The translations under genes were made by a program, and so were the position numbers. Below the pieces are notes generated by a model that saw only the letters and a list, made by a program, of their open reading frames with translations, was not told the origin of the DNA and made no database searches. Positions 1 through 64,000 of a DNA stretch of 64,000 nucleotides are shown one piece after another (the stretch's first letter is position 1; each line of letters begins with the position of its first letter). The DNA lies in contig CAYUVA010000004.1 of the NCBI GenBank assembly GCA_964448115.1, positions 62,001-126,000 on the forward strand. The letters are read 5' to 3'. Source of the DNA: an uncultured bacterium (GTDB lineage: Bacteria > CAYUVA01).

Positions 1-58
1 AACAAATTTTGAATCATCGGCAGAAGATACTGCATAGAAAAGATTATGAGGTTAAAGC

Positions 59-859
59 ATGGGTTCGTTGAGAGATAACTTCGAGACCATAAGCGTTTCG
101 ATTGATGAGAGGATCGCCACCGTTGCCTTGAATCGCCCTGAGATCCATAATGCCTTCAACGAGGTGCTGATCGCCGAGCTTACCGAGGTTTTCAATGTTT
201 TAGGCAATGATGACAATGTTCGGGTTGTAGTTTTAACTGGTCGAGGAAAATCCTTTTGCGCCGGCGCGGATCTCGAATGGATGGGAAGAATGCGCAACTA
301 TAGCTTCGAAGAGAACTATGATGACTCCTATGCCCTCGCTGAGTGCATGTACACCATATACTCGTGCCCCAAGCCTGTAATAGGGTGCATCAATGGCTCT
401 GCATTCGGTGGAGGATGCGGTCTGGTCGCTGCCTGCGATATATCACTTGCCTCCAATGAGGCACGCTTTGCACTATCGGAGGTGAAGCTCGGCTTGGTGC
501 CTGCTTGTATCGCACCTTATGTCATCATGCGCATCGGAATAAAGAACGCTCGAGAGCTTTTCCTAACCGGAGAGCGAATTAACGCAAAGATGGCTCAGAA
601 CATTGGGCTGATAAACTATGCGCTCGAAACTGACCTGTTGCAACATCGCATACGGCAGCTTTGCAACACCCTTATTACCAGCGGTCCCAATGCACTTGCA
701 ATATGCAAGCAATTGATAGCCGATGTGCCAACCATGTCATTGAAGGAGGCTAAGCAATACACCGCCAGAATGATAGCAAAACTGCGAGTCAGCGACGAGG
801 CAAAGGAGGGTATAAGCGCATTCTTTGAAAAAAGAAAACCAAGTTGGGCTCACGAATAG
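59..859 (+). CDS. Enoyl-CoA hydratase/isomerase (crotonase), methylglutaconyl-CoA hydratase-like
   Basis: LNRPEIHNAFN, FCAGADL, AFGGGCGLVAACD, LSEVKLGLVPA and C-terminal EGISAFFEKRKPSW. Confidence 0.9.
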   Translation: MGSLRDNFETISVSIDERIATVALNRPEIHNAFNEVLIAELTEVFNVLGNDDNVRVVVLTGRGKSFCAGADLEWMGRMRNYSFEENYDDSYALAECMYTIYSCPKPVIGCINGSAFGGGCGLVAACDISLASNEARFALSEVKLGLVPACIAPYVIMRIGIKNARELFLTGERINAKMAQNIGLINYALETDLLQHRIRQLCNTLITSGPNALAICKQLIADVPTMSLKEAKQYTARMIAKLRVSDEAKEGISAFFEKRKPSWAHE

Positions 860-895
860 AACACTTCACCGTCCGGCATGATTACCTCAAATCTG

Positions 896-930
896 CTCCC
901 TCTCCCTCTGGGAGAGGGCTGGGGAGAGGG
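896..930. repeat. REP-like palindrome CCCTCTCCC-TCT-GGGAGAGGG-CT-GGGGAGAGGG
   Basis: 9-bp inverted repeat plus G-rich tail between convergent genes. Confidence 0.7.
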
Positions 931-942
931 CATTCCATCACC

Positions 943-1034
943 CCCCCCGTTCACGGGCATCTCCTCTTCTTTTCCCCCCGTTCACGGGCATCTCCTCTTC
1001 TTTTCCCCCCGTTCACGGGGGGATTAAGGGGGGG
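943..1034. repeat. 31-bp tandem repeat (2 full units plus a partial unit ending in a CCCCCCG-TTCA-CGGGGGG hairpin)
   Basis: CCCCCCGTTCACGGG starts at 943, 974 and 1005; unit CCCCCCGTTCACGGGCATCTCCTCTTCTTTT. Confidence 0.9.
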
Positions 1035-1839
1035 AAGCGACAAATACCCTACCATTCATGCTACCGCTACGATAGCCCTCAAGATCCAAGCTGATAAAAA
1101 CAAAACCAAGCTCCTTAAATCGGGCTATGATACTTTCTCTCATGCCTGCTTCTAAAAGCCTCGGTATCTCTTGCCCCAAAACCTCGATACGAGCGCTTTT
1201 GTCTAATAATCGCACCCGATATTGACTGAAGCCAAGCGATTCCAGATGTTCCTCACCCTTTTCAACCATGCAAAGTAATTCCTCGGTTATCCTTTGCCCG
1301 TATGGAAATCGGCTAGCTAGGCAAGCCATGCTCGGCTTGGCAAAGGTTTCCAAGCCCAGCTCCTTGGATAGCTCCCTGATCTCTTGTTTACTCAAGCCAA
1401 CCTCTGCCAGCGGACTACTTATACCCAACTCTTTCAGCGCTTCAAGTCCGGGACGATAATCACTAAGATCATCTACATTGCTACCATCGGCAATTTGCTC
1501 CATACCTTTTTCAATGGCTACCTCCTTCAGCTTCCCCATCAACAACTTCTTACAGTGATAGCAACGATTAGACGGGTTACTGATAAATTCTGCGTTCTCC
1601 ATGCAGTCTGAGTTCACCTCGATTACACCGATACCATGCAAGCCGGCGAATTCCAGTGCTCTTTGATGTTCCCGCCTTGGATAGACTGCATCCCTGGCGA
1701 TTACTGCAATCATCTTTTCTCCAAGCACTTGATTGGCTACATAAGCAAGAAACGAAGAATCTACCCCCCCTGAGTATGCAACAAGTAAACTTCGGTAAGA
1801 TCGAATTTTCTCTTTTAGTGCTGCAAGCTTTTGCTTCAT
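1024..1839 (-). CDS. larE: LarE-family ATP-dependent sulfur transferase (PP-loop)
   Basis: AYSGGVDS PP-loop, RCYHCK, DGSNVDDLSDYRPG, KPSMACLASRFPYG, LDLEGYRSGSMN. Confidence 0.92.
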   Translation of the reverse strand: MKQKLAALKEKIRSYRSLLVAYSGGVDSSFLAYVANQVLGEKMIAVIARDAVYPRREHQRALEFAGLHGIGVIEVNSDCMENAEFISNPSNRCYHCKKLLMGKLKEVAIEKGMEQIADGSNVDDLSDYRPGLEALKELGISSPLAEVGLSKQEIRELSKELGLETFAKPSMACLASRFPYGQRITEELLCMVEKGEEHLESLGFSQYRVRLLDKSARIEVLGQEIPRLLEAGMRESIIARFKELGFVFISLDLEGYRSGSMNGRVFVASPP

Positions 1840-2357
1840 TCTACCACTTTCTTAACATAATCTTCTCTCGGGAGCCTATGCCCCCGATAGCGGATGACGC
1901 CTTTTTTATCCACCAGTATATTGGTTGGGATGCCGAAGATCTTGTACTTGGAGGATATCCTTCTATTGCTATCCAAGAGGATCGGATAGGTGATCTTATA
2001 CTTGTTTTTTAGCTCATCCATTTTGGAGTTATACCTAGGATCGACATTTATAGAAAGTATCTCCATCTTTTCGCTATATTTTCTATACAACTGCTTCAGT
2101 TCATGGATCTCGTTGATACAGGGCTTGCACCAGGGAGCGAAGAAGACCACCAGCACCGGCTTGTTCCCTTGATACGATGAGAGTGTGTATGTCTTATTGT
2201 CTATACCCTTCAAGATTATATCTATAGCCTCATCGCCGCTATTTACGCCGATCTTTGTCTTACCGTCGCTGATACTCGATGATATAACCAGTGTCAATGC
2301 GATCATTATTACCAGCCATGTTCCAACGATGGCGCCCGTCCTGTATATCGTTCTCAT
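1836..2357 (-). CDS. Membrane-anchored TlpA/ResA-like thiol-disulfide oxidoreductase
   Basis: N-terminal TM helix, FFAPWCKPC, GIPTNILVDKKGVIRY. Confidence 0.88.
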   Translation of the reverse strand: MRTIYRTGAIVGTWLVIMIALTLVISSSISDGKTKIGVNSGDEAIDIILKGIDNKTYTLSSYQGNKPVLVVFFAPWCKPCINEIHELKQLYRKYSEKMEILSINVDPRYNSKMDELKNKYKITYPILLDSNRRISSKYKIFGIPTNILVDKKGVIRYRGHRLPREDYVKKVVE

Positions 2358-2382
2358 ATAGTTTTCTCCCTGTTTTCGCTTG

Positions 2383-3093
2383 TTATATAATCTGTTTTCC
2401 GACCTGGATCAAGAAGTACTCCGCCATGATGATCATGATTATCCCGAATGCCCTCTTTATTCTGTTCAGCCACATTCCCTGTTTAGGCATGGCGGTTACC
2501 AGCCCGGCAAATGTGCCGAGCACAATGAACAACACGCCCATTCCTAGGGCATAAGAGAAGAATAAAATACCCCCATAAACCGCGTTCCCGGATAGAGAAA
2601 CCCAGCCGCCTAGAACTCCAAGGATCGGTCCCACGCAAGGAGAGGCTGCAAATCCCAGGATAATGCCCATAAGAAGAGCGCCTCCAATGCCTGCCTTGCT
2701 GCCTTTAGGAGCAAAGCGGTTCAAAAAGGTGAACTGGGGAAACTCGAAGACTCCCAACATCGATAAACCGAGGAGAAGAATGATATTGCCGATAATGAAG
2801 AAAGTCCATTTATTGCTTGCGATCTGCCCGAACATCATCCCTGGTATGAGTGCGGCCAGCACGCCCAGGATGCTGTAGGTAATCGCTATCCCAAGCGTAA
2901 AGAAGACCGAAAGTATAAAACCGTGTAGCTTGCTTTTCCCCGAGCGAGCACCTATGTAGCTTACCGTTACAGGTATCATCGGATATACGCAGGGAGTCAA
3001 GCTGGACAATACTCCACCTATGAATACCAGTATAATCGCCAGCGGTGCATTATTTCCTAGTGCGTTTTGCAGGGATTCAGCTAAGCCCTCCAA
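2383..3093 (-). CDS. CcdA/DsbD transmembrane electron transporter
   Basis: LTPCVYPMIP and ASPCVGPIL conserved Cys motifs, multi-TM; TTG start with GGAGG RBS. Confidence 0.9.
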   Translation of the reverse strand: MEGLAESLQNALGNNAPLAIILVFIGGVLSSLTPCVYPMIPVTVSYIGARSGKSKLHGFILSVFFTLGIAITYSILGVLAALIPGMMFGQIASNKWTFFIIGNIILLLGLSMLGVFEFPQFTFLNRFAPKGSKAGIGGALLMGIILGFAASPCVGPILGVLGGWVSLSGNAVYGGILFFSYALGMGVLFIVLGTFAGLVTAMPKQGMWLNRIKRAFGIIMIIMAEYFLIQVGKQII

Positions 3094-3094
3094 C

Positions 3095-3424
3095 CTAGCC
3101 CTCCAGGTATTGCTTTATATTCTGTAACAGCTTAGCCTTGGGTAAAAAGCCGTTGAATGACTCCATAATGGTTCCGTTCTTGATAATGAAGGTAACCGGA
3201 ACGCTCATTACACTGTATTCTCTCGCCAGGTCCGGGGACTCTCCAACATCGACGGTAAAAAATTTGACCCTGCCAGCGAGTTCCTCCTGGAGTTCTTCCA
3301 TGATAGGCTCCAGCTTCTTGCATGGTCCACACCATTGTCCACCGAACTCGACCACCGATAAGACATCGGAATCTTGAACCTCTGTCTTGAAGTTAACTTC
3401 ATTGACCTTTTTCAGGTTAGCCAT
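3095..3424 (-). CDS. Thioredoxin
   Basis: WCGPC, VMSVP cis-Pro motif, 109 aa. Confidence 0.93.
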   Translation of the reverse strand: MANLKKVNEVNFKTEVQDSDVLSVVEFGGQWCGPCKKLEPIMEELQEELAGRVKFFTVDVGESPDLAREYSVMSVPVTFIIKNGTIMESFNGFLPKAKLLQNIKQYLEG

Positions 3425-3527
3425 TTTATGCTTGCTCCTTAGTTGCTTAACTTAAACAATTAACATTTTTTTCATATTCCTTCATTATATTGCTATCTGT
3501 TTCCAGATCAAAGGGAATTTAAATGTT

Positions 3528-3630
3528 CCCAGATCTTCAGCTTGAACTTGCCTACTTAGGGGTAAACCCTTTTCTAGAAAATGATTATCCCCCGAACCTC
3601 CTTCCCAAAAGCTGCATTAACCAGGTGTTC
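3528..3630. repeat. Dispersed ~100-bp intergenic repeat, copy A
   Basis: Aligns by eye with 11671-11770; shared blocks TCTTCAG, CCTTTTC, GATTATCCCCC, CTTCCCAAAAGC. Confidence 0.8.
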
Positions 3631-3742
3631 GAGCCAAAGGCTCCTCGCAACTGATTGCATTCGCCTTTAAGCGATCTTGTCAATTGAAACAGAGAATCTA
3701 GGATCGTTTTATCCAATTTTTTATTTATAGTATACTGGTAGC

Positions 3743-4132
3743 ATGGCAGTTGAACTATCAGCTCGCAGGAAAAGGATCTTAACCGCCCTCTTCGATGCGC
3801 TTGTACCAGAGGACACCCCCCGAATGCCCCCCTGGAGAGACACGCAGGCTTACCAGATCGCCTGCGATGTCATGGATGCGCCAGTGAAAGAGGTTCGCAA
3901 GGCTTACCTGTACATGCTCGATCTTATTGAATATTTGCCCCTGGTTATACTTGGCACACCAACCAGATTCACCAGGCTCGAAAGAGACCTTCAGTTGGAG
4001 TACCTGTATCGGCTTCTGAACCACCCCATTTATAGCCTGAGGATACTTGTGAGGATCTTTAGCATCTTTTGCTACATGGGCTACTATCACGATGAACGAA
4101 TAAAGAGAGAGATAGGATTCGATCAGCTATGA
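3743..4132 (+). CDS. Small partner subunit of GMC oxidoreductase (gluconate 2-dehydrogenase subunit 3-like)
   Basis: RFTRL..DLQLEYL and MGYY..E..KREIGF pattern; ATGA overlap with the GMC gene. Confidence 0.6.
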   Translation: MAVELSARRKRILTALFDALVPEDTPRMPPWRDTQAYQIACDVMDAPVKEVRKAYLYMLDLIEYLPLVILGTPTRFTRLERDLQLEYLYRLLNHPIYSLRILVRIFSIFCYMGYYHDERIKREIGFDQL

Positions 4133-5637
4133 TAATTACCAGCAGGGATGTTTCAAAGGATATCGAGCAGAGTGCCGATGTAGTCGTGATCGGCAGCGGA
4201 GCTGGGGGAGCGGTCAGCGCCGCCGAGCTTGCCGAGGGGGGCTTGAGCGTAATCATCGTTGAGGAGGGAGGATACTATAAGCCCGATTACTTCGACAACG
4301 ACTTCTTAAAGCTCGCCTTCACCATGTATCGGGACAAGAATATGACCGCCACTCTGGGGCATCCTGGGGTGCTGCTGCCATTGGGCTGCTGCGTGGGAGG
4401 CACTACGACAGTGAACAGCGGCACCTGCTTTCGCACTCCGCAACACCTGCTCAGGCAGTGGAATTGGAGGTTCGGTCTCAAGGTAACGGCAAGGGATCTT
4501 AAGCCGCACTTCGAGGCGGTCGAGGAGTTTCTCGGCATTAGCGAGGCAAAAAAGGAGAACCTGGGCTTGAATGCCCTGGTGGTAAAAAAAGGAGCCGAAG
4601 CTCTCGGATACAGCCACCGACCGTTAAGGCGAAACGCAGCCGAGTGTACCGCCAAGGGTCGCTGCGCATTCGGATGTCCATCCTCGGCGAAAAAGAGCAT
4701 GGATATCTCCTATATCCCCAAGGCGCTTAAGCATGGCGCCATTCTCTACGCCAACTGCCAGGTTAGGGATATCATGGTCGAAAATGGCAAGGCAGTCGGC
4801 ATCAGGGGAGTTTTTCTGCACCCGGAGTCAAAAGAGAAGCTGCATACCCTCACTGTTCGGGCAAAGAAGGTGATCCTCTCCGCCGGTGCGGTCTATTCGC
4901 CACAGCTTCTCAAGCAAAATAATCTCTGCAAGGGAAGTCGGCAGGTGGGTCGCAACTTATTTATCCACCCGGCAGTGAAGGTAATGGGGCTGTTCGATAG
5001 CAAGATAGAGGGCTGGAAATCGATTCCTCAGGGCTACTGCATCGACGAATTCAAGGGAATGGGGATAATTATGGAGAACGCATTCTTGCCCCCGGAGCTT
5101 CATGTAACCGCTGCCCCCTTCATCGGCAGAAGACACCGTGAATTCATGGAAAAATATCCCTACCTGAGCGTTTGGGGTGTGATGGTCTCTGATACATCGG
5201 GCGGGATAATTGTAAATGCGGGTACAAATAAGCCCCTGATGTTCTATCATCTCAATAAACGGGACTTTGAGCGCTTCAAGCTGGGGACTGCCATAATGGC
5301 TGAGGTCTTTTTCGCAGCCGGCGCAAGGGAGGTCTATCTACCCTTTAGCAAGCTGACCTCGATAAACTCGCCGGATGAGATTCGCCTGATCTTCAACTCC
5401 AACCTGAGACCAGCGCATGCCGATCTGATCGCCTTTCACCCCATGGGCACCTGTCGCATGGGTGAAGATCCCCGCCGCTGCGTGGTCGATTCTAACCTTG
5501 AGACCTTTGAGGTAAAGAACCTTTATGTGATCGATGCCAGCATCTTCCCCTCGTCGCTGGGAGTCAATCCGCAGGAGTCGATCTTCGGCTTCGCACGCTA
5601 TGCAGCACATAAGATCATTGCGAAATACAGGAGATAA
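4129..5637 (+). CDS. GMC family flavin oxidoreductase
   Basis: VIGSGAGG FAD motif, VGGTTTVNSG, GRNLFIHP, HPMGTCRMG, DASIFPSSLGVNPQ. Confidence 0.92.
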   Translation: MIITSRDVSKDIEQSADVVVIGSGAGGAVSAAELAEGGLSVIIVEEGGYYKPDYFDNDFLKLAFTMYRDKNMTATLGHPGVLLPLGCCVGGTTTVNSGTCFRTPQHLLRQWNWRFGLKVTARDLKPHFEAVEEFLGISEAKKENLGLNALVVKKGAEALGYSHRPLRRNAAECTAKGRCAFGCPSSAKKSMDISYIPKALKHGAILYANCQVRDIMVENGKAVGIRGVFLHPESKEKLHTLTVRAKKVILSAGAVYSPQLLKQNNLCKGSRQVGRNLFIHPAVKVMGLFDSKIEGWKSIPQGYCIDEFKGMGIIMENAFLPPELHVTAAPFIGRRHREFMEKYPYLSVWGVMVSDTSGGIIVNAGTNKPLMFYHLNKRDFERFKLGTAIMAEVFFAAGAREVYLPFSKLTSINSPDEIRLIFNSNLRPAHADLIAFHPMGTCRMGEDPRRCVVDSNLETFEVKNLYVIDASIFPSSLGVNPQESIFGFARYAAHKIIAKYRR

Positions 5638-5797
5638 AAGATATCGTAAATCCATCCTTACAATAGATTGCTTGAAAAAGTCGATCTTTCTGCTATAGTC
5701 ATGTTGTAATAGGGAAAGTGTTGGGAGGGTCAAGATTGAACTAAAAACTGGAGTGGAGAGGTATCTCTATCTCCTTTAGGTACTAAGGAGCTGGGTT

Positions 5798-7690
5798 ATG
5801 GAAATCTTTGATGTATTGGAACTTGGATCAGTAAGGCTTGCTAATCGTCTTGCTATGGCGCCCTTAAAGACCGCCTATAATAGTAAGGACGGCAAGATTA
5901 CTTCAAAGACAATCGAATTCTTCAGAAGGCGTGCACAAGGCGGAGTTGGATTGATAATAAGCGAACCGCTCTATGTCTCTCTGGAGGGAAAGGAACACCC
6001 TAAACAGCTAGGGATTGATGAAGATGACAAAATTGAGGGATTAGTAGATCTTGTTGATGCTGTACACCAGGAAGGATCTAAGATATTTGCCCACTTAAAC
6101 CACGGCGGAAGAGCTGCCAATCCAAAAGCCTCCGGGAAACCTGCAAAGGCTCCATCACCTGTAACCTGTCAAGCAAAAGAGATAACCCCCGAACAGCTTA
6201 GCATAGACGAGATAAGATACATTGTTAACTGCTATGCAAATGCTGCACTAAGAGCCAAAAGGGCTGGATTCGATGGTATCGAATTACAATGTGGTCTCGG
6301 ATATCTTGTAGCTCAATTCCTATCTCCCAAGACGAACCTAAGAACCGATGAATATGGTAATGGCTACAAGTTTCTAGAGGAAGTAATTGATGCAGTAAAA
6401 CAGCATGTTCCCGAGAGATACCCGATCATTGCCAGGATCTCGATGGATGAAAAGGTTGAAGGGGGTTTGAAAATAGAGGATACGATAAGATTAGCCTCCT
6501 TTCTGGCTGGAAAGGGCTTAGCAGCCATACATGTAGTATCGGGGAATGTATGTGATTCTCCCCCATTTTACTTCCAGTATATGAGTCTCCCTAAGCAATT
6601 TAACCTTAAACTGGCATTGATACTCAAAGAAAAGATAGATCTTCCGATTATTGTAGCTGGAAGAATGGGGGAGCCGGATGATATTCGGCTCGCATTGTCG
6701 ATGAATATTGACGGAGTTGCGCTAGGAAGGCCCTTGATCAGCGATCCAGACCTCCCAATTAAAATCATGCAAAAAAGAGAAGACGAGATTCTAAGGTGTG
6801 GTGCATGCCTCCAAGGATGCTTGTTGAAGGTAAAATCTGGAGAAGGTATCGGTTGTAGCTTTAATCCCCAGGTCGGACGAGAGGGGGAAGTTGTAGGGGC
6901 TGCTGAAAAACGAAAAAAGGTTGTGGTTGTCGGTGGAGGACCTGCAGGTATGCAGTTTGCCCTGACAGCCAAGCAACGCGGTCATAAGGTCGTATTATTT
7001 GATGACAACGACCTGGGCGGACAGATGAGATATTGTTTCCTTGCTCCAGGCAAGGAGATGATGAGAAAACCCTGTGAATTCCTACCTAGGGCGATTAAGG
7101 AGGCTGGGATCAAACTGAACCTGGGTACCCATGCTGATCTCGATTCGATCATACAGGAGAAGCCGGATGAGGTGATCATCGCTACTGGTGCAAAAGCAAA
7201 ATCTGTCGATATACCAGGGCTAGAGAAGCAGCTTACTGGACTAGATGTATTCAGCGGAAAGTTTGAGATCGGACATCGAGTCCTTATTCTTGGCGGCGGT
7301 ATGGTAGGGATAGAAATTGCTGATCTTCTGTCTCAAGAGGGACATTCAGTAACCATCATAGAGATCCTCGACTGTATTGGCAAAGGCATGGTTCCGTTTG
7401 CACTAAAAAGCACCAAGGAAAGGTTTAAAAACAAAGACATAAAAATATTTACCAATGCGAGATTGATCTCCATGGATAAGGGTAAGGCTATTATCAAGCA
7501 AGATAAGGAGCAGATGGATCTAGGCTCCTATGATACAGTAGTTGTTACAATCGGCACCATGGCTCAAAAGGAGCTTATTGAGCCGATTGAGCATCTTGGG
7601 ATACCGGTTCATGTAATAGGAGATGCCAGGAAACCAGGCACCATATTCGATGCGGTACACCAAGGGTATCAACTGGCTTTAAAGATTTAA
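5798..7690 (+). CDS. NADH:flavin oxidoreductase (OYE barrel, Fe-S linker, FAD/NAD domains; 2,4-dienoyl-CoA reductase/BaiCD-like)
   Basis: NRLAMAP, AGFDGIEL, FLSPKTNLRTDEYG, CGACLQGC, GGGPAG, GGGMVGIE. Confidence 0.9.
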   Translation: MEIFDVLELGSVRLANRLAMAPLKTAYNSKDGKITSKTIEFFRRRAQGGVGLIISEPLYVSLEGKEHPKQLGIDEDDKIEGLVDLVDAVHQEGSKIFAHLNHGGRAANPKASGKPAKAPSPVTCQAKEITPEQLSIDEIRYIVNCYANAALRAKRAGFDGIELQCGLGYLVAQFLSPKTNLRTDEYGNGYKFLEEVIDAVKQHVPERYPIIARISMDEKVEGGLKIEDTIRLASFLAGKGLAAIHVVSGNVCDSPPFYFQYMSLPKQFNLKLALILKEKIDLPIIVAGRMGEPDDIRLALSMNIDGVALGRPLISDPDLPIKIMQKREDEILRCGACLQGCLLKVKSGEGIGCSFNPQVGREGEVVGAAEKRKKVVVVGGGPAGMQFALTAKQRGHKVVLFDDNDLGGQMRYCFLAPGKEMMRKPCEFLPRAIKEAGIKLNLGTHADLDSIIQEKPDEVIIATGAKAKSVDIPGLEKQLTGLDVFSGKFEIGHRVLILGGGMVGIEIADLLSQEGHSVTIIEILDCIGKGMVPFALKSTKERFKNKDIKIFTNARLISMDKGKAIIKQDKEQMDLGSYDTVVVTIGTMAQKELIEPIEHLGIPVHVIGDARKPGTIFDAVHQGYQLALKI

Positions 7691-7857
7691 TGCAGCAAAT
7701 GACCTAGTCTTCGCTTTCCATCAAAATAGCTAAACTGAAAGGACAAATCCGTGTATCTGTTCATTTCAAACCAGGATACGCGGTTTCCCCTTGGGAAAAA
7801 TGCGTCTTTTGCATATTTCTACAAGACTCAATAATAAAAAGGATCCCTAGGCTCGGT

Positions 7858-8439
7858 TCATATATCGAACCGTGTGCCTAGCAATCGGTCTATTATTATC
7901 GATGCGGCGCTGCGTACCGAAAGGTGATTGTAGCTCGAATCAGGACTTATGGGCTTCAGCAGGTAATCAGCCATCTTGAAAACCTGGGGGGACAATCCCC
8001 AGCCAGTGCCGAAAAGAAGCAACAATCGGTTGCCATCCTCGAGCAGGTGGCGCAGAAAATAGTAGCTTATGACAGTGCATTGATCGCTCTCCTTGGCAGA
8101 GGTGGCAATGAGCGTAATCCTTGGCTCCTCATTGTTTAGCTGGGCAATCACCTGCTCAACCGTCTCGCATAAGGTTATACATTCCAGTGCATAAGCGCGA
8201 TCTGGGTTGAAGGTAGCGCCATAGCCCTCTTGCCAGTGCCTGATAAGCTCCTGAGCGTGGTCTCTTTGAGATTTCATCGGGTTTACCAGGTAACACCCCC
8301 CGAGTTCATAGGTTCGGGCTAGACGCGCCAGGTCATGGATATCGAGGTTGGTTATGGCAGTAGCCACCTCTTCTTTGTGCTTATTGAGCACCGGGTAGTG
8401 GACTAAGGCGATATAGACCCTGGAGCCAAGCGATCTCAA
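7858..8439 (-). CDS. SPOUT-family RNA methyltransferase (DUF2168/TM1570 type)
   Basis: [45 protein letters not shown]; follows trmD. Confidence 0.9.
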
Positions 8440-9119
8440 TCTTCTTTTTCTTCTTTAAGCAGATCGGGGCGGTTCTCCCTGGTTCGCTTTAAAGCCATCT
8501 CTTTACGCCATTGGCTAATCTTCTCATGATGACCAGATAACAGCACGCCAGGTACCCTCCAGCCCCTGTATTCTTCGGGTCTGGTATATTGCGGGTATTC
8601 GAGAAGCCCCTCTTGGAAGGACTCCTCCCCAAGTGCCTCCTCATCAAGCACCCCGGGCAGCAACCTGGTTACCGCATCGATTACCACCAACGCCGGCAAC
8701 TCTCCGCCGGTCAATATGTAGTCCCCGATGGAAAGCTCCATGTCAGCCAGGTGTTCGCTGACCCGGTGATCCACTCCCTCGTATCTTCCACAGATTAGTA
8801 TTACCTGCTCCAGGTTGGATAATTCGCTTGCTATCTGCTGCTTGAAGAGCTTTCCCTGGGGCGTCAGCAGAATAACCCTGCTGGCTTCTTTCCTTTGTAT
8901 GTTGTTTAGTGCCTCGAAGATAGGCTCTATCTTCATCACCATGCCACTTCCGCCGCCAAAGGGGTAATCATCGACACAGCGGTGCTTATCCCTGGCGAAT
9001 GTCCTTATATCAACCAGCTTTATGTCGATCAAACCATCCGAGCGTGCCTTTTTCAGGATCGAGTATGCAAGGGGACTATCAAACATGCCCGGGAAAAGGG
9101 TAAGGACTACAAACTCCAT
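8436..9119 (-). CDS. trmD: tRNA (guanine-N1)-methyltransferase
   Basis: [42 protein letters not shown]. Confidence 0.98.
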
Positions 9120-9120
9120 C

Positions 9121-9648
9121 TTAGAGATCCAGCATACCCTCCAAGGGATCTACCCTGATCACCCTGTTTTCAATGTCAACGAGCTTTATCACCTCACTGA
9201 TGAACGGGATAAGGTATTCCTTTTCATCCTGTTTTACTACCAGTATGTCGCAACTGCCATAGTTCTGACCATCATCTACTACACCAAGAAGAGAATCATC
9301 GGGTAAAAGGACCTGGCAACCTATAAGATCGAACCAATAATATTCATCCTCTCCAAGCTGGTTGATCTCTTTCTCGCTGATGCAGATCAGGCATCCGGTC
9401 AGCTCTTTAGCCGCCTCTATTTCCGAGATCCCCTCGAATTTTATAAGGAAATTGCTCTTGTAAGGTTTTGCACTTAAGACCTCAAGTCTGCCTAAATATT
9501 CATCATCCCTAGTGATGTGTAGTCGCCTGGTCTTCATTAGTTTCTCGGGGAAATCGGTCATTGGATAAAGCACAAGCATCCCTTCGGTTCCCCATGTCCT
9601 GCCGAGTTTACCCACGGCAACGAGATCTTCTTCAGGAGACAAGCTCAT
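9121..9648 (-). CDS. rimM: Ribosome maturation factor RimM
   Basis: [25 protein letters not shown]; conserved operon position. Confidence 0.95.
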
Positions 9649-9891
9649 CTATTCCATGATCTCGAGCATTATCTTCTTTTCTGATACGCTGCCGGCGACT
9701 CCCAATATTGTGCGCATAGCCTTGGCAGTTCTTCCCTGTTTGCCGATTACCCGACCAAGTTCTTTTTCAGGGACATGCAGCTCTACGACGATTGTTTTCT
9801 CGCCCTCAACTTCCTTTACCTGGACGCTATCCGGGTCTTCGACGAGGTACCTTGCGATGAATTGAACTAGTTCTCCGGGTGATTTTGCCAT
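9649..9891 (-). CDS. khpA: KH-domain RNA-binding protein (KhpA/YlqC)
   Basis: LGRVIGKQGRTAKAMRTIL, between rpsP and rimM. Confidence 0.92.
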   Translation of the reverse strand: MAKSPGELVQFIARYLVEDPDSVQVKEVEGEKTIVVELHVPEKELGRVIGKQGRTAKAMRTILGVAGSVSEKKIMLEIME

Positions 9892-9948
9892 TTGAGCAAC
9901 CTTCCTATGTTTGTTCTGTTTTGGGGTTTTATTTTATGACCGATTCAC

Positions 9949-10215
9949 CTAGTATGCAAAGTCGTTATCCAATTCTTTAGCCCTGTATTTTTTGATCAAG
10001 CTGGACACCGTTTCGCTTGGTTTCGCACCTTTTTCAAGCCAGTAATCGATCCGCTCAATATTCATTTTGACCTCTGGAGGCTCCTTCTTGGGATCGTATG
10101 TGCCCAGGTTCTCAAGATAAGCTCCATCCCTTCTGTTGCGCGAATCGATCGCAATAATCCGGTAGAAGGGATTGTTTTTAGAGCCCATTCGCGTCAGTCG
10201 TAGTTTTACACTCAA
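9949..10215 (-). CDS. rpsP: 30S ribosomal protein S16
   Basis: VKLRLTRMG...PFYRII..DSR..RDG; TTG start after AAGGAGG. Confidence 0.98.
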   Translation of the reverse strand: MSVKLRLTRMGSKNNPFYRIIAIDSRNRRDGAYLENLGTYDPKKEPPEVKMNIERIDYWLEKGAKPSETVSSLIKKYRAKELDNDFAY

Positions 10216-10234
10216 TTCTTAGCTTCCTCCTTGG

Positions 10235-11569
10235 TTAGGAAAGTGGAAATCCTTTGGTGAATTTATTAAAAAACGATTGCTTTGTAGCCATCTTCATCAT
10301 CTTTGAGACCATGACGAACTGCTTGAGCAGCCGGTTGACATCGGCGACCGAGGTGCCGCTACCAGCGGCGATGCGTTTACGACGGCTGCCGTTTATTATC
10401 GTATGGTCTCGACGCTCCTGCGGGGTCATGGAAAGGATTATCGCTTCCTGTATCTTCAACTCCTCCTCTGGGATCTGAATATCCTTGATATTCTTCAGTT
10501 GACCGCTCATTCCGGGTATCATTTTTACTATCTGGTCTAAGGGACCCATTTTTTTGAGTTGTTGCATCTGCTGGAGGTAATCATCCAATCCGAAGGTCTG
10601 TTTGCGTATCTTCTCCTCCAGTTTGCGGGCTTGCTCCTCGTCAAAGGCTGCCTCTGCCTTGTCAATGATGCTAAGGATATCCCCCATACCCAGAATGCGC
10701 TGAGCCATGCGATCCGGGTGGAACGGCTCCAGCAGGTCGAGCTTTTCCCCTACCCCGATGAACTTGATCGGCTTGCCGGTTACCGATTTGATCGACAACG
10801 CAGCGCCACCGCGCGCATCGCCATCCATCTTGGTCAGAATGATCCCGCTCAGCTCGATCTGCTTGTTGAAGCTATCTGCTACATTGACCGCATCCTGACC
10901 GGTCATAGCATCGGCGATGAAGAGCACCTCGTTCGGCTCGATGAGCTGCTTCATCTCCCTTAACTCCTCCATCAGAGCCTGGTCGATGTGCAGCCGTCCA
11001 GCGGTATCGACTATCACAACCTGGAACCCCTCGCGCTGCGCGTAATCGACAGCATTCTGTGCGATGACCGGTGGTTTGACATTTTCCTCCGTATAGACCT
11101 CTACCCCCACCTTGGAGCCGACAGTTTTAAGTTGCTGAATAGCCGCCGGTCGATAGATATCGGCTGCCACCAGCAGCGGCTTCTTGCCATCCTGCTTGAA
11201 CTGTCGGGCGAGCTTCCCGCAGGTGGTGGTCTTTCCAGAGCCTTGCAAGCCGACCATCATTATCTTGGTAGGTGGCATGGAGGAGAGCCTCAGTTTCTCG
11301 TGTTTCTCTCCCATCAACATGGTCAGCTCATCGCGAACTATCTTTATAACCTGCTGCCCTGGGGTAAGGCTCTTGAGCACCTCTTCGCCGATAGCTCTTT
11401 GCTCGATATTCTTTATGAAATCCTTGACAACCTTGTAGTTGACATCAGCCTCCAGGAGGGCAAGGCGCACCTCGCGCAGGGCATCCTTGATATTCTTCTC
11501 GTTGAGCTTACCGCGTCCTCTCAGCTTCCTGAGGACCCCGTCAAGCCTCTCTGATAGGTTGTCGAACAT
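10235..11569 (-). CDS. ffh: Signal recognition particle protein
   Basis: GLQGSGKTT, DTAGRLH, TKMDGDARGG, SRRKRIAAGSG. Confidence 0.98.
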   Translation of the reverse strand: MFDNLSERLDGVLRKLRGRGKLNEKNIKDALREVRLALLEADVNYKVVKDFIKNIEQRAIGEEVLKSLTPGQQVIKIVRDELTMLMGEKHEKLRLSSMPPTKIMMVGLQGSGKTTTCGKLARQFKQDGKKPLLVAADIYRPAAIQQLKTVGSKVGVEVYTEENVKPPVIAQNAVDYAQREGFQVVIVDTAGRLHIDQALMEELREMKQLIEPNEVLFIADAMTGQDAVNVADSFNKQIELSGIILTKMDGDARGGAALSIKSVTGKPIKFIGVGEKLDLLEPFHPDRMAQRILGMGDILSIIDKAEAAFDEEQARKLEEKIRKQTFGLDDYLQQMQQLKKMGPLDQIVKMIPGMSGQLKNIKDIQIPEEELKIQEAIILSMTPQERRDHTIINGSRRKRIAAGSGTSVADVNRLLKQFVMVSKMMKMATKQSFFNKFTKGFPLS

Positions 11570-11670
11570 CCTTATTCCCTTAGTCTTAACATAACCATTA
11601 CGCCATTAGACAAGCTAACAATTATAATAATATCAGGATCTATGTCAAAGAGTCAAAAATCTTGGATTAT

Positions 11671-11770
11671 CCCAGGTCTTCAGTTTGATATTGCTTTTCT
11701 TGGAGGAAATCCTTTTCGAGAAAGGATTATCCCCCAAGCCCACTTCCCAAAAGCCTCATCAATTATGTTC
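11671..11770. repeat. Dispersed ~100-bp intergenic repeat, copy B
   Basis: Aligns with 3528-3630 in the same orientation. Confidence 0.8.
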
Positions 11771-11992
11771 TTCCAGTCAAAGGCATTAAGCCCCTGGCTG
11801 AAAAGGATGTTCGTTTTCGGAAATGGGGTTTGCTAAAATAAGAGGCTAACCTGTCTGAAAGGTTAAGTAAATTTCTATGTTGCAAAATAACCCTGAACAT
11901 TCTAAAATCATATAGATAATTGCTATCAAAGGATATCTTGATACTTTGGAGGTTCACCAAGTTGTCTTTAGGGAAGGACAATCGAGCACAAT

Positions 11993-14026
11993 ATGGGTAT
12001 TGAGAATAGCACGACAATAAGGTTCAGGACTTATGACCTGGTTCGCCGACCGCTTCCTCAAAAAATAAGTTACATGGTTATCGCCCTATTGATAATGGTG
12101 TTTCTGGTATCCTTCTCTCCGATTACAAACTACGACATCTGGTGGTATTTGAAGACTGGCGAGGTCATAACCAAGTGGATGTCCATACCTGACGGCGATA
12201 TCTTCACCATTGGGCAAAGGCACTTGCCCTGGTATAATTTCGCCTGGCTCAGTTGTATTATCTTTTACCTTATTCATGGGTTGCTAGGCTTTGGAGGCTT
12301 GATCTTACTCAAGGTGATAATAATCGCTGCGTCCTTTTATTTATTTTATAGGACTGCCGAGTTTCTGGGAGCCTTCAATCCCTTTAGCTACCTGGTTCTC
12401 CTTATCGGCTTAATGGCGATAAAGGACAGGATCATGGTGCGTGGTCATCTGTTTGCATACCTATTGGCAGCGCTACTAGTCTATTTCCTGGAGCGCCATC
12501 TTGATGATCATCGCAAGCTACTCCCCTGGGTGCCTATCATTCTGCTTACCTGGTCTAATCTTCACGGGAGCGCCCTATGGGGTCTGTTCCTGGTTTGGCT
12601 TTACATGTTAAGCAGTGCAGTAAGGTATTTTTTCATCGATATTTATCGGGAAAATTTCCCCCTGAGACACAAGCTAGGATACCTTCTAGTGATAATCGTC
12701 TCCACTGCTGCCATGGCAATCAATCCTTATACAGTAAAGATCTATACATATCCCTTTTGGCATCATGGCAGGGAGCTTTTCGCTGCCAATATCGCCGAGT
12801 GGGCGCCGCTTTTGCATCCGCAGGTAATAAAGCAACCATCGGTACTAGCATTTCTTTTTTACCTGTTTTTTTCAATTGTTATGATCTGTTGTTATATCTT
12901 TGGGCATAGAAAGGCATCACCAAGACACCTGTGTATCTTCATCTTCCCGCTCATATTTATTGTTCAGAGCCATCGATTGAGAGATTTATATGTTATTAGC
13001 ACAATGCCGATAGCGGTATATTATACCGAGAGAGTCTTTGACATGCTTGAGAAAAGAGGCAGGTTTTTATTGTATGCCATTTTGGTCATTGCCGTATTAT
13101 GCTTTGTTATCTTACATGCCTGCCATTCCCCTTTGCCAAAGCAACTATTTGCTGAGGATTACCAGTTGCCCCAAAAGGCAGCGGACTTTATCAAGATCAA
13201 CGACCTGGGCGGAAATATGTATAATTCTTATATTTTCGGTGGTTACCTGATCTACCGATTCTATCCCCATCGACTGGTTTTCATAGATGGCAGAAACCTG
13301 TCCGAGAGGCGGCATAGCGAATACATCGAAGCCAGGGGTGGCATCGAGGCGTTGGAAAAGATCGCCAAGAAGTATAGGATCGAGTACTTCGTGCTTCGCT
13401 ATCCGAGCCGACTGGTGCCCGGAGATGACAATATTCATTACCTGCTGCATTTCTCAGATAGATGGGACCTGGTTTATTGGGATGATACCGCGCTCATATA
13501 TTGTCTGAATCAGGGTGATAATAGAAAGATAACCCAGATATACAGGTTCGATATTATCAATCCAGCCATCTTCGATGTAATGAAGATCCAACCTGCTGAT
13601 TATCCAAAGGCTATCGCCGAGTTCGAGCGCGGCATCAAGAATGCTCCCCATGATCCTTATGCGCTCACCAACCTCGGCATCCTTTATCTGGCTGCCGATA
13701 ATACCTCAAGAGCAGAGGAATACATAAAACTGGCGCTGCTGAATAAGCCCGGATTCGCACCCGCGCTAAACGCGATGGGGAATATATATTTCAAGAAAAA
13801 TCAGACCGAGATGGCAATAAAATATTACCAACGAGCGATAAAAAAGGACAAAAAATTATTTGAAGCCTGGGGGAATCTTGGCATCATCTACTTAAACGAT
13901 GGCAAGTACGATAAAGCTAGGGATTGCTTCCTGAGGGTTCTGCGGTATAATCCAAATGATAAGGGTGCAAAAATCAGACTCACCCAGATTGAACAACTAA
14001 CAAAAAGGGCAAAGCAAAGGGATTGA
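11993..14026 (+). CDS. Polytopic membrane protein (probable GT-C glycosyltransferase) with C-terminal TPRs
   Basis: YDIWWYLKTG loop after TM1, WSNLHG, INPY, IAEWAP, FGGYLIY, VFIDGR, about 4 TPR repeats. Confidence 0.7.
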   Translation: MGIENSTTIRFRTYDLVRRPLPQKISYMVIALLIMVFLVSFSPITNYDIWWYLKTGEVITKWMSIPDGDIFTIGQRHLPWYNFAWLSCIIFYLIHGLLGFGGLILLKVIIIAASFYLFYRTAEFLGAFNPFSYLVLLIGLMAIKDRIMVRGHLFAYLLAALLVYFLERHLDDHRKLLPWVPIILLTWSNLHGSALWGLFLVWLYMLSSAVRYFFIDIYRENFPLRHKLGYLLVIIVSTAAMAINPYTVKIYTYPFWHHGRELFAANIAEWAPLLHPQVIKQPSVLAFLFYLFFSIVMICCYIFGHRKASPRHLCIFIFPLIFIVQSHRLRDLYVISTMPIAVYYTERVFDMLEKRGRFLLYAILVIAVLCFVILHACHSPLPKQLFAEDYQLPQKAADFIKINDLGGNMYNSYIFGGYLIYRFYPHRLVFIDGRNLSERRHSEYIEARGGIEALEKIAKKYRIEYFVLRYPSRLVPGDDNIHYLLHFSDRWDLVYWDDTALIYCLNQGDNRKITQIYRFDIINPAIFDVMKIQPADYPKAIAEFERGIKNAPHDPYALTNLGILYLAADNTSRAEEYIKLALLNKPGFAPALNAMGNIYFKKNQTEMAIKYYQRAIKKDKKLFEAWGNLGIIYLNDGKYDKARDCFLRVLRYNPNDKGAKIRLTQIEQLTKRAKQRD

Positions 14027-14102
14027 CCAGCCTAGATATTTCTGATACCGCTATTAAACATATAGAATATAACAGTAAACTCTTAACCAAAAGGTCGTTA
14101 TT

Positions 14103-15323
14103 GTGAACGAGGAAAATCCAAAGGTTCGCTTCGATATCCAAGCCTTTCCTGTCGAGCACGAGGGAAGGCGAGTGTTCTTAATCCAGGATCACCTGGGACT
14201 AGTACCAGAAAATGTCCTATTCGAGGAGGAAGCTATCTATATCTTGCAGCTCTTGGACGGAAGGGGAACACTCAGGGATATTCAAGAGACCCTCAGTAGA
14301 GCAAGTGGAGGAGAGATCTTCTCCATGGAGGAAGTAGAGGACATGATCAATAAGCTCGATTCCTTTTATCTGTTGGAATCATCGAGATTCAACCAGGCAA
14401 AAGAAGATTTGATGGCAAATTTCGTCTCTGCAGAAATCAGGGAGCCATATCATGCTGGTAGATCGTATCCAGTGGAGGTTTCTGCCATAGAAGAATTTAT
14501 CGATGATTCCCTGAGCCGACCGATCGATACATCCCATCAAGAGCCGTTTGAAAACCTGAAAGGGCTTATAGTTCCCCATATTCATTTCGGCGCTGGAGTG
14601 AATACCTATGGTTCTGGATATAAATTGTTAAAGGGGCAAAAGTACGATCGTGTGATCATTCTGGGCATCGGACATCAGATTATAGATGGTCTGTTTAGTA
14701 TTACTGACAAGGATTTTGTTACCCCACTTGGAACAGTAGCTACCGACAAGGATGCAGTCGATCTGCTACTGGAGGCAGGCGATGACCTTATATGCGATAA
14801 TGACTTTGCCCATCGCACCGAACATTCAATCGAGTTCCAGCTCCTTTATCTTCAACATCTTCTAGGCAGCGATAAGTTCAAGATAATCCCGATCCTGACC
14901 GGCAACTTTGATGGAATAATTTCAGAATACGATGCATTACAGAATGTACCGGGTATGGATGACTTCATAGATGCACTGTCTAAGGAAGCATCCCATTCGG
15001 ATACGCTATTGATTGCAGGTGTTGACCTATCGCATATCGGCTATAAATTCGGGAATTCAGAGCCGGCTATGGAGCTAGAGCAGAAGGCAAGGGATTTCGA
15101 TCTCGAATTACTTGAAGCAATAAAGGTCGCTGATCAGGAGAAATTTTGGAGTTTAGCCAAGAGCTCCTTAAAAGATTTCAATGTCTGCGGCTTGTCTGCC
15201 TTGAGCATTCTTCTTGCTGTAGTACCAAGATTGAGGGGTCATCTTCTGAATTACGATATGTGGCATGAAAAGCAGACCTTTTCTGCGGTCAGCTTTGCTG
15301 CCATGGCATTGACCCAAGAATAG
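14103..15323 (+). CDS. MEMO1-family protein (AmmeMemoRadiSam protein B) with N-terminal extension
   Basis: HAGRSYP, IVPHI, FVTPLG, HRTEHSIEFQL, GVDLSHIG, VCG. Confidence 0.88.
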   Translation: MNEENPKVRFDIQAFPVEHEGRRVFLIQDHLGLVPENVLFEEEAIYILQLLDGRGTLRDIQETLSRASGGEIFSMEEVEDMINKLDSFYLLESSRFNQAKEDLMANFVSAEIREPYHAGRSYPVEVSAIEEFIDDSLSRPIDTSHQEPFENLKGLIVPHIHFGAGVNTYGSGYKLLKGQKYDRVIILGIGHQIIDGLFSITDKDFVTPLGTVATDKDAVDLLLEAGDDLICDNDFAHRTEHSIEFQLLYLQHLLGSDKFKIIPILTGNFDGIISEYDALQNVPGMDDFIDALSKEASHSDTLLIAGVDLSHIGYKFGNSEPAMELEQKARDFDLELLEAIKVADQEKFWSLAKSSLKDFNVCGLSALSILLAVVPRLRGHLLNYDMWHEKQTFSAVSFAAMALTQE

Positions 15324-15664
15324 GTTTCAGGGGAATATAAAATCCTCAAACTTGGAAATGATTTTTCTATTGACAGACCTAGAAAAATGATAGACATCCA
15401 ATAACAAAATTATCCTATAATGGTGAATTAGTCGAACCTGTTTTTTATTCAAATGCATCGAGCATTGATGGACATGGATTTTACTCAACTATGGCTTATG
15501 GATCCACAGAACCAGTGGGGAGGTATGGTCCTCACCTGTTTTAATGAACTTACTGATCTATTAAAATCATTTAAAGGGAAATCTTTTAATGAGATTTGCT
15601 TGACGTTAAAACAAAATCATTTAATAATTAAAGATAATTTAAATAATAATATACAATAATTGAT

Positions 15665-17236
15665 TTAATTATTTATAAATCTATAATCAAGTAATTCAAT
15701 TTTAGGTTTTTCTTTTGGTAACCTGAATAATATCCATCCATTATTGTATCTTTTGATAACTCTCAATTTCTTAATAAATGGTGCCCATTCTTCCAATTCT
15801 TGGGATTGCCAATATAGTTTTCCTATTAAATTTTCATCAGAAGGTAAAAGCAATCCAAATACTTCGGGCAACTTTTTATTGATTTGATAAAATGTGTCAG
15901 GGGTTAAAGGAACCTCCATTGCCATACATTTCGCATACCATCCTATATCGAAAGATCGACAAGAAATGACTAATTGTCCTTGGGGAACTGTTGCTCGAAG
16001 GTGCTCGAATATCTCTGAATTGTAATTTCCATTAACCTTTTTCTCTATGGATTCAATAAATATGTTCTTTCTTAGATCAAAAATGTATGATGAAGTTCCC
16101 TCAAGAAGTATTAGACTTATAATCATAAATCCTATAATTGGCTTTCGTAAAAGAAAATGATGAATGGCAATTATTGCAGTAGGTATTATTAAAATTAATA
16201 ATGGATAAAAAACTCTTTCTACATAATGAATTGGCAAAATGAATAAATGTAATAACATTACTAATAATGTAAAATAGATTAGAGTAGATTTTTTACTGAT
16301 TTGTTTGATAAACAATGTAGAAATTAAAACAAAAGTTATTGTTAATCTCCATATTTTAGGAATATCATTTATAAAACTAACAATATTTCTTATATATATT
16401 TTTATTATTTCCAGATAATTTGAAAACATAAAATCAAAAATAGAAGGTAAATGATCGCTTTTATACAAAGAATATCCAGGATATGTACTACTAAACATCA
16501 TTATTTCGTACTTTTGAATGCTGAAAAATGGATTACCAGTTTCTAAATAATTTCTAAATATCCAAGGTGTAATACAAATTAAGAAACAAATAAATATAAA
16601 TAATAATGACTTCCTTTTAAGTGATTTTTTAAGAATAATAAAAAGGGGAAGCAAGTACAAAATACCGAGGTATCGACAAAGATATAATAACCCTGCAATT
16701 AAGCCGATTATTTTTCTGCTATTAGAAGTATTTATTAAAAATAAGTATATCATTAAAGATAATAATGTAGCAAATAATGGTTCACTCATGCCGGAGCGAG
16801 ATATAGCTAGAGTTTCCTTATTAGTGCATAAAATAAAACATGCCAATACAGCAAGATAGGTATTATTTGGAATTATAATATTAATAATTTTATAAGTAAT
16901 AAAAATGGTGACAATAACAAAGATTAAACTTTCAATGCCGGCTGCAATATCTTTTTCTCCGAAAAACCTGAAAAAAATCGATAATACTAACGGATGCAGT
17001 GGCGCTCTGAGCAAATCTGGAGGAGGAAAATCATCTATCCAGTTAAGATAAATTGGCGTGAAGCTAAGTACCTTAAAAAATTCTCCTTTGTTTAACAAGG
17101 AGGCTATCTGTGAATATTCAGCGGCATCTGGTAGATATAGACCTTTAAATGTTAATATCCAGTTGATAAATAAAAAAATAACAATTATGAATACTAGTAC
17201 AATCGGCTTCTTTATTAAATTTACTATGTTACTCAC
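15665..17236 (-). CDS. ArnT/PMT-like GT-C glycosyltransferase, very AT-rich
   Basis: PDAAEYSQIA, RAPLHP, MSEPLF, PWIFRNY..TGNPFF; multi-TM. Confidence 0.8.
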   Translation of the reverse strand: MSNIVNLIKKPIVLVFIIVIFLFINWILTFKGLYLPDAAEYSQIASLLNKGEFFKVLSFTPIYLNWIDDFPPPDLLRAPLHPLVLSIFFRFFGEKDIAAGIESLIFVIVTIFITYKIINIIIPNNTYLAVLACFILCTNKETLAISRSGMSEPLFATLLSLMIYLFLINTSNSRKIIGLIAGLLYLCRYLGILYLLPLFIILKKSLKRKSLLFIFICFLICITPWIFRNYLETGNPFFSIQKYEIMMFSSTYPGYSLYKSDHLPSIFDFMFSNYLEIIKIYIRNIVSFINDIPKIWRLTITFVLISTLFIKQISKKSTLIYFTLLVMLLHLFILPIHYVERVFYPLLILIIPTAIIAIHHFLLRKPIIGFMIISLILLEGTSSYIFDLRKNIFIESIEKKVNGNYNSEIFEHLRATVPQGQLVISCRSFDIGWYAKCMAMEVPLTPDTFYQINKKLPEVFGLLLPSDENLIGKLYWQSQELEEWAPFIKKLRVIKRYNNGWILFRLPKEKPKIELLDYRFINN

Positions 17237-17358
17237 GATTTATTGCTATCAGCAAGTAATGGATTAGTCAAGGATGATTTTTCATTTTATTGTTAACATA
17301 AATTTTTATAAGGTCTCCATGCAAAAGTTCAACTGTGCCTTTAAAAACCTAAAGTTAC

Positions 17359-17388
17359 TTGACACAAAGGTATTTTCAGTTATATAAT
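17359..17388 (+). promoter_or_regulatory. Sigma70-type promoter
   Basis: TTGACA-N18-TATAAT upstream of the giant surface protein gene. Confidence 0.6.
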
Positions 17389-17541
17389 ATTGATACTAAA
17401 TGCTTAAATTATGGGTATTTTGATGGGTATGATCGGATACAACTCCCTGACGCCCACTTGGTCTTGCTTCTTTATAGGGCGCATGAGGACGAAGAGAGCA
17501 ATGGTTAATGTTCACAGTGCAACAATCCAAAGAGGTTGAAG

Positions 17542-20500
17542 ATGAAAAACAACCTGAGTATATGCCTCGCTTTTCTTTTTTTATTCATCTTTCTTCCCTT
17601 TGCCTCGCTCAATGCAACTCCCACTCCTACACCGACATGGGTGGCACAGGATACCTACGGATACGAGGGCAGGATAGACGATACTTATCGATGGTATAGC
17701 ATAGAGGATGGAACCGCGCTCACCTTGAGCGATGATTCATACACCAGGATTGATCTCCCGTTTGACTTCAGGTTTTACGGCATGGACTACAATCACTGCT
17801 ATGTCAACTCCAATGGACAGATCTGCTTTGGTACGCCGAGCATTGAGCATGTTAACGCGCCCATTCCCAGTGCATCGTTGCCTAATAACTTCGCCGCTGG
17901 ACTGTGGGCGGATCTCGACCCGGCGGATCTTTTCGTGATCGAGGGGGTCTTCTACAAGTCCCTTGGCACAGCCCCCAAGCGGGTTGCGGTCGTAGAATGG
18001 GCTGGAGTGCCTTATGCAACCACCGGCGCCAACGACCTTTATTTTCAGATCATCCTACAGGAAAGCTCTAACCGTCTTTATTATTCGTATGCCAGCATCC
18101 CGGATTATTCCTTTGCTGACGGGCAGTTCGCAGCGGTGGGGATCGAGAATCCAGACGGAGATGACGGCATTCAATACTGCTATAGGGAAAAGGGCAAGCT
18201 GTGGGAAAACCTAACATTGAGATTTACTCCCCCTGATGACCTGCCGCCGGTGATCTCCGAGAGATACCCGGCTGCCGATGCCAACTCGGTTTACAACAAC
18301 AGCATCATCCGGTTGGAAATAGTGGATTCACTTAGCGGCGTGGATTCCAATTCCATTTACATGGAGGTTAACGGCAGCGAGGTTTCTCTAGCGATGGCTT
18401 CCGTGCCCGAAGGATACGATATTAGATACACACCACCGGCTCCGTTCGCAGATCTTCAAACGGTAGTGGTTTATATAGAGGCTTCGGATAATGCAGGCAC
18501 GCCCAATACTCTCTACGAGTATTACACATTTACCACCGGCGCAGATCTGAATGACACAGTGGCGCCTTATCCTTATGATCTATCACCATTTCCAGGTCAG
18601 ATCATAGTCTCCACCGAAACGACAATATCGCTTAAAATAAAGGACGATGAAACCTGCGTGGATAAAGGCTCCCTTTTCATCACCGTGGAGGGGGCTCCGG
18701 TAACGCCAGAGTCTTTCATCTACCCGATCCCTGGCGGATACGAGGTTTACTATGTGCCTGAGACACCATTTGGCTATACGCAGGTGGTGGATATAACGGT
18801 AAGCGCCTCTGACTTGAGCTTCCCCTCGCAAGCGATGCAGCCTTACAGTTATAGCTTTACAATATACAATGTTCCCACAGCTACGCCGACCTTTACTCCC
18901 ACCGATACCCCGACCTTCACCGATACGCCCACCGCAACCGACACGCCGATTTACACTGCCACTCCCACCAGTACGCCAACTGCCACCGAGACCTGGCACT
19001 GGCCGGGTCCCACCGATACACCTACGCCTACCAATACGCCTACGGTTACCCCTACCCAGGCGATATCAGTGCTTATCGTCTCTGATGACGATGCGTATCC
19101 CAACTACGAGGCGGGGGGCTTGACCGGTGCAGGCTACTACCAATCAATATTAGGCTCCAGCTATGCGGTTACCATCTGGTACGAAAAGATAAGCGGCAGA
19201 CCATCGCTATCAACGCTGCAAAGCTACGACCTGGTGATATGGAGCACGGGGGATTACAGCACCTACGCGCCGGACAGCACCGATCGCACTACCATAGAAA
19301 ATTATCTTGCCGGGGGCGGAAGGTTGTTAATAAGCGGTTGCTTTATCGGCATGGATAATGGTAACAACCACTTCTTCAATGATGTCCTGGGCGCTTATTA
19401 TATTTTCAATGAGAGCATGGAGGATGTTCTAGTAGCCGACTATAGCCATCCGCTAGCAGATGGCTTCCATTCGGTTGCCGATACCATCAAGCTTATCGAT
19501 GCCCCCTCAAAGCTGGTATATGATCCGGACTTGATAGGAATAATGCCTGGCTCAAATACCATCTTCATGCGCGGATTGGAGAGTGAAACCCCGATACTTC
19601 CATGCGTGATAGGCAAGGAGACCGTGGACTTCAAGCTGGTATATATTTCGTTGCCTATTTACCTTTTCCCTGACAATGAGCGCCAGGTGCTGGTCGAAAA
19701 TGCAGTGAATTATCTGCTAGCCCCGTTGTCAACGCCGACGCCGACTCCCTTGCCTTCATCAATCGGCTATCTTGTCCCTCTTTGGGACGGCGGCAGGGTG
19801 GTTGAGATCGATAATCGAGGTCAGATCGGCTGGGAGATCCCCTCGCTTGTTCACCCCGTGCAAGCTCAGAGGCTTTATAATAAGAATACGCTGGTAACCC
19901 AGACAAATACTAACCCCTCGGTTCTCGAATTTGACTATAACGGGGAGCTGGTCTGGGCTTATTATGACCTGGTAAATCCGACCGATGCGATGCGCACCGC
20001 CAGCGAGGAGACCTTGATCTGCGATCCCGGACAAGGTAGGGTGCTACAGGTCAATCTTGACAAGGAGACTACCTGGAGCGTGGATGGCTTGAGCCTGCCG
20101 GTCTCAGCGCAGCGGCTTGATAACGGCAATACACTCATCGCCGAGTATAGCGCCGGCAGGGTGATCGAGGTTGCTCCCAACCAAAACATCGTATGGAGCT
20201 ATGATGATTTAAGTGGTCCCACCGATGCGCAGAGGCTCGATAACGGTAACACCTTGATCGCCGATGATGCCGGTGGCAGGGTCATCGAGGTGGATCCCCT
20301 CGGCGAGATAGTGTGGGGCTTTGCGACCATAGAGGCGATCAACAAGATCCAGCGCACCCCCTTGGGAACTACCCTGGTAGCGCATCCGGATATCTCGACA
20401 ATCCTGGAGGGGAGCTTGGAGGGATATATCAACTGGGAGTACTACATAGATGGCTCTCCGCAAGGCTGCCGACTGGTCGGAGATTTCGAGCCTCCCTACA

Positions 20501-22596
20501 CCGAGAATCACCAGCCGGCTATGGATGAGCAAGCTGCCTTGCTCAACTCGTGCATATACCTGGTGGTCAAGGACGATTATGAGGGTGTGGATCCCGACTC
20601 GCTGTGGATGCAGGTCAATGATCTCAATGTAGCAGCTCAGCTCGAAAAGACAGCGGTTAAGGGGGGATATGCCATCAAGTACTGCCCAGGCTCAAATTAT
20701 GCACAGAATCAGCAGGTAAGGGTGCAGGTTCGTGCTTGCGATCTTGACCATACGCCAAAGTACATGCCTGCCGAGTTCTATACATTCACCACCGGGTTCA
20801 CTCCGGATACTGACACGCAGCCACCTTATATCGAGAGCTTCTCTCCAGCCAATGGCAGCGAGAATGTCGATGCAAACAAGACTATAAGCCTGCGCATAAG
20901 CGATACGCATCTTACCGTGGATGCAGGTTCGCTTGATATCAGGATAGAGGGTGTTCCTTACGGTTCGTGGGCACGCGGAATATTCATGCCCCTTGCAAGT
21001 GGGATTGATGTAATATTGGTGCCTTATGAGCCGCTGCCCTTCGGCCAGATGATAAATGTCTCCATAGATGCCTGCGATACAGCCATAATCCCCAACTGCT
21101 TTGCCTCGGTCCAGGAGTATAGCTTCCGGGTAGAATTCGCCGCCACCCCCACATCGACACCGACCGCCACTCAAACCGCTACTCCGACCATAACCCCCAC
21201 TGCCACGCCGAGCGCCACACCCACGATGACCGCTACCGGTATCCCGACCAGCTCTCCGACGCGGAGCCCGACCATGACGCCGACTGTAACTGCTACCCCG
21301 ACCAACACATTTACCCCCGCGATGACCTCCACTCCCACCCTGACCCCTACCAGGACATCGACACTTACCCGAACAGCTACCCCGACGCCTACAGTTACAT
21401 CTACCCCGACCGATACCATGGTTCCAACAAATACTGGTACGCCGACCTCTACGATGACCGCCACGCCGAGCAAGACTCCCACGGTAACGCCGACCTTTAC
21501 ACCGTCGCGCACCCCGACCTCCACTTCCACCGGCACCCCATGCTATTATGATGATGTTTACGAGCAGGGCGGTGGTAACGACACCCATGAGAGCGCCAAG
21601 CCGATCTCCGATACCGGAGGCGTTCAGAAGCACTACTATTGCAGCTCCAGCGATCAGGATTGGGCTTACTTCTACGGCATCACCAACCGGCGATACACCA
21701 TTTGGACATCACGGTTGGGGAGCGAGGCTGATACATCGCTCTACCTGTATAACAACCTGATGCAGCTCATCGATTATAATGATAACTATGCAGGAACCTT
21801 GGCTTCGCGTATCGAGTACGAGACCGGCTCCAGCTACGGGATCCTATATGTTAAATCTATCGATGCACAGGGTGGCTGGGGAAGCGATGCCTATTACGAT
21901 ATGCAGGTGATCTTCCAGGTCTATACCCCGACAGCGGTTCCCACCAGTACCCCGACTCGCACCCCCACGCCGTCGAACACGCCGACGGTAACCAACACCC
22001 CAACGCAGTCTCCCACCGCGACCCCGACCGGCACTTGTACTGGCACTCCTACCTCAACCCCAACCTATTCACCGACTGCTACTGCTACACCAACTAGCAC
22101 CCAGACTAACTTGCCCACCAGCACTCCCACCACCACCTCTACCCCGACGGCATCTCCCACCATGCTGCCCAGCAGCACACCGACAGTAACCATGATACCG
22201 ACCAATACCCCCAGCAGCACTCCATCTCCGACCGCCACGCCATCTGCGAGTCCGACCCGCACACCGACGCCCACTAAGCCTATCTCGGAGCCGGTGGTCT
22301 CCGTGGCTGGTTACATGACCACGGAGCTGTACTCGACTTTAGGCGGATACTTGAGTATCCTTGCGGTTGCCAGCAGCCCGGACAACTTCAAGATCGTAAG
22401 CGTCGAGCTTTATTATGGTCAAGAAGCGACCGGATTGATGCTTCCCATTGCGGACCCGGTGAACAATGTATTTATCTGGGAAGGTATATATGTAGGTCCG
22501 GGCGCGCCGCCGGGCAGGTACCCTGTGGAGATGATGGCTACTGATCAGTATGATAATCAAAGCGCGCTGTGGCCGTACCTGAATGTTGGTGAGTAG
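17542..22596 (+). CDS. Giant exported multidomain protein: signal peptide, nidogen-like domain, four Ig-like repeats, GATase-like domain, beta-propeller, PPC-like domain, Thr/Pro linkers, C-terminal 'WPYL' domain
   Basis: ATG 17542 after [20 protein letters not shown]; repeated PP.I....[13 protein letters not shown] repeats; TPT runs; ends [11 protein letters not shown]. Confidence 0.88.
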
Positions 22597-22635
22597 ATTT
22601 TATGGCGCTCCAAGATGACCTGGTAAGGTTTACTG

Positions 22636-23982
22636 GTGAAGAATGGTAGCACCAAACGGCTCGTCTTGATAGTCCTATTCGGGCTATTGCTTCGCCTTTT
22701 ATATGTTGTCTATCTTGATAGCGGCTTTCCCATAAGCGATAGCCTTGATTACGACAAGCGAGCCATGAGCCTGCTTGATGGTCGTGGCTACGGCGACACC
22801 TTTCGCCCCCCGCTGTGTCCATTTTTTCTGGCAGTTGTCTATTGGCTCTTCGGTCATCAGTATCTTGCAGTCAAGCTCATCCAGTCCTTGTTCAGCGCGG
22901 GCACAATATTGCTGGCTTATGTTTTGGGCAAAATGCTCTTTGATAATCATGCAGCGCTGGCTGGCGCCCTGATAGTAGCCATGTATCCGAGCCTGATCAT
23001 AAACTGCGGGCAACTGCTGAGTGAAACGGTCTATACTGCAATTCTGACCGCCATGGTGCTATTGGTGATAATTGCCTCCAGATCGAAAAGAAGATGGCTG
23101 CTCAGGGCAGCAGCCGGGTTTCTCATGGGATTGGGGACCCTAGGCAAACCGGTTCTTCTGATGTTCGTGCCCTTTTGGTTGGTCTATGAAACAGTGAGCC
23201 ATAAAAGCCTATTCATAGCACTAAGAAACCTGCTTCCTTGCATTTTAGCTGCCCTGTTCGCCATAGCTCCCTGGATCGCCTACAATTTTGCCAGGTATGA
23301 TCGCTTTATATATATTGACACTAATGGGGGCTTCAATTTCTGGGTAGGCAATAACCCGCAATCGACCGGCAAGATGGAGGAATATGCAGTCGCAGCCTAT
23401 TTTGAGTTCAGCGATGATTTCGAGCGCCAGCGGGAGCTTTACAAGCGAGCCTTGAGATTCATCAGGGACAATCCAATCCACTTCTTGAGGCTGTTCATTG
23501 CCAAGGTGCGAATCTTCACCGGCATCGAGGGTCGCCAGTTCAGCCATCTTTATGTTACCAACTACTACGGCAAGATCCCCACATTATCTTTGTTTATCAT
23601 GTTATCAGCCATTGTTATCTCCTTCCCTTTACTAGCCATTTTTTTTCTGATCGGCTTATTTATGCTACCTCGCATGGAGTACGGCTTGGGGCTTATGCTG
23701 ACGCTGTTGGGGTACTATATACTTATTCACGCCTTATCGGTAACTGAGGCTCGCTATCATTTTCCGGTGGTGCCGCTTTTGGCAACGCTAGCGGGGTATG
23801 GAATGATAAAAACAAAGGAGCTTCATATAGCAATGAAAAAATCCTCCAAGGCTAAGCTGTTGGCAATTGTGAGCATATTGGGGATTTTGCTAATCTCTTG
23901 GAGTTTACAGATCATCGCATTTATCCCCCGGGCACAGACAATGCTTGCGCCGCTAGGCAATGTCTCCTTTTTGCCATATTGA
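22636..23982 (+). CDS. ArnT/PMT-like GT-C glycosyltransferase
   Basis: SDSLDYD, FRPPLCPFFLA, LLSETVY, PWIAYN, NGGFNFWVGNNP, EARYHFP. Confidence 0.85.
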   Translation: MKNGSTKRLVLIVLFGLLLRLLYVVYLDSGFPISDSLDYDKRAMSLLDGRGYGDTFRPPLCPFFLAVVYWLFGHQYLAVKLIQSLFSAGTILLAYVLGKMLFDNHAALAGALIVAMYPSLIINCGQLLSETVYTAILTAMVLLVIIASRSKRRWLLRAAAGFLMGLGTLGKPVLLMFVPFWLVYETVSHKSLFIALRNLLPCILAALFAIAPWIAYNFARYDRFIYIDTNGGFNFWVGNNPQSTGKMEEYAVAAYFEFSDDFERQRELYKRALRFIRDNPIHFLRLFIAKVRIFTGIEGRQFSHLYVTNYYGKIPTLSLFIMLSAIVISFPLLAIFFLIGLFMLPRMEYGLGLMLTLLGYYILIHALSVTEARYHFPVVPLLATLAGYGMIKTKELHIAMKKSSKAKLLAIVSILGILLISWSLQIIAFIPRAQTMLAPLGNVSFLPY

Positions 23983-24041
23983 TGTCTATTATGTTTTAAT
24001 GCTGGCGCAAAATCCTAAAAGGTATTATATTATATATACAA

Positions 24042-24418
24042 GGCAAGACAGCCGGGTGGTCGCTGTGAGCCTAATACTCGCAGAGGAAAGTCCGAACTCC
24101 ACAGGGCAGGACGCTGGGTAACACCCAGAGGGGGCGACCCCATGGAAAGTGCCACAGAGAACAGACCGCCTAAGCAGCCATCGCAGGCTGCCGGCAAGGG
24201 TGAAACGGTAGGGTAAGAGCCTACCAGCAAGGGAGGCGACTCCCCTGGCTCGGCAAACCCCGTCCGGAGCAAGACCATGTATAGGAGCGATACTAGGGCT
24301 GCCCGCCCGATGCTCCAGGGTAGGTCGCAACGAGGCTGTCGGCAACGGCAGACCCTAGATTAATGACCACCATCCCGCTTTATTGGGATACAGAATTCGG
24401 CTTACAGGCTGTCTTGCC
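24042..24418 (+). ncRNA. rnpB: RNase P RNA (type A)
   Basis: GAGGAAAGTCCGAACTC, GGAAAGTGCCACAGA, GGGTGAAACGG..GGTAAGAGC, GGCAAACCCC, ACAGAATTCGGCTTA; ends GGCAAGACAGCC/GGCTGTCTTGCC pair as P1. Confidence 0.98.
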
Positions 24419-24588
24419 ACTACTTTGCTAATACCACTCGGATTTTGAAAGAGTTGTTTTTATCGATTATATTTGGCAGCAATGGAACCGAATGATTATC
24501 GCAACTTAGATATTCTACAATGGGCTTTGGGGTTTCATCCACCTCCTGCAACTTTAACCATTTACCTAAGCAGCAGATAGGGCGATCC

Positions 24589-27111
24589 CTACTTTATCAC
24601 CAGGTTTGAAAATGCAACCGCTAGATCCCTGGTGTCAGTAGAGACGCCAATGGTAATGCGATTGTGCATCAAGGGGATCTTACTTTGTTGTGCCGTCCCC
24701 TTTTTAGCTCCCTTCACCCCCACTGCCGCGCCGAGGTAGGGGGTGTACTCGATGCCGAAGCCCTCCAGCTCACGCACAAGCTCGGATCGTATAGGGAAGA
24801 ATCCCCTAAGCTCGCAGAATATTTGCACCAGCTTGTCACCAGGCATTTCTTTGATCTTGTCCATGAATTCTCGAGCTTCCAGGGGACTCTTTAGAGGGGT
24901 GGCGCGGTCAATAAAGTTGATGCTCCAGTTATCCATATCCAGAGCAGCCAGAGTCCAATACTTATACCTTAAAGACCATCGAGCATTCCTTTTAGCGAAC
25001 AGTCTTTCAAAGATGCTCTCGGTTATTTTTAATGCCTTGAATTTATCGAAGATTAAAGCGATAGTGCTATCCTTCAATGCCAGGGCGATGATGGTTCCCT
25101 GCGGCAGGCTTCGCAGATAGGCAACCATCCGCTCGCTCTCCCCTGCATTCCAATGGATATTGAAACAATCACGCCTGATAATCTCGCCGCTTTCGGGCTC
25201 GATTGCCACCAGGTTGTAACCCAACCCCTCCGGGGAGTGATTGATTCCATCTATGACAATATGTGCCGAGTTGCCGTTATGATAAGAGGTTGCATCAATC
25301 AGGATCCCTACCGGGGACCGAATTCCAGTGGCGCCTATCATAAAATCTCCAAGCGGAAAGTTGCAAGGCTTGCTCGTGTAGTTATAACGCAATTGAAGGG
25401 CATTGACTCCTTTCTTGAGGAATTTTGGGGGAACGATTGCTGGATAATCATGCCAGCCGCCCTCCAGTAATTCAAAGGTCTTCAGGAAATGTCCATTGAT
25501 GAAGATGGTAACCTTGCGCGGGGGAATATCATCATAAATAAGCGGATGCAGATGGAGGCTAATCAAATGCATCCTATCGCTAAGCTGCGGAAGCCAAAGC
25601 ATGCTCTCCTCGCCGACGCTCCAGCGGTATGGAGTGCCATCGCTCCAGTTCTCGGCGGGACCCCACCCTTTTGCCAGGTACTTCTCGTGCTGGGAGACGC
25701 AACAGCCAAGCACGAACTCCTCTTTGGGTTTAGAATCGACCATTGGTGGAGGAACGGGAGCGCCAAAAAGCAATCTGGAAAAAACAGAAACCGATCGGTA
25801 CCTGGCGCCATACCATAGGTGCCTGAGCATACCAGGGCAATACCCAATCGCCTGGTAATGATTAGCCGGCTCCATAGCGCCGAACGATCCACGCGTAAAC
25901 TCCATAGAAAGCAACATGTTCCAACCAACAAGAAACACAATTATCAGCGCAATAATTGTTCTTACAAAGCCAATCTTCAGGCTGCGCACCCTCTGGAGCA
26001 ATGCAGCCAATCCAAAGGCAAATATCGGGGTGCAGTTGATGAATCGCCTGGCTCCATAAGCCTGACCGCCCCACCAGTCCCACACCGTGCTGTTGAGATA
26101 CCACTGCAGGATGAAAACGCATAGAAGCAAAATAGACAGTATGCGAAGTTCGCCTTGATAGGTGGCTTTGTTTGGAGAAAGTGCCCTTTTTGGAAATATG
26201 AACAGGTAGCCGATAAATGAAATCCCAATGATAGGCGTTATATAAAACAAGCCGTTGTTTGCTGAGAAAAGTACCCTGCAAAGCTGGGGATGAAAAAGGT
26301 CGAGGAACCCCCTGCCCTGTGGAATAGTGAGGATCGAGCTATACATAACTCGCCATACCAACAACTGGGGTAGAAATACCATCAAAGCGCCGATGCCCAA
26401 AGGAATGACTGAAACGAGTAATCTTTTAAGCCATAAATCTTCATGCCTTATTCTATCCATGATAAAAGCAAGTATTATCAAGGCAAATAAAATATTCTGC
26501 CAACGAACCAATGCGCATAATCCCAGGCAAAGCCCAATAATAAGCCATCTTTTTACATCGCTTTTCGGCTTGAAATTCAGGCTCATATATAAAAACAAGA
26601 TTACTGCAAAAAACGATACTCCATGCGACATCGATGGCTCGAAGACAACATAATAGAACAGTGAAGTGCCAAGATAGCTTATAAATGAAGCGCTTTGGGC
26701 AACGCCCTTATCGAAATATCTGCACAAAAGCCTATAGAGCAGCCAAACGCCGAGAATCGAATAAATAAGCGTGCCCAGACAGCTCAGATAAATGGTGGTA
26801 TTGCTCATGCCATCGGCGATGACCGTCAGACACTTACCAGCCCTAGCCAACTCGATGGCATATCCGACAAGAAAAAACGGCAACCACAGCAAAGCCACGC
26901 CGATTGAGAATACATTGTACTTGAAGTTGATTTGCCCCTCCACGACAAGCGACTTCAGGTAGATATAATAGTTGATCCCGTCTAACTCCAGCCTCGGATG
27001 ATCGAAGTGAAAGCAGGCAAATGAGAATACTGCCAGGCAAATCCAGGGCAGGTATTTTCCGCCTCGGTTATTTAAGGAATTCCTGTATTCCCGCGCTTTG
27101 TGGTTTATCAT
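24589..27111 (-). CDS. GT-C membrane glycosyltransferase with external beta-sandwich and ILEI/PANDER-like domain
   Basis: DGINYY.YLKS, PSMSHG, LVRWQN, WWGGQAYGARRF; GW...E.....RWS; GYNLVAIEPESGEI....FN. Confidence 0.78.
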   Translation of the reverse strand: MINHKAREYRNSLNNRGGKYLPWICLAVFSFACFHFDHPRLELDGINYYIYLKSLVVEGQINFKYNVFSIGVALLWLPFFLVGYAIELARAGKCLTVIADGMSNTTIYLSCLGTLIYSILGVWLLYRLLCRYFDKGVAQSASFISYLGTSLFYYVVFEPSMSHGVSFFAVILFLYMSLNFKPKSDVKRWLIIGLCLGLCALVRWQNILFALIILAFIMDRIRHEDLWLKRLLVSVIPLGIGALMVFLPQLLVWRVMYSSILTIPQGRGFLDLFHPQLCRVLFSANNGLFYITPIIGISFIGYLFIFPKRALSPNKATYQGELRILSILLLCVFILQWYLNSTVWDWWGGQAYGARRFINCTPIFAFGLAALLQRVRSLKIGFVRTIIALIIVFLVGWNMLLSMEFTRGSFGAMEPANHYQAIGYCPGMLRHLWYGARYRSVSVFSRLLFGAPVPPPMVDSKPKEEFVLGCCVSQHEKYLAKGWGPAENWSDGTPYRWSVGEESMLWLPQLSDRMHLISLHLHPLIYDDIPPRKVTIFINGHFLKTFELLEGGWHDYPAIVPPKFLKKGVNALQLRYNYTSKPCNFPLGDFMIGATGIRSPVGILIDATSYHNGNSAHIVIDGINHSPEGLGYNLVAIEPESGEIIRRDCFNIHWNAGESERMVAYLRSLPQGTIIALALKDSTIALIFDKFKALKITESIFERLFAKRNARWSLRYKYWTLAALDMDNWSINFIDRATPLKSPLEAREFMDKIKEMPGDKLVQIFCELRGFFPIRSELVRELEGFGIEYTPYLGAAVGVKGAKKGTAQQSKIPLMHNRITIGVSTDTRDLAVAFSNLVIK

Positions 27112-28607
27112 TACTTCACCTTGAATTTGAAAACAATAATATCGAAGTCCTTTAATCTGCTGCTTAATCGTTTCCGGTATAACATTTTAGCTTCGTTGCG
27201 CAGCTTATCGAGCAGCACCTCCATCTCATCAGCATTATAGCTTGTATAAGGAACCACCAGGAAAAGATTTTCGTGCTCTTGCAGCAACCCGGTCAGCCTG
27301 GCGAGCAGCTCATCAACATCGTTGCCGGTGATATCGTGAAGCTCAATTCCGGTTGGCTTGTGATACTTCCAGCTCAGATAGCTGTATGATCCCACGCCGG
27401 GGAGCACTTCAGGCACCTTTGCCACAACATCGCCAGTTTGATAGGTCTCAATGATAAGAGCATAGGCATCCTGTACGCGCGGCTTGGTGTATCCTCCAAG
27501 ATTGAACATAAAAAGGACGAAAAGGTTGATTATCACAAATGCAGAGATAGCAATATATCGAGCGTACTTTCCTGAGAAATGGTAGATCAAGGTTGAAATA
27601 AAAAGATAAAAATATGGCAAAAAAATGACCATCGGATGGGATCTATATATTACAAGCCCTGTGCCCATCGCAACCGATACCACTAAATATGGCAGCGCCA
27701 CTGCTGATAATGAGAACACAAGAGCTGAACGATTTTTTAAGCTAGCCTGTTTTATCCCCAACGCAATGCTCCCCGCCAACCAAAGCACTGCTAAAACATA
27801 CAACCACGGGAATCGCCCATAGAAATCACTGTTACCATAGCCGAGAAATTTTAACACCAAAACGACCATTACTTTGGGAATGGAAACCTCAGGTGCGAAT
27901 GCAATCGGCTCTCTGAGTTTGCTTAAATGACCATACAATGCCCCATGCCATGGCAAAATAGAGCATAAAGCCAAGCTATGAAATACCAAAGAAATCCTTA
28001 TAGCCTGCTGCCTTCTTGAATGCCAAAATGAGTATAAAAATAAACTGACTATAAACAAGATGGCAAAGTAATGTGTATAAATCGCAGCTATGGCAAACAA
28101 TAGATATGCCAAATAATGGCAATATCGAGCTGATTTTACTGCCATAAAGTAAAATATCGCCGCTGCCAGGCATAACATGGCACAAATCGAATACATGCGC
28201 GCCTCTTGGGAGTACCAGGTATGAAACGGCGAAATGCAAAGAAAAATCCCGGCGAGCATTCCAATCCATCGATTGGCAATCTTCTTCCCTAGAATATAAA
28301 GCAGAAGCACCGACAGGACTCCGCAAATCGCCGATAGGAGCCTTGCAGCTACATAACCATGGCCGAATAATGAGATCCAGCAATGAAGCAGCAGGTAATA
28401 AAATGGAGGATGAACCTCGACAACTTGGGGGCTAGTGATATATTTTACGATCTCAGGAGCGCTTTTTTTCGCTACCATTATGCTGAAGGCTTCATCGCCC
28501 CAGATGCTCATCCCTCCTAGGTTTAGAAGCCGTAGAAATAGAGCAAGCAAGGCTAACAGGGAAATGGTGGCTATTTCCTTTTTATCAAGACCTTTGAGCA
28601 TAAGCAC
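27111..28607 (-). CDS. ArnT/PMT-like GT-C glycosyltransferase
   Basis: SIWGDEAFS, HPPFYYLLLH.W, YSQEARMYS, YTHYF. Confidence 0.88.
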   Translation of the reverse strand: MLMLKGLDKKEIATISLLALLALFLRLLNLGGMSIWGDEAFSIMVAKKSAPEIVKYITSPQVVEVHPPFYYLLLHCWISLFGHGYVAARLLSAICGVLSVLLLYILGKKIANRWIGMLAGIFLCISPFHTWYSQEARMYSICAMLCLAAAIFYFMAVKSARYCHYLAYLLFAIAAIYTHYFAILFIVSLFLYSFWHSRRQQAIRISLVFHSLALCSILPWHGALYGHLSKLREPIAFAPEVSIPKVMVVLVLKFLGYGNSDFYGRFPWLYVLAVLWLAGSIALGIKQASLKNRSALVFSLSAVALPYLVVSVAMGTGLVIYRSHPMVIFLPYFYLFISTLIYHFSGKYARYIAISAFVIINLFVLFMFNLGGYTKPRVQDAYALIIETYQTGDVVAKVPEVLPGVGSYSYLSWKYHKPTGIELHDITGNDVDELLARLTGLLQEHENLFLVVPYTSYNADEMEVLLDKLRNEAKMLYRKRLSSRLKDFDIIVFKFKVK

Positions 28608-28764
28608 TCTTTCATATCACTTTATGCCGATTCATCAGAACCCAATTTTCTTATGCTGATTCTTAGGCTATGGCGATATTATCAATTAACGGCTCGCTTT
28701 TACAGACTAACGCTCCTGTCCATTGGGAGTAAGACTCGGTTTTTTGCTTGTACTTCTTGCTTTT

Positions 28765-28793
28765 TTGCCTAGCTTAATGTCGGTTGTTATAAT
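28765..28793 (+). promoter_or_regulatory. Sigma70 promoter with extended -10 for recD2
   Basis: TTGCCT-N17-TATAAT preceded by TGn. Confidence 0.65.
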
Positions 28794-28824
28794 CGCTAGC
28801 AGTCGATAGTGAAGTATATATAAT

Positions 28825-30999
28825 ATGGAGCTAAAAGGTACAATCGAGCGCATCATTTATGAGAATGAGCACAACAATTACAAGGTTTTCTCCCTGAAAT
28901 CACCGGGCTTTAAACAGCCGATCACCGTAGTCGGTTACCTTTTACCTATTACTCCTGGTGAGGATATCGAAGTAAGTGGCGAGTGGAGGCGACATAAGGA
29001 ATATGGCAAACAGTTCCTGGCCAAGACCTGTCGCACCATAGCCCCTACTACCGAGGCGGGGATACTGAAATACCTGTCCTCCGGGCTTATCAAGGGCATT
29101 GGCAAGGAGTACGCACGAAGACTGGTCTCCAAGTTCGGTGAACAGACGCTGGATATCATCGAGAACCAGCCGAAAAAGCTGCTTACTGTAAACGGGATCG
29201 GTCAGAAGCGCTACCATGCGATAATAGAGGCATGGAGGCAGCAGAGGGCGATCCGAGACATCATGCTTTTTTTGTACTCTGTGAACATCGGCTCCAGCCT
29301 GGCGATGAAGATCTTCAAGAAATACGGCGCAGACTCCATAAGTCTCGTGAAAGCTAACCCATATCAGCTTGCAGTAGATATCAAGGGGATCGGCTTCAAG
29401 ATAGCCGACTCCATCGCAGCCAAGCTCGGCTTGAGCCAGGATTCACCAGATAGGATCAAGGCAGCCCTGGTGCACTGCCTGAATGATGCAGCCGCTGATG
29501 GACATACTATGATGCCACAAGCAGAGCTTCTCGCAAAGGCAAAAGAACTGCTTGAGCTTGATGAGCCGATAATTCTCGATGCTCTCCAGGAGGCAGCGAA
29601 GCAAGACCTGGTGGTGCTGGAGGAGACCAAAAAAGGAAGCGTGATCGTATATCTGAAAGGTTATCACTATGCAGAGAATATGGCTGCGCAAAACCTCGCA
29701 AGACTGATAAATACCCCGCGAAGTATAAGAGAGATCGATATGGCCCGAGCCATCGACTGGGTGGAAAAACAGCATAATATACAGCTCGCTGACAAGCAGA
29801 AGCAAGCAATTCGCATGGCAATCGAAAACAAGGTGATGATCCTGACTGGCGGACCCGGCACCGGCAAGACGACCATCATTCGTTGCATCATATCCATATT
29901 CTCCAAGCTCGGCTTGCGTATTTTGCTGGCAGCCCCAACCGGCAGGGCAGCCAAGCGCATGTCGGAGACTACTGGACATAAGGCGGTAACCATTCACCGC
30001 CTTTTAGGCTTTGAGCCTTCTACCGGCACTTTTAGATACAACCAGGATCATCCCCTGAAGGCGAAGCTATTGATCCTAGATGAGGTCTCCATGATCGATA
30101 TCCTGTTGTTTCATCACTTGCTCAAGGCGATCCACCCAACTGCATCGCTGATCATGGTCGGAGACATGGATCAATTGCCCTCGGTCGGCGCCGGGAATGT
30201 CATTCGAGACCTTATATACTCCAATGCTATACCTACGACTAAGCTGGATCAGATCTTCCGCCAGGCAAAACGCAGCCTGATCGTGCTGAATGCCCACAAG
30301 ATAAATAATGGCGAATTCCCCATTATACCCAAACCGGATAAGGCTAAGAAAAACGACTTCTATTTCATCGAGGACGAGAAAATGGATCATATAGTCGGGA
30401 TGATAGAGTTCTTGGTCTCAAAACGTATCCCGGAACGCTACGGCATACTCCCCCACCAGATCCAGGTGATAACTCCCATGCACAAAGGATTACTGGGAAC
30501 CCACAATCTGAACCAACGATTGCAAGAAAAGATAAATCCGAAAAAGGGAGAATCGATAAACGCCTTTGGCTTCAACTACCGACCAGGGGACCGGGTCATG
30601 CAACTGCAAAATAATTACGATAAGGATGTCTTCAACGGAGACATAGGATTCATCGCCGAGATAGACAACGAATACAGCGAGATCTCGGTCAACTTCTATG
30701 GCAGAAAGGTAACCTACGACCGCTATGATCTCGATCAGCTAACCCTGGCTTATGCGATAACTGTCCATAAGTCCCAAGGAAGCGAATACCCAGCCGTGGT
30801 GGTGCCATACACTGTCTCACATTACATGATGCTGCAAAGGAATTTACTCTACACGGCAATAACCAGGGCGAGAAAGCTGGTGGTTATCATTGGACAGAAA
30901 AAGGCGATATACCTTTCTTTATCGAGAAGCAGCGTGATAAAGCGGCACTCGATGCTGGATCGAAGGCTGATAAAGATCCTCAAGGAAGTGGTACCGTGA
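28825..30999 (+). CDS. recD2: RecD2-like SF1B DNA helicase
   Basis: N-terminal OB/HhH (IKGIG), TGGPGTGKTT, APTGRAAKRM, DEVSM, GDMDQLPSVGAG, YAITVHKSQGSEY. Confidence 0.96.
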   Translation: MELKGTIERIIYENEHNNYKVFSLKSPGFKQPITVVGYLLPITPGEDIEVSGEWRRHKEYGKQFLAKTCRTIAPTTEAGILKYLSSGLIKGIGKEYARRLVSKFGEQTLDIIENQPKKLLTVNGIGQKRYHAIIEAWRQQRAIRDIMLFLYSVNIGSSLAMKIFKKYGADSISLVKANPYQLAVDIKGIGFKIADSIAAKLGLSQDSPDRIKAALVHCLNDAAADGHTMMPQAELLAKAKELLELDEPIILDALQEAAKQDLVVLEETKKGSVIVYLKGYHYAENMAAQNLARLINTPRSIREIDMARAIDWVEKQHNIQLADKQKQAIRMAIENKVMILTGGPGTGKTTIIRCIISIFSKLGLRILLAAPTGRAAKRMSETTGHKAVTIHRLLGFEPSTGTFRYNQDHPLKAKLLILDEVSMIDILLFHHLLKAIHPTASLIMVGDMDQLPSVGAGNVIRDLIYSNAIPTTKLDQIFRQAKRSLIVLNAHKINNGEFPIIPKPDKAKKNDFYFIEDEKMDHIVGMIEFLVSKRIPERYGILPHQIQVITPMHKGLLGTHNLNQRLQEKINPKKGESINAFGFNYRPGDRVMQLQNNYDKDVFNGDIGFIAEIDNEYSEISVNFYGRKVTYDRYDLDQLTLAYAITVHKSQGSEYPAVVVPYTVSHYMMLQRNLLYTAITRARKLVVIIGQKKAIYLSLSRSSVIKRHSMLDRRLIKILKEVVP

Positions 31000-31060
31000 T
31001 ACCGTGATACCGTGATACCGTGATACCGTGATACCGTGATACCGTGATACCGTGATACCG
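30992..31060. repeat. Perfect octamer tandem repeat (TACCGTGA)x8 + TACCG
   Basis: Counted directly; the first unit supplies the recD2 TGA stop. Confidence 0.98.
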
Positions 31061-31081
31061 GCGGGAAGGACAATACATGTG

Positions 31082-32068
31082 ATGAAAAAGGTACTTATTA
31101 CCGGTGCTAGCGGATTCGTTGGCTGGCATCTGGCAGTCCGCTGCCAGAAGGATAGCTCAATAGAGCTGCTCCGGCTGCTGGTGCGCGATGCAGGTAAGCT
31201 CGAATCGATGCGCCAGGATCCCAGGGTCGAACTTTTCACCGGAGATATCACCGATCCGTATTCACTGAGCGGCATTGCCGATGATATCGATACATTCATC
31301 CACTGCGCAGCGATAATCGGCTCAGCGAATATAGACGCCGCGACCTATCATAAGGTAAATGTCGCCGGCACAAAGAACATCGCCGCTGAGGCAGTTACCT
31401 CGAAGAGGCTGCGCAGATTCGTTTATGTTAGCACAGTCGGCGTTTATGGTGATATCAAGGATGAAGTCCCTGATGAAAGCTATCCGCCAAAGCCGACCGA
31501 TGACTACGAGCGCAGCAAGCTTCAGGGCGAACAAGAAGCCAGAAGCATCATCCCATCCGAAAAGCTGGTCGTTGTGCGCCCCACTTGGGTCTATGGACCC
31601 GGCGATAACAGGACCGGCAAGCTGATCGATGCTATAGCTAAAAAGCGCTTCCTCATGGTGGGAAGCGGCATGACCAACGAGCATCCGGTCTATGTCTCGG
31701 ACTTGGCAGAGGGTTTATATTTAGCTGCTACACTCGATGGAGCTAAAGGCATTTATAATATAGGCGGCAATGAGGTGATATCAAAAAATAGGCTTTGCAG
31801 TATTATAGCTGATGCTCTGGGGGTGGCGTATCCAAAGCTCAAGCTGCCTGGGTTCATCGCATCACCCGCTGCTTTGATCTTCGATGCAGCAAGCAGGGTG
31901 CTCTGCCGTGAGATGCCCTTTGACTCAAGGAAACTGGGGTTCTTCATTCGCAACAAGGCTTACAGCATTGAAAGGGCGAAAAATGAGCTTGGCTATAAGC
32001 CCAAGATGACTCTTGAGCAGGGCACCAGGTTGGCGGTAAAGCATTACCTTGAATCAGGAAGGTCATGA
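31082..32068 (+). CDS. NAD-dependent epimerase/dehydratase (extended SDR)
   Basis: ITGASGFVG, YERSK, RPTWVYGPGD; start ATG 31082 or GTG 31079 after GGAAGGA. Confidence 0.9.
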   Translation: MKKVLITGASGFVGWHLAVRCQKDSSIELLRLLVRDAGKLESMRQDPRVELFTGDITDPYSLSGIADDIDTFIHCAAIIGSANIDAATYHKVNVAGTKNIAAEAVTSKRLRRFVYVSTVGVYGDIKDEVPDESYPPKPTDDYERSKLQGEQEARSIIPSEKLVVVRPTWVYGPGDNRTGKLIDAIAKKRFLMVGSGMTNEHPVYVSDLAEGLYLAATLDGAKGIYNIGGNEVISKNRLCSIIADALGVAYPKLKLPGFIASPAALIFDAASRVLCREMPFDSRKLGFFIRNKAYSIERAKNELGYKPKMTLEQGTRLAVKHYLESGRS

Positions 32069-32802
32069 GGCAACGAACCTATAAACATCGGCTTGCATAT
32101 CGGATTTTCACTTATTTTTTTGTGCTTCAACCTTTCGATGCCGCAACATTACAGAACCTCGCCATGCTTGAGGTTACTGCTGATTCCATAGCCTGGGTAA
32201 AAAGAAGCCATGATGGTTGGGTTATCGAGCGATCCTATGCTCCCCAAGATGCAACAAGGGTAGCTCGCTTCAAAACCAGCGGGTGGATACTAGTCCCCAC
32301 CGCATATTTCAGCGTATTCTTGTGGCTCAGGTTACTCAACCTGTGCAAGGTCTCCCTGCTCAACGCAAGAGGCGAGGCTTGTAGCATTCGACCAAGGCCC
32401 TATAGTTTCTTTGCCTCGCAATTTTACTACTTTATACGCCATCGATATCGCCGGCTGCGAGATTACCTGCTCGAGGTGATCTATGGTAAACGGCGGATGC
32501 CTGGATGGCTTGCAGGTTTTGCGATCCCGCTGGCAAGGCTTTCTAGGTTTTTCCTCGATATCTCAGCGCGATTGTTGAATTTGCTGCTTGCGCCTTATGT
32601 TGGCGGTAGCGGCAGCCTCAGCTCACTGAAAGGGGGGTTCTTGCTCGCCTTGATTGGATTTGCCAGGGGAGTAGGTCTGTTATTATATGCATTTTTAGTC
32701 ATTCCTTTGTTAATGGTCATGTTGGGATTTATATCCTTATTCTTCTTGGTCTCTCGGCTCATAACAAGAAAGGGAAAGATCCAGGTAGGAGGCGGTTGTT
32801 GA
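32065..32802 (+). CDS. Hypothetical membrane protein
   Basis: Overlaps both neighbours; hydrophobic C-terminal helices; no recognised motif. Confidence 0.6.
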   Translation: MRQRTYKHRLAYRIFTYFFVLQPFDAATLQNLAMLEVTADSIAWVKRSHDGWVIERSYAPQDATRVARFKTSGWILVPTAYFSVFLWLRLLNLCKVSLLNARGEACSIRPRPYSFFASQFYYFIRHRYRRLRDYLLEVIYGKRRMPGWLAGFAIPLARLSRFFLDISARLLNLLLAPYVGGSGSLSSLKGGFLLALIGFARGVGLLLYAFLVIPLLMVMLGFISLFFLVSRLITRKGKIQVGGGC

Positions 32803-33782
32803 GTCTTCTTCAGCCTTTACAGTTGAGTACCTGCACACTTAAGAACAATATCCTCCTGGCACCGATGGATGGGATAACCAATGCTCCCTTTCGATTACTT
32901 TGCTTCGAGTTCGGCGCGGGAGCCACCTATACCGAGATGATAAACGCGGTTGCCCTAAGCAGGAGGGTTCCGGCTACCATGGCGAGAATTGAGCGAGCTG
33001 ATGGCGAGGGTATTGTTATCGCTCAGTTATCAGGCAGAGAGCCGGGATCTTTTTTCAAAGCTGCGCTTGTTTTGGAAGAGGCTGGCTTCAATGGGATCGA
33101 TATCAACATGGGGTGTCCAGCTAAGCGCATTGCAGGCAAGGGCTGTGGCGCTGCTCTTCTAAGGGAACCGAAGCTAGCGCTTGAGATAGTTCATGCCGTA
33201 GTGGAGGCGGTAAAGCTGCCAGTTACTATCAAGCTGCGCAGCGGATGGGATGAGGACACGATAAACGGGCTGTCGATTTGCACAGAAGCGCAGCGCCTTG
33301 GCATCGCTGGCGTAGCTCTACATCCCCGCACGAAAAAGCAGGGCTTCGGTGGCAAGGCTGACTGGAGCCTGATAGGCGAATTCAAGGAGGCTCTTAGTAT
33401 TCCGGTGATCGGTAGCGGCGACCTTTTTACTCCCCAGGATGTGCAGCGAATGCTCAAAGAGACCGGCTGCGACGGGGTCATGATCGCACGCGGAGCCATC
33501 GGAAATCCGTGGATATTCAACCAGACCATCGAGCTGCTTGAAAGCGGTGGAACATGCCCGGTAGTAAATGCTGGGTTACGGGAGCGGTTGCGGGTGGTTC
33601 TCAGGCATCTTGAGCTATTGGAACAGCATATAAAATACCGGGTAGCCGGGCGCTTCAAGTATCATGTCAAGGGTTATTTCAAGGGATTAACCGGCGCATC
33701 GAGGCTGCGTAACGATTTATACAAGTGCAAAGAGGTTGCTGCCATGAAGGAGATTCTTTTATCCTATTTCAGAAATTATTAA
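32796..33782 (+). CDS. dusB: tRNA-dihydrouridine synthase, DusB type
   Basis: LAPMDG, IDINMGCP, KLRSGWD, HPRT, DGVMIARGAIGNPWIF. Confidence 0.92.
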   Translation: MLSLLQPLQLSTCTLKNNILLAPMDGITNAPFRLLCFEFGAGATYTEMINAVALSRRVPATMARIERADGEGIVIAQLSGREPGSFFKAALVLEEAGFNGIDINMGCPAKRIAGKGCGAALLREPKLALEIVHAVVEAVKLPVTIKLRSGWDEDTINGLSICTEAQRLGIAGVALHPRTKKQGFGGKADWSLIGEFKEALSIPVIGSGDLFTPQDVQRMLKETGCDGVMIARGAIGNPWIFNQTIELLESGGTCPVVNAGLRERLRVVLRHLELLEQHIKYRVAGRFKYHVKGYFKGLTGASRLRNDLYKCKEVAAMKEILLSYFRNY

Positions 33783-33872
33783 TAATATTATCAATTCCTG
33801 CTGGATAAATTCTTCAAGGCTGGAAAAATTGTCAATGGATGTAGAGTGAAAATATGTATATAATAAATATAT

Positions 33873-35279
33873 ATGAGCGAAAAGGATCACAGAACCCAAA
33901 AGGCTGGCGGTGAAAGGATACTGGTAGTCGATGATGAGGAGTCGATTCGAAGGGTTCTCTCGGTCATCCTGAGCAAGGAGAACTTCCTGGTCGATGTAGC
34001 CTCAGGTGGGGTAGAGGCGATAAAGAAAGCCTCATACAATACTTATGATCTGGTGATCTGCGATATTCGTATGTCAGAGATGGATGGCTTCAAGGTGCTG
34101 AATGAGCTAAAGAAGCTCCCCAATGCGCCAACGGTTATATTGATGACCGCCTTTGGCAGCCTGGAGACGGCTATCGAGGCGATCCGATCTGGAGCTTACG
34201 ACTACTTCTCCAAGCCGATCAATGCTAAGGAGATGCTGCATAGGGTTTTTAAGGCGCTTGAACAGCGCAATCTAAGCAAGGACTTCGAGAGTCTCAATGA
34301 GGAATTCCAAAGAAGGTACGGCTTGGATAATATCATCGGCAAAAGCTCCCTAATGCAAGAGATCTACTGCAAGGTGTTGCGTGTAGCCCGCTACAAGAGC
34401 ACAGTGCTCATCAGCGGTGAAAGCGGTACAGGTAAGGAGCTTGTAGCCAGAGCCATCCACTACCACTCATCTCGTTCTAATAAAAGGTTTTTGGCTATCA
34501 ACTGCGGTGCTCTTCCAGGCGATCTGTTGGAGAGCGAGCTATTCGGTCATGTTAAGGGTGCCTTCTCTGGTGCTATAGTAACCAAGCGTGGTCTATTCGA
34601 GGAGGCGAATGGTGGCACGCTGCTGCTCGATGAGGTGGGAGAGCTATGTCCATCATCTCAGGTTAAGCTTTTACGGGTGCTTCAGGAAGGTGAGGTCAGG
34701 CGTGTGGGTGGTAACGAGATGATCAATATCGATGTAAGAGTGATAGCCTCTACGGAGAAAGACCTGAGTGAGGAGGTTACCCGTGGCACCTTCAGGGAAG
34801 GCTTGTACTACAGGCTGAATGTGGTATCTATTCATATCCCCCCGCTGCGTGCCCGCAAGGAGGATATACCTCTTCTGGTGAAGCATTTTATAGAGAAATA
34901 CTGCCGCGAGAATAATCGCCCCTTGCTTGACTTTTCCAAGGAAGCGCTTGAGATGGTAATGGACTACCAGTGGCCGGGCAATGTGCGCGAGCTGGAGAAT
35001 GCCATAGAGAGGGCAGTGGTGCTTGCCGATGGAAGCAGCATCACACCAAGAGATCTCCCCCTTCATATAACTGAGATGCAAAAAAAGATAACCGTCTCCA
35101 TTCCCGAGAGTTATTATAACCTGAAGAAGGTGCTGGTAGATGTTACCAGCACAGTAGAGAAACAGATGATCTTGCGCGCCCTCCGAAAGACCGAAGGAAA
35201 CCGCACCAGGGCTGCCCGGCTGCTCGGCATATCCCATAGATCACTCATGTACAAGATAAAGGATTACGAAATAAACTAA
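33873..35279 (+). CDS. Sigma54-dependent response regulator (NtrC/AtoC/PilR family)
   Basis: Receiver domain (VVDDE, CDIRM), GESGTGKE, ESELFGH.KGAFSGA, WPGNVRELEN, Fis HTH. Confidence 0.95.
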   Translation: MSEKDHRTQKAGGERILVVDDEESIRRVLSVILSKENFLVDVASGGVEAIKKASYNTYDLVICDIRMSEMDGFKVLNELKKLPNAPTVILMTAFGSLETAIEAIRSGAYDYFSKPINAKEMLHRVFKALEQRNLSKDFESLNEEFQRRYGLDNIIGKSSLMQEIYCKVLRVARYKSTVLISGESGTGKELVARAIHYHSSRSNKRFLAINCGALPGDLLESELFGHVKGAFSGAIVTKRGLFEEANGGTLLLDEVGELCPSSQVKLLRVLQEGEVRRVGGNEMINIDVRVIASTEKDLSEEVTRGTFREGLYYRLNVVSIHIPPLRARKEDIPLLVKHFIEKYCRENNRPLLDFSKEALEMVMDYQWPGNVRELENAIERAVVLADGSSITPRDLPLHITEMQKKITVSIPESYYNLKKVLVDVTSTVEKQMILRALRKTEGNRTRAARLLGISHRSLMYKIKDYEIN

Positions 35280-35313
35280 GTCCCCGTAGCCGCAAACAAC
35301 AAACCCTGTCAGC

Positions 35314-35382
35314 CCGAGCGGAGTCCCGATTTTTTAAGAAAAATCGGGACAACTCGGTAGCGCTGACATCGTCAGCGCTACC
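35314..35382. repeat. Two adjacent hairpins (REP-like or terminator)
   Basis: GTCCCGATTTTT/AAAAATCGGGAC (35323-35350) inside CCGAG/CTCGG; perfect GGTAGCGCTGAC-ATC-GTCAGCGCTACC (35356-35382). Confidence 0.75.
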
Positions 35383-35567
35383 TTGCTCCTTTGTGAAATG
35401 GTTAATGTTAGGAGTAACCTCTAAGGAGTGATTCTTATTATTAAGCCCAGCGCAAGCCGGTGTGGAACTCGTAATGACAGTTTAGGATTGAAAATTATCA
35501 CACGCGAAAGTGCATTATCACTAGGAAAGCAATCAAAACAGTAATCAATTGTAGTCCTTGCTATCTT

Positions 35568-35596
35568 TTGATGATAATAAGTATAAGTACTATAAT
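35568..35596 (+). promoter_or_regulatory. Sigma70 promoter, probably giving a leaderless mRNA
   Basis: TTGATG-N17-TATAAT, 6 nt before ATG 35603, no SD. Confidence 0.55.
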
Positions 35597-35602
35597 GTGT
35601 TT

Positions 35603-37477
35603 ATGAGATTTCGTAAAATAACATTGGTGTCAGTGGTATTACTCTTTGTATTTCATCAAGTTGCTACCGTTGATGCAGCCGATGTTCAAGGCAGCGCTTA
35701 CCTTATAGATGAAATAAATCATGCCGGGATCTGCGTAACCATTGCAGATCTCGACTTTGTACCCACTCTCGGTTGGGTGGGGATTTTAATGCTATTGATC
35801 GCATTGAGTATATTGATCTTACGCACCGAGCGAAAGAGATTTTATCTTCCAATATCGATAATATTAATCGCTCAAAGCTTTCTCGGAGCAGCGTTTATCA
35901 GAAGCACTGTAACTAACTATTATGGGGTTTACAGCTTCGATGACATTCCAGAGGGTGAATATCGGCTCAGCGCTTATATGTATCGTGGTTATACCAATGC
36001 AGCAATACCCAGGATCCATGTTCCACAAGATGGAGTAGTTCAGGCTCCGAGGATGCTGCTTTATCCCCATACACCGACCAATACAGCCACTTGGACAAGG
36101 ACACCGACTCCAACTGCAACCAGCACGCCTTCTGCAACTATGACGCGAACCTCGACACCAACTGCGACAATCACCCCGAGCCGTACACCTACTGCGACAA
36201 TCACCCCGACCTTTATTCCCACCAGTACCCCAGTCCATTCGAGCACACCGACTAGCACCCCAACTATACATCTCGCCCCGACATCTACTCCAACTGGAAC
36301 CAGTACAGAGATCCCAACCAACACACCAACTGCGACATTTACCCAACCGCCTACTAGTCAGAAATGGATAAAGGTTATCGGGGGTGTGGGCAGCAATGAT
36401 GGGGCATACTCTGTGGCATGTACAAACGATGGCGGTTATATAGTTGCAGGCTATACGGGAATATCGGGGAATACAGATGTATGGGTGATAAAACTGGACG
36501 CTTCGGGAAATGTGCAGTGGAATCGTGCTTACGGGGGAAGCGGAAATGATGAGGGATATTCAATTATACAGACGCAGGATGGCGGTTATGCAATAGCAGG
36601 ATATACTCGTTCCTACGGCGCTGGTCAAAGTGATATCTGGGTAATAAAAACCGACAACCAGGGCAATATGCAGTGGAATAAAACTATCGGGGGAGCGGAG
36701 TGGGATAAGGCTTACGGAATAATCCAGACGAGCGATATGGGATACTTGGTTAGTGGAAATGTTAATAATCCTTCGAACGCTTGTTTGATCAAACTTAGTC
36801 ATTCTGGAGATCTTGTTTTCAATAAGAATTATGGCGGCTCAGATACCGAATGCTTTTATGAAGTAATTCAGATTCCTAATGATGATTTTGTTGCTATTGG
36901 CTTTACGACCTCTTATGGGCAAGGCTCCCAAGATTTCTATTTAGTGAGGTGCGAACAGAATGGCAACAAGTTGTGGCAGAGAACCTTTGGAGGGATTTCA
37001 ATTGATTGGGGAAGAAGTCTAAAATATACGAATGATGATGGATTTATATGTATCGGACATACAAGTTCCTTCGGGGTTAGCATAAGAGATATATTTCTTG
37101 TAAAAACTAATCATAATGGTGAAATTGTATGGCAGAAAACTATGGGGGGCGCATTTCATGATTGTGGATATTATGTTGACATAATAAATAATAATGGATT
37201 CATTTTAACCGGTTGGTCTACTTCATTCTCTGAAACCCAGGATGTTTTTCTCATTAAGACCGATGCCAATGGCGAAGCAGTATGGGGAAAACTATTCGAT
37301 TATAATAACTACCAGGATATAGGACATTGTGTGAAAAACACTCCTGATGGTGGTTATATCATCGCTGGAAGGACTAGCTTCAATGGTGGGTGTGCTTTTA
37401 TAATAAAGACTGATTCTGAGGGGAATATCGACCATAATATAGGGGTAAAGGATTTGAATATGAATTTGTTGGAGTAA
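35603..37477 (+). CDS. Exported protein: carboxypeptidase-regulatory-like domain interrupted by an IPTL-like TM hairpin, Thr/Pro linker, C-terminal beta-propeller repeats
   Basis: Signal [28 protein letters not shown]; repeats W.K..GG...D......T.DGGY..AG.T. Confidence 0.85.
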
Positions 37478-37617
37478 TATCGCCCTTGATCTGGCGTTTG
37501 CATGTTTTCTTTTTTTGTTTTATATGTTATAGTAGGTTGGTAAATACAGTATTGATCCTTGAAAAGATAGGTCCTATCCGAAGCGATTTTAGTCGAGTAA
37601 TTGGTGCTGAAAAACGC

Positions 37618-37727
37618 TTGACATAACTTTTTGGATATGCTTTAATAGTTACCGAGAGATAAAAAGATCCTGCAAGGAGGGAAAATCCAACTTTTTCCTT
37701 GACTTGACGGGTTGAAAGCGATAAGCT
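37618..37727 (+). promoter_or_regulatory. Tandem sigma70-like promoters
   Basis: TTGACA-N17-TTTAAT with TGn (37618-37646); TTGACT-N17-TAAGCT (37699-37727). Confidence 0.55.
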
Positions 37728-37846
37728 ATAGGTTAGCTAATGGAAGTAAAAGGAAATAATCCTCGAAGGGCTTTGGATCTCCAGAGCTTTCAAGAGGTGT
37801 TGACAAGGAGAACTTTTAAATCTTTCTTAAGGAGGATAGTAGGAAA

Positions 37847-38407
37847 ATGAAGAAAACCATGGTTCTCACTTTTGCCCTACTTATTCTGAGCACAGGAATG
37901 GCTTTTGCTGTCGAGAAGGACTTTACCGCCCCGGCAAGCAATGTAATGGCTTACATAGCCTCCATAGCCAAGAATGTGGATCAGAACAGCGTCTCCTTTG
38001 AGCAACTGGCTCAGCAGTTCATCTGGAACAATGCTGAGAAGGTTAGCGTCAAGGGTGATGCAAAGGGACCGAATCGTCCGTTCATCTATGTCGGCGGTTA
38101 CTGGGACACCCAGGTAAGCTGGAGCGAGGGCGGATACCTCCGCTTTATCGTCTATGTAACAGACCCCGACGGACCGCAGAACACAGAGATTAGGGAAGTT
38201 CGCGTTTACTTCGGCGGACAGCCGACCGAGCTTCTACTCCTGGACAATGGTCAGTCCGGTGATTTCGCAGCCGGCGATGGCGTCTATGGATTCCACATGG
38301 ATGTCCCGCCCGAGACTCTGCCTGCCGGACAGTATCTGCTCGAGGTAGTCGCAACCGATGTTGACGGCAACACGAGCGACATGTGGCCCTATCTAACCAT
38401 TAACTAG
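37847..38407 (+). CDS. Exported protein made mainly of one 'WPYL' domain (choice-of-anchor-X-like DNG..GD..AGDG.Y motif)
   Basis: AAGGAGGA RBS, signal peptide ending AFA, ends SDMWPYLTIN. Confidence 0.88.
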   Translation: MKKTMVLTFALLILSTGMAFAVEKDFTAPASNVMAYIASIAKNVDQNSVSFEQLAQQFIWNNAEKVSVKGDAKGPNRPFIYVGGYWDTQVSWSEGGYLRFIVYVTDPDGPQNTEIREVRVYFGGQPTELLLLDNGQSGDFAAGDGVYGFHMDVPPETLPAGQYLLEVVATDVDGNTSDMWPYLTIN

Positions 38408-38434
38408 AAAAAGCCAGCTAAAGACTGCTAGCAG

Positions 38435-39019
38435 TTGAGCTTTAGAGGTTTAATCGCAATCCTCGCTGTAGCCCTGATAGGAATCATCGGCTGCAGCGGG
38501 GATTCTTCGTCAGACAACAATCCAACCGCTACCCCCACGCCTACCAATACGCCTGCAACAGGCACGCCATCTCCTTCACCTACCGGCGTCCATGTCGGCG
38601 ACAGAGCAGCCGATTTCAGCGCTACCGATGCAGATGGCGTAATGCATACCCTACATCAGTACGAGGGGAATGTCATCCTGCTCAACCTGTCAGCGATGTG
38701 GTGTATCCCCTGCCAGGAGGAGGCGCCGCTTATCGAAAACCTCTGGCAGACTTACAGAGAGAGCGGATTTGTCGCTATCTCCGTCCTGATAGAGGATTAC
38801 TTCGGCGCGGATCCTGATGCTGAGGACCTAAACGCCTGGATACAGACCTACGGGTTGACTTATCTGGTTCTGGGGGACTCGGATCATGCGGTCTGGTTCC
38901 TGTACGAGGGCAATAATGTCCCCTTGAACCTGGTGCTCGACCGCGATCTTGTTATCCGCCACCGCCAGGAGGATTTCGACCTGGAAGCAATCAGCGCCAT
39001 GATAGAGGATCTCCTGTAA
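38435..39019 (+). CDS. Lipoprotein TlpA/redoxin with Thr/Pro linker
   Basis: Lipobox IIGC, TPTPT linker, AMWCIPC, VPLNLVLDRD. Confidence 0.85.
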   Translation: MSFRGLIAILAVALIGIIGCSGDSSSDNNPTATPTPTNTPATGTPSPSPTGVHVGDRAADFSATDADGVMHTLHQYEGNVILLNLSAMWCIPCQEEAPLIENLWQTYRESGFVAISVLIEDYFGADPDAEDLNAWIQTYGLTYLVLGDSDHAVWFLYEGNNVPLNLVLDRDLVIRHRQEDFDLEAISAMIEDLL

Positions 39020-39027
39020 GCTCCCCC

Positions 39028-41028
39028 TTATCGGATCGCCAACCTCAATCCCTTTTTTGGCTCCAATAATGGACTCTTGAGGATCCGGGACGCGCTATCA
39101 TAATGCCAGCCATTTTTTGCCTCCAGGGATCTCTCAATAAGTGTCTGCCTGTTGAGTTCTCCATCATAAGCCTTGAGGTGCACGGCGATGCGTATCGGTC
39201 TGTTGGTCGGAGAAATCTCGAAAATCAAGGCGTTATCATCGAGGCTATAGGTGAACATGAATCCATGATCGCTCTTGCCATAGATGCGGAAGCTGTTGCA
39301 GCCTGCCTTGGGATAGACATGGAAGGTTATGGGATTGTCGGCTGCGGTTGAGTGGACATCCTCATACATGGGTATGATCGCTCCCTCCTTGATGAAGACC
39401 GGGAAGCGCTCTAGCGGGCAGTTATACTCCACCTGGTTGCCGCCGCGATAGAACTCCTCGGTGAAGAAGTCTATCCAGTTGTCGCTGCTGGGGAATTTTA
39501 TCATTGTTACGCCGCCTGCGGTTATCAGCGGTGCTACCAGGAGGCTCTCACCCAGAAAATATTGCTTGAGTATCCAGTTGTATGGCTGCATGACCGAGTA
39601 GTTCTCGAAGTAAGCCTTTGCGCCCTGGCTGTAGAAATAGGGTATAAGCGAGTGGTGCAGGTTGACGAAGTCGCGGTAAATATCGAGTGTCTCCTGGTCA
39701 TATTTCCAGGGTCTGTGCTCTCCACCACCACCGTTTTCCATTATCGGGCAGAAAGCTCCCATTTGCGTCCAACGTATCATGACCTCCTTATCTCTCAAGC
39801 CACTGCCCCGGAAACCTCCAATGTCGGAACCCATGTTGACATGGTTGTAGTTTGTGGACTTGAACATGTTGCGCATTGCGAGCTGTAATCCGCGCCAGTC
39901 GGGGTCTTGATCCCCCACCCAGCAGGCAAGGGCGATCTCCCTGGGGGTGAAATTGTAGCAAGCTAAGCCCTCGTAGCAATCGACTGGGCGCGAGGTGATA
40001 ACGCGGTCATTGCCCAGCCGCTCCCTGGTATAGTGAAAGAAATCGCCGTAGTACATTGCGCTATATTCGGGCACGGTTATGGAGCCGCCGTATCCTGTGG
40101 GATTGCCCAATAGCGCAATCAAGGGATCGTTCCCATCACACTTCCAGCCATCAATACCCATATCGAGTATCGGGTCCATCAGTCCATGCCACCACTCGAC
40201 CGCATCTGGATTAGTGTAGTCGAGAAAGGCGCCATCTCCGTGCCACCAAGGCGCTGTCTTGCCGTCATTCAGCAGATATCCCCTGCTCTTGGCGTAAGCG
40301 TAGATCTCGCACTCTTGGTTGATCATCGAGGTTATCCAGATAAAGACCCTGATCTCCCTTTGGTGCATCCAGTCGATCAGTTCCTGGGGACCGGGATATC
40401 GCTGTTCATCCCACTCAAAGTTGTTATAGCAGGTCTCCCACGGGGCATCTATGATCACCGCCCCAACCGGAATGTCCCTATCTATGTATCCCTGTACCAG
40501 GGCTTTAGTATCATCAGTAGTGCTAACATTCTCCCAGACCCAGTGGCGATGTACCCACTCCGGCCAGGGGGGCAGCCTGTAGGTGCCGGTTGGGGTAGGT
40601 GTAGGCTGCCCACTTGGGGTAGGAGTAGCGGTCGGCTCCGTCGATTCGGGAATCAATAACAGTGGCCATGATGGAATGCTCCCCGGCGATGCATCTTTGC
40701 ATAACAGCTCAAGTAGATATGCACCGCTTGGAGCAGGTGCTTGTATGGGTACCTGGAGTCCATAGATATAATCGCCAGCTCCGAGGTCTCCACTGGCGCC
40801 ATCATCATTCAGGCAAACACCGGTAGGTAGTCCCTGAAAGTATATCTCAAGGTGCTCACAATCACCGGGTGCATAAGCGATCATCTGAAGCTCTCCACCA
40901 CCGCCGGCTGTCAGATAGGAATCCCAGTACCCGCCTAGCCCAACTTGGTTTCCATTAGCGCTGCCCAATAGCGCCAAGGTGATAATGGCTACTGGAAGTA
41001 AGGACCTCGAATTATCTTTATTAGCCAT
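39028..41028 (-). CDS. Exported GH31 glycoside hydrolase with N-terminal 'WPYL'-like domain and Thr/Pro linker
   Basis: IIDAPW, DYTNPDAVEWW, IDGWKCDG nucleophile region, WVGDQ, GSDIGGF, RWTQMGAFCP, LLVAP. Confidence 0.88.
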   Translation of the reverse strand: MANKDNSRSLLPVAIITLALLGSANGNQVGLGGYWDSYLTAGGGGELQMIAYAPGDCEHLEIYFQGLPTGVCLNDDGASGDLGAGDYIYGLQVPIQAPAPSGAYLLELLCKDASPGSIPSWPLLLIPESTEPTATPTPSGQPTPTPTGTYRLPPWPEWVHRHWVWENVSTTDDTKALVQGYIDRDIPVGAVIIDAPWETCYNNFEWDEQRYPGPQELIDWMHQREIRVFIWITSMINQECEIYAYAKSRGYLLNDGKTAPWWHGDGAFLDYTNPDAVEWWHGLMDPILDMGIDGWKCDGNDPLIALLGNPTGYGGSITVPEYSAMYYGDFFHYTRERLGNDRVITSRPVDCYEGLACYNFTPREIALACWVGDQDPDWRGLQLAMRNMFKSTNYNHVNMGSDIGGFRGSGLRDKEVMIRWTQMGAFCPIMENGGGGEHRPWKYDQETLDIYRDFVNLHHSLIPYFYSQGAKAYFENYSVMQPYNWILKQYFLGESLLVAPLITAGGVTMIKFPSSDNWIDFFTEEFYRGGNQVEYNCPLERFPVFIKEGAIIPMYEDVHSTAADNPITFHVYPKAGCNSFRIYGKSDHGFMFTYSLDDNALIFEISPTNRPIRIAVHLKAYDGELNRQTLIERSLEAKNGWHYDSASRILKSPLLEPKKGLRLAIR

Positions 41029-41072
41029 CTTTATAGGTCTCCTTGTATTATCAGGATTAACTATCGCTCTTG

Positions 41073-41372
41073 TTATAGCTGGCAGTGAAGATATTGCCAG
41101 ATGCTCGAATTGTCGAATGAGTCGTAAGCAAGGTAATCCTCCAGGCTACTTCCCGGCTGTAGATCCCAGGTGAAACGGTTGGAATCGAAGCCATGACAGA
41201 GTATCACCGGCTCTCGAATAGAATTGATTTCGGGTGGTTTTTGTCTGGTTAGAGTCTGCCGGACACCATCTGCGGTATAACAATCGTAGATCTCTTCGAT
41301 AGCGATTGCGTTTTTTGCGATAAAAAACATCGCTAAGGTTACCAGTGAAACCATAAAATGCCTATATTGCAT
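41073..41372 (-). pseudogene. Truncated exported alpha/beta hydrolase (N-terminal fragment)
   Basis: Signal peptide plus PVILCHGFDSNRFTWDL...SLEDYLA..FD, then stops; no GxSxG. Confidence 0.6.
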
Positions 41373-41445
41373 GATAAATATATGATATACTAAAGCTCGC
41401 CTCTATGACAACAATATCATCATCTTCATTTTATTTTTTTGGGGC

Positions 41446-41474
41446 TTGACATTTGGAAAAGCCTTTCATAATAT
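41446..41474 (+). promoter_or_regulatory. Sigma70 promoter upstream of the pilin region
   Basis: TTGACA-N17-TAATAT. Confidence 0.55.
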
Positions 41475-41715
41475 TGTTTATGCTGATGAAGGGGTGAAAT
41501 TAAAGGTTTTATTCGATGGCTCTTTGGCAAGACGAAGGTTAGGCAATAACATCCTCATCTGTCTCATATAGATTGCAGTTTATGCCAATAATTGTCAATC
41601 AAGATCTACCGGAGTAAGATCCTAGTAGTGAATGGGTCTTGCTTTTGGATTTACAACAGGCAGGTAAATGTATGCTAAATAAATCTAGTTCAGGGATCAT
41701 CGTGTATTGGATACT

Positions 41716-41732
41716 CTGGCATAGATATTGCA
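41716..41732 (+). promoter_or_regulatory. Sigma54 (-24/-12) promoter of the pilin gene
   Basis: CTGGCATAGATATTGCA = GG-N10-GC, about 70 nt before the start. Confidence 0.8.
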
Positions 41733-41803
41733 CTATTAGATTAGCGTAGAGATGAATATTGAAATAATGAAGAGATTAAAATCATGAAAGGAGGTGAAAC
41801 TAA

Positions 41804-42286
41804 GTGAATCTACCTAGAAAAGGTGATAGCGGTTTCACACTAATCGAGCTTTTGATCGTCGTGGCAATTATCGGAATCATTGCCGCTATAGCCATCCCGA
41901 GTTTGCTGAGGTCAAGGATGTCAGCGAACGAGGCTGCAGCAGCCGGTGGTTGTAAGACAATAGCTTCCGGGCAGACTGACTATAACAACAACTGCAACCC
42001 ACACACCTACACAAACTCACTACAGAACCTGTACACAGGGGCGCCCTGCTCACCGGTCGGTTATATCGATCCGAAGCTAGGTGGCGGTCTAAAAGCCGGC
42101 TATACCTTCACCCTCGTTAGCGGTAACACCATCCAGGGTTCCTCCTGGGCATGGTCGGCAGCGGCTTGGCCTGTATCCTTCAAGTCAACCGGTGTTCGTT
42201 CCTTCTACATTGATGAGACTGGTGTTATCCGTGGTTCTAACATCGGAGGTGTTGTTGGTACTATAGAGATGCCGGCGATCGACTAA
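41804..42286 (+). CDS. Type IV pilin (probable major pilin)
   Basis: Class III signal G|FTLIELLIVVAIIGIIAAIAIP; AGGAGGTGA RBS; own promoter and terminator. Confidence 0.92.
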   Translation: MNLPRKGDSGFTLIELLIVVAIIGIIAAIAIPSLLRSRMSANEAAAAGGCKTIASGQTDYNNNCNPHTYTNSLQNLYTGAPCSPVGYIDPKLGGGLKAGYTFTLVSGNTIQGSSWAWSAAAWPVSFKSTGVRSFYIDETGVIRGSNIGGVVGTIEMPAID

Positions 42287-42299
42287 TCAACGATCAAAC

Positions 42300-42346
42300 A
42301 CGGCAGAGTCTGGCAAGTTAGGCTGACTCTGCCGTTTACTTTTTTC
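42300..42346 (+). terminator. Intrinsic terminator after the pilin gene
   Basis: ACGGCAGAGTC...GACTCTGCCGT stem followed by TTACTTTTTT. Confidence 0.8.
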
Positions 42347-42421
42347 CCCTTCCACTAAAAGGTTCCCCTTCCAACTTAAGGGTTGTAGAACAATGCGCCT
42401 AATGGCATACTTGAATTTAAG

Positions 42422-44629
42422 GTGCGTTTGAAGGGAATCCTGGTCAGTGTATCTTTCCTTCTCCTTTACCTTGCACTTGTATCTATCTACTATGCCCCTG
42501 CGTTCACTCCCCATGAGAACCTGTTCGGAAGCGATACCATAACCTTTGTGTACCCATTAAGGGCTTTCTCCTTCGGATGGCTCGCCAAGGGCATCATCCC
42601 GCTTTGGAATCCTCATATATACAGCGGAACCCCCAATCTAGCATCACTACAATCAGCAATCTTTTACCCCGTAAACTGGTTGTGGCTGATATTGGGGAAA
42701 GAGGCTCTGGATCTATATATCCTTGTCTCACTGGTTTTGTGTAGTTGGTTCATGTTTCTATTCTGCCAGCAGCTTAGGCTCGGTCTCCTACCCTCATTTT
42801 TCTCTGGGTGCGTTTTCATATTTTGCGGTAACTCCACCCTGCATATCTTTGCTGGGCACCATACACCATTGGGAGTCATGACTTTAATGCCCCTGGCTTT
42901 GTGGGCGGTATCAAAAGCAATTATGGGTCGAAGCATCTGTTACTCTTTGGCTAGCGGAGCTATTATCACAATTGCGCTCTTTGCTGGACACCCTCAGTAC
43001 TTCTATTATCTTGTTTTGCTTCTTATCGTTTATGCTGTATGGGGCACTGGCAGAAATGGCAAAGGTTTCATTGATCATTTAAGCGGCACCATTGTAGCTC
43101 TCTCCATAGCCTTTAGCTTATTTTTGATCCTCGGCTCCGCGCAGCTTATCCCTACTGTAAACATGTTGTCCAAGGTGGCTCGCTTCCATCATGAAGATAT
43201 GACATATTTCGTCACCAATTCTTTGGATGCCAGGATGCTGGTATCCTTGCTTACGCCATACATATTTGGTGGGATAGGCGAGGTGCCTTGGTTGCTGGAG
43301 GAATCGTTCTGGGAGGTTGCGCTATTTTGCGGGTGGGTACCGCTGCTTCTTGTCATCCTTACGATACCTTGGCTCAGGATTACCAAGAACATCAGGTTCT
43401 TCTGGGTTGCCTCTCTTATCTCATTATTATTAGCAATGGGAAGTCATACTGCGATATATTCTTTTTTTTGCACCATCCTGCCCGGACTCGCTTTGTTCAG
43501 GGCTCCGGCGAGAATTCTTGTGATCACATTCTTCTCGTTTAGCGTTCTGGCTGGCTGGGGATTAGCACGCTTCATCGAATCCGATAACAAGGGCAGGATG
43601 CGATTTATAGCCTTTGGCTGGATAGCTCTCAGCCTTTTGAGCCTCGCTATCATTCTTATTGCCCCTCATACTATTCTCAAGGGAAAAGAGGGATTAGCCC
43701 AGGTCATTCAACCCCTGAATTCAGTATCCATCAATGCTTTAGCGATAGAGGTTATGATCGGTTTTTTTCTTTTTATTTCGATCTGGATATTCCATCACTT
43801 CAAACTGGTGTCCAGGGCTTTGCCGGGTATATTGATTATTCTTGCCCTGGTGGCAGAGCTTTATGTTTTTGATAGGAACTTCATCCGTTCGGTTGAGCTT
43901 GATGATTACTTTTGGGCTGATGAGTACATCGATTTCTGCGCAAACGATCCTGTACCCCACAGGATAATCACCTCCTTCGGGGGGGTTCAATTTCTCAACT
44001 ACGGCATGGTGGCAGGCTATGAGAATGTTAATGGCGGAAACGACCCCATGATCTTGGCGCACTACCAGCAATTCATCAACCGCATCGAGGGATCGCTAGG
44101 CATCTTCAGGGACTCGGTGATCGTAACGGTCCCGTCCCCTCAATACGGCGAGCTGGCTGCCAGGTACCTGATAATCGACCAGGTGATAGAGCAGCCAGGC
44201 TTTCGCCCGGTTTACATGGGGACAAGGGCTTTGATCTACCAGATTATGAGCTATCATCCAATGTCTCGGTTTATAGATAGCACGGGAAACATGGCAGCAG
44301 GAGCCGGTTTCAAGCGATTAAATCCCAATCGGTTTCTGGTAAAAACAAACCATGGTAACGGCATTCTCAGGGTATCTTTGGTTAACTATCCTGGTTGGAC
44401 GGTGAGTCTTGGAGATGAGAAGATGGTTTTGCCCTTTGATGGAAAGATCTACTACGATATCGATCATCCTGGTGGCGAACGCAATTATCTTTTCAGCTTT
44501 GAGCCGTTCGATTTCAGGCTCGGTAGCTTCATCAGCCTGCTTGGGCTTTGTATCGTGACAGCTTTTTACGCCAATCGTTTGATAGGACCATCAGGTTTAC
44601 AGACAAGAAAGACATGGGACACTTTTTAG
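42422..44629 (+). CDS. YfhO-like GT-C membrane glycosyltransferase
   Basis: PLWNPHIYSGTP, FYPVNWL, AGHPQY, QLIP, FRAPAR, NYPGW, FSFEP..F.LG..ISL. Confidence 0.82.
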   Translation: MRLKGILVSVSFLLLYLALVSIYYAPAFTPHENLFGSDTITFVYPLRAFSFGWLAKGIIPLWNPHIYSGTPNLASLQSAIFYPVNWLWLILGKEALDLYILVSLVLCSWFMFLFCQQLRLGLLPSFFSGCVFIFCGNSTLHIFAGHHTPLGVMTLMPLALWAVSKAIMGRSICYSLASGAIITIALFAGHPQYFYYLVLLLIVYAVWGTGRNGKGFIDHLSGTIVALSIAFSLFLILGSAQLIPTVNMLSKVARFHHEDMTYFVTNSLDARMLVSLLTPYIFGGIGEVPWLLEESFWEVALFCGWVPLLLVILTIPWLRITKNIRFFWVASLISLLLAMGSHTAIYSFFCTILPGLALFRAPARILVITFFSFSVLAGWGLARFIESDNKGRMRFIAFGWIALSLLSLAIILIAPHTILKGKEGLAQVIQPLNSVSINALAIEVMIGFFLFISIWIFHHFKLVSRALPGILIILALVAELYVFDRNFIRSVELDDYFWADEYIDFCANDPVPHRIITSFGGVQFLNYGMVAGYENVNGGNDPMILAHYQQFINRIEGSLGIFRDSVIVTVPSPQYGELAARYLIIDQVIEQPGFRPVYMGTRALIYQIMSYHPMSRFIDSTGNMAAGAGFKRLNPNRFLVKTNHGNGILRVSLVNYPGWTVSLGDEKMVLPFDGKIYYDIDHPGGERNYLFSFEPFDFRLGSFISLLGLCIVTAFYANRLIGPSGLQTRKTWDTF

Positions 44630-45369
44630 GACATGAGATATGGCAGGTGATTCAAGATCCGGACCTGGGTGCAAGCGAGAACATGGAACGGGATAATAGG
44701 CTGCTTGTAGCCATGGAGGAAGGCAGGCTGCTTCCAACTGTTCGGTTTTATACCTGGTCGATGCCGACCGTTTCGCTAGGGAGATCTTTCAAGGCGGAGA
44801 AGGTGCTCGATTTTGAGCGTCTATCTCGATGGAATATCGGTTATGTAAGTCGTATCACTGGCGGAGGCTGCGTGCTGCATTATCGAGATCTCACATATTC
44901 CATGGTGGTGCCCATATCCGATAACAGCCGAAGGAATACAACTACCATATTTCGCCAGGTTCATGGTTTGATCGCTGATGCCTTGAAAGCCTGCGGATTC
45001 AAGGTGGATGATATAGAGCTTCATGATGGCAAAGGCTTGCTGTTCGACTGCTTCGAGATGAGCCAGCACGGAGAGCTTATTCACCGAGGCAATAAGATAC
45101 TTGGCAGTGCTCAGAAGGTGCTTCGAGGATCGCTGCTGCAACACGGCTCCCTGCAACTTACCCCTATCCATTGGGCTTTAGAATACCTGAAAAAAAGCGA
45201 TAAGCGACCAGATAGGTATATGCTATCCCGGCTCGATAGATTGTTCAGCTCCCGATTCGAGTCCAAATCATCCTCGATTTATGACACGATAAGAGCTAGT
45301 ATTATAGGCGAGCTGAGGCGCCGAGTAATCGAGCTTAGGTTGGTAAAATGGGAAGATATAATGCCATGA
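44614..45369 (+). CDS. Lipoate-protein ligase/octanoyltransferase (LipM/LplA family)
   Basis: NMERD, RFYTW..PTVSLG, RITGGG.VLH, KILGSAQ, LLQHGS; start uncertain. Confidence 0.85.
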   Translation: MGHFLGHEIWQVIQDPDLGASENMERDNRLLVAMEEGRLLPTVRFYTWSMPTVSLGRSFKAEKVLDFERLSRWNIGYVSRITGGGCVLHYRDLTYSMVVPISDNSRRNTTTIFRQVHGLIADALKACGFKVDDIELHDGKGLLFDCFEMSQHGELIHRGNKILGSAQKVLRGSLLQHGSLQLTPIHWALEYLKKSDKRPDRYMLSRLDRLFSSRFESKSSSIYDTIRASIIGELRRRVIELRLVKWEDIMP

Positions 45370-45414
45370 TAAACCCAAGGGACTTTACAATTTCAAGCTA
45401 AGGACGATATAGGA

Positions 45415-46533
45415 TTGATAAGGTTCATAAGCGCTGGTGAATCGCATGGCGAAGCTATAATCGGCATCTGCGAGGGCTTCCCTGCTGGTGTGAGATTGGA
45501 TGTGAACCTGATCGACCGGGAGCTAGGTAGGCGCAAGGCATGTTATGGCAGAAGCAGTCGCTGCTCAAGTGAGCCTGATAGGGCAAGCATAATTGGCGGA
45601 GTCAAGGACGGTATCTCGACCGGGGCGCCACTTGCCATAATTATAAAAAACCATCCCGGCGATCCCTCAGACTATAAACCGAAGGGAAGTTTTGTGCCCC
45701 GCCCCGGACATGCAGACCTCACCGGTTATCTGAAATACGGGCATAGCGATGTAACCGTTGCAGCCGAGCGCTCCGGTGGTAGGGAGACCGCTGCACGCGT
45801 GGCAGTAGGCGCTGCACTGAAGCAGCTATTAAATCATCTTGATATAACGATATTCAGCCACACAACACGGATCGGGAGCATAAAGTCTGGTAATATGCCG
45901 GGCACCATCGATGCGATTATCTCAGCAAGGGATAGCTCGAGTGTTTATTGCCCGGATGCGGGAGCCTCGGCGCTGATGATGGACGCGATAGATAAGGCTG
46001 CGGCTGCTGGGGACACGCTTGGCGGTGCATTCATCGTACAGATACATGGCGTGCCTCCTGGATTGGGCACCTATAATCGGTGGGATGGGCGACTGGATGC
46101 GCGACTAATGCATGCGCTGGGAAGCATCCCCGGCATCAAAGCGGTCGAGGTCGGGGAGATAATCGATCTTCTGCATTTGAGCGGAAGACAGTACCATGAT
46201 CGCATTTTTAAAAAAGGTAAAGCAAGGTTACCAGCTCGTTCCAGCAATCGCGCAGGAGGGATCGAGGGCGGGATAAGCAACGGGATGCCTATTACCTTGC
46301 GCGCTTTTGTAAAACCGGTACCTACTTTATCGCCTGGATTGGAGTCGGTCGATGTTCGAAGCGACCAGCCTGCCGTGGCGCCGACTATCCGCTCTGATAC
46401 CTGTGTTGTGCCTGCTGCATCGGTTGTCGGGGAGGCTATGGCTGCGATGATCATCTCGGATGCGTTAGCCGAGAAATTCGGTGGAGACAACCTCGAAGAA
46501 ATAAAGCGCAACCTTGCCTCATACTTGGATTAA
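45415..46533 (+). CDS. aroC: Chorismate synthase
   Basis: AGESHG, PRPGHAD, RETAARVA, NRAGGIEGGISNG, RSD. Confidence 0.96.
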   Translation: MIRFISAGESHGEAIIGICEGFPAGVRLDVNLIDRELGRRKACYGRSSRCSSEPDRASIIGGVKDGISTGAPLAIIIKNHPGDPSDYKPKGSFVPRPGHADLTGYLKYGHSDVTVAAERSGGRETAARVAVGAALKQLLNHLDITIFSHTTRIGSIKSGNMPGTIDAIISARDSSSVYCPDAGASALMMDAIDKAAAAGDTLGGAFIVQIHGVPPGLGTYNRWDGRLDARLMHALGSIPGIKAVEVGEIIDLLHLSGRQYHDRIFKKGKARLPARSSNRAGGIEGGISNGMPITLRAFVKPVPTLSPGLESVDVRSDQPAVAPTIRSDTCVVPAASVVGEAMAAMIISDALAEKFGGDNLEEIKRNLASYLD

Positions 46534-46692
46534 ACAAGCCTGCTCCAAGCCTTTATTTAACGATAGCGAAAGCAATGACAAGGTTTTTCCCTAGCACTTA
46601 TCTTCCTTGTGTCTTTGTGTCCTTGCGTGAGTTTTTATTTGCAAACCTAGCTTTTTTACAATAATATAATAAGCAAAGACAAGGAGGCGAAG

Positions 46693-47121
46693 ATGAGACC
46701 GACTAAGGTCATGTTCAGCTTGACGGTAGTGATTGCCCTTATTGCCTTAAGCAGCCTGGGTACTTCCCGGGCGGCTATGGTTCCCTCACTTTGCCCGCAG
46801 GCGAAAGAGCTTGAGTCAAAGGAACTTGCCTTGGAAGAGACACAGGCTCTTCTCAATCGCGTCCAGGTTGGCTATCACCTTGCCCAGCTTGGATTGGAAC
46901 CTCAAGAGATCGCCGCGCGGCTCGACTCGCTCGATGCCAAGAGCCTGGCATACTTCGTGCACAATCCAGATAACCTGGTGTATGCTGGAAGGCGACCTAG
47001 CAGGGGAAGGGCATACTATGACGATGATCCCTACTGTTTTTATCCCAATCCTGTTCTCTATATCACCGGTGTTGTGCTTATCGGGACCGGCTACTGGCTC
47101 ATTCAAGCGAGCTATTATTGA
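46693..47121 (+). CDS. Exported small protein, PA2779-like
   Basis: AAGGAGG RBS, signal peptide, V...L..LGL...EI..RL..L, C-terminal TM. Confidence 0.6.
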   Translation: MRPTKVMFSLTVVIALIALSSLGTSRAAMVPSLCPQAKELESKELALEETQALLNRVQVGYHLAQLGLEPQEIAARLDSLDAKSLAYFVHNPDNLVYAGRRPSRGRAYYDDDPYCFYPNPVLYITGVVLIGTGYWLIQASYY

Positions 47122-47289
47122 AGGGTCTCCCTATAGGGTGCTCACATCGCTGCATGGATTGGCTTTCCGATAGTATCCCCATTGAAGGCTCAAGTATCTG
47201 ATGGCAATATCGGCAACAATTATTTAAGTGCATGCTCAAGTTGAGCAACCTGGATGTAAAAATTTCCTTTATGGCATTCGAGCTAAGCC

Positions 47290-48588
47290 ATGGAAGTCAT
47301 AATAACCCATGCCAATGCGGACTTTGACGCCTTTGGCGCTCAGATCGCTGCCTCAAAGATATATAAAGGTGCGATAATCCTGCGCAGCCAGAGTTTAGCA
47401 GCCGGTGTCGATGAATTCTACAATCTATACAAGCATTTCTTCAAGACCGCCAAACTGAGCGATATAGATATCAGCAAGGTTACGCGCGCCATCATCGTTG
47501 ACACCCATACCGCGGATCGACTGCGCCAATTCAGGGATATCCTGGCAATACCCGATATCGATATTCATATATACGACCACCATCCCTTGGAGCAGGATCG
47601 TATCCATGGGAGCTATGAGGTTATGCGAGATTATGGCTCCACTTGCACCATATTCGCTTTGCACTTCAAAAGACACAAGATCGCCCTGACCCCGGAGGAG
47701 GCAACCTTAATGACTCTGGGGATTTATATGGATACCGGCTCGCTCTCGTACCTTACTACGAAGCCGGAGGATGCGGAGGCGGTCGCATACCTCCTGGAGC
47801 AGGGCGCGAACCTGAAGACGGTCGGGTTCTTCATGCTTCCCGCATTCAATGATGATCAACGGGGGATATACTATTCGCTGCTTCCTGAGCTTAATCCGAT
47901 AAATATCAAGGGTTTTCGAGTCGTTCTTTTGACTAAATTCCTGGATCAATATATCAAGGGGCTTGCATTTGTCATACGCAAGCTGAGCGAGGTGGAGCGG
48001 ATAGATGCTATCTTCGGCTTGTTTCATACAATAGACAACAACCGCACTTATATCATAGGCAGGAGTCGCAGCGCTGCCATCGATATCAACGCTATATTAG
48101 CTCCCTTTGGCGGTGGCGGGCATGAGGGCGCCGGCTCTGCGGTGGTGAAATACAGGGACCTGCAACGACTTAAATATAGGCTTGTGGAGCATATCTCCGA
48201 ATCGCTCAGCATCCCCAACACGGTTAGAGAGATCATGTCCCAGCCGGTTCATACGGCGAGCCTCGATGAGAGTTGCCTGGAAGCATACCGCAAGATGCGG
48301 GACCATAATGTGTCCGGACTGATCGTTTGTGAATATCAAACTCCTATCGGGCTGATCTCCATAGATGACATTGACAAGGCACAGCGCAACAACCTGATGC
48401 ATGCCCCTGTGAAGAGCTTCATGCGCAAGGATCTTATAAAAATCGATGCCGATACATCGCTAACTAAGGCGCAGGAAGTTTTGATCGAGAACAATGTGGG
48501 CAGGCTGGCTATAGTCAATGGAGATGTACTATGCGGAATCGTTACCCGCACCGACATTAGACGCTATATCGCTTCAGAAATAGTTTAG
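47290..48588 (+). CDS. DHH/DHHA1 phosphoesterase with C-terminal CBS pair
   Basis: THANADFD, VDT, YDHH, GIYMDTG, GGGGH, two CBS repeats ending GIVTRTD. Confidence 0.88.
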   Translation: MEVIITHANADFDAFGAQIAASKIYKGAIILRSQSLAAGVDEFYNLYKHFFKTAKLSDIDISKVTRAIIVDTHTADRLRQFRDILAIPDIDIHIYDHHPLEQDRIHGSYEVMRDYGSTCTIFALHFKRHKIALTPEEATLMTLGIYMDTGSLSYLTTKPEDAEAVAYLLEQGANLKTVGFFMLPAFNDDQRGIYYSLLPELNPINIKGFRVVLLTKFLDQYIKGLAFVIRKLSEVERIDAIFGLFHTIDNNRTYIIGRSRSAAIDINAILAPFGGGGHEGAGSAVVKYRDLQRLKYRLVEHISESLSIPNTVREIMSQPVHTASLDESCLEAYRKMRDHNVSGLIVCEYQTPIGLISIDDIDKAQRNNLMHAPVKSFMRKDLIKIDADTSLTKAQEVLIENNVGRLAIVNGDVLCGIVTRTDIRRYIASEIV

Positions 48589-48903
48589 CCAAATACTTGC
48601 CATCCTAGCACAATCGTTACCTTTTAACTTGTTGATAATATTGGAATATTTTTATAAAGCCTGCTTCTTGACAATCGATGATACAACGGCTAAGCCTATA
48701 TATGTAAGGAGGTGATAAAGAATCTGACCGCTATGAGAAAATGACCGTCCCAGGCATGATGAGGAAGCGGAGAAACAAGCCGAAAATACACTTGGATATC
48801 AAAAAACTGCAATAAAAAATCCTGCATTCCAACCCTCATCTGTAAAGAATCCACCGATAGGAGTCTATTCGGTGCCAAGTAAAATATAACTGTAGGGAAA
48901 GTA

Positions 48904-50538
48904 GTGAATATGGTTTATTCGATGGAGATCGGACTATATGAAAAGATCCGTAAACTATTAAACAAGGACAATCTATATTGGCTAATAGACAACATCCTGG
49001 ATAGCAAAGCTATCGTTGCCCTATCCAACAAACTGGAGTTTCAATTCAAGGGTATCCGCAACGAGGCGATGCCGAAACATGTACTTATAAAAGAGTTGGT
49101 TGACGAATTCTTCGTCCATTCCGGCTCCGCCGCCCAGATCATAAAGACCCTGACCAGGGCGACTAGCGATAAGATCAACGAGGTATCTAATCTTCGCCTT
49201 AGAGATATCAGGCACCATCTTGAAGAAAAGCTATCCGATCCTATAAATAGGCTCAAACAAGCGCCTTTCATCTGGTCGATCCTGGTCGATAATCGAAAGG
49301 AGGTCAGCTCCCTGGTAGTCGATGCCCTGTATGAAATCAAGGAAGGGCACTCCGATAATAAAAGTGAAAAAAGCCCCCCACTGATACAGAGCCAGGAGAT
49401 AGATCATAAGATAACCATAATTGATGGTATTGATAACGATGAACTAGATGCAGATGATATTGAATTCCCGGACGAGACCCACCACTTGCTCCAGGATTAC
49501 ACTCTTATCAGGGAAAAACAACAATTGATAGAGCTGCTCGAGGAGAAGGATCGCGAGATCGTAAGATTGAAGAGAAAAGAGCGTAAAGCACAGTACAAGA
49601 TCGAGAAACTGAGGACTTCAACTTCCACTAAACAAGCAAAACAGCGATCCAAGAAGGAAAAGCAAGGTCTTCTCCAGGAGAACCAGAAGCTGCGCCAACA
49701 GCGGGAGGAGATGGCTAAAAAGCTGGACCTTCTGCCCGACCTGCAAGCCCGCATTTCCCAACTTGAGGAGATCTTGAAGCAGAAAGATAAGCAAATCGAG
49801 GCTCTTGAAAGGGAACTATTCAGATTGAAAAAAGCAAAAGACCAGACTGAGCAGCTAAGCTCAAAGATAGCATTGGCAGAGGAGGAAATCGCCTCGCTGA
49901 GGGTCAACACCATCAATCACCTTAGCGACATCATAGATATTCAGAAGGATTTTTATAACAACATCGACCGCACTAAGGATCTGGTTGCCACCTGCCTTGA
50001 AAAGCTGCAAAAGGAAAAGACGCTGCTGGTGGATAGAATCCGAAAAGTGAAGGATCCATCACAAATGCGCTGCGGTATCTTCGTGGATGTGCAGAATATG
50101 TTCTACGCGGCAAAGAAGCAGTACAAGGGGAAGTTGAACTATCAGTTCTTGCTCGAGGTGGCGAGGAGAAAGCGCCCGTTATCGATCGCTGTCGCCTATA
50201 TAATACAGACCCAGGATGTTGATCAAAGCAGCTTCATCGCCCTGTTGGAGCACTGTGGGTACGAGGTCAAATCAAAGGATCTGAAGACTCGCATCGACGG
50301 CTCTGCAAAGGGGGACTGGGATATGGAGATGGCAATGGATATCATGTCCATGGTCGATAAGCTCGATGTTGTGGTCCTGGTCAGCGGCGATGGCGACTTC
50401 GTGCCCTTGGTCAAGAAACTACAAAGCTATGGGATCATAGTCGAGGTCATGGCATTCGAGAACAATACCAGCCAGGAACTCAAGGAGGTTGCCGATAAGT
50501 ATACCTCCATGGGAGAAGAACTCATACTACAGTGCTAG
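48904..50538 (+). CDS. Coiled-coil protein with C-terminal NYN (LabA/DUF88) domain
   Basis: IFVDVQNMFY, KGDWDM..A.D, LVSGDGDFVPL; long K/E-rich coiled coil. Confidence 0.88.
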   Translation: MNMVYSMEIGLYEKIRKLLNKDNLYWLIDNILDSKAIVALSNKLEFQFKGIRNEAMPKHVLIKELVDEFFVHSGSAAQIIKTLTRATSDKINEVSNLRLRDIRHHLEEKLSDPINRLKQAPFIWSILVDNRKEVSSLVVDALYEIKEGHSDNKSEKSPPLIQSQEIDHKITIIDGIDNDELDADDIEFPDETHHLLQDYTLIREKQQLIELLEEKDREIVRLKRKERKAQYKIEKLRTSTSTKQAKQRSKKEKQGLLQENQKLRQQREEMAKKLDLLPDLQARISQLEEILKQKDKQIEALERELFRLKKAKDQTEQLSSKIALAEEEIASLRVNTINHLSDIIDIQKDFYNNIDRTKDLVATCLEKLQKEKTLLVDRIRKVKDPSQMRCGIFVDVQNMFYAAKKQYKGKLNYQFLLEVARRKRPLSIAVAYIIQTQDVDQSSFIALLEHCGYEVKSKDLKTRIDGSAKGDWDMEMAMDIMSMVDKLDVVVLVSGDGDFVPLVKKLQSYGIIVEVMAFENNTSQELKEVADKYTSMGEELILQC

Positions 50539-50703
50539 CGACTAAAAACATATAAAAAACTCCTTACTTACATGCACTTAGCATGCAGGGATCTATTCTC
50601 GATTTGACAATAGAGATGTAGGTGTTAATATTATTTGAAGACAGGGTATTAAAAAACTGAAACATTCGAGGGGCTTTGTTAGAGTTTCAAGGCTTATTTG
50701 AAC

Positions 50704-52902
50704 ATGGCAGATAAGGGTAATCTCAAACAGGACAGCAAGAACAATCCAACTACTACCCCACTGGTAACCAACAGCCTTGGCGAGTCCAGCTTGTGGGATT
50801 CACATCGATATATCACGCTTCTTAAACAAAAAGCCTCTCTTGATGCGGTTACCGCAGAAAAGATACTCAAGCAGGTGCAGGAACGGATACGAAGGCTCAA
50901 CCTCGCCTCGGTGGAAGAAAGCATGGTATTAAGTCTAATTGCGCAGGTCATGGAGGAAAACAAGCTGGGGAAAAAAAAGCAGAATATACAGCAGATCAAT
51001 ATTATCAAGGCAGATGTAAACCATAGCATAACCCGGGGACATACGACCAGCTCCCTGGGGGGAATACATCCCGGCACCTCGGACCTGGCAATTGCCAACA
51101 TGGTAAAACGAGAATACTCCCTTGAGCAGGTAATGCCGCCAAATGTATCCAAAGCTCATCAGGAGGGGGATATTCATATTCATGGCTTAGGCTTTATCGA
51201 TCGGTTTTATAGCACAATGCAATCGTTGGAGTACCTGAAGCGACTTGGGCTGGATATCCCAGGAGCGCTCAATTGTGCGAAGCCGGCTAAGCATCCATCT
51301 GTGCTCATCTCGCAGATGGCTCGTTTCACCTCTTATTTGCAGTCGTTCTACTATGGCACCATTGCTTGGGATGCGGTGAATTATTATATGGCACCCTTTT
51401 TGGAGCGGATGCCGGATAGCGAGCTTAATCAGGTGGCTCAATCGCTGCTTTACGAGTTTGCGCACCTTGCTGGATTACATGCCTGGCGACCGGTCTTCAG
51501 CGAGCTTCATCTCTACTGGGAGATCCCCCCGCACTTGGAGCATGTACCAGCTTTAGGGAAGGGGGGCAAAGGATCCGGCAAGACCTACTTCGAGTACTCG
51601 GTTGACGCGCAGAGATTCGCCTGGGCTATATTCGATCTTTTATTAAGAGGGGATTCGATGGGCAAGCCATTCATCTTTCCCCGCATCGTTTTGCATATCA
51701 CCGATCGTTTCCTAAAGACTCACGGCGCCATGGATTTCTTGAATCATGCCTGTCGCTCGGCGGGCAAGATGGGCACGGTGGTCTTTTGCTTTGATCGCAA
51801 AGACAAAATCGGCACCGTGGAGAGCTTGCAGGTTGACATAAAGAACGATCCTGGTTTGTTGATGGATCTGATGCAGCCCTGGAAGTTGCGCTTCCACACC
51901 ATGGGGAATGTGAGCATCAACCTGCCTCGAATTGCATATAAAGCCAGGGGCAATACCTCACAGCTTATCGAGCTCGTAAGCCAAACGGTCGATGTTGCAA
52001 TAAAAGCACACAAGGCGAAGAGACAGTTTATAAACAAGCTGATCAATAATGGAGATAAACCACTGTCATTTTTTGCCGAGAAGAAAGATGGGAAAAGATT
52101 CCAGCGCAATGAACGCACCTATTGCTTGATAAATGTAGTCGGGCTGAACGAGATGGTGCAATATCATCTGGGCAAGGAGCTACATGTCGGCGAGGCAGCT
52201 ATCTCAATGGGTGAAAAGATCCTCACCCATATCAATAATCTGCTCGAAAAAGCCTCCCAAAACAATGGAATAAAATTTCTCCTCCATCAGGCGCACTCCG
52301 AGAAGGTTACACACCGCATGGCACTTTCAGACCTGAAGCGCTTTTCAGATGCAGCAAGTAAAGTAATTAAAGGCGATATAAACCAACAGGCTGTATATTA
52401 CACAAATTCAAGCCAGTTCAATATTTCAGCCCCCATCGAACCCTTTACAAAGATCGAATACGAGGGAAGATACCACAAGTTCTTTGACGGTGGAGCCACA
52501 TGCAATATTTGGCTCGGTGAGCAGATACCCGCAAGAAAGAAGATGGCAGAGATCCTGGTAAAGGCACACAAGGAGACCGACTGCCAAAGAGTAGCTTTTT
52601 TGCCTGAGTTCACTATCTGTCCCAAGTGCGATGCGGTTAGCCGCAGCCTACTGCAAAACTGCCCTATCTGCCACTCAAAAAAGATTGAACACCTGGCGCA
52701 GATCGCTGGACACTACGCCCTAACCTCAAGGTGGAACAAGGGAAAGCTCGCTGAACTTAAGGATAGATTTCGCTTCGATAAGTTCCCCAAGGAATCAGCA
52801 AAGAAGGACGACAGCACTGAGGATACAAACGATACTGATACCATAACCATAACCGAGGATGAGATACAGGCTATACTCAATAAGAACAAGAATAAGGCTT
52901 GA
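50704..52902 (+). CDS. Class III anaerobic ribonucleotide reductase (NrdD) homologue with degenerate active site
   Basis: ATP-cone-like N-terminus, AH.EGDIHIH.L, NVSINLPRIAY, GLNEMV, YYTNS, CPKC..CPIC, WNKGKLAELKDR. Confidence 0.88.
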   Translation: MADKGNLKQDSKNNPTTTPLVTNSLGESSLWDSHRYITLLKQKASLDAVTAEKILKQVQERIRRLNLASVEESMVLSLIAQVMEENKLGKKKQNIQQINIIKADVNHSITRGHTTSSLGGIHPGTSDLAIANMVKREYSLEQVMPPNVSKAHQEGDIHIHGLGFIDRFYSTMQSLEYLKRLGLDIPGALNCAKPAKHPSVLISQMARFTSYLQSFYYGTIAWDAVNYYMAPFLERMPDSELNQVAQSLLYEFAHLAGLHAWRPVFSELHLYWEIPPHLEHVPALGKGGKGSGKTYFEYSVDAQRFAWAIFDLLLRGDSMGKPFIFPRIVLHITDRFLKTHGAMDFLNHACRSAGKMGTVVFCFDRKDKIGTVESLQVDIKNDPGLLMDLMQPWKLRFHTMGNVSINLPRIAYKARGNTSQLIELVSQTVDVAIKAHKAKRQFINKLINNGDKPLSFFAEKKDGKRFQRNERTYCLINVVGLNEMVQYHLGKELHVGEAAISMGEKILTHINNLLEKASQNNGIKFLLHQAHSEKVTHRMALSDLKRFSDAASKVIKGDINQQAVYYTNSSQFNISAPIEPFTKIEYEGRYHKFFDGGATCNIWLGEQIPARKKMAEILVKAHKETDCQRVAFLPEFTICPKCDAVSRSLLQNCPICHSKKIEHLAQIAGHYALTSRWNKGKLAELKDRFRFDKFPKESAKKDDSTEDTNDTDTITITEDEIQAILNKNKNKA

Positions 52903-52946
52903 GGCTTGAGGGGAAAGAGTCATTTAACCACACTATTTAAAGAAAC

Positions 52947-53990
52947 ATGCTGAACGAGTTGCCCCAAGGTCCCAGGATAGTTATGCGCTCCACCAACTGG
53001 ATCGGCGATGTAATGATGTCGATGCCTACTATAAGGGCACTTAAGAGCCATCTTAAAGACTGCCATATCACCGTGATCTGTCGCTCCAATGTTCAGCCGT
53101 TGTATTTTTACACCTCCTATGTGGATCGATTGATCGCCTATGATGCCCAAAAAGGGGTCAAAAGGCTGGCTGGTCTTATCAGGCTTTCTCGAAGGATAAG
53201 GGGTGAGGGCTATGATCTCGCTGTATGCTTGCAGAATGCCTTTGAGGCTGCGCTTCTTTTTTGGCTAGCGAAAGTGCCCAGGCGCATTGGATATGCGGTT
53301 GATATGCGTGGATGGCTGCTTACTGACAGGATAGAACGGGCATCAAATTATAGGGAGCTTTCAGAGATAGAATATTACCAGAGGCTCCTTGAACCGATAG
53401 GCGTCAGAGATATCGAGGTAAAAAACCGCCTGGAGCTGGATGATTTGGAGATTCGGCTGGTAAAGGAGTTACTTTATATCAAAGGCGTAAACCATAAAGA
53501 TCGCCTGATAGCTATCGCCCCCGGTGCTGCTTATGGAACCGCCAAGCGATGGCTAACCGATCGCTTCGCCGAGGTGGCTAGCAGACTGACGGAACAAAAG
53601 GATACAAAGGTCATCCTGCTCGGTTCCAAAAAGGAGGGTGAACTGGGAACAAGGATCATTGAGCTTTGCCAAAACAAGCCGATCGATCTTATTGGAAAAA
53701 CGACCCTTAGAGAGACCATTTCTATCATATCGCTTTGTAGCTTGCTGATTTGTAACGACTCCGGCTTGATGCACATAGCCGCCGATCTTAATGTCCCCCT
53801 GGTGGTCATCTTCGGTCCAACGATTCCATCTGGAACAGCCCCACGAGGGGATAATGTACAAGTTCTACATAAACCAAGTGTCATCGATTGTCAGCCGTGC
53901 AAAAAAAGAGACTGCGATCGTGAACATGAATGTATGAAGGCAATCTCGACCGATGAGGTGATGGAGGCTGCGCTTAGCCTGTTGGATTGA
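52947..53990 (+). CDS. waaF: LPS heptosyltransferase II (GT9)
   Basis: NWIGDVMMS.P, PGAAYGTAKRW, NDSGLMHIAA, IFGPT. Confidence 0.92.
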   Translation: MLNELPQGPRIVMRSTNWIGDVMMSMPTIRALKSHLKDCHITVICRSNVQPLYFYTSYVDRLIAYDAQKGVKRLAGLIRLSRRIRGEGYDLAVCLQNAFEAALLFWLAKVPRRIGYAVDMRGWLLTDRIERASNYRELSEIEYYQRLLEPIGVRDIEVKNRLELDDLEIRLVKELLYIKGVNHKDRLIAIAPGAAYGTAKRWLTDRFAEVASRLTEQKDTKVILLGSKKEGELGTRIIELCQNKPIDLIGKTTLRETISIISLCSLLICNDSGLMHIAADLNVPLVVIFGPTIPSGTAPRGDNVQVLHKPSVIDCQPCKKRDCDREHECMKAISTDEVMEAALSLLD

Positions 53991-54654
53991 GCCTGCTTTC
54001 TCCGAAGATCCATGAAAGCACGGTAAAGAGATCCCGCACCTCGGACAAGGCATAAGCCTTTCCTGGCACACCAGGGTTCACGCTCATGGAAAATCCGCCC
54101 TCGATATGCCCGTTTATATCCGGAAGGACACCCCAGATATGAAGGGATAATCGCCTTATTTCACCGCTGATATTGTGATCCCTGTCATGAGCCGGCAGGT
54201 TATCCAAGGCAATCAGCCTACCGCCCATTTGAAAAAAATCATGCAATTTGCCAAGTGTCGCTTTCGACATGGCTAGCGGCTGCACAAGAATTATGCACGA
54301 GGTGGTGAACGGTTCACCAAATTGAATGCACTCTAAAAGTGCCTGCCTGCTGCGGATTTGTTTGATCCGAGAAGCGATGATGTGGCGATCGTCTATATAA
54401 TTCATCCTAAGCGGTATTTTTTTTATTGCATCTGCCCATTTAGTGGGAAGAGCGCCACTCAGATAGTATTCGGTTGAGTCATCAGGACAGTATATTGCTA
54501 GATCATAGTAGGAAATGCTGGCTTCCGGTTGGTTATTGCATGCCGAAAGCAAGAACATGGACGCTATTAAGATGAATATGAATATGGTTATTATGCAATA
54601 GACTCTTTTTGCAAAATAGGTTGCTAGGATCGATTTTTCCCTGTTTGGGATCAC
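53974..54654 (-). CDS. Hypothetical lipoprotein, last gene of the ECF operon
   Basis: Hydrophobic stretch plus LSAC lipobox; overlaps the anti-sigma stop. Confidence 0.6.
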   Translation of the reverse strand: MIPNREKSILATYFAKRVYCIITIFIFILIASMFLLSACNNQPEASISYYDLAIYCPDDSTEYYLSGALPTKWADAIKKIPLRMNYIDDRHIIASRIKQIRSRQALLECIQFGEPFTTSCIILVQPLAMSKATLGKLHDFFQMGGRLIALDNLPAHDRDHNISGEIRRLSLHIWGVLPDINGHIEGGFSMSVNPGVPGKAYALSEVRDLFTVLSWIFGESRLNPTG

Positions 54655-55265
54655 TTGTAGGAGGCAGCCTCTGCCCTCTGGTCGTAAGGATTATTTATTA
54701 TTAGACGCTGGTTCTTGGAGTTTTCCAATTGCTCGGCAATCTGCTTGAATCTCTGGATAGTCCTTTGAAGATTCTTCTCGTCCTGGAGTATATTATGATC
54801 TATCTGTGCCATAGGATAGCTATCTATGGGTGTTTGTTGTGCTGGTTGTGCTGTTTGGGGTATCAAAGTCTGTTGATTGCTATTCCGCCTGGCAGCGGTC
54901 AGGTTGAGGTCACTATTGCCTAGTGGATTTGCCAGGATGAGCAATAGGATCATTAACATTATTCCTGCGATGGATACTACCCGTACAGGATTCCATATCC
55001 CGGCGCCCTTTTTTGCAGGGGAAGTCCTTGGATGCTCAGTGGCGGAGGCAATTATCTTCCTTTTCACAGACAGGTTGAAATCGATAGGAACATCCACTTG
55101 CTTGCTGTTTTGCAGGGCTTCTAGGACGAGCTGTGCAGCCTTCAACGAGGTAAAGCAGTCCTTGCAGTCCTGCAGGTGCTCCTCTACCCGTGCTTCCTTT
55201 TGAGGCTTCAGTTGCCCTTCCAGGAATCTGAAGATGTTCCTTTTAACCCAACCGCATTTCATCAC
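54651..55265 (-). CDS. Zinc-binding (ZAS, zf-HC2) transmembrane anti-sigma factor
   Basis: C.....HLQDCKDC, single TM, follows the ECF sigma. Confidence 0.88.
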   Translation of the reverse strand: MMKCGWVKRNIFRFLEGQLKPQKEARVEEHLQDCKDCFTSLKAAQLVLEALQNSKQVDVPIDFNLSVKRKIIASATEHPRTSPAKKGAGIWNPVRVVSIAGIMLMILLLILANPLGNSDLNLTAARRNSNQQTLIPQTAQPAQQTPIDSYPMAQIDHNILQDEKNLQRTIQRFKQIAEQLENSKNQRLIINNPYDQRAEAASYK

Positions 55266-55933
55266 AGGATATCCTCGATTCGATGTTCCAATTTTTTCTT
55301 GAGCATGTTTCGCGCTCGATTTATCCGAGATTTAACCGTTCCGAGGGGCATGTTCAATACCCCGGCGATCTCTTCATAACTCAATCCTTGAATATCTCTG
55401 AGAATTAGTGGCGCTTTGTGTTTTTTAGGCAAGCTCTGAAGTGCTTCTTTGACGATCTTTTGCGTCTGAAGGCGACCTAGGCTCTCATCAGGAAGGTTAT
55501 CCTCGTCTGGAATCTCAACCATCATCTCATCGGACTCATCATTGTTTTGAGGCTTTATCTGGAAGGGGAGGAAGGTAACGATCTTACGCCTTCTAAGCTC
55601 ATTGTAAGCCAGGTTTGTCGCTATCTTGTAGATCCAGGCGTTGAAGGTGGAGAGGAACTTGTATCTGTAGGCTGTCTTATAGACCCTCAAGAATGTCTCC
55701 TGTGCTAACTCCTGTGCTCGATCGTAGTTGCCAAGCAGCCTGTTCAGGTAATTGATTATGGGAGCTTGGTATCTAGCCATGATCTGGTCGAAGGCACGAT
55801 GGTTGCCGTCAGCGATTAGTTCAAGCAGCTCATGGTCGCTCTTTTCTGAGAGGTACTGGCTATCGATCTGTTTGATAGATGCCTGGTTTCTCACCTTGCT
55901 CTCGCCTTTGTCCCCTTTGTTTGCGTTGCTCAA
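55262..55933 (-). CDS. ECF RNA polymerase sigma factor (RpoE/SigW-like)
   Basis: AQELAQETFLRVY, FNAWIYKIATN, GLSYEEIA.VL..P.GTVKSRINRAR. Confidence 0.95.
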   Translation of the reverse strand: MSNANKGDKGESKVRNQASIKQIDSQYLSEKSDHELLELIADGNHRAFDQIMARYQAPIINYLNRLLGNYDRAQELAQETFLRVYKTAYRYKFLSTFNAWIYKIATNLAYNELRRRKIVTFLPFQIKPQNNDESDEMMVEIPDEDNLPDESLGRLQTQKIVKEALQSLPKKHKAPLILRDIQGLSYEEIAGVLNMPLGTVKSRINRARNMLKKKLEHRIEDIL

Positions 55934-55969
55934 GTTTTATCACACCTCCACAAATTAAAAGTTCCCTTT

Positions 55970-56950
55970 TTAGTGGGGGAAGGGATTGAATCCGTATTTA
56001 CCCTCGAAGTGCCTCAAGAGGTAGGGAAACAAGTCCCAACTAATATGCGTATTGAAGCCGAAATATAAGAACAGCTCCACGGCACTCAATGGTACAGCGA
56101 CCAACAGCAACATGGTGATAATCTGCGTGATGGTACTTAATCTATGTACTAACCCCAGCCCGGTAGCTGCCAGCACCAAAAAGTAAATAAACCCAAATAC
56201 CCCAAAATAGGGAATGCGAAGCAATAGCAGGGAAATTGATGAGTAGCATAGAACAGCGATAGTCTCCTTAAGGTTTCCTTTTCCCATGAACACCATTACG
56301 AATAGATGACAGGTGGTCGCGAAACTGACCATGAATATCAGCGCTATCATGGCAAAGATGAAGGAGTCGGTGAATATCCTTATCCAGAAAATCTCTGCTG
56401 GTTGGTTACGCAAGCTGGGAGACAGGGAGTTAATCATAAGCCCAAGCCCAACTGATACCGCGCTAAAAAACAGGAGCGACTCATGGAAGGAAGCTGAAAA
56501 GTCCATTGTCCTGAAAAAATACATCGGCATCAGTAAGACCCTGACTGCCGATTCGATCAAACCCATCTTTTTCCTTTGAGATTGTGATTCTATGAGCAGT
56601 CTTTTCTTTTCCTGCTTGTCTAATTCATACTTGAAACGATCTATCTGTGGCTTAGCTCCTTTTTTGTAAAATTTCAGTTCTACATTTCCGATGTTAAATG
56701 AATCTCCGTTACCAAGCACAACTGGGTCGCTTATCTTTTTTCCCTTGAATACGGTTCCGATAAAGGTTGCACAGTCTTTCAGATAATAATCGCCGCTCTC
56801 TTTCAGGTATATGATCTCTGCGTGGTGCTCGAATGCATTGGTTTCTGGGATCTCGATGTCAGCATTCGGGCTCCTGCCGATAACGCTAATATTATGTTTA
56901 AGATGGACTATCTTTTCCGAGGCATCGTTTTTTATTCTTACATAAGCCAT
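55970..56950 (-). CDS. FHA-like domain plus Yip1-like multi-TM protein
   Basis: IGRS..ADI.I......HA.I, L..GDSF.IG; C-terminal ~5 TM region starting VLLMP..FF. Confidence 0.7.
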   Translation of the reverse strand: MAYVRIKNDASEKIVHLKHNISVIGRSPNADIEIPETNAFEHHAEIIYLKESGDYYLKDCATFIGTVFKGKKISDPVVLGNGDSFNIGNVELKFYKKGAKPQIDRFKYELDKQEKKRLLIESQSQRKKMGLIESAVRVLLMPMYFFRTMDFSASFHESLLFFSAVSVGLGLMINSLSPSLRNQPAEIFWIRIFTDSFIFAMIALIFMVSFATTCHLFVMVFMGKGNLKETIAVLCYSSISLLLLRIPYFGVFGFIYFLVLAATGLGLVHRLSTITQIITMLLLVAVPLSAVELFLYFGFNTHISWDLFPYLLRHFEGKYGFNPFPH

Positions 56951-56965
56951 GATTTAGCATCTGCT

Positions 56966-57976
56966 TCACAGGAGATGATCATATCCTAGAGACGATGGTA
57001 GCTCCGCTGGTTTGCCCTCTTCAAGCAATCGCAAACCCTCACCCTGGGGAGTTATCTCTCCTATAGGAGTAATCCTCGTATTGGAGCAAGATTCATAATT
57101 ACTCATAAATTCTGCCAGTTCATCAGGGGGAACGGTGAAAAGCAACTCGTATTCATCCCCGCTGGAGAGTACATACTTAAGCGGATCTTCCCCCAATACT
57201 TGGGCGATTTTATTACAGTGCTCCCATATCGGCAGCTTTTCGATCTTGATAACTGCGCCTGCTTTGCTTTCCTCGATTATGTGCCTGAGATCTGATAAAA
57301 GCCCGTCGCTGATGTCTATGCAGGCGCTTCGTGAGCAGGATGCTGCGATGCACAATCCTTCCTTGATCCTGGGGGTATGCGCGTAAAATTCATTTATGAT
57401 CTGTCTGTCAGTGCCGGTGATCTCTGTGCTTTGCCTGGTCAGCTCGATGGCTGCGCAATGCCCCAGCGAGCCGGTAACGAAGATTACATCCCCCGGCTGG
57501 GCTGAGCTTCGCATCAGGACCTTATCCTTATGTGCAATGCCATAAACTGCTATTGATATGATAAGCATCCCCGGCTCTGAGGATGTAATGTTTCCGCCGT
57601 CTATATCGACACCATACATCGAGGTTACCTCCAGAAAGCCATCATATAAGCCCTCTACGAATGATAGCTGCGTATCCTTGCTCAAGCCGAGCGAGACCAA
57701 GGCGTATTTTGGCTCACCACCCATTGCCGCGATGTCGCTCAGGTTTAGCATCATAGCCCTGAAGCCGAGCTGTCTAGGGGTAATGCGCCCCAGTACGAAG
57801 TGGCGCCCCTCGATGAGCATATCCGTGGTAGCCAGCGCTACCTTTCCATCTGGCAGTGGCTTGATCGAGCAATCATCGCCAACGGTTGGCATAGGCTGGC
57901 TATGCGCTGCTGTTCCCAGCAACTTCTGCCGAATGCGCCGAATCAGGGCAAACTCGCCAAGCTCACCTATCTTCAT
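56966..57976 (-). CDS. thiL: Thiamine-monophosphate kinase
   Basis: GEFALI, GDDC, TDMLIEGRHF, NLSDIAAMGG.P, DISDGL, GDEYELLFT. Confidence 0.95.
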   Translation of the reverse strand: MKIGELGEFALIRRIRQKLLGTAAHSQPMPTVGDDCSIKPLPDGKVALATTDMLIEGRHFVLGRITPRQLGFRAMMLNLSDIAAMGGEPKYALVSLGLSKDTQLSFVEGLYDGFLEVTSMYGVDIDGGNITSSEPGMLIISIAVYGIAHKDKVLMRSSAQPGDVIFVTGSLGHCAAIELTRQSTEITGTDRQIINEFYAHTPRIKEGLCIAASCSRSACIDISDGLLSDLRHIIEESKAGAVIKIEKLPIWEHCNKIAQVLGEDPLKYVLSSGDEYELLFTVPPDELAEFMSNYESCSNTRITPIGEITPQGEGLRLLEEGKPAELPSSLGYDHLL

Positions 57977-60339
57977 TTGCTATCTTCTCTGGACTTGTAG
58001 AAGACATAGTTGATCACATCATCGATATCATCGAATAATTTAATGGCTATGCCCTTTTTGATATTAGATTCGATCTCATCGATATCGACCTTATTTTGGG
58101 CAGGCAGGATGAAAACATCCGCGCCGGCTCTTTTGGCAGCCAGCATCTTTTGCTTTATGCCGCCGATGCGCAGCACTCTGCCCCGCAGGGTTATCTCGCC
58201 GGTCATGGCGATATCCTTTGGCATCGGTATCTTGGTCAGAGCCGAATACAGGGAGCAGCAGATCGCTATCCCTGCGGAGGGACCGTCCTTGGGAATGGCT
58301 CCGGCGGGCACATGGATATGGATATCTACCTTTGAGAAATCGGTTTGGGGTATCTTCAGTTTCTCGGTGTTTGCTCTAAGGTGTGCCAAGGCAGCCATAG
58401 CGGATTCCTTCATCACTTCACCCAGCTGTCCGGTTAATGTAAGGTTCCCCTTGCCGGGCATGATCGTGGTCTCGATAAAGATGATATCTCCGCCGGTAGG
58501 CGTAACTGCCACGCCCATGACCACCCCCACCTTGTCCTCCATAAGCTCGGTTTCAGGGATATGCTGGGGAGGTCCGAGGTATTTGCCCAGGTTATTGACT
58601 GTTATCAGCTTCTTGCCCTTATCGCCCTCCACGATCTTGGTGGCTACCTTGCGACACAGGGTAGAGATGCTTCGTTCCAGGTTTCTCACCCCTGCTTCTC
58701 TGGTATAGCGGTTTATGATGCGGCGAATAGCTCCTTGGCTAATATTGATCTGCTCCTGGGTGATGCCGTTTTCCTCGAGCTGCTTGGGTATAAGGAATTT
58801 ATTTGCGATCTGCAGCTTTTCTTCCTCTATGTATCCGGGTAAGAAAAGAACCTCCATTCGGTCGATGAATGCAGGATGGATAGGCTCCAGCAGGTTAGCG
58901 GTGGTGATGAACATAACATTGCTCAGGTCAAAGGGGATCTCCAGGTAGTGATCTCTAAAATCGAAGTTCTGTTCTGGGTCGAGCACCTCGAGCAGTGCAG
59001 CCGACGGGTCTCCCCTGAAGTCGGCGCCGATCTTATCCACCTCGTCCATCATGAATACAGGATTATTCGATCCCGCCTGTCTTATTCCCTGTATGATCCT
59101 TCCCGGCAGCGCTCCCACGTAGGTTCGGCGGTGTCCCCTTATCTCCGCTTCGTCTCTCACTCCGCCCAATGATATGCGCACAAAGTTGCGCCCGAGGGCA
59201 CGAGCAATCGACCTACCCAGCGAGGTCTTGCCGGTTCCAGGTGGACCAACGAAGCAAAGGATTGGTCCCTTCATCTTCTCCTTGAGCTGCCTTACTGCCA
59301 GGTATTCGATTATCCTCTCCTTCACCTTGTCGAGATCATAGTGATCCTCATCGAGTATCTTGCGAGCTCGCTTGAGATCAAGGTTGTCTTGGGTGGACTT
59401 CTTCCAGGGCAGCTCGATGATCCAATCGAGATATGTGCGCACCACACCTGCCTCGGAGGATTCCGGATGCATCATCTCCAGGCGTTTGAGTTGCTTTAGT
59501 GCCACCTCCATTGCTTCCTTGGTGAGGTTTTCCTCATTTATTTTTTCCCTGTACTCCTCGATCTCCTTGCGCAGCTCATCCTCTTCTCCAAGCTCCTTTT
59601 GTATAGCCCTTAGCTGCTGGCGCAGGTAGTATTCCCGTTGAGACTTGTCCATCTCATCCTTGGCGTGGTCCCTTATCTCCTGTTGGATCTTGAGAAGCTC
59701 CAGCTCTTGGCTGAGGAACTCCGAGACCCTCTTTAACCGTTTTATGGGATCAATGGTCGATAGTATCTCCTGTGATTGTTCGATATTGACCTCAAGGTTG
59801 GAGATGATGAGGTCGGCAAGCCTACCTGGGTCATCGATGGAAGCGGCGATGGCGAGTATGTCGGGTAGTATCTGTTTGCCTAGCTGTGAGGCTTGTTCCA
59901 GCATCTGCTTGGCGCTGCGCATCATCGCTTCGGTCTCCACGGTCTTTTTCAAGGTAGCAGGCGTCTCCACCTTCTCGATACGGGCTTGTATATATTCTCC
60001 GGATGTGATTTGGAGCACCCTGGCTCTAGATATGCCCTGCACCAGAGCCTTTACCTTGCCATCCGGTAATTTAAGCATTCGCATGATCACGGCTGCGGTG
60101 CCGATCTCATAAAGGTTTTCCATAGTCGGTTCTTCGACCGAGGCGTCCTTTTGGGTAACCAGGATCACCATACGGTTCTCGCTCAAGGCTTTATCCACCG
60201 CTTTCACCGACTTTTCCCTACCTATGAACAGGGGAAATATCATATAGGGGAATATCACCACATCTCTTAGCGGTATGAGCGGCAACTGGCTAGGCACATC
60301 GAATTTTTGTTCTTCTTGTTTTTGGTCAGCAGCTTCCAT
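57973..60339 (-). CDS. lon: ATP-dependent Lon protease
   Basis: LPLIPLRD, GPPGTGKTS, RRTYVGALPG, PKDGPSAG. Confidence 0.98.
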   Translation of the reverse strand: MEAADQKQEEQKFDVPSQLPLIPLRDVVIFPYMIFPLFIGREKSVKAVDKALSENRMVILVTQKDASVEEPTMENLYEIGTAAVIMRMLKLPDGKVKALVQGISRARVLQITSGEYIQARIEKVETPATLKKTVETEAMMRSAKQMLEQASQLGKQILPDILAIAASIDDPGRLADLIISNLEVNIEQSQEILSTIDPIKRLKRVSEFLSQELELLKIQQEIRDHAKDEMDKSQREYYLRQQLRAIQKELGEEDELRKEIEEYREKINEENLTKEAMEVALKQLKRLEMMHPESSEAGVVRTYLDWIIELPWKKSTQDNLDLKRARKILDEDHYDLDKVKERIIEYLAVRQLKEKMKGPILCFVGPPGTGKTSLGRSIARALGRNFVRISLGGVRDEAEIRGHRRTYVGALPGRIIQGIRQAGSNNPVFMMDEVDKIGADFRGDPSAALLEVLDPEQNFDFRDHYLEIPFDLSNVMFITTANLLEPIHPAFIDRMEVLFLPGYIEEEKLQIANKFLIPKQLEENGITQEQINISQGAIRRIINRYTREAGVRNLERSISTLCRKVATKIVEGDKGKKLITVNNLGKYLGPPQHIPETELMEDKVGVVMGVAVTPTGGDIIFIETTIMPGKGNLTLTGQLGEVMKESAMAALAHLRANTEKLKIPQTDFSKVDIHIHVPAGAIPKDGPSAGIAICCSLYSALTKIPMPKDIAMTGEITLRGRVLRIGGIKQKMLAAKRAGADVFILPAQNKVDIDEIESNIKKGIAIKLFDDIDDVINYVFYKSREDSK

Positions 60340-60397
60340 AGTTCATTCCTCTCTCGTGATAGTGAGTATTATTTTAATTTATGGTTAGCTATCGAGT

Positions 60398-60874
60398 TTA
60401 CTCTTCGACGATGACATTTATCTTTGCTACCGAGCCTCTGCGATCCTTTATCTTTGGAAGGGTAATTGCCAGGATTCCGTTTGTATAGACCGCCTTGATC
60501 CCCCTTGCATTTATAGGAGCGGGTATGGAAATAACCCGCTTGAAGGCTCCAACCTGGCGCTCCATGAGGTAATATTTAGGGGTTCCCTCGCAGGGACCGC
60601 TTTTTTTCCTGCCCTGGATGGTGAGAATATTCTGAGAGAATTCGATCCGAAAGCTATCCGGCTCGCTACCGGGAACCTCTACATTGAGGATATATTCATC
60701 CTCGGTCTCAAAGGCATCCAGCGGTGGCAGATAGAGATCGGTATCCTCCTCGATCCCCTGTTGTTCGAGAAAGTTCCTCAACTCGTCAACGATCTCGGTT
60801 AGTTCCATCTTGATGTTGGAGAACTCCTTGAGCCATAGGTTTCCGAATTTATAGTCAACCATTTTTCCGCTCAA
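60398..60874 (-). CDS. Hsp20/alpha-crystallin small heat shock protein
   Basis: PPLDAFET, ERQVGAFKR, AVYTNGIL.ITLPK; start may be ATG 60862. Confidence 0.92.
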   Translation of the reverse strand: MSGKMVDYKFGNLWLKEFSNIKMELTEIVDELRNFLEQQGIEEDTDLYLPPLDAFETEDEYILNVEVPGSEPDSFRIEFSQNILTIQGRKKSGPCEGTPKYYLMERQVGAFKRVISIPAPINARGIKAVYTNGILAITLPKIKDRRGSVAKINVIVEE

Positions 60875-61100
60875 CTCCTGGTTTTTCTTTGACGATTCGA
60901 TGTTTTTTCAATCATATACATACATTATACTTCGATTAACCGATTATTCAATATTATCACTGAACTTTTCGTACCTATCCAGCCTTGCTTGAAAAGATCA
61001 ATATGGTAATATTGAAAGGTTCAAATGGATTATGGGTTACCGGGAGCCTGGGAAGGATAACCGAGGCTATAACTATCCAGTTTACCCAAGGTTGCATGGT

Positions 61101-62411
61101 ATGAGGAAGGTTTTAACGATACTCATCGCAGTATGTCTTGTACTGATCGCCGGGCTGTTTGCTGTCGGGCAGTACTTTTCCCTATGGAGTGGAAGCCTCC
61201 TGAAGCCGAAAAAGCAGGTAGATATACATGTCGAGGTTCAATTACACGATGATGATTTAGCTCCTATTAAACAGCATCTCCCAAAGAAGTACGAGATTCA
61301 GGTTACCTCCACTAACATGGAGAAGGGATTTTCTGGAACCTACATGACCGACATGAATGGCGATCTAAAGCTCTATCTTTTTACTGGCAGATATTCTTTT
61401 AATATCGACCAGACCATAATCCTATCCCAGGGGGTTTTCAGGCTCTACAGCGACCAGCTTAATAAAATAAACCTACAGGAGGATGTGAAGGTCGAGATTC
61501 CGCTTTTGGTCGAGGAGGAAAAGGATGCTGAAAGGTTGATGAGACTCATAGATAGATCCCTTGCCCAAGGCGCTCTTGAAGATGCGAAGAGGATCTGCGA
61601 TATGCTTACATATTCAGGTTACCAGGACATGGTGCAATCCAAGCGGATGATGATCGAGTCGCTATATGATATGTTGGCTCTGACCGAGACTTTACCTACC
61701 AACGCATACCTTTCATTGATCCGGATTTATAACCACATGCTGAGAACACTAGAAAATCACCTTCCTGGGCTGCCAACTGAAGAGCTAAAGATATCTCACA
61801 GTAATAGATTGATCTACCTTCAGAAGCGAATCAATACGTTACAGGAGATTCGTCGCCAGATAATCGAACAACACCTGGATGACTTCGAGAGCTTCTATCA
61901 GATCAGGCTGTATCCGATAGCCGCTGCCCAATGGGTAAAAATAATAGATGACAATGAGCTTTACGATTTAAACTATAGCCTCGAGCAACCGGTACAGAGC
62001 CGGCTGCTCCAAACCAGTGAAAAAGCAAATAGAGCTATTGAAAAAACTAGGCATATATTATATTTCAGGCTAAATAGAGCCAAGGATTACTATCAACATG
62101 GGAGACTAGACAAGTCATTGGAGCTATTCTACCAGATCGATGACATCCTTTCCAGGTTACAAAGCCTGTTTGCTTCAGAAGGCTATATAGAAAAGCAGTG
62201 CCGCTCTTATATTCAGGATATTCTTAACACCTACCAGGGCGATGAGGCATATAACATAAAAAATTACGTTCAAGCCGAAGCCTATTACCGGCGCATAGAG
62301 AACAGAACCGCTAGAATAAACGGTAGGCTGAAAAGGCTGGAAGCCTTGAATAAAGAAAAATCAAAACAAGGCATTCAACCGGTTGAGGATGCTAATTACA
62401 GCTTTTTATAG
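61101..62411 (+). CDS. Hypothetical membrane-anchored protein (beta domain plus TPR-like helices)
   Basis: Long ORF with N-terminal TM (MRKVLTILIAV); start 61032 or 61101. Confidence 0.7.
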   Translation: MRKVLTILIAVCLVLIAGLFAVGQYFSLWSGSLLKPKKQVDIHVEVQLHDDDLAPIKQHLPKKYEIQVTSTNMEKGFSGTYMTDMNGDLKLYLFTGRYSFNIDQTIILSQGVFRLYSDQLNKINLQEDVKVEIPLLVEEEKDAERLMRLIDRSLAQGALEDAKRICDMLTYSGYQDMVQSKRMMIESLYDMLALTETLPTNAYLSLIRIYNHMLRTLENHLPGLPTEELKISHSNRLIYLQKRINTLQEIRRQIIEQHLDDFESFYQIRLYPIAAAQWVKIIDDNELYDLNYSLEQPVQSRLLQTSEKANRAIEKTRHILYFRLNRAKDYYQHGRLDKSLELFYQIDDILSRLQSLFASEGYIEKQCRSYIQDILNTYQGDEAYNIKNYVQAEAYYRRIENRTARINGRLKRLEALNKEKSKQGIQPVEDANYSFL

Positions 62412-62426
62412 GATCGGAATTGGTAA

Positions 62427-63197
62427 ATGAACAAAAATGTAGATGAAAAAAAGAGATATTATCTGTCAATAGTTATCCCGGCATATAATGAAGCCAAACG
62501 AATAGGTAGCACTTTGGAACATATACTCGAATTCATGGCTAAAAAAGAATATGACTACGAGATTATCGTGGTCGATGATGGAAGCAAGGATAACACCTGC
62601 GAGGTAGTGAAAGAGAAAACAAGGGACACAAAGGCGCGAATCCTGGTCAACGAGGTCAACCAAGGCAAAGGATATACGGTCAGCAGGGGAGTATTGGCTG
62701 CTGAGGGCGAATATGTCCTCTTCTCCGATGCTGATGAATCGACCCCTATCTCCGAGCTGGATAAGCTGATGGAGGCAGTAAAGCAGGGGTATGACATTGC
62801 CATCGGCTCCCGGGCGGTTGATAGAAGCACCGTCGAGGTGCCCCAAGCCTGGCTGCGCGACATGATGGGGAGAACCTTCAATCTCATCGTCAGGGCGGTG
62901 GTTATCGGTGGCATAAAAGATACTCAGTGTGGATTCAAGCTGTTCAGGGCTGAGGCGGCGAAAAAGATCTTCCCGCGACAAAGAATCACCGGCTTTTCAT
63001 TCGATGTGGAGAGCCTATTTTTGGCTCGAAAATTCGGCTATAAGATCGTTGAGATCCCGGTTCGATGGATCAACTCACCCGCATCGACAGTTCACCCGAT
63101 AAGGGATTCGGCAAGAATGTTCAGGGATGTGCTTAGGATAAGGTGGATGGACTTAAAGGGGTTATATAACGATAATAATCCACAAAATAAGCGCTAG
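62427..63197 (+). CDS. GT2 polyprenol-phosphate glycosyltransferase (Dol-P-Glc/Man synthase-like)
   Basis: SIVIPAYNE, VDDGSKD, NQGKG, FSDAD.S, DTQCGFKLF, FDVE. Confidence 0.93.
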   Translation: MNKNVDEKKRYYLSIVIPAYNEAKRIGSTLEHILEFMAKKEYDYEIIVVDDGSKDNTCEVVKEKTRDTKARILVNEVNQGKGYTVSRGVLAAEGEYVLFSDADESTPISELDKLMEAVKQGYDIAIGSRAVDRSTVEVPQAWLRDMMGRTFNLIVRAVVIGGIKDTQCGFKLFRAEAAKKIFPRQRITGFSFDVESLFLARKFGYKIVEIPVRWINSPASTVHPIRDSARMFRDVLRIRWMDLKGLYNDNNPQNKR

Positions 63198-63238
63198 GAA
63201 ACGCTAACATACTAGGTACGAAATAGACTAGGGAGTTA

Positions 63239-64000
63239 ATGATGGGCGACCAAGATAATAATAAGACCAACCAACAGGGAGAGGTGAAAAGCTCGGCAAG
63301 GAGCAACCAGGGAGATAAAGCAAAGGCTGCCTTGGCAAAGAAGCCTACCGAGAGACGAATAGTTGCGACCTTGCGACCGGACCAGCTCTCCCTGATGAAC
63401 ATCTTCAGAGCCAACCGGTTTCTCATTATTCTTGTAGGTATCCTTATCATTGCCTCCTTTGCCAGGCTGAACCATCTGGATGAGAAACCGTTCCACCATG
63501 ACGAGAGCCTTTATTCCAAGTACTACTGGCTGCTCTGGAAGGGGCATGGCTACGAGTACGATCCCATGCAGCACGGTCCCTGGCAGTTCCACTGGGGAGC
63601 TTTTATATTCTTTCTCTTCGGCGACTCGGACTGGACGGCGAGGCTGACCATCGCCTCGATCTCGATATTCTTCATCTGGCTATTATCTCGATTCAGACCT
63701 TTTATAGGGGAATCCTCAACCCTTATCCTGTGTTCTCTCACTGCCATATCCCCGATAATGATGTATTATGGGAGGATGGTGCGTGAAGATCCGCACTTTT
63801 TGTTCTTCAATACCTTGCTTCCCTTGGCATATCTTTTCTGGCTGCGTACAAAGAAAAACATTTACCTGTACATTACCGTTGCCTCCTTCGCCATGCTCTA
63901 CTGCATCAAGGAGAACGCCTTTGTCTCCACTTTAATATTCATTTCTTTTGCCGTGTTTTATGCGGTCTTCGAGACCTTCATAAAGAAGGAGGAAAGGGAT
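63239..64000 (+). CDS. GT-C membrane protein, TIGR03663/Agl23-like; runs off the window end (absent from ORF track)
   Basis: Manual translation: RLNHLDEKPFHHDES...YEYDPMQHGP...LFGDSDWTARL...KEN; RBS GGGAG. Confidence 0.82.
   Translation, partial: MMGDQDNNKTNQQGEVKSSARSNQGDKAKAALAKKPTERRIVATLRPDQLSLMNIFRANRFLIILVGILIIASFARLNHLDEKPFHHDESLYSKYYWLLWKGHGYEYDPMQHGPWQFHWGAFIFFLFGDSDWTARLTIASISIFFIWLLSRFRPFIGESSTLILCSLTAISPIMMYYGRMVREDPHFLFFNTLLPLAYLFWLRTKKNIYLYITVASFAMLYCIKENAFVSTLIFISFAVFYAVFETFIKKEERD

Follow-up and report, generated by a model that had tools for sequence, protein, structure and literature searches.

A choice-of-anchor X type domain as a recurrent tail of exported proteins in an uncultured bacterium: a candidate module for surface retention and assembly

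A domain of about 105 residues, recognizable by GY near its start and WPYL near its end, is carried by three proteins encoded in the window (the whole 64,000-nucleotide stretch of DNA that was analysed) and by 162 open frames of the genome to which the window belongs, most of which end in it. What is new is that a choice-of-anchor X type domain has been turned into a general tail. The explanation that we prefer, at a probability of roughly 0.45, is that this tail is a post-export module for surface retention and assembly, which would work by the self-pairing that structure modelling predicts. The features of the window on which the analysis builds are as follows.

37829..37836 (+): Shine-Dalgarno-like AAGGAGGA, 10 nt before the ATG of the stand-alone gene (read from the sequence)
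37847..38407 (+): gene for a stand-alone 186-aa protein, stop included; signal peptide, a poorly predicted N-terminal region of ~55 aa, then the domain (open reading frame list)
37847..37912 (+): signal-peptide-like N-terminus of the stand-alone protein; MKK, a hydrophobic run and AFA before VEK (sequence and home-made test; cleavage site putative)
37913..38077 (+): N-terminal region of the mature stand-alone protein; two short helices predicted at low confidence
38078..38404 (+): domain copy (i), with the choice-of-anchor X loop, residues 78-186 of 186 aa (BLASTP, NF041940, AlphaFold2)
17536..22596 (+): exported carrier protein of 1686 aa (open reading frame list)
21925..22290 (+): Thr/Pro/Ser linker before copy (ii), 122 aa, 75% T+P+S
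22291..22593 (+): domain copy (ii), without the loop; the last 101 residues and extreme C-terminus of the 1686-aa protein
39028..41028 (-): GH31 glycosidase carrier of 666 aa; Pfam PF01055 (Glyco_hydro_31) 3.8e-52 and PF21365 2.1e-15
40645..40947 (-): domain copy (iii), directly behind the signal peptide, residues 28-128 of the GH31 protein
40582..40644 (-): Thr/Pro linker from copy (iii) to the GH31 catalytic part

The GY...WPYL pattern, which an earlier note on this DNA had picked out three times, is indeed present at each of these places, and the copies are homologous by BLASTP. Pairwise identity is 38% between copies (i) and (iii) (E 3e-21), 33% between (i) and (ii) (E 2e-15) and 26% between (ii) and (iii) (E 4e-5), and the three-way alignment has 18 invariant columns, including GY, GG, Y..E and WP.L. 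Profile search found no fourth copy in the window. Two finer points of the earlier description also hold: a Thr/Pro linker lies between domain and cargo in both fusions, and the D(D/N)G..GD..AGD..Y loop is kept in copies (i) and (iii) and missing from (ii). An arylsulfotransferase-like propeller is the sole Pfam match above cut-off in the 1686-aa carrier.

Genes for PMT_2 family membrane glycosyltransferases flank the 1686-aa carrier on both sides (15665-17236, minus strand, E 2.7e-8; 22636-23982, plus strand, E 3.9e-13). The carriers' long Thr/Pro linkers are possible sites of O-glycosylation. The window also encodes (35558-37477, plus strand) a 639-aa protein that lacks the tail domain; its N-terminal region is hydrophobic, and it has a Thr/Pro linker and beta-propeller repeats of the DUF5122 and delta-60 types, with weak NCBIfam matches to the anammox S-layer glycoprotein and to midcut-by-XrtH.

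The genome of the window (3.98 Mb in 86 contigs, 94.45% complete) was searched as six-frame open frames of at least 60 aa, with a profile of the three copies and then with one from a 46-copy alignment (A2). The first profile found 189 copies in 155 frames and the refined profile 197 copies in 162 frames, of which 129 hold a single copy, 32 hold two and one holds four. Together these carriers, ten of them truncated by contig ends, comprise 152,476 residues, or 11.5% of the genome DNA, with a median frame of 841 aa. In 142 of the 162 carriers no more than 15 residues separate the last copy from the stop, and in 119 of these 142 the stop codon comes 5-7 residues past W-P, the last residue being mostly E, D, Q or N. 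Tandem copies are joined by linkers of 22-70 aa, and once, in the four-copy carrier, of 748 aa. Use at both termini, on which the earlier note had laid weight, proves to be the exception and not the rule: five carriers have the domain N-proximally and 15 internally with further domains behind it. No PEP-CTERM, LPXTG or T9SS (type IX secretion) tail follows the domain in the 20 non-terminal carriers, which were read individually, and just eight of the 162 carriers have a lipobox-like motif.

Two further kinds of C-terminus were seen in the genome. One carrier, a DMFA2_C-like enzyme (contig C1 of the genome, 74032-76482, minus strand), continues beyond its two tail copies into a hydrophobic C-terminal segment of transmembrane-like character, the sole membrane anchor seen behind a tail. 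The motif P(S/A)NP.P..GA..V.PN, directly before the stop, closes six open frames of the genome, none with a continuing frame downstream:

C29:36664-38775 (-)
C53:14181-17882 (+)
C25:34138-37005 (+)
C16:63840-66224 (+)
C1:76593-78362 (+)
C61:14106-15869 (+)

In its exact form the motif occurs five times in the genome, always within three residues of a stop, and in five of the six frames the GY-WPYL domain lies 46-147 residues upstream of it. These frames may be a small paralogous family or may bear a second C-terminal signal.

AlphaFold2, given alignment A2, folds the domain as a seven-strand beta-sandwich (pLDDT 92.3, pTM 0.84). None of the 46 copies attains the cut-off of a Pfam family, and at most three copies match any one family at E ≤ 0.01; the best Ig-like score is that of DUF4625 (21.9 bits, cut-off 27), and Big_13, Big_7 and fn3 likewise stay below threshold. 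The central loop is matched by NCBIfam NF041940 (choice-of-anchor X, a model of 37 positions) in 37 of the 46 copies at E ≤ 0.01. With the cut-off at 25 bits, copy (i) reaches 25.2 bits in the whole protein and 27.0 bits when the domain is taken alone; copy (iii) stays below the cut-off (16.2 bits) and copy (ii) has no match. Across all 197 copies the loop was found in 95 by a home-made regular expression, which may miss variants.

Searches beyond the genome place the domain in the same family. Among 1.84 billion representative proteins the profile matched 2031 at E ≤ 1e-3; at the stricter limits of 1e-10 and 1e-30 the numbers are 788 and 211. A search for longer proteins gave ten matches. Three large proteins (P0002, P0035 and P0059) each have 6-12 internal repeats that match the domain profile, and those of P0002 and P0035, which were scanned against NCBIfam, each match NF041940 as well. 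NCBI names members of two such repeat-protein clusters choice-of-anchor X (for example, P0035 and P0289), one of them from an archaeal metagenome-assembled genome. In another protein, P0142, which itself ends in a T9SS tail, the matches are confined to the half of the profile that holds the loop. Judged from these alignments, the core of the domain is a choice-of-anchor X type Ig-like unit. The likeness of the loop to choice-of-anchor X, which the earlier note had pointed out, therefore holds and was understated, since the whole core is homologous to that repeat family. The repeats of all three large proteins align to profile positions ~16-97 only; as the core is homologous and the repeats stop there, the N-terminal P.I..AGY.DT and C-terminal S..WPYL.I strands are particular to the tail family.

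Usage differs too. The name choice-of-anchor X refers to a repeat within the protein chain, downstream of which lies a separate sorting signal, and proteins of that name have internal tandem repeats that another anchor may follow. The tail domain, in contrast, stands once or twice at the very end, so that 142 of 162 carriers end in the domain itself; it has GY and WPYL strands of its own that the repeats do not match, and about half of its copies are without the loop. A literature search found no publication on NF041940 or choice-of-anchor X. Structure and cluster databases gave no closer relative: by fold, none of 973 PDB matches reached E ≤ 0.001 (best TMq ~0.5); by sequence, the PDB gave two chance-level matches (E 0.013 and 0.15); and the nearest ESM Atlas clusters are unnamed hypothetical proteins whose recognition lies below the mark, so that they are leads only.

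The carriers are strongly enriched in signal peptides. In a strict home-made test 135 of the 162 passed, and so did 261 of 1392 controls, which were the other frames in the same genome with a length of 350 aa or more (odds ratio 21.7); a laxer test did not discriminate enough, as it passed 147 carriers but also 757 controls. The cell is a diderm, with four Omp85 and six secretin matches in the genome. Cargo is diverse. Every fourth carrier of 350-950 aa was scanned against Pfam (20 of 86), and 13 of these 20 contain known families: Metallophos (twice), FG-GAP, AhpC/TSA, Big_7, DMFA2_C, M14, beta-helix, BNR (twice), CarboxypepD_reg, heparinase II/III and Kelch. The other seven contain none. Six further carriers are C25 (gingipain-type) peptidases with propeptides. 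The earlier note had expected many lineage-restricted matches on signal-peptide proteins, and this is the pattern seen: 162 carriers, 135 of them with a signal peptide, and 2031 matching proteins among 1.84 billion. The outcomes that it had named as counting against its reading did not appear, as the copies align, no characterized family covers the domain and the carriers are exported.

The stand-alone protein, which is little more than a signal peptide, an N-terminal region and the domain, has 12 homologues of 104-225 aa, itself included, among 5.8 billion proteins. Its N-terminal region is poorly defined: AlphaFold2 gives pLDDT < 50 for residues 1-73, six metagenome homologues have a motif MAYIASI..PF.KLAQQFIW in common, and a single Trp alone is kept across all 12 genomes. 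The lineage of the genome is a very rare one; a phylum-level search of it returned no other genome, and the 30 nearest genomes are related at domain level only; two of these 30 match the profile at E ≤ 1e-5. One of the two (G024) belongs to a group of 14 genomes, 11 of which have the family, with 4-49 matches each at E ≤ 1e-8. In every one of these 11 other carrying genomes the best profile match is a small frame of 171-264 aa, and in the genome of the window the stand-alone protein ranks second of 150 scored profile matches. A related-locus search with the single protein gave two loci. All 12 loci compared (11 from the other genomes plus this window) encode a small protein that ends in the domain with the loop intact, and nearly all of the 12 close with SD.WPYLT(I/V).

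From its sequence conservation, then, the stand-alone protein is a conserved core member of the domain family, and it may be a scaffold, cap or adaptor. The special role that the earlier note had proposed for it fits its presence in 12 of 12 carrying genomes examined. Other parts of that proposal fared less well. Tandem promoters had been claimed for the gene; the promoter scan found none upstream on the plus strand, where TTGACA-like hexamers are visible that fall short of the rule of the scan. The 5' hairpin is not significant (z -1.57), as 11 of 200 shuffled sequences fold as well. Taken as a whole, the observation in the note is confirmed and is far larger than had been stated, extending to 162 frames and 197 copies, whereas its promoter and hairpin claims and its suggestion of abundance are unsupported.

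Gene context is of little help. In the other phylum the stand-alone gene adjoins a circularly permuted ATP-grasp-like gene in eight of 11 loci, and genes for FabF, a TPR protein, KhpA and Mfd are also nearby in five to seven of the 11. None of these neighbours is shared with the window. As the neighbours are housekeeping genes there and different genes here, context gives no functional link for the stand-alone gene. Near the stand-alone orthologue in locus L061 there is a PMT_2-TPR protein. In the window, a gene for a TlpA/ResA-like thiol-disulfide oxidoreductase lipoprotein with a Thr/Pro linker of its own (38435-39019, plus strand) begins 27 nt after the stand-alone gene, and elsewhere in the genome (L043) a redoxin of the TlpA-like kind is fused to the tail. 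A functional link between the stand-alone gene and the TlpA-like lipoprotein gene was considered and rejected, since the pairing is not kept in L061.

A mode of action is suggested by structure modelling of a complex between the mature stand-alone protein and another domain copy, run with custom alignments in one structure-prediction job. The predicted complex has an ipSAE of 0.73, the best of three controls reaching 0.00; this mark is attained by 58 of 80 solved complexes versus 2 of 110 mismatched pairs, counts that hold only roughly when custom alignments are used. Three runs share at least 75% of contacts, and partner pLDDT is at least 76. A pass driven by memory of known structures is unlikely because no like structure has been solved. 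The predicted interface is two-fold symmetric and takes in residues 2-15, 81-88 and 101-109 of each domain, with the WPYL strand lying against the G.YLLE strand. These strands bear the signature motifs of the earlier note, and both family-specific end strands are among them; as choice-of-anchor X repeats match only positions ~16-97, the strands that set the tail family apart are those predicted to form the interface. The 37 interface columns (of 106) hold 11 of the 20 most conserved columns, and interface conservation is marginally above that of the rest of the domain (Mann-Whitney p 0.046), core residues being conserved too. The model supports a symmetric domain-domain pairing through the end strands. 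It also lends weight to the suggestion in the earlier note that cargo may dock through the shared domain, the pairing being a predicted one.

These results can be drawn together in the following mechanism. The tail would be a beta-sandwich of ~105 aa derived from a choice-of-anchor X type Ig-like repeat by gain of a strand at either end, both of them lineage-specific (P.I..AGY.DT first, S..WPYL.I last), and would serve as a general tail for exported proteins in this lineage. To judge from their sequences, carriers probably cross the inner membrane by means of their signal peptides. Once outside, they may be held together or at the cell surface by the predicted symmetric tail-tail pairing, with contact through the two end strands and the G.YLLE strand. 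Carriers with two tails and the conserved, cargo-less stand-alone protein could then act as cross-linkers, caps or adaptors of a protein coat. On the same enzymes, the tail would fill the functional place that dockerins or T9SS C-terminal domains have in other phyla.

That last point comes from the C25 peptidases. A C25 carrier query (propeptide plus catalytic part) listed 119 homologues at 46-52% identity, whose tails by hand count are Dockerin_1 (PF00404) in 50, PF18962 and/or PF13860 in 48 and neither in 21. Scans of four of these homologues placed Dockerin_1, FlgD_ig or Por_Secre_tail at the very C-terminus, and in three the tail lies directly behind an InhA-like MAM domain, which is the slot taken here by the GY-WPYL domain. 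This swapping of Dockerin_1 and T9SS tails in one slot on homologous peptidases backs the modular sorting or docking reading of the earlier note. Dockerins are short, calcium-binding helical modules that bind a separate cohesin. Like the tail, type I dockerins (PF00404) are modular and stand behind a linker on many different exported enzymes, whereas the tail is a beta-sandwich predicted to pair with itself. No Dockerin_1 match was found in Pfam scans of the 46 copies, and hhalign of the tail against 50 dockerin tails gave a probability of 0.2%.

The genome itself has two cohesin and two Dockerin_1 matches. A 761-aa frame on contig C15 of the genome (G000) contains a secretin match (33634-34113) and a cohesin match (34309-34680, plus strand, 44.6 bits), which suggests a secretin with a C-terminal cohesin module at 33634-34680 (+). 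The two canonical dockerins could be partners of the cohesins.

The same slot raises the alternative that the tail is a C-terminal secretion or sorting signal, read by a dedicated outer-membrane machine as T9SS reads its C-terminal domain, possibly with cleavage by a peptidase and linkage of the cargo to a surface polymer. We consider this possible, if on balance doubtful. Both the T9SS C-terminal domain (TIGR04183/PF18962, with PF13860 FlgD_ig) and the tail are small C-terminal beta-sandwiches found on tens to hundreds of varied signal-peptide proteins, C25 peptidases among them. The extreme C-terminal position in 142 of 162 carriers, with its tightly fixed end, speaks for such a signal, as do the slot shared with T9SS/FlgD tails and a diderm envelope with four Omp85 and six secretin genes to draw on. 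The PorU model gives six sub-threshold matches only (44-85 bits, cut-off 420); these are the six C25 peptidases that bear the tail themselves, which also fits.

Against a secretion signal, the tail has no sequence or profile similarity to the T9SS C-terminal domain: T9SS tail models match none of the 46 copies in Pfam or NCBIfam, and hhalign against 48 T9SS/FlgD tails gave probabilities of 0.6% (197 copies) and 0.9% (A2). SprA, PorV and GldM are unmatched in the genome at its 94.45% completeness, the SprA and GldM searches having matched no control genome either, so that these two negatives weigh less; Por_Secre_tail is likewise unmatched, and this search alone matched elsewhere, in two genomes of another group (G041 and G038). 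Forms other than a single terminal copy also count against a signal of this type, namely the five N-proximal and 15 internal carriers with further domains behind, the 33 carriers with two or four copies, and the conserved cargo-less proteins, beside whose gene there is no machinery gene. Signals of the LPXTG and PEP-CTERM types have a short motif followed by a transmembrane helix and a basic tail. The tails here have no helix, and a polar residue 5-7 positions past W-P closes them; the genome has no sortase match and one partial exosortase-like match (43.5 bits).

Some points weigh on the retention reading in turn. No anchor to the cell itself was found: a lipobox-like motif is present in just eight of 162 carriers and a transmembrane tail in one. 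The strict C-terminal placement is equally consistent with a recognized secretion signal. A retention tail and a secretion signal are not mutually exclusive; retention is placed first and secretion second.

A less probable alternative is a role in ligand binding, like that of carbohydrate-binding modules or SLH domains: the tail would fasten enzymes to a substrate or to a glycan on the cell surface, and calcium might take part by way of the DDG..GD..GD loop. SLH domains occur as repeats that keep a variety of exported proteins at the envelope, sometimes at either end of the protein, and in this they resemble the tail. They bind a cell-wall polymer. An Ig-like fold is common to many binding modules, 37 of the 46 best copies have the acidic choice-of-anchor X type loop, glycosidases, lyases and peptidases are numerous among the carriers, and PMT_2 glycosyltransferase genes are frequent nearby. 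However, roughly half of all copies, copy (ii) included, lack the loop (95 of 197 have it by regular expression), and conservation of family-specific residues is highest in the end strands, not in the loop. The beta-sandwich fold of the tail also differs from SLH, and the 46 copies have no Pfam match to a carbohydrate-binding module or SLH. That the tail is an ordinary structural Ig-like spacer without common function, spread by domain shuffling within one genome, is very unlikely: its fold matches only generic Ig-like structures, its Pfam matches (Big_13, DUF4625 and fn3) are weak and its core has homologues in the internal repeats of large adhesin-like proteins, yet a spacer would not be expected just once, after a linker and at the very end, in 142 unrelated proteins, nor to persist without cargo as a conserved gene in two phylum-level lineages, nor to take the place of dockerin and T9SS tails on homologous enzymes.

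For the retention and assembly module that we prefer, the wider meaning lies in how few general sorting or holding tails there are (LPXTG, PEP-CTERM, the T9SS C-terminal domain, dockerin and SLH), each of which opened a field. As the tail sits where dockerin and T9SS tails sit on homologous enzymes, it is a concrete, testable candidate for another such system; a single domain is found on 162 proteins that make up 11.5% of a genome, and 11 of the 14 genomes in a second phylum-level group also have the family, including its conserved cargo-less member. More speculatively, and at rather long odds, the tail and the stand-alone protein might mark an undescribed sorting and surface-assembly system of diderms without T9SS, in which about a third of the large exported proteins (by a crude test) would be routed or held by a self-pairing beta-sandwich, with the cargo-less protein as core subunit and possibly one of the six secretins as outer-membrane machinery. 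The tail is also the first functional lead for the uncharacterized choice-of-anchor X family, and its profile lets the surface and secreted proteome of these uncultured bacteria be listed from sequence alone.
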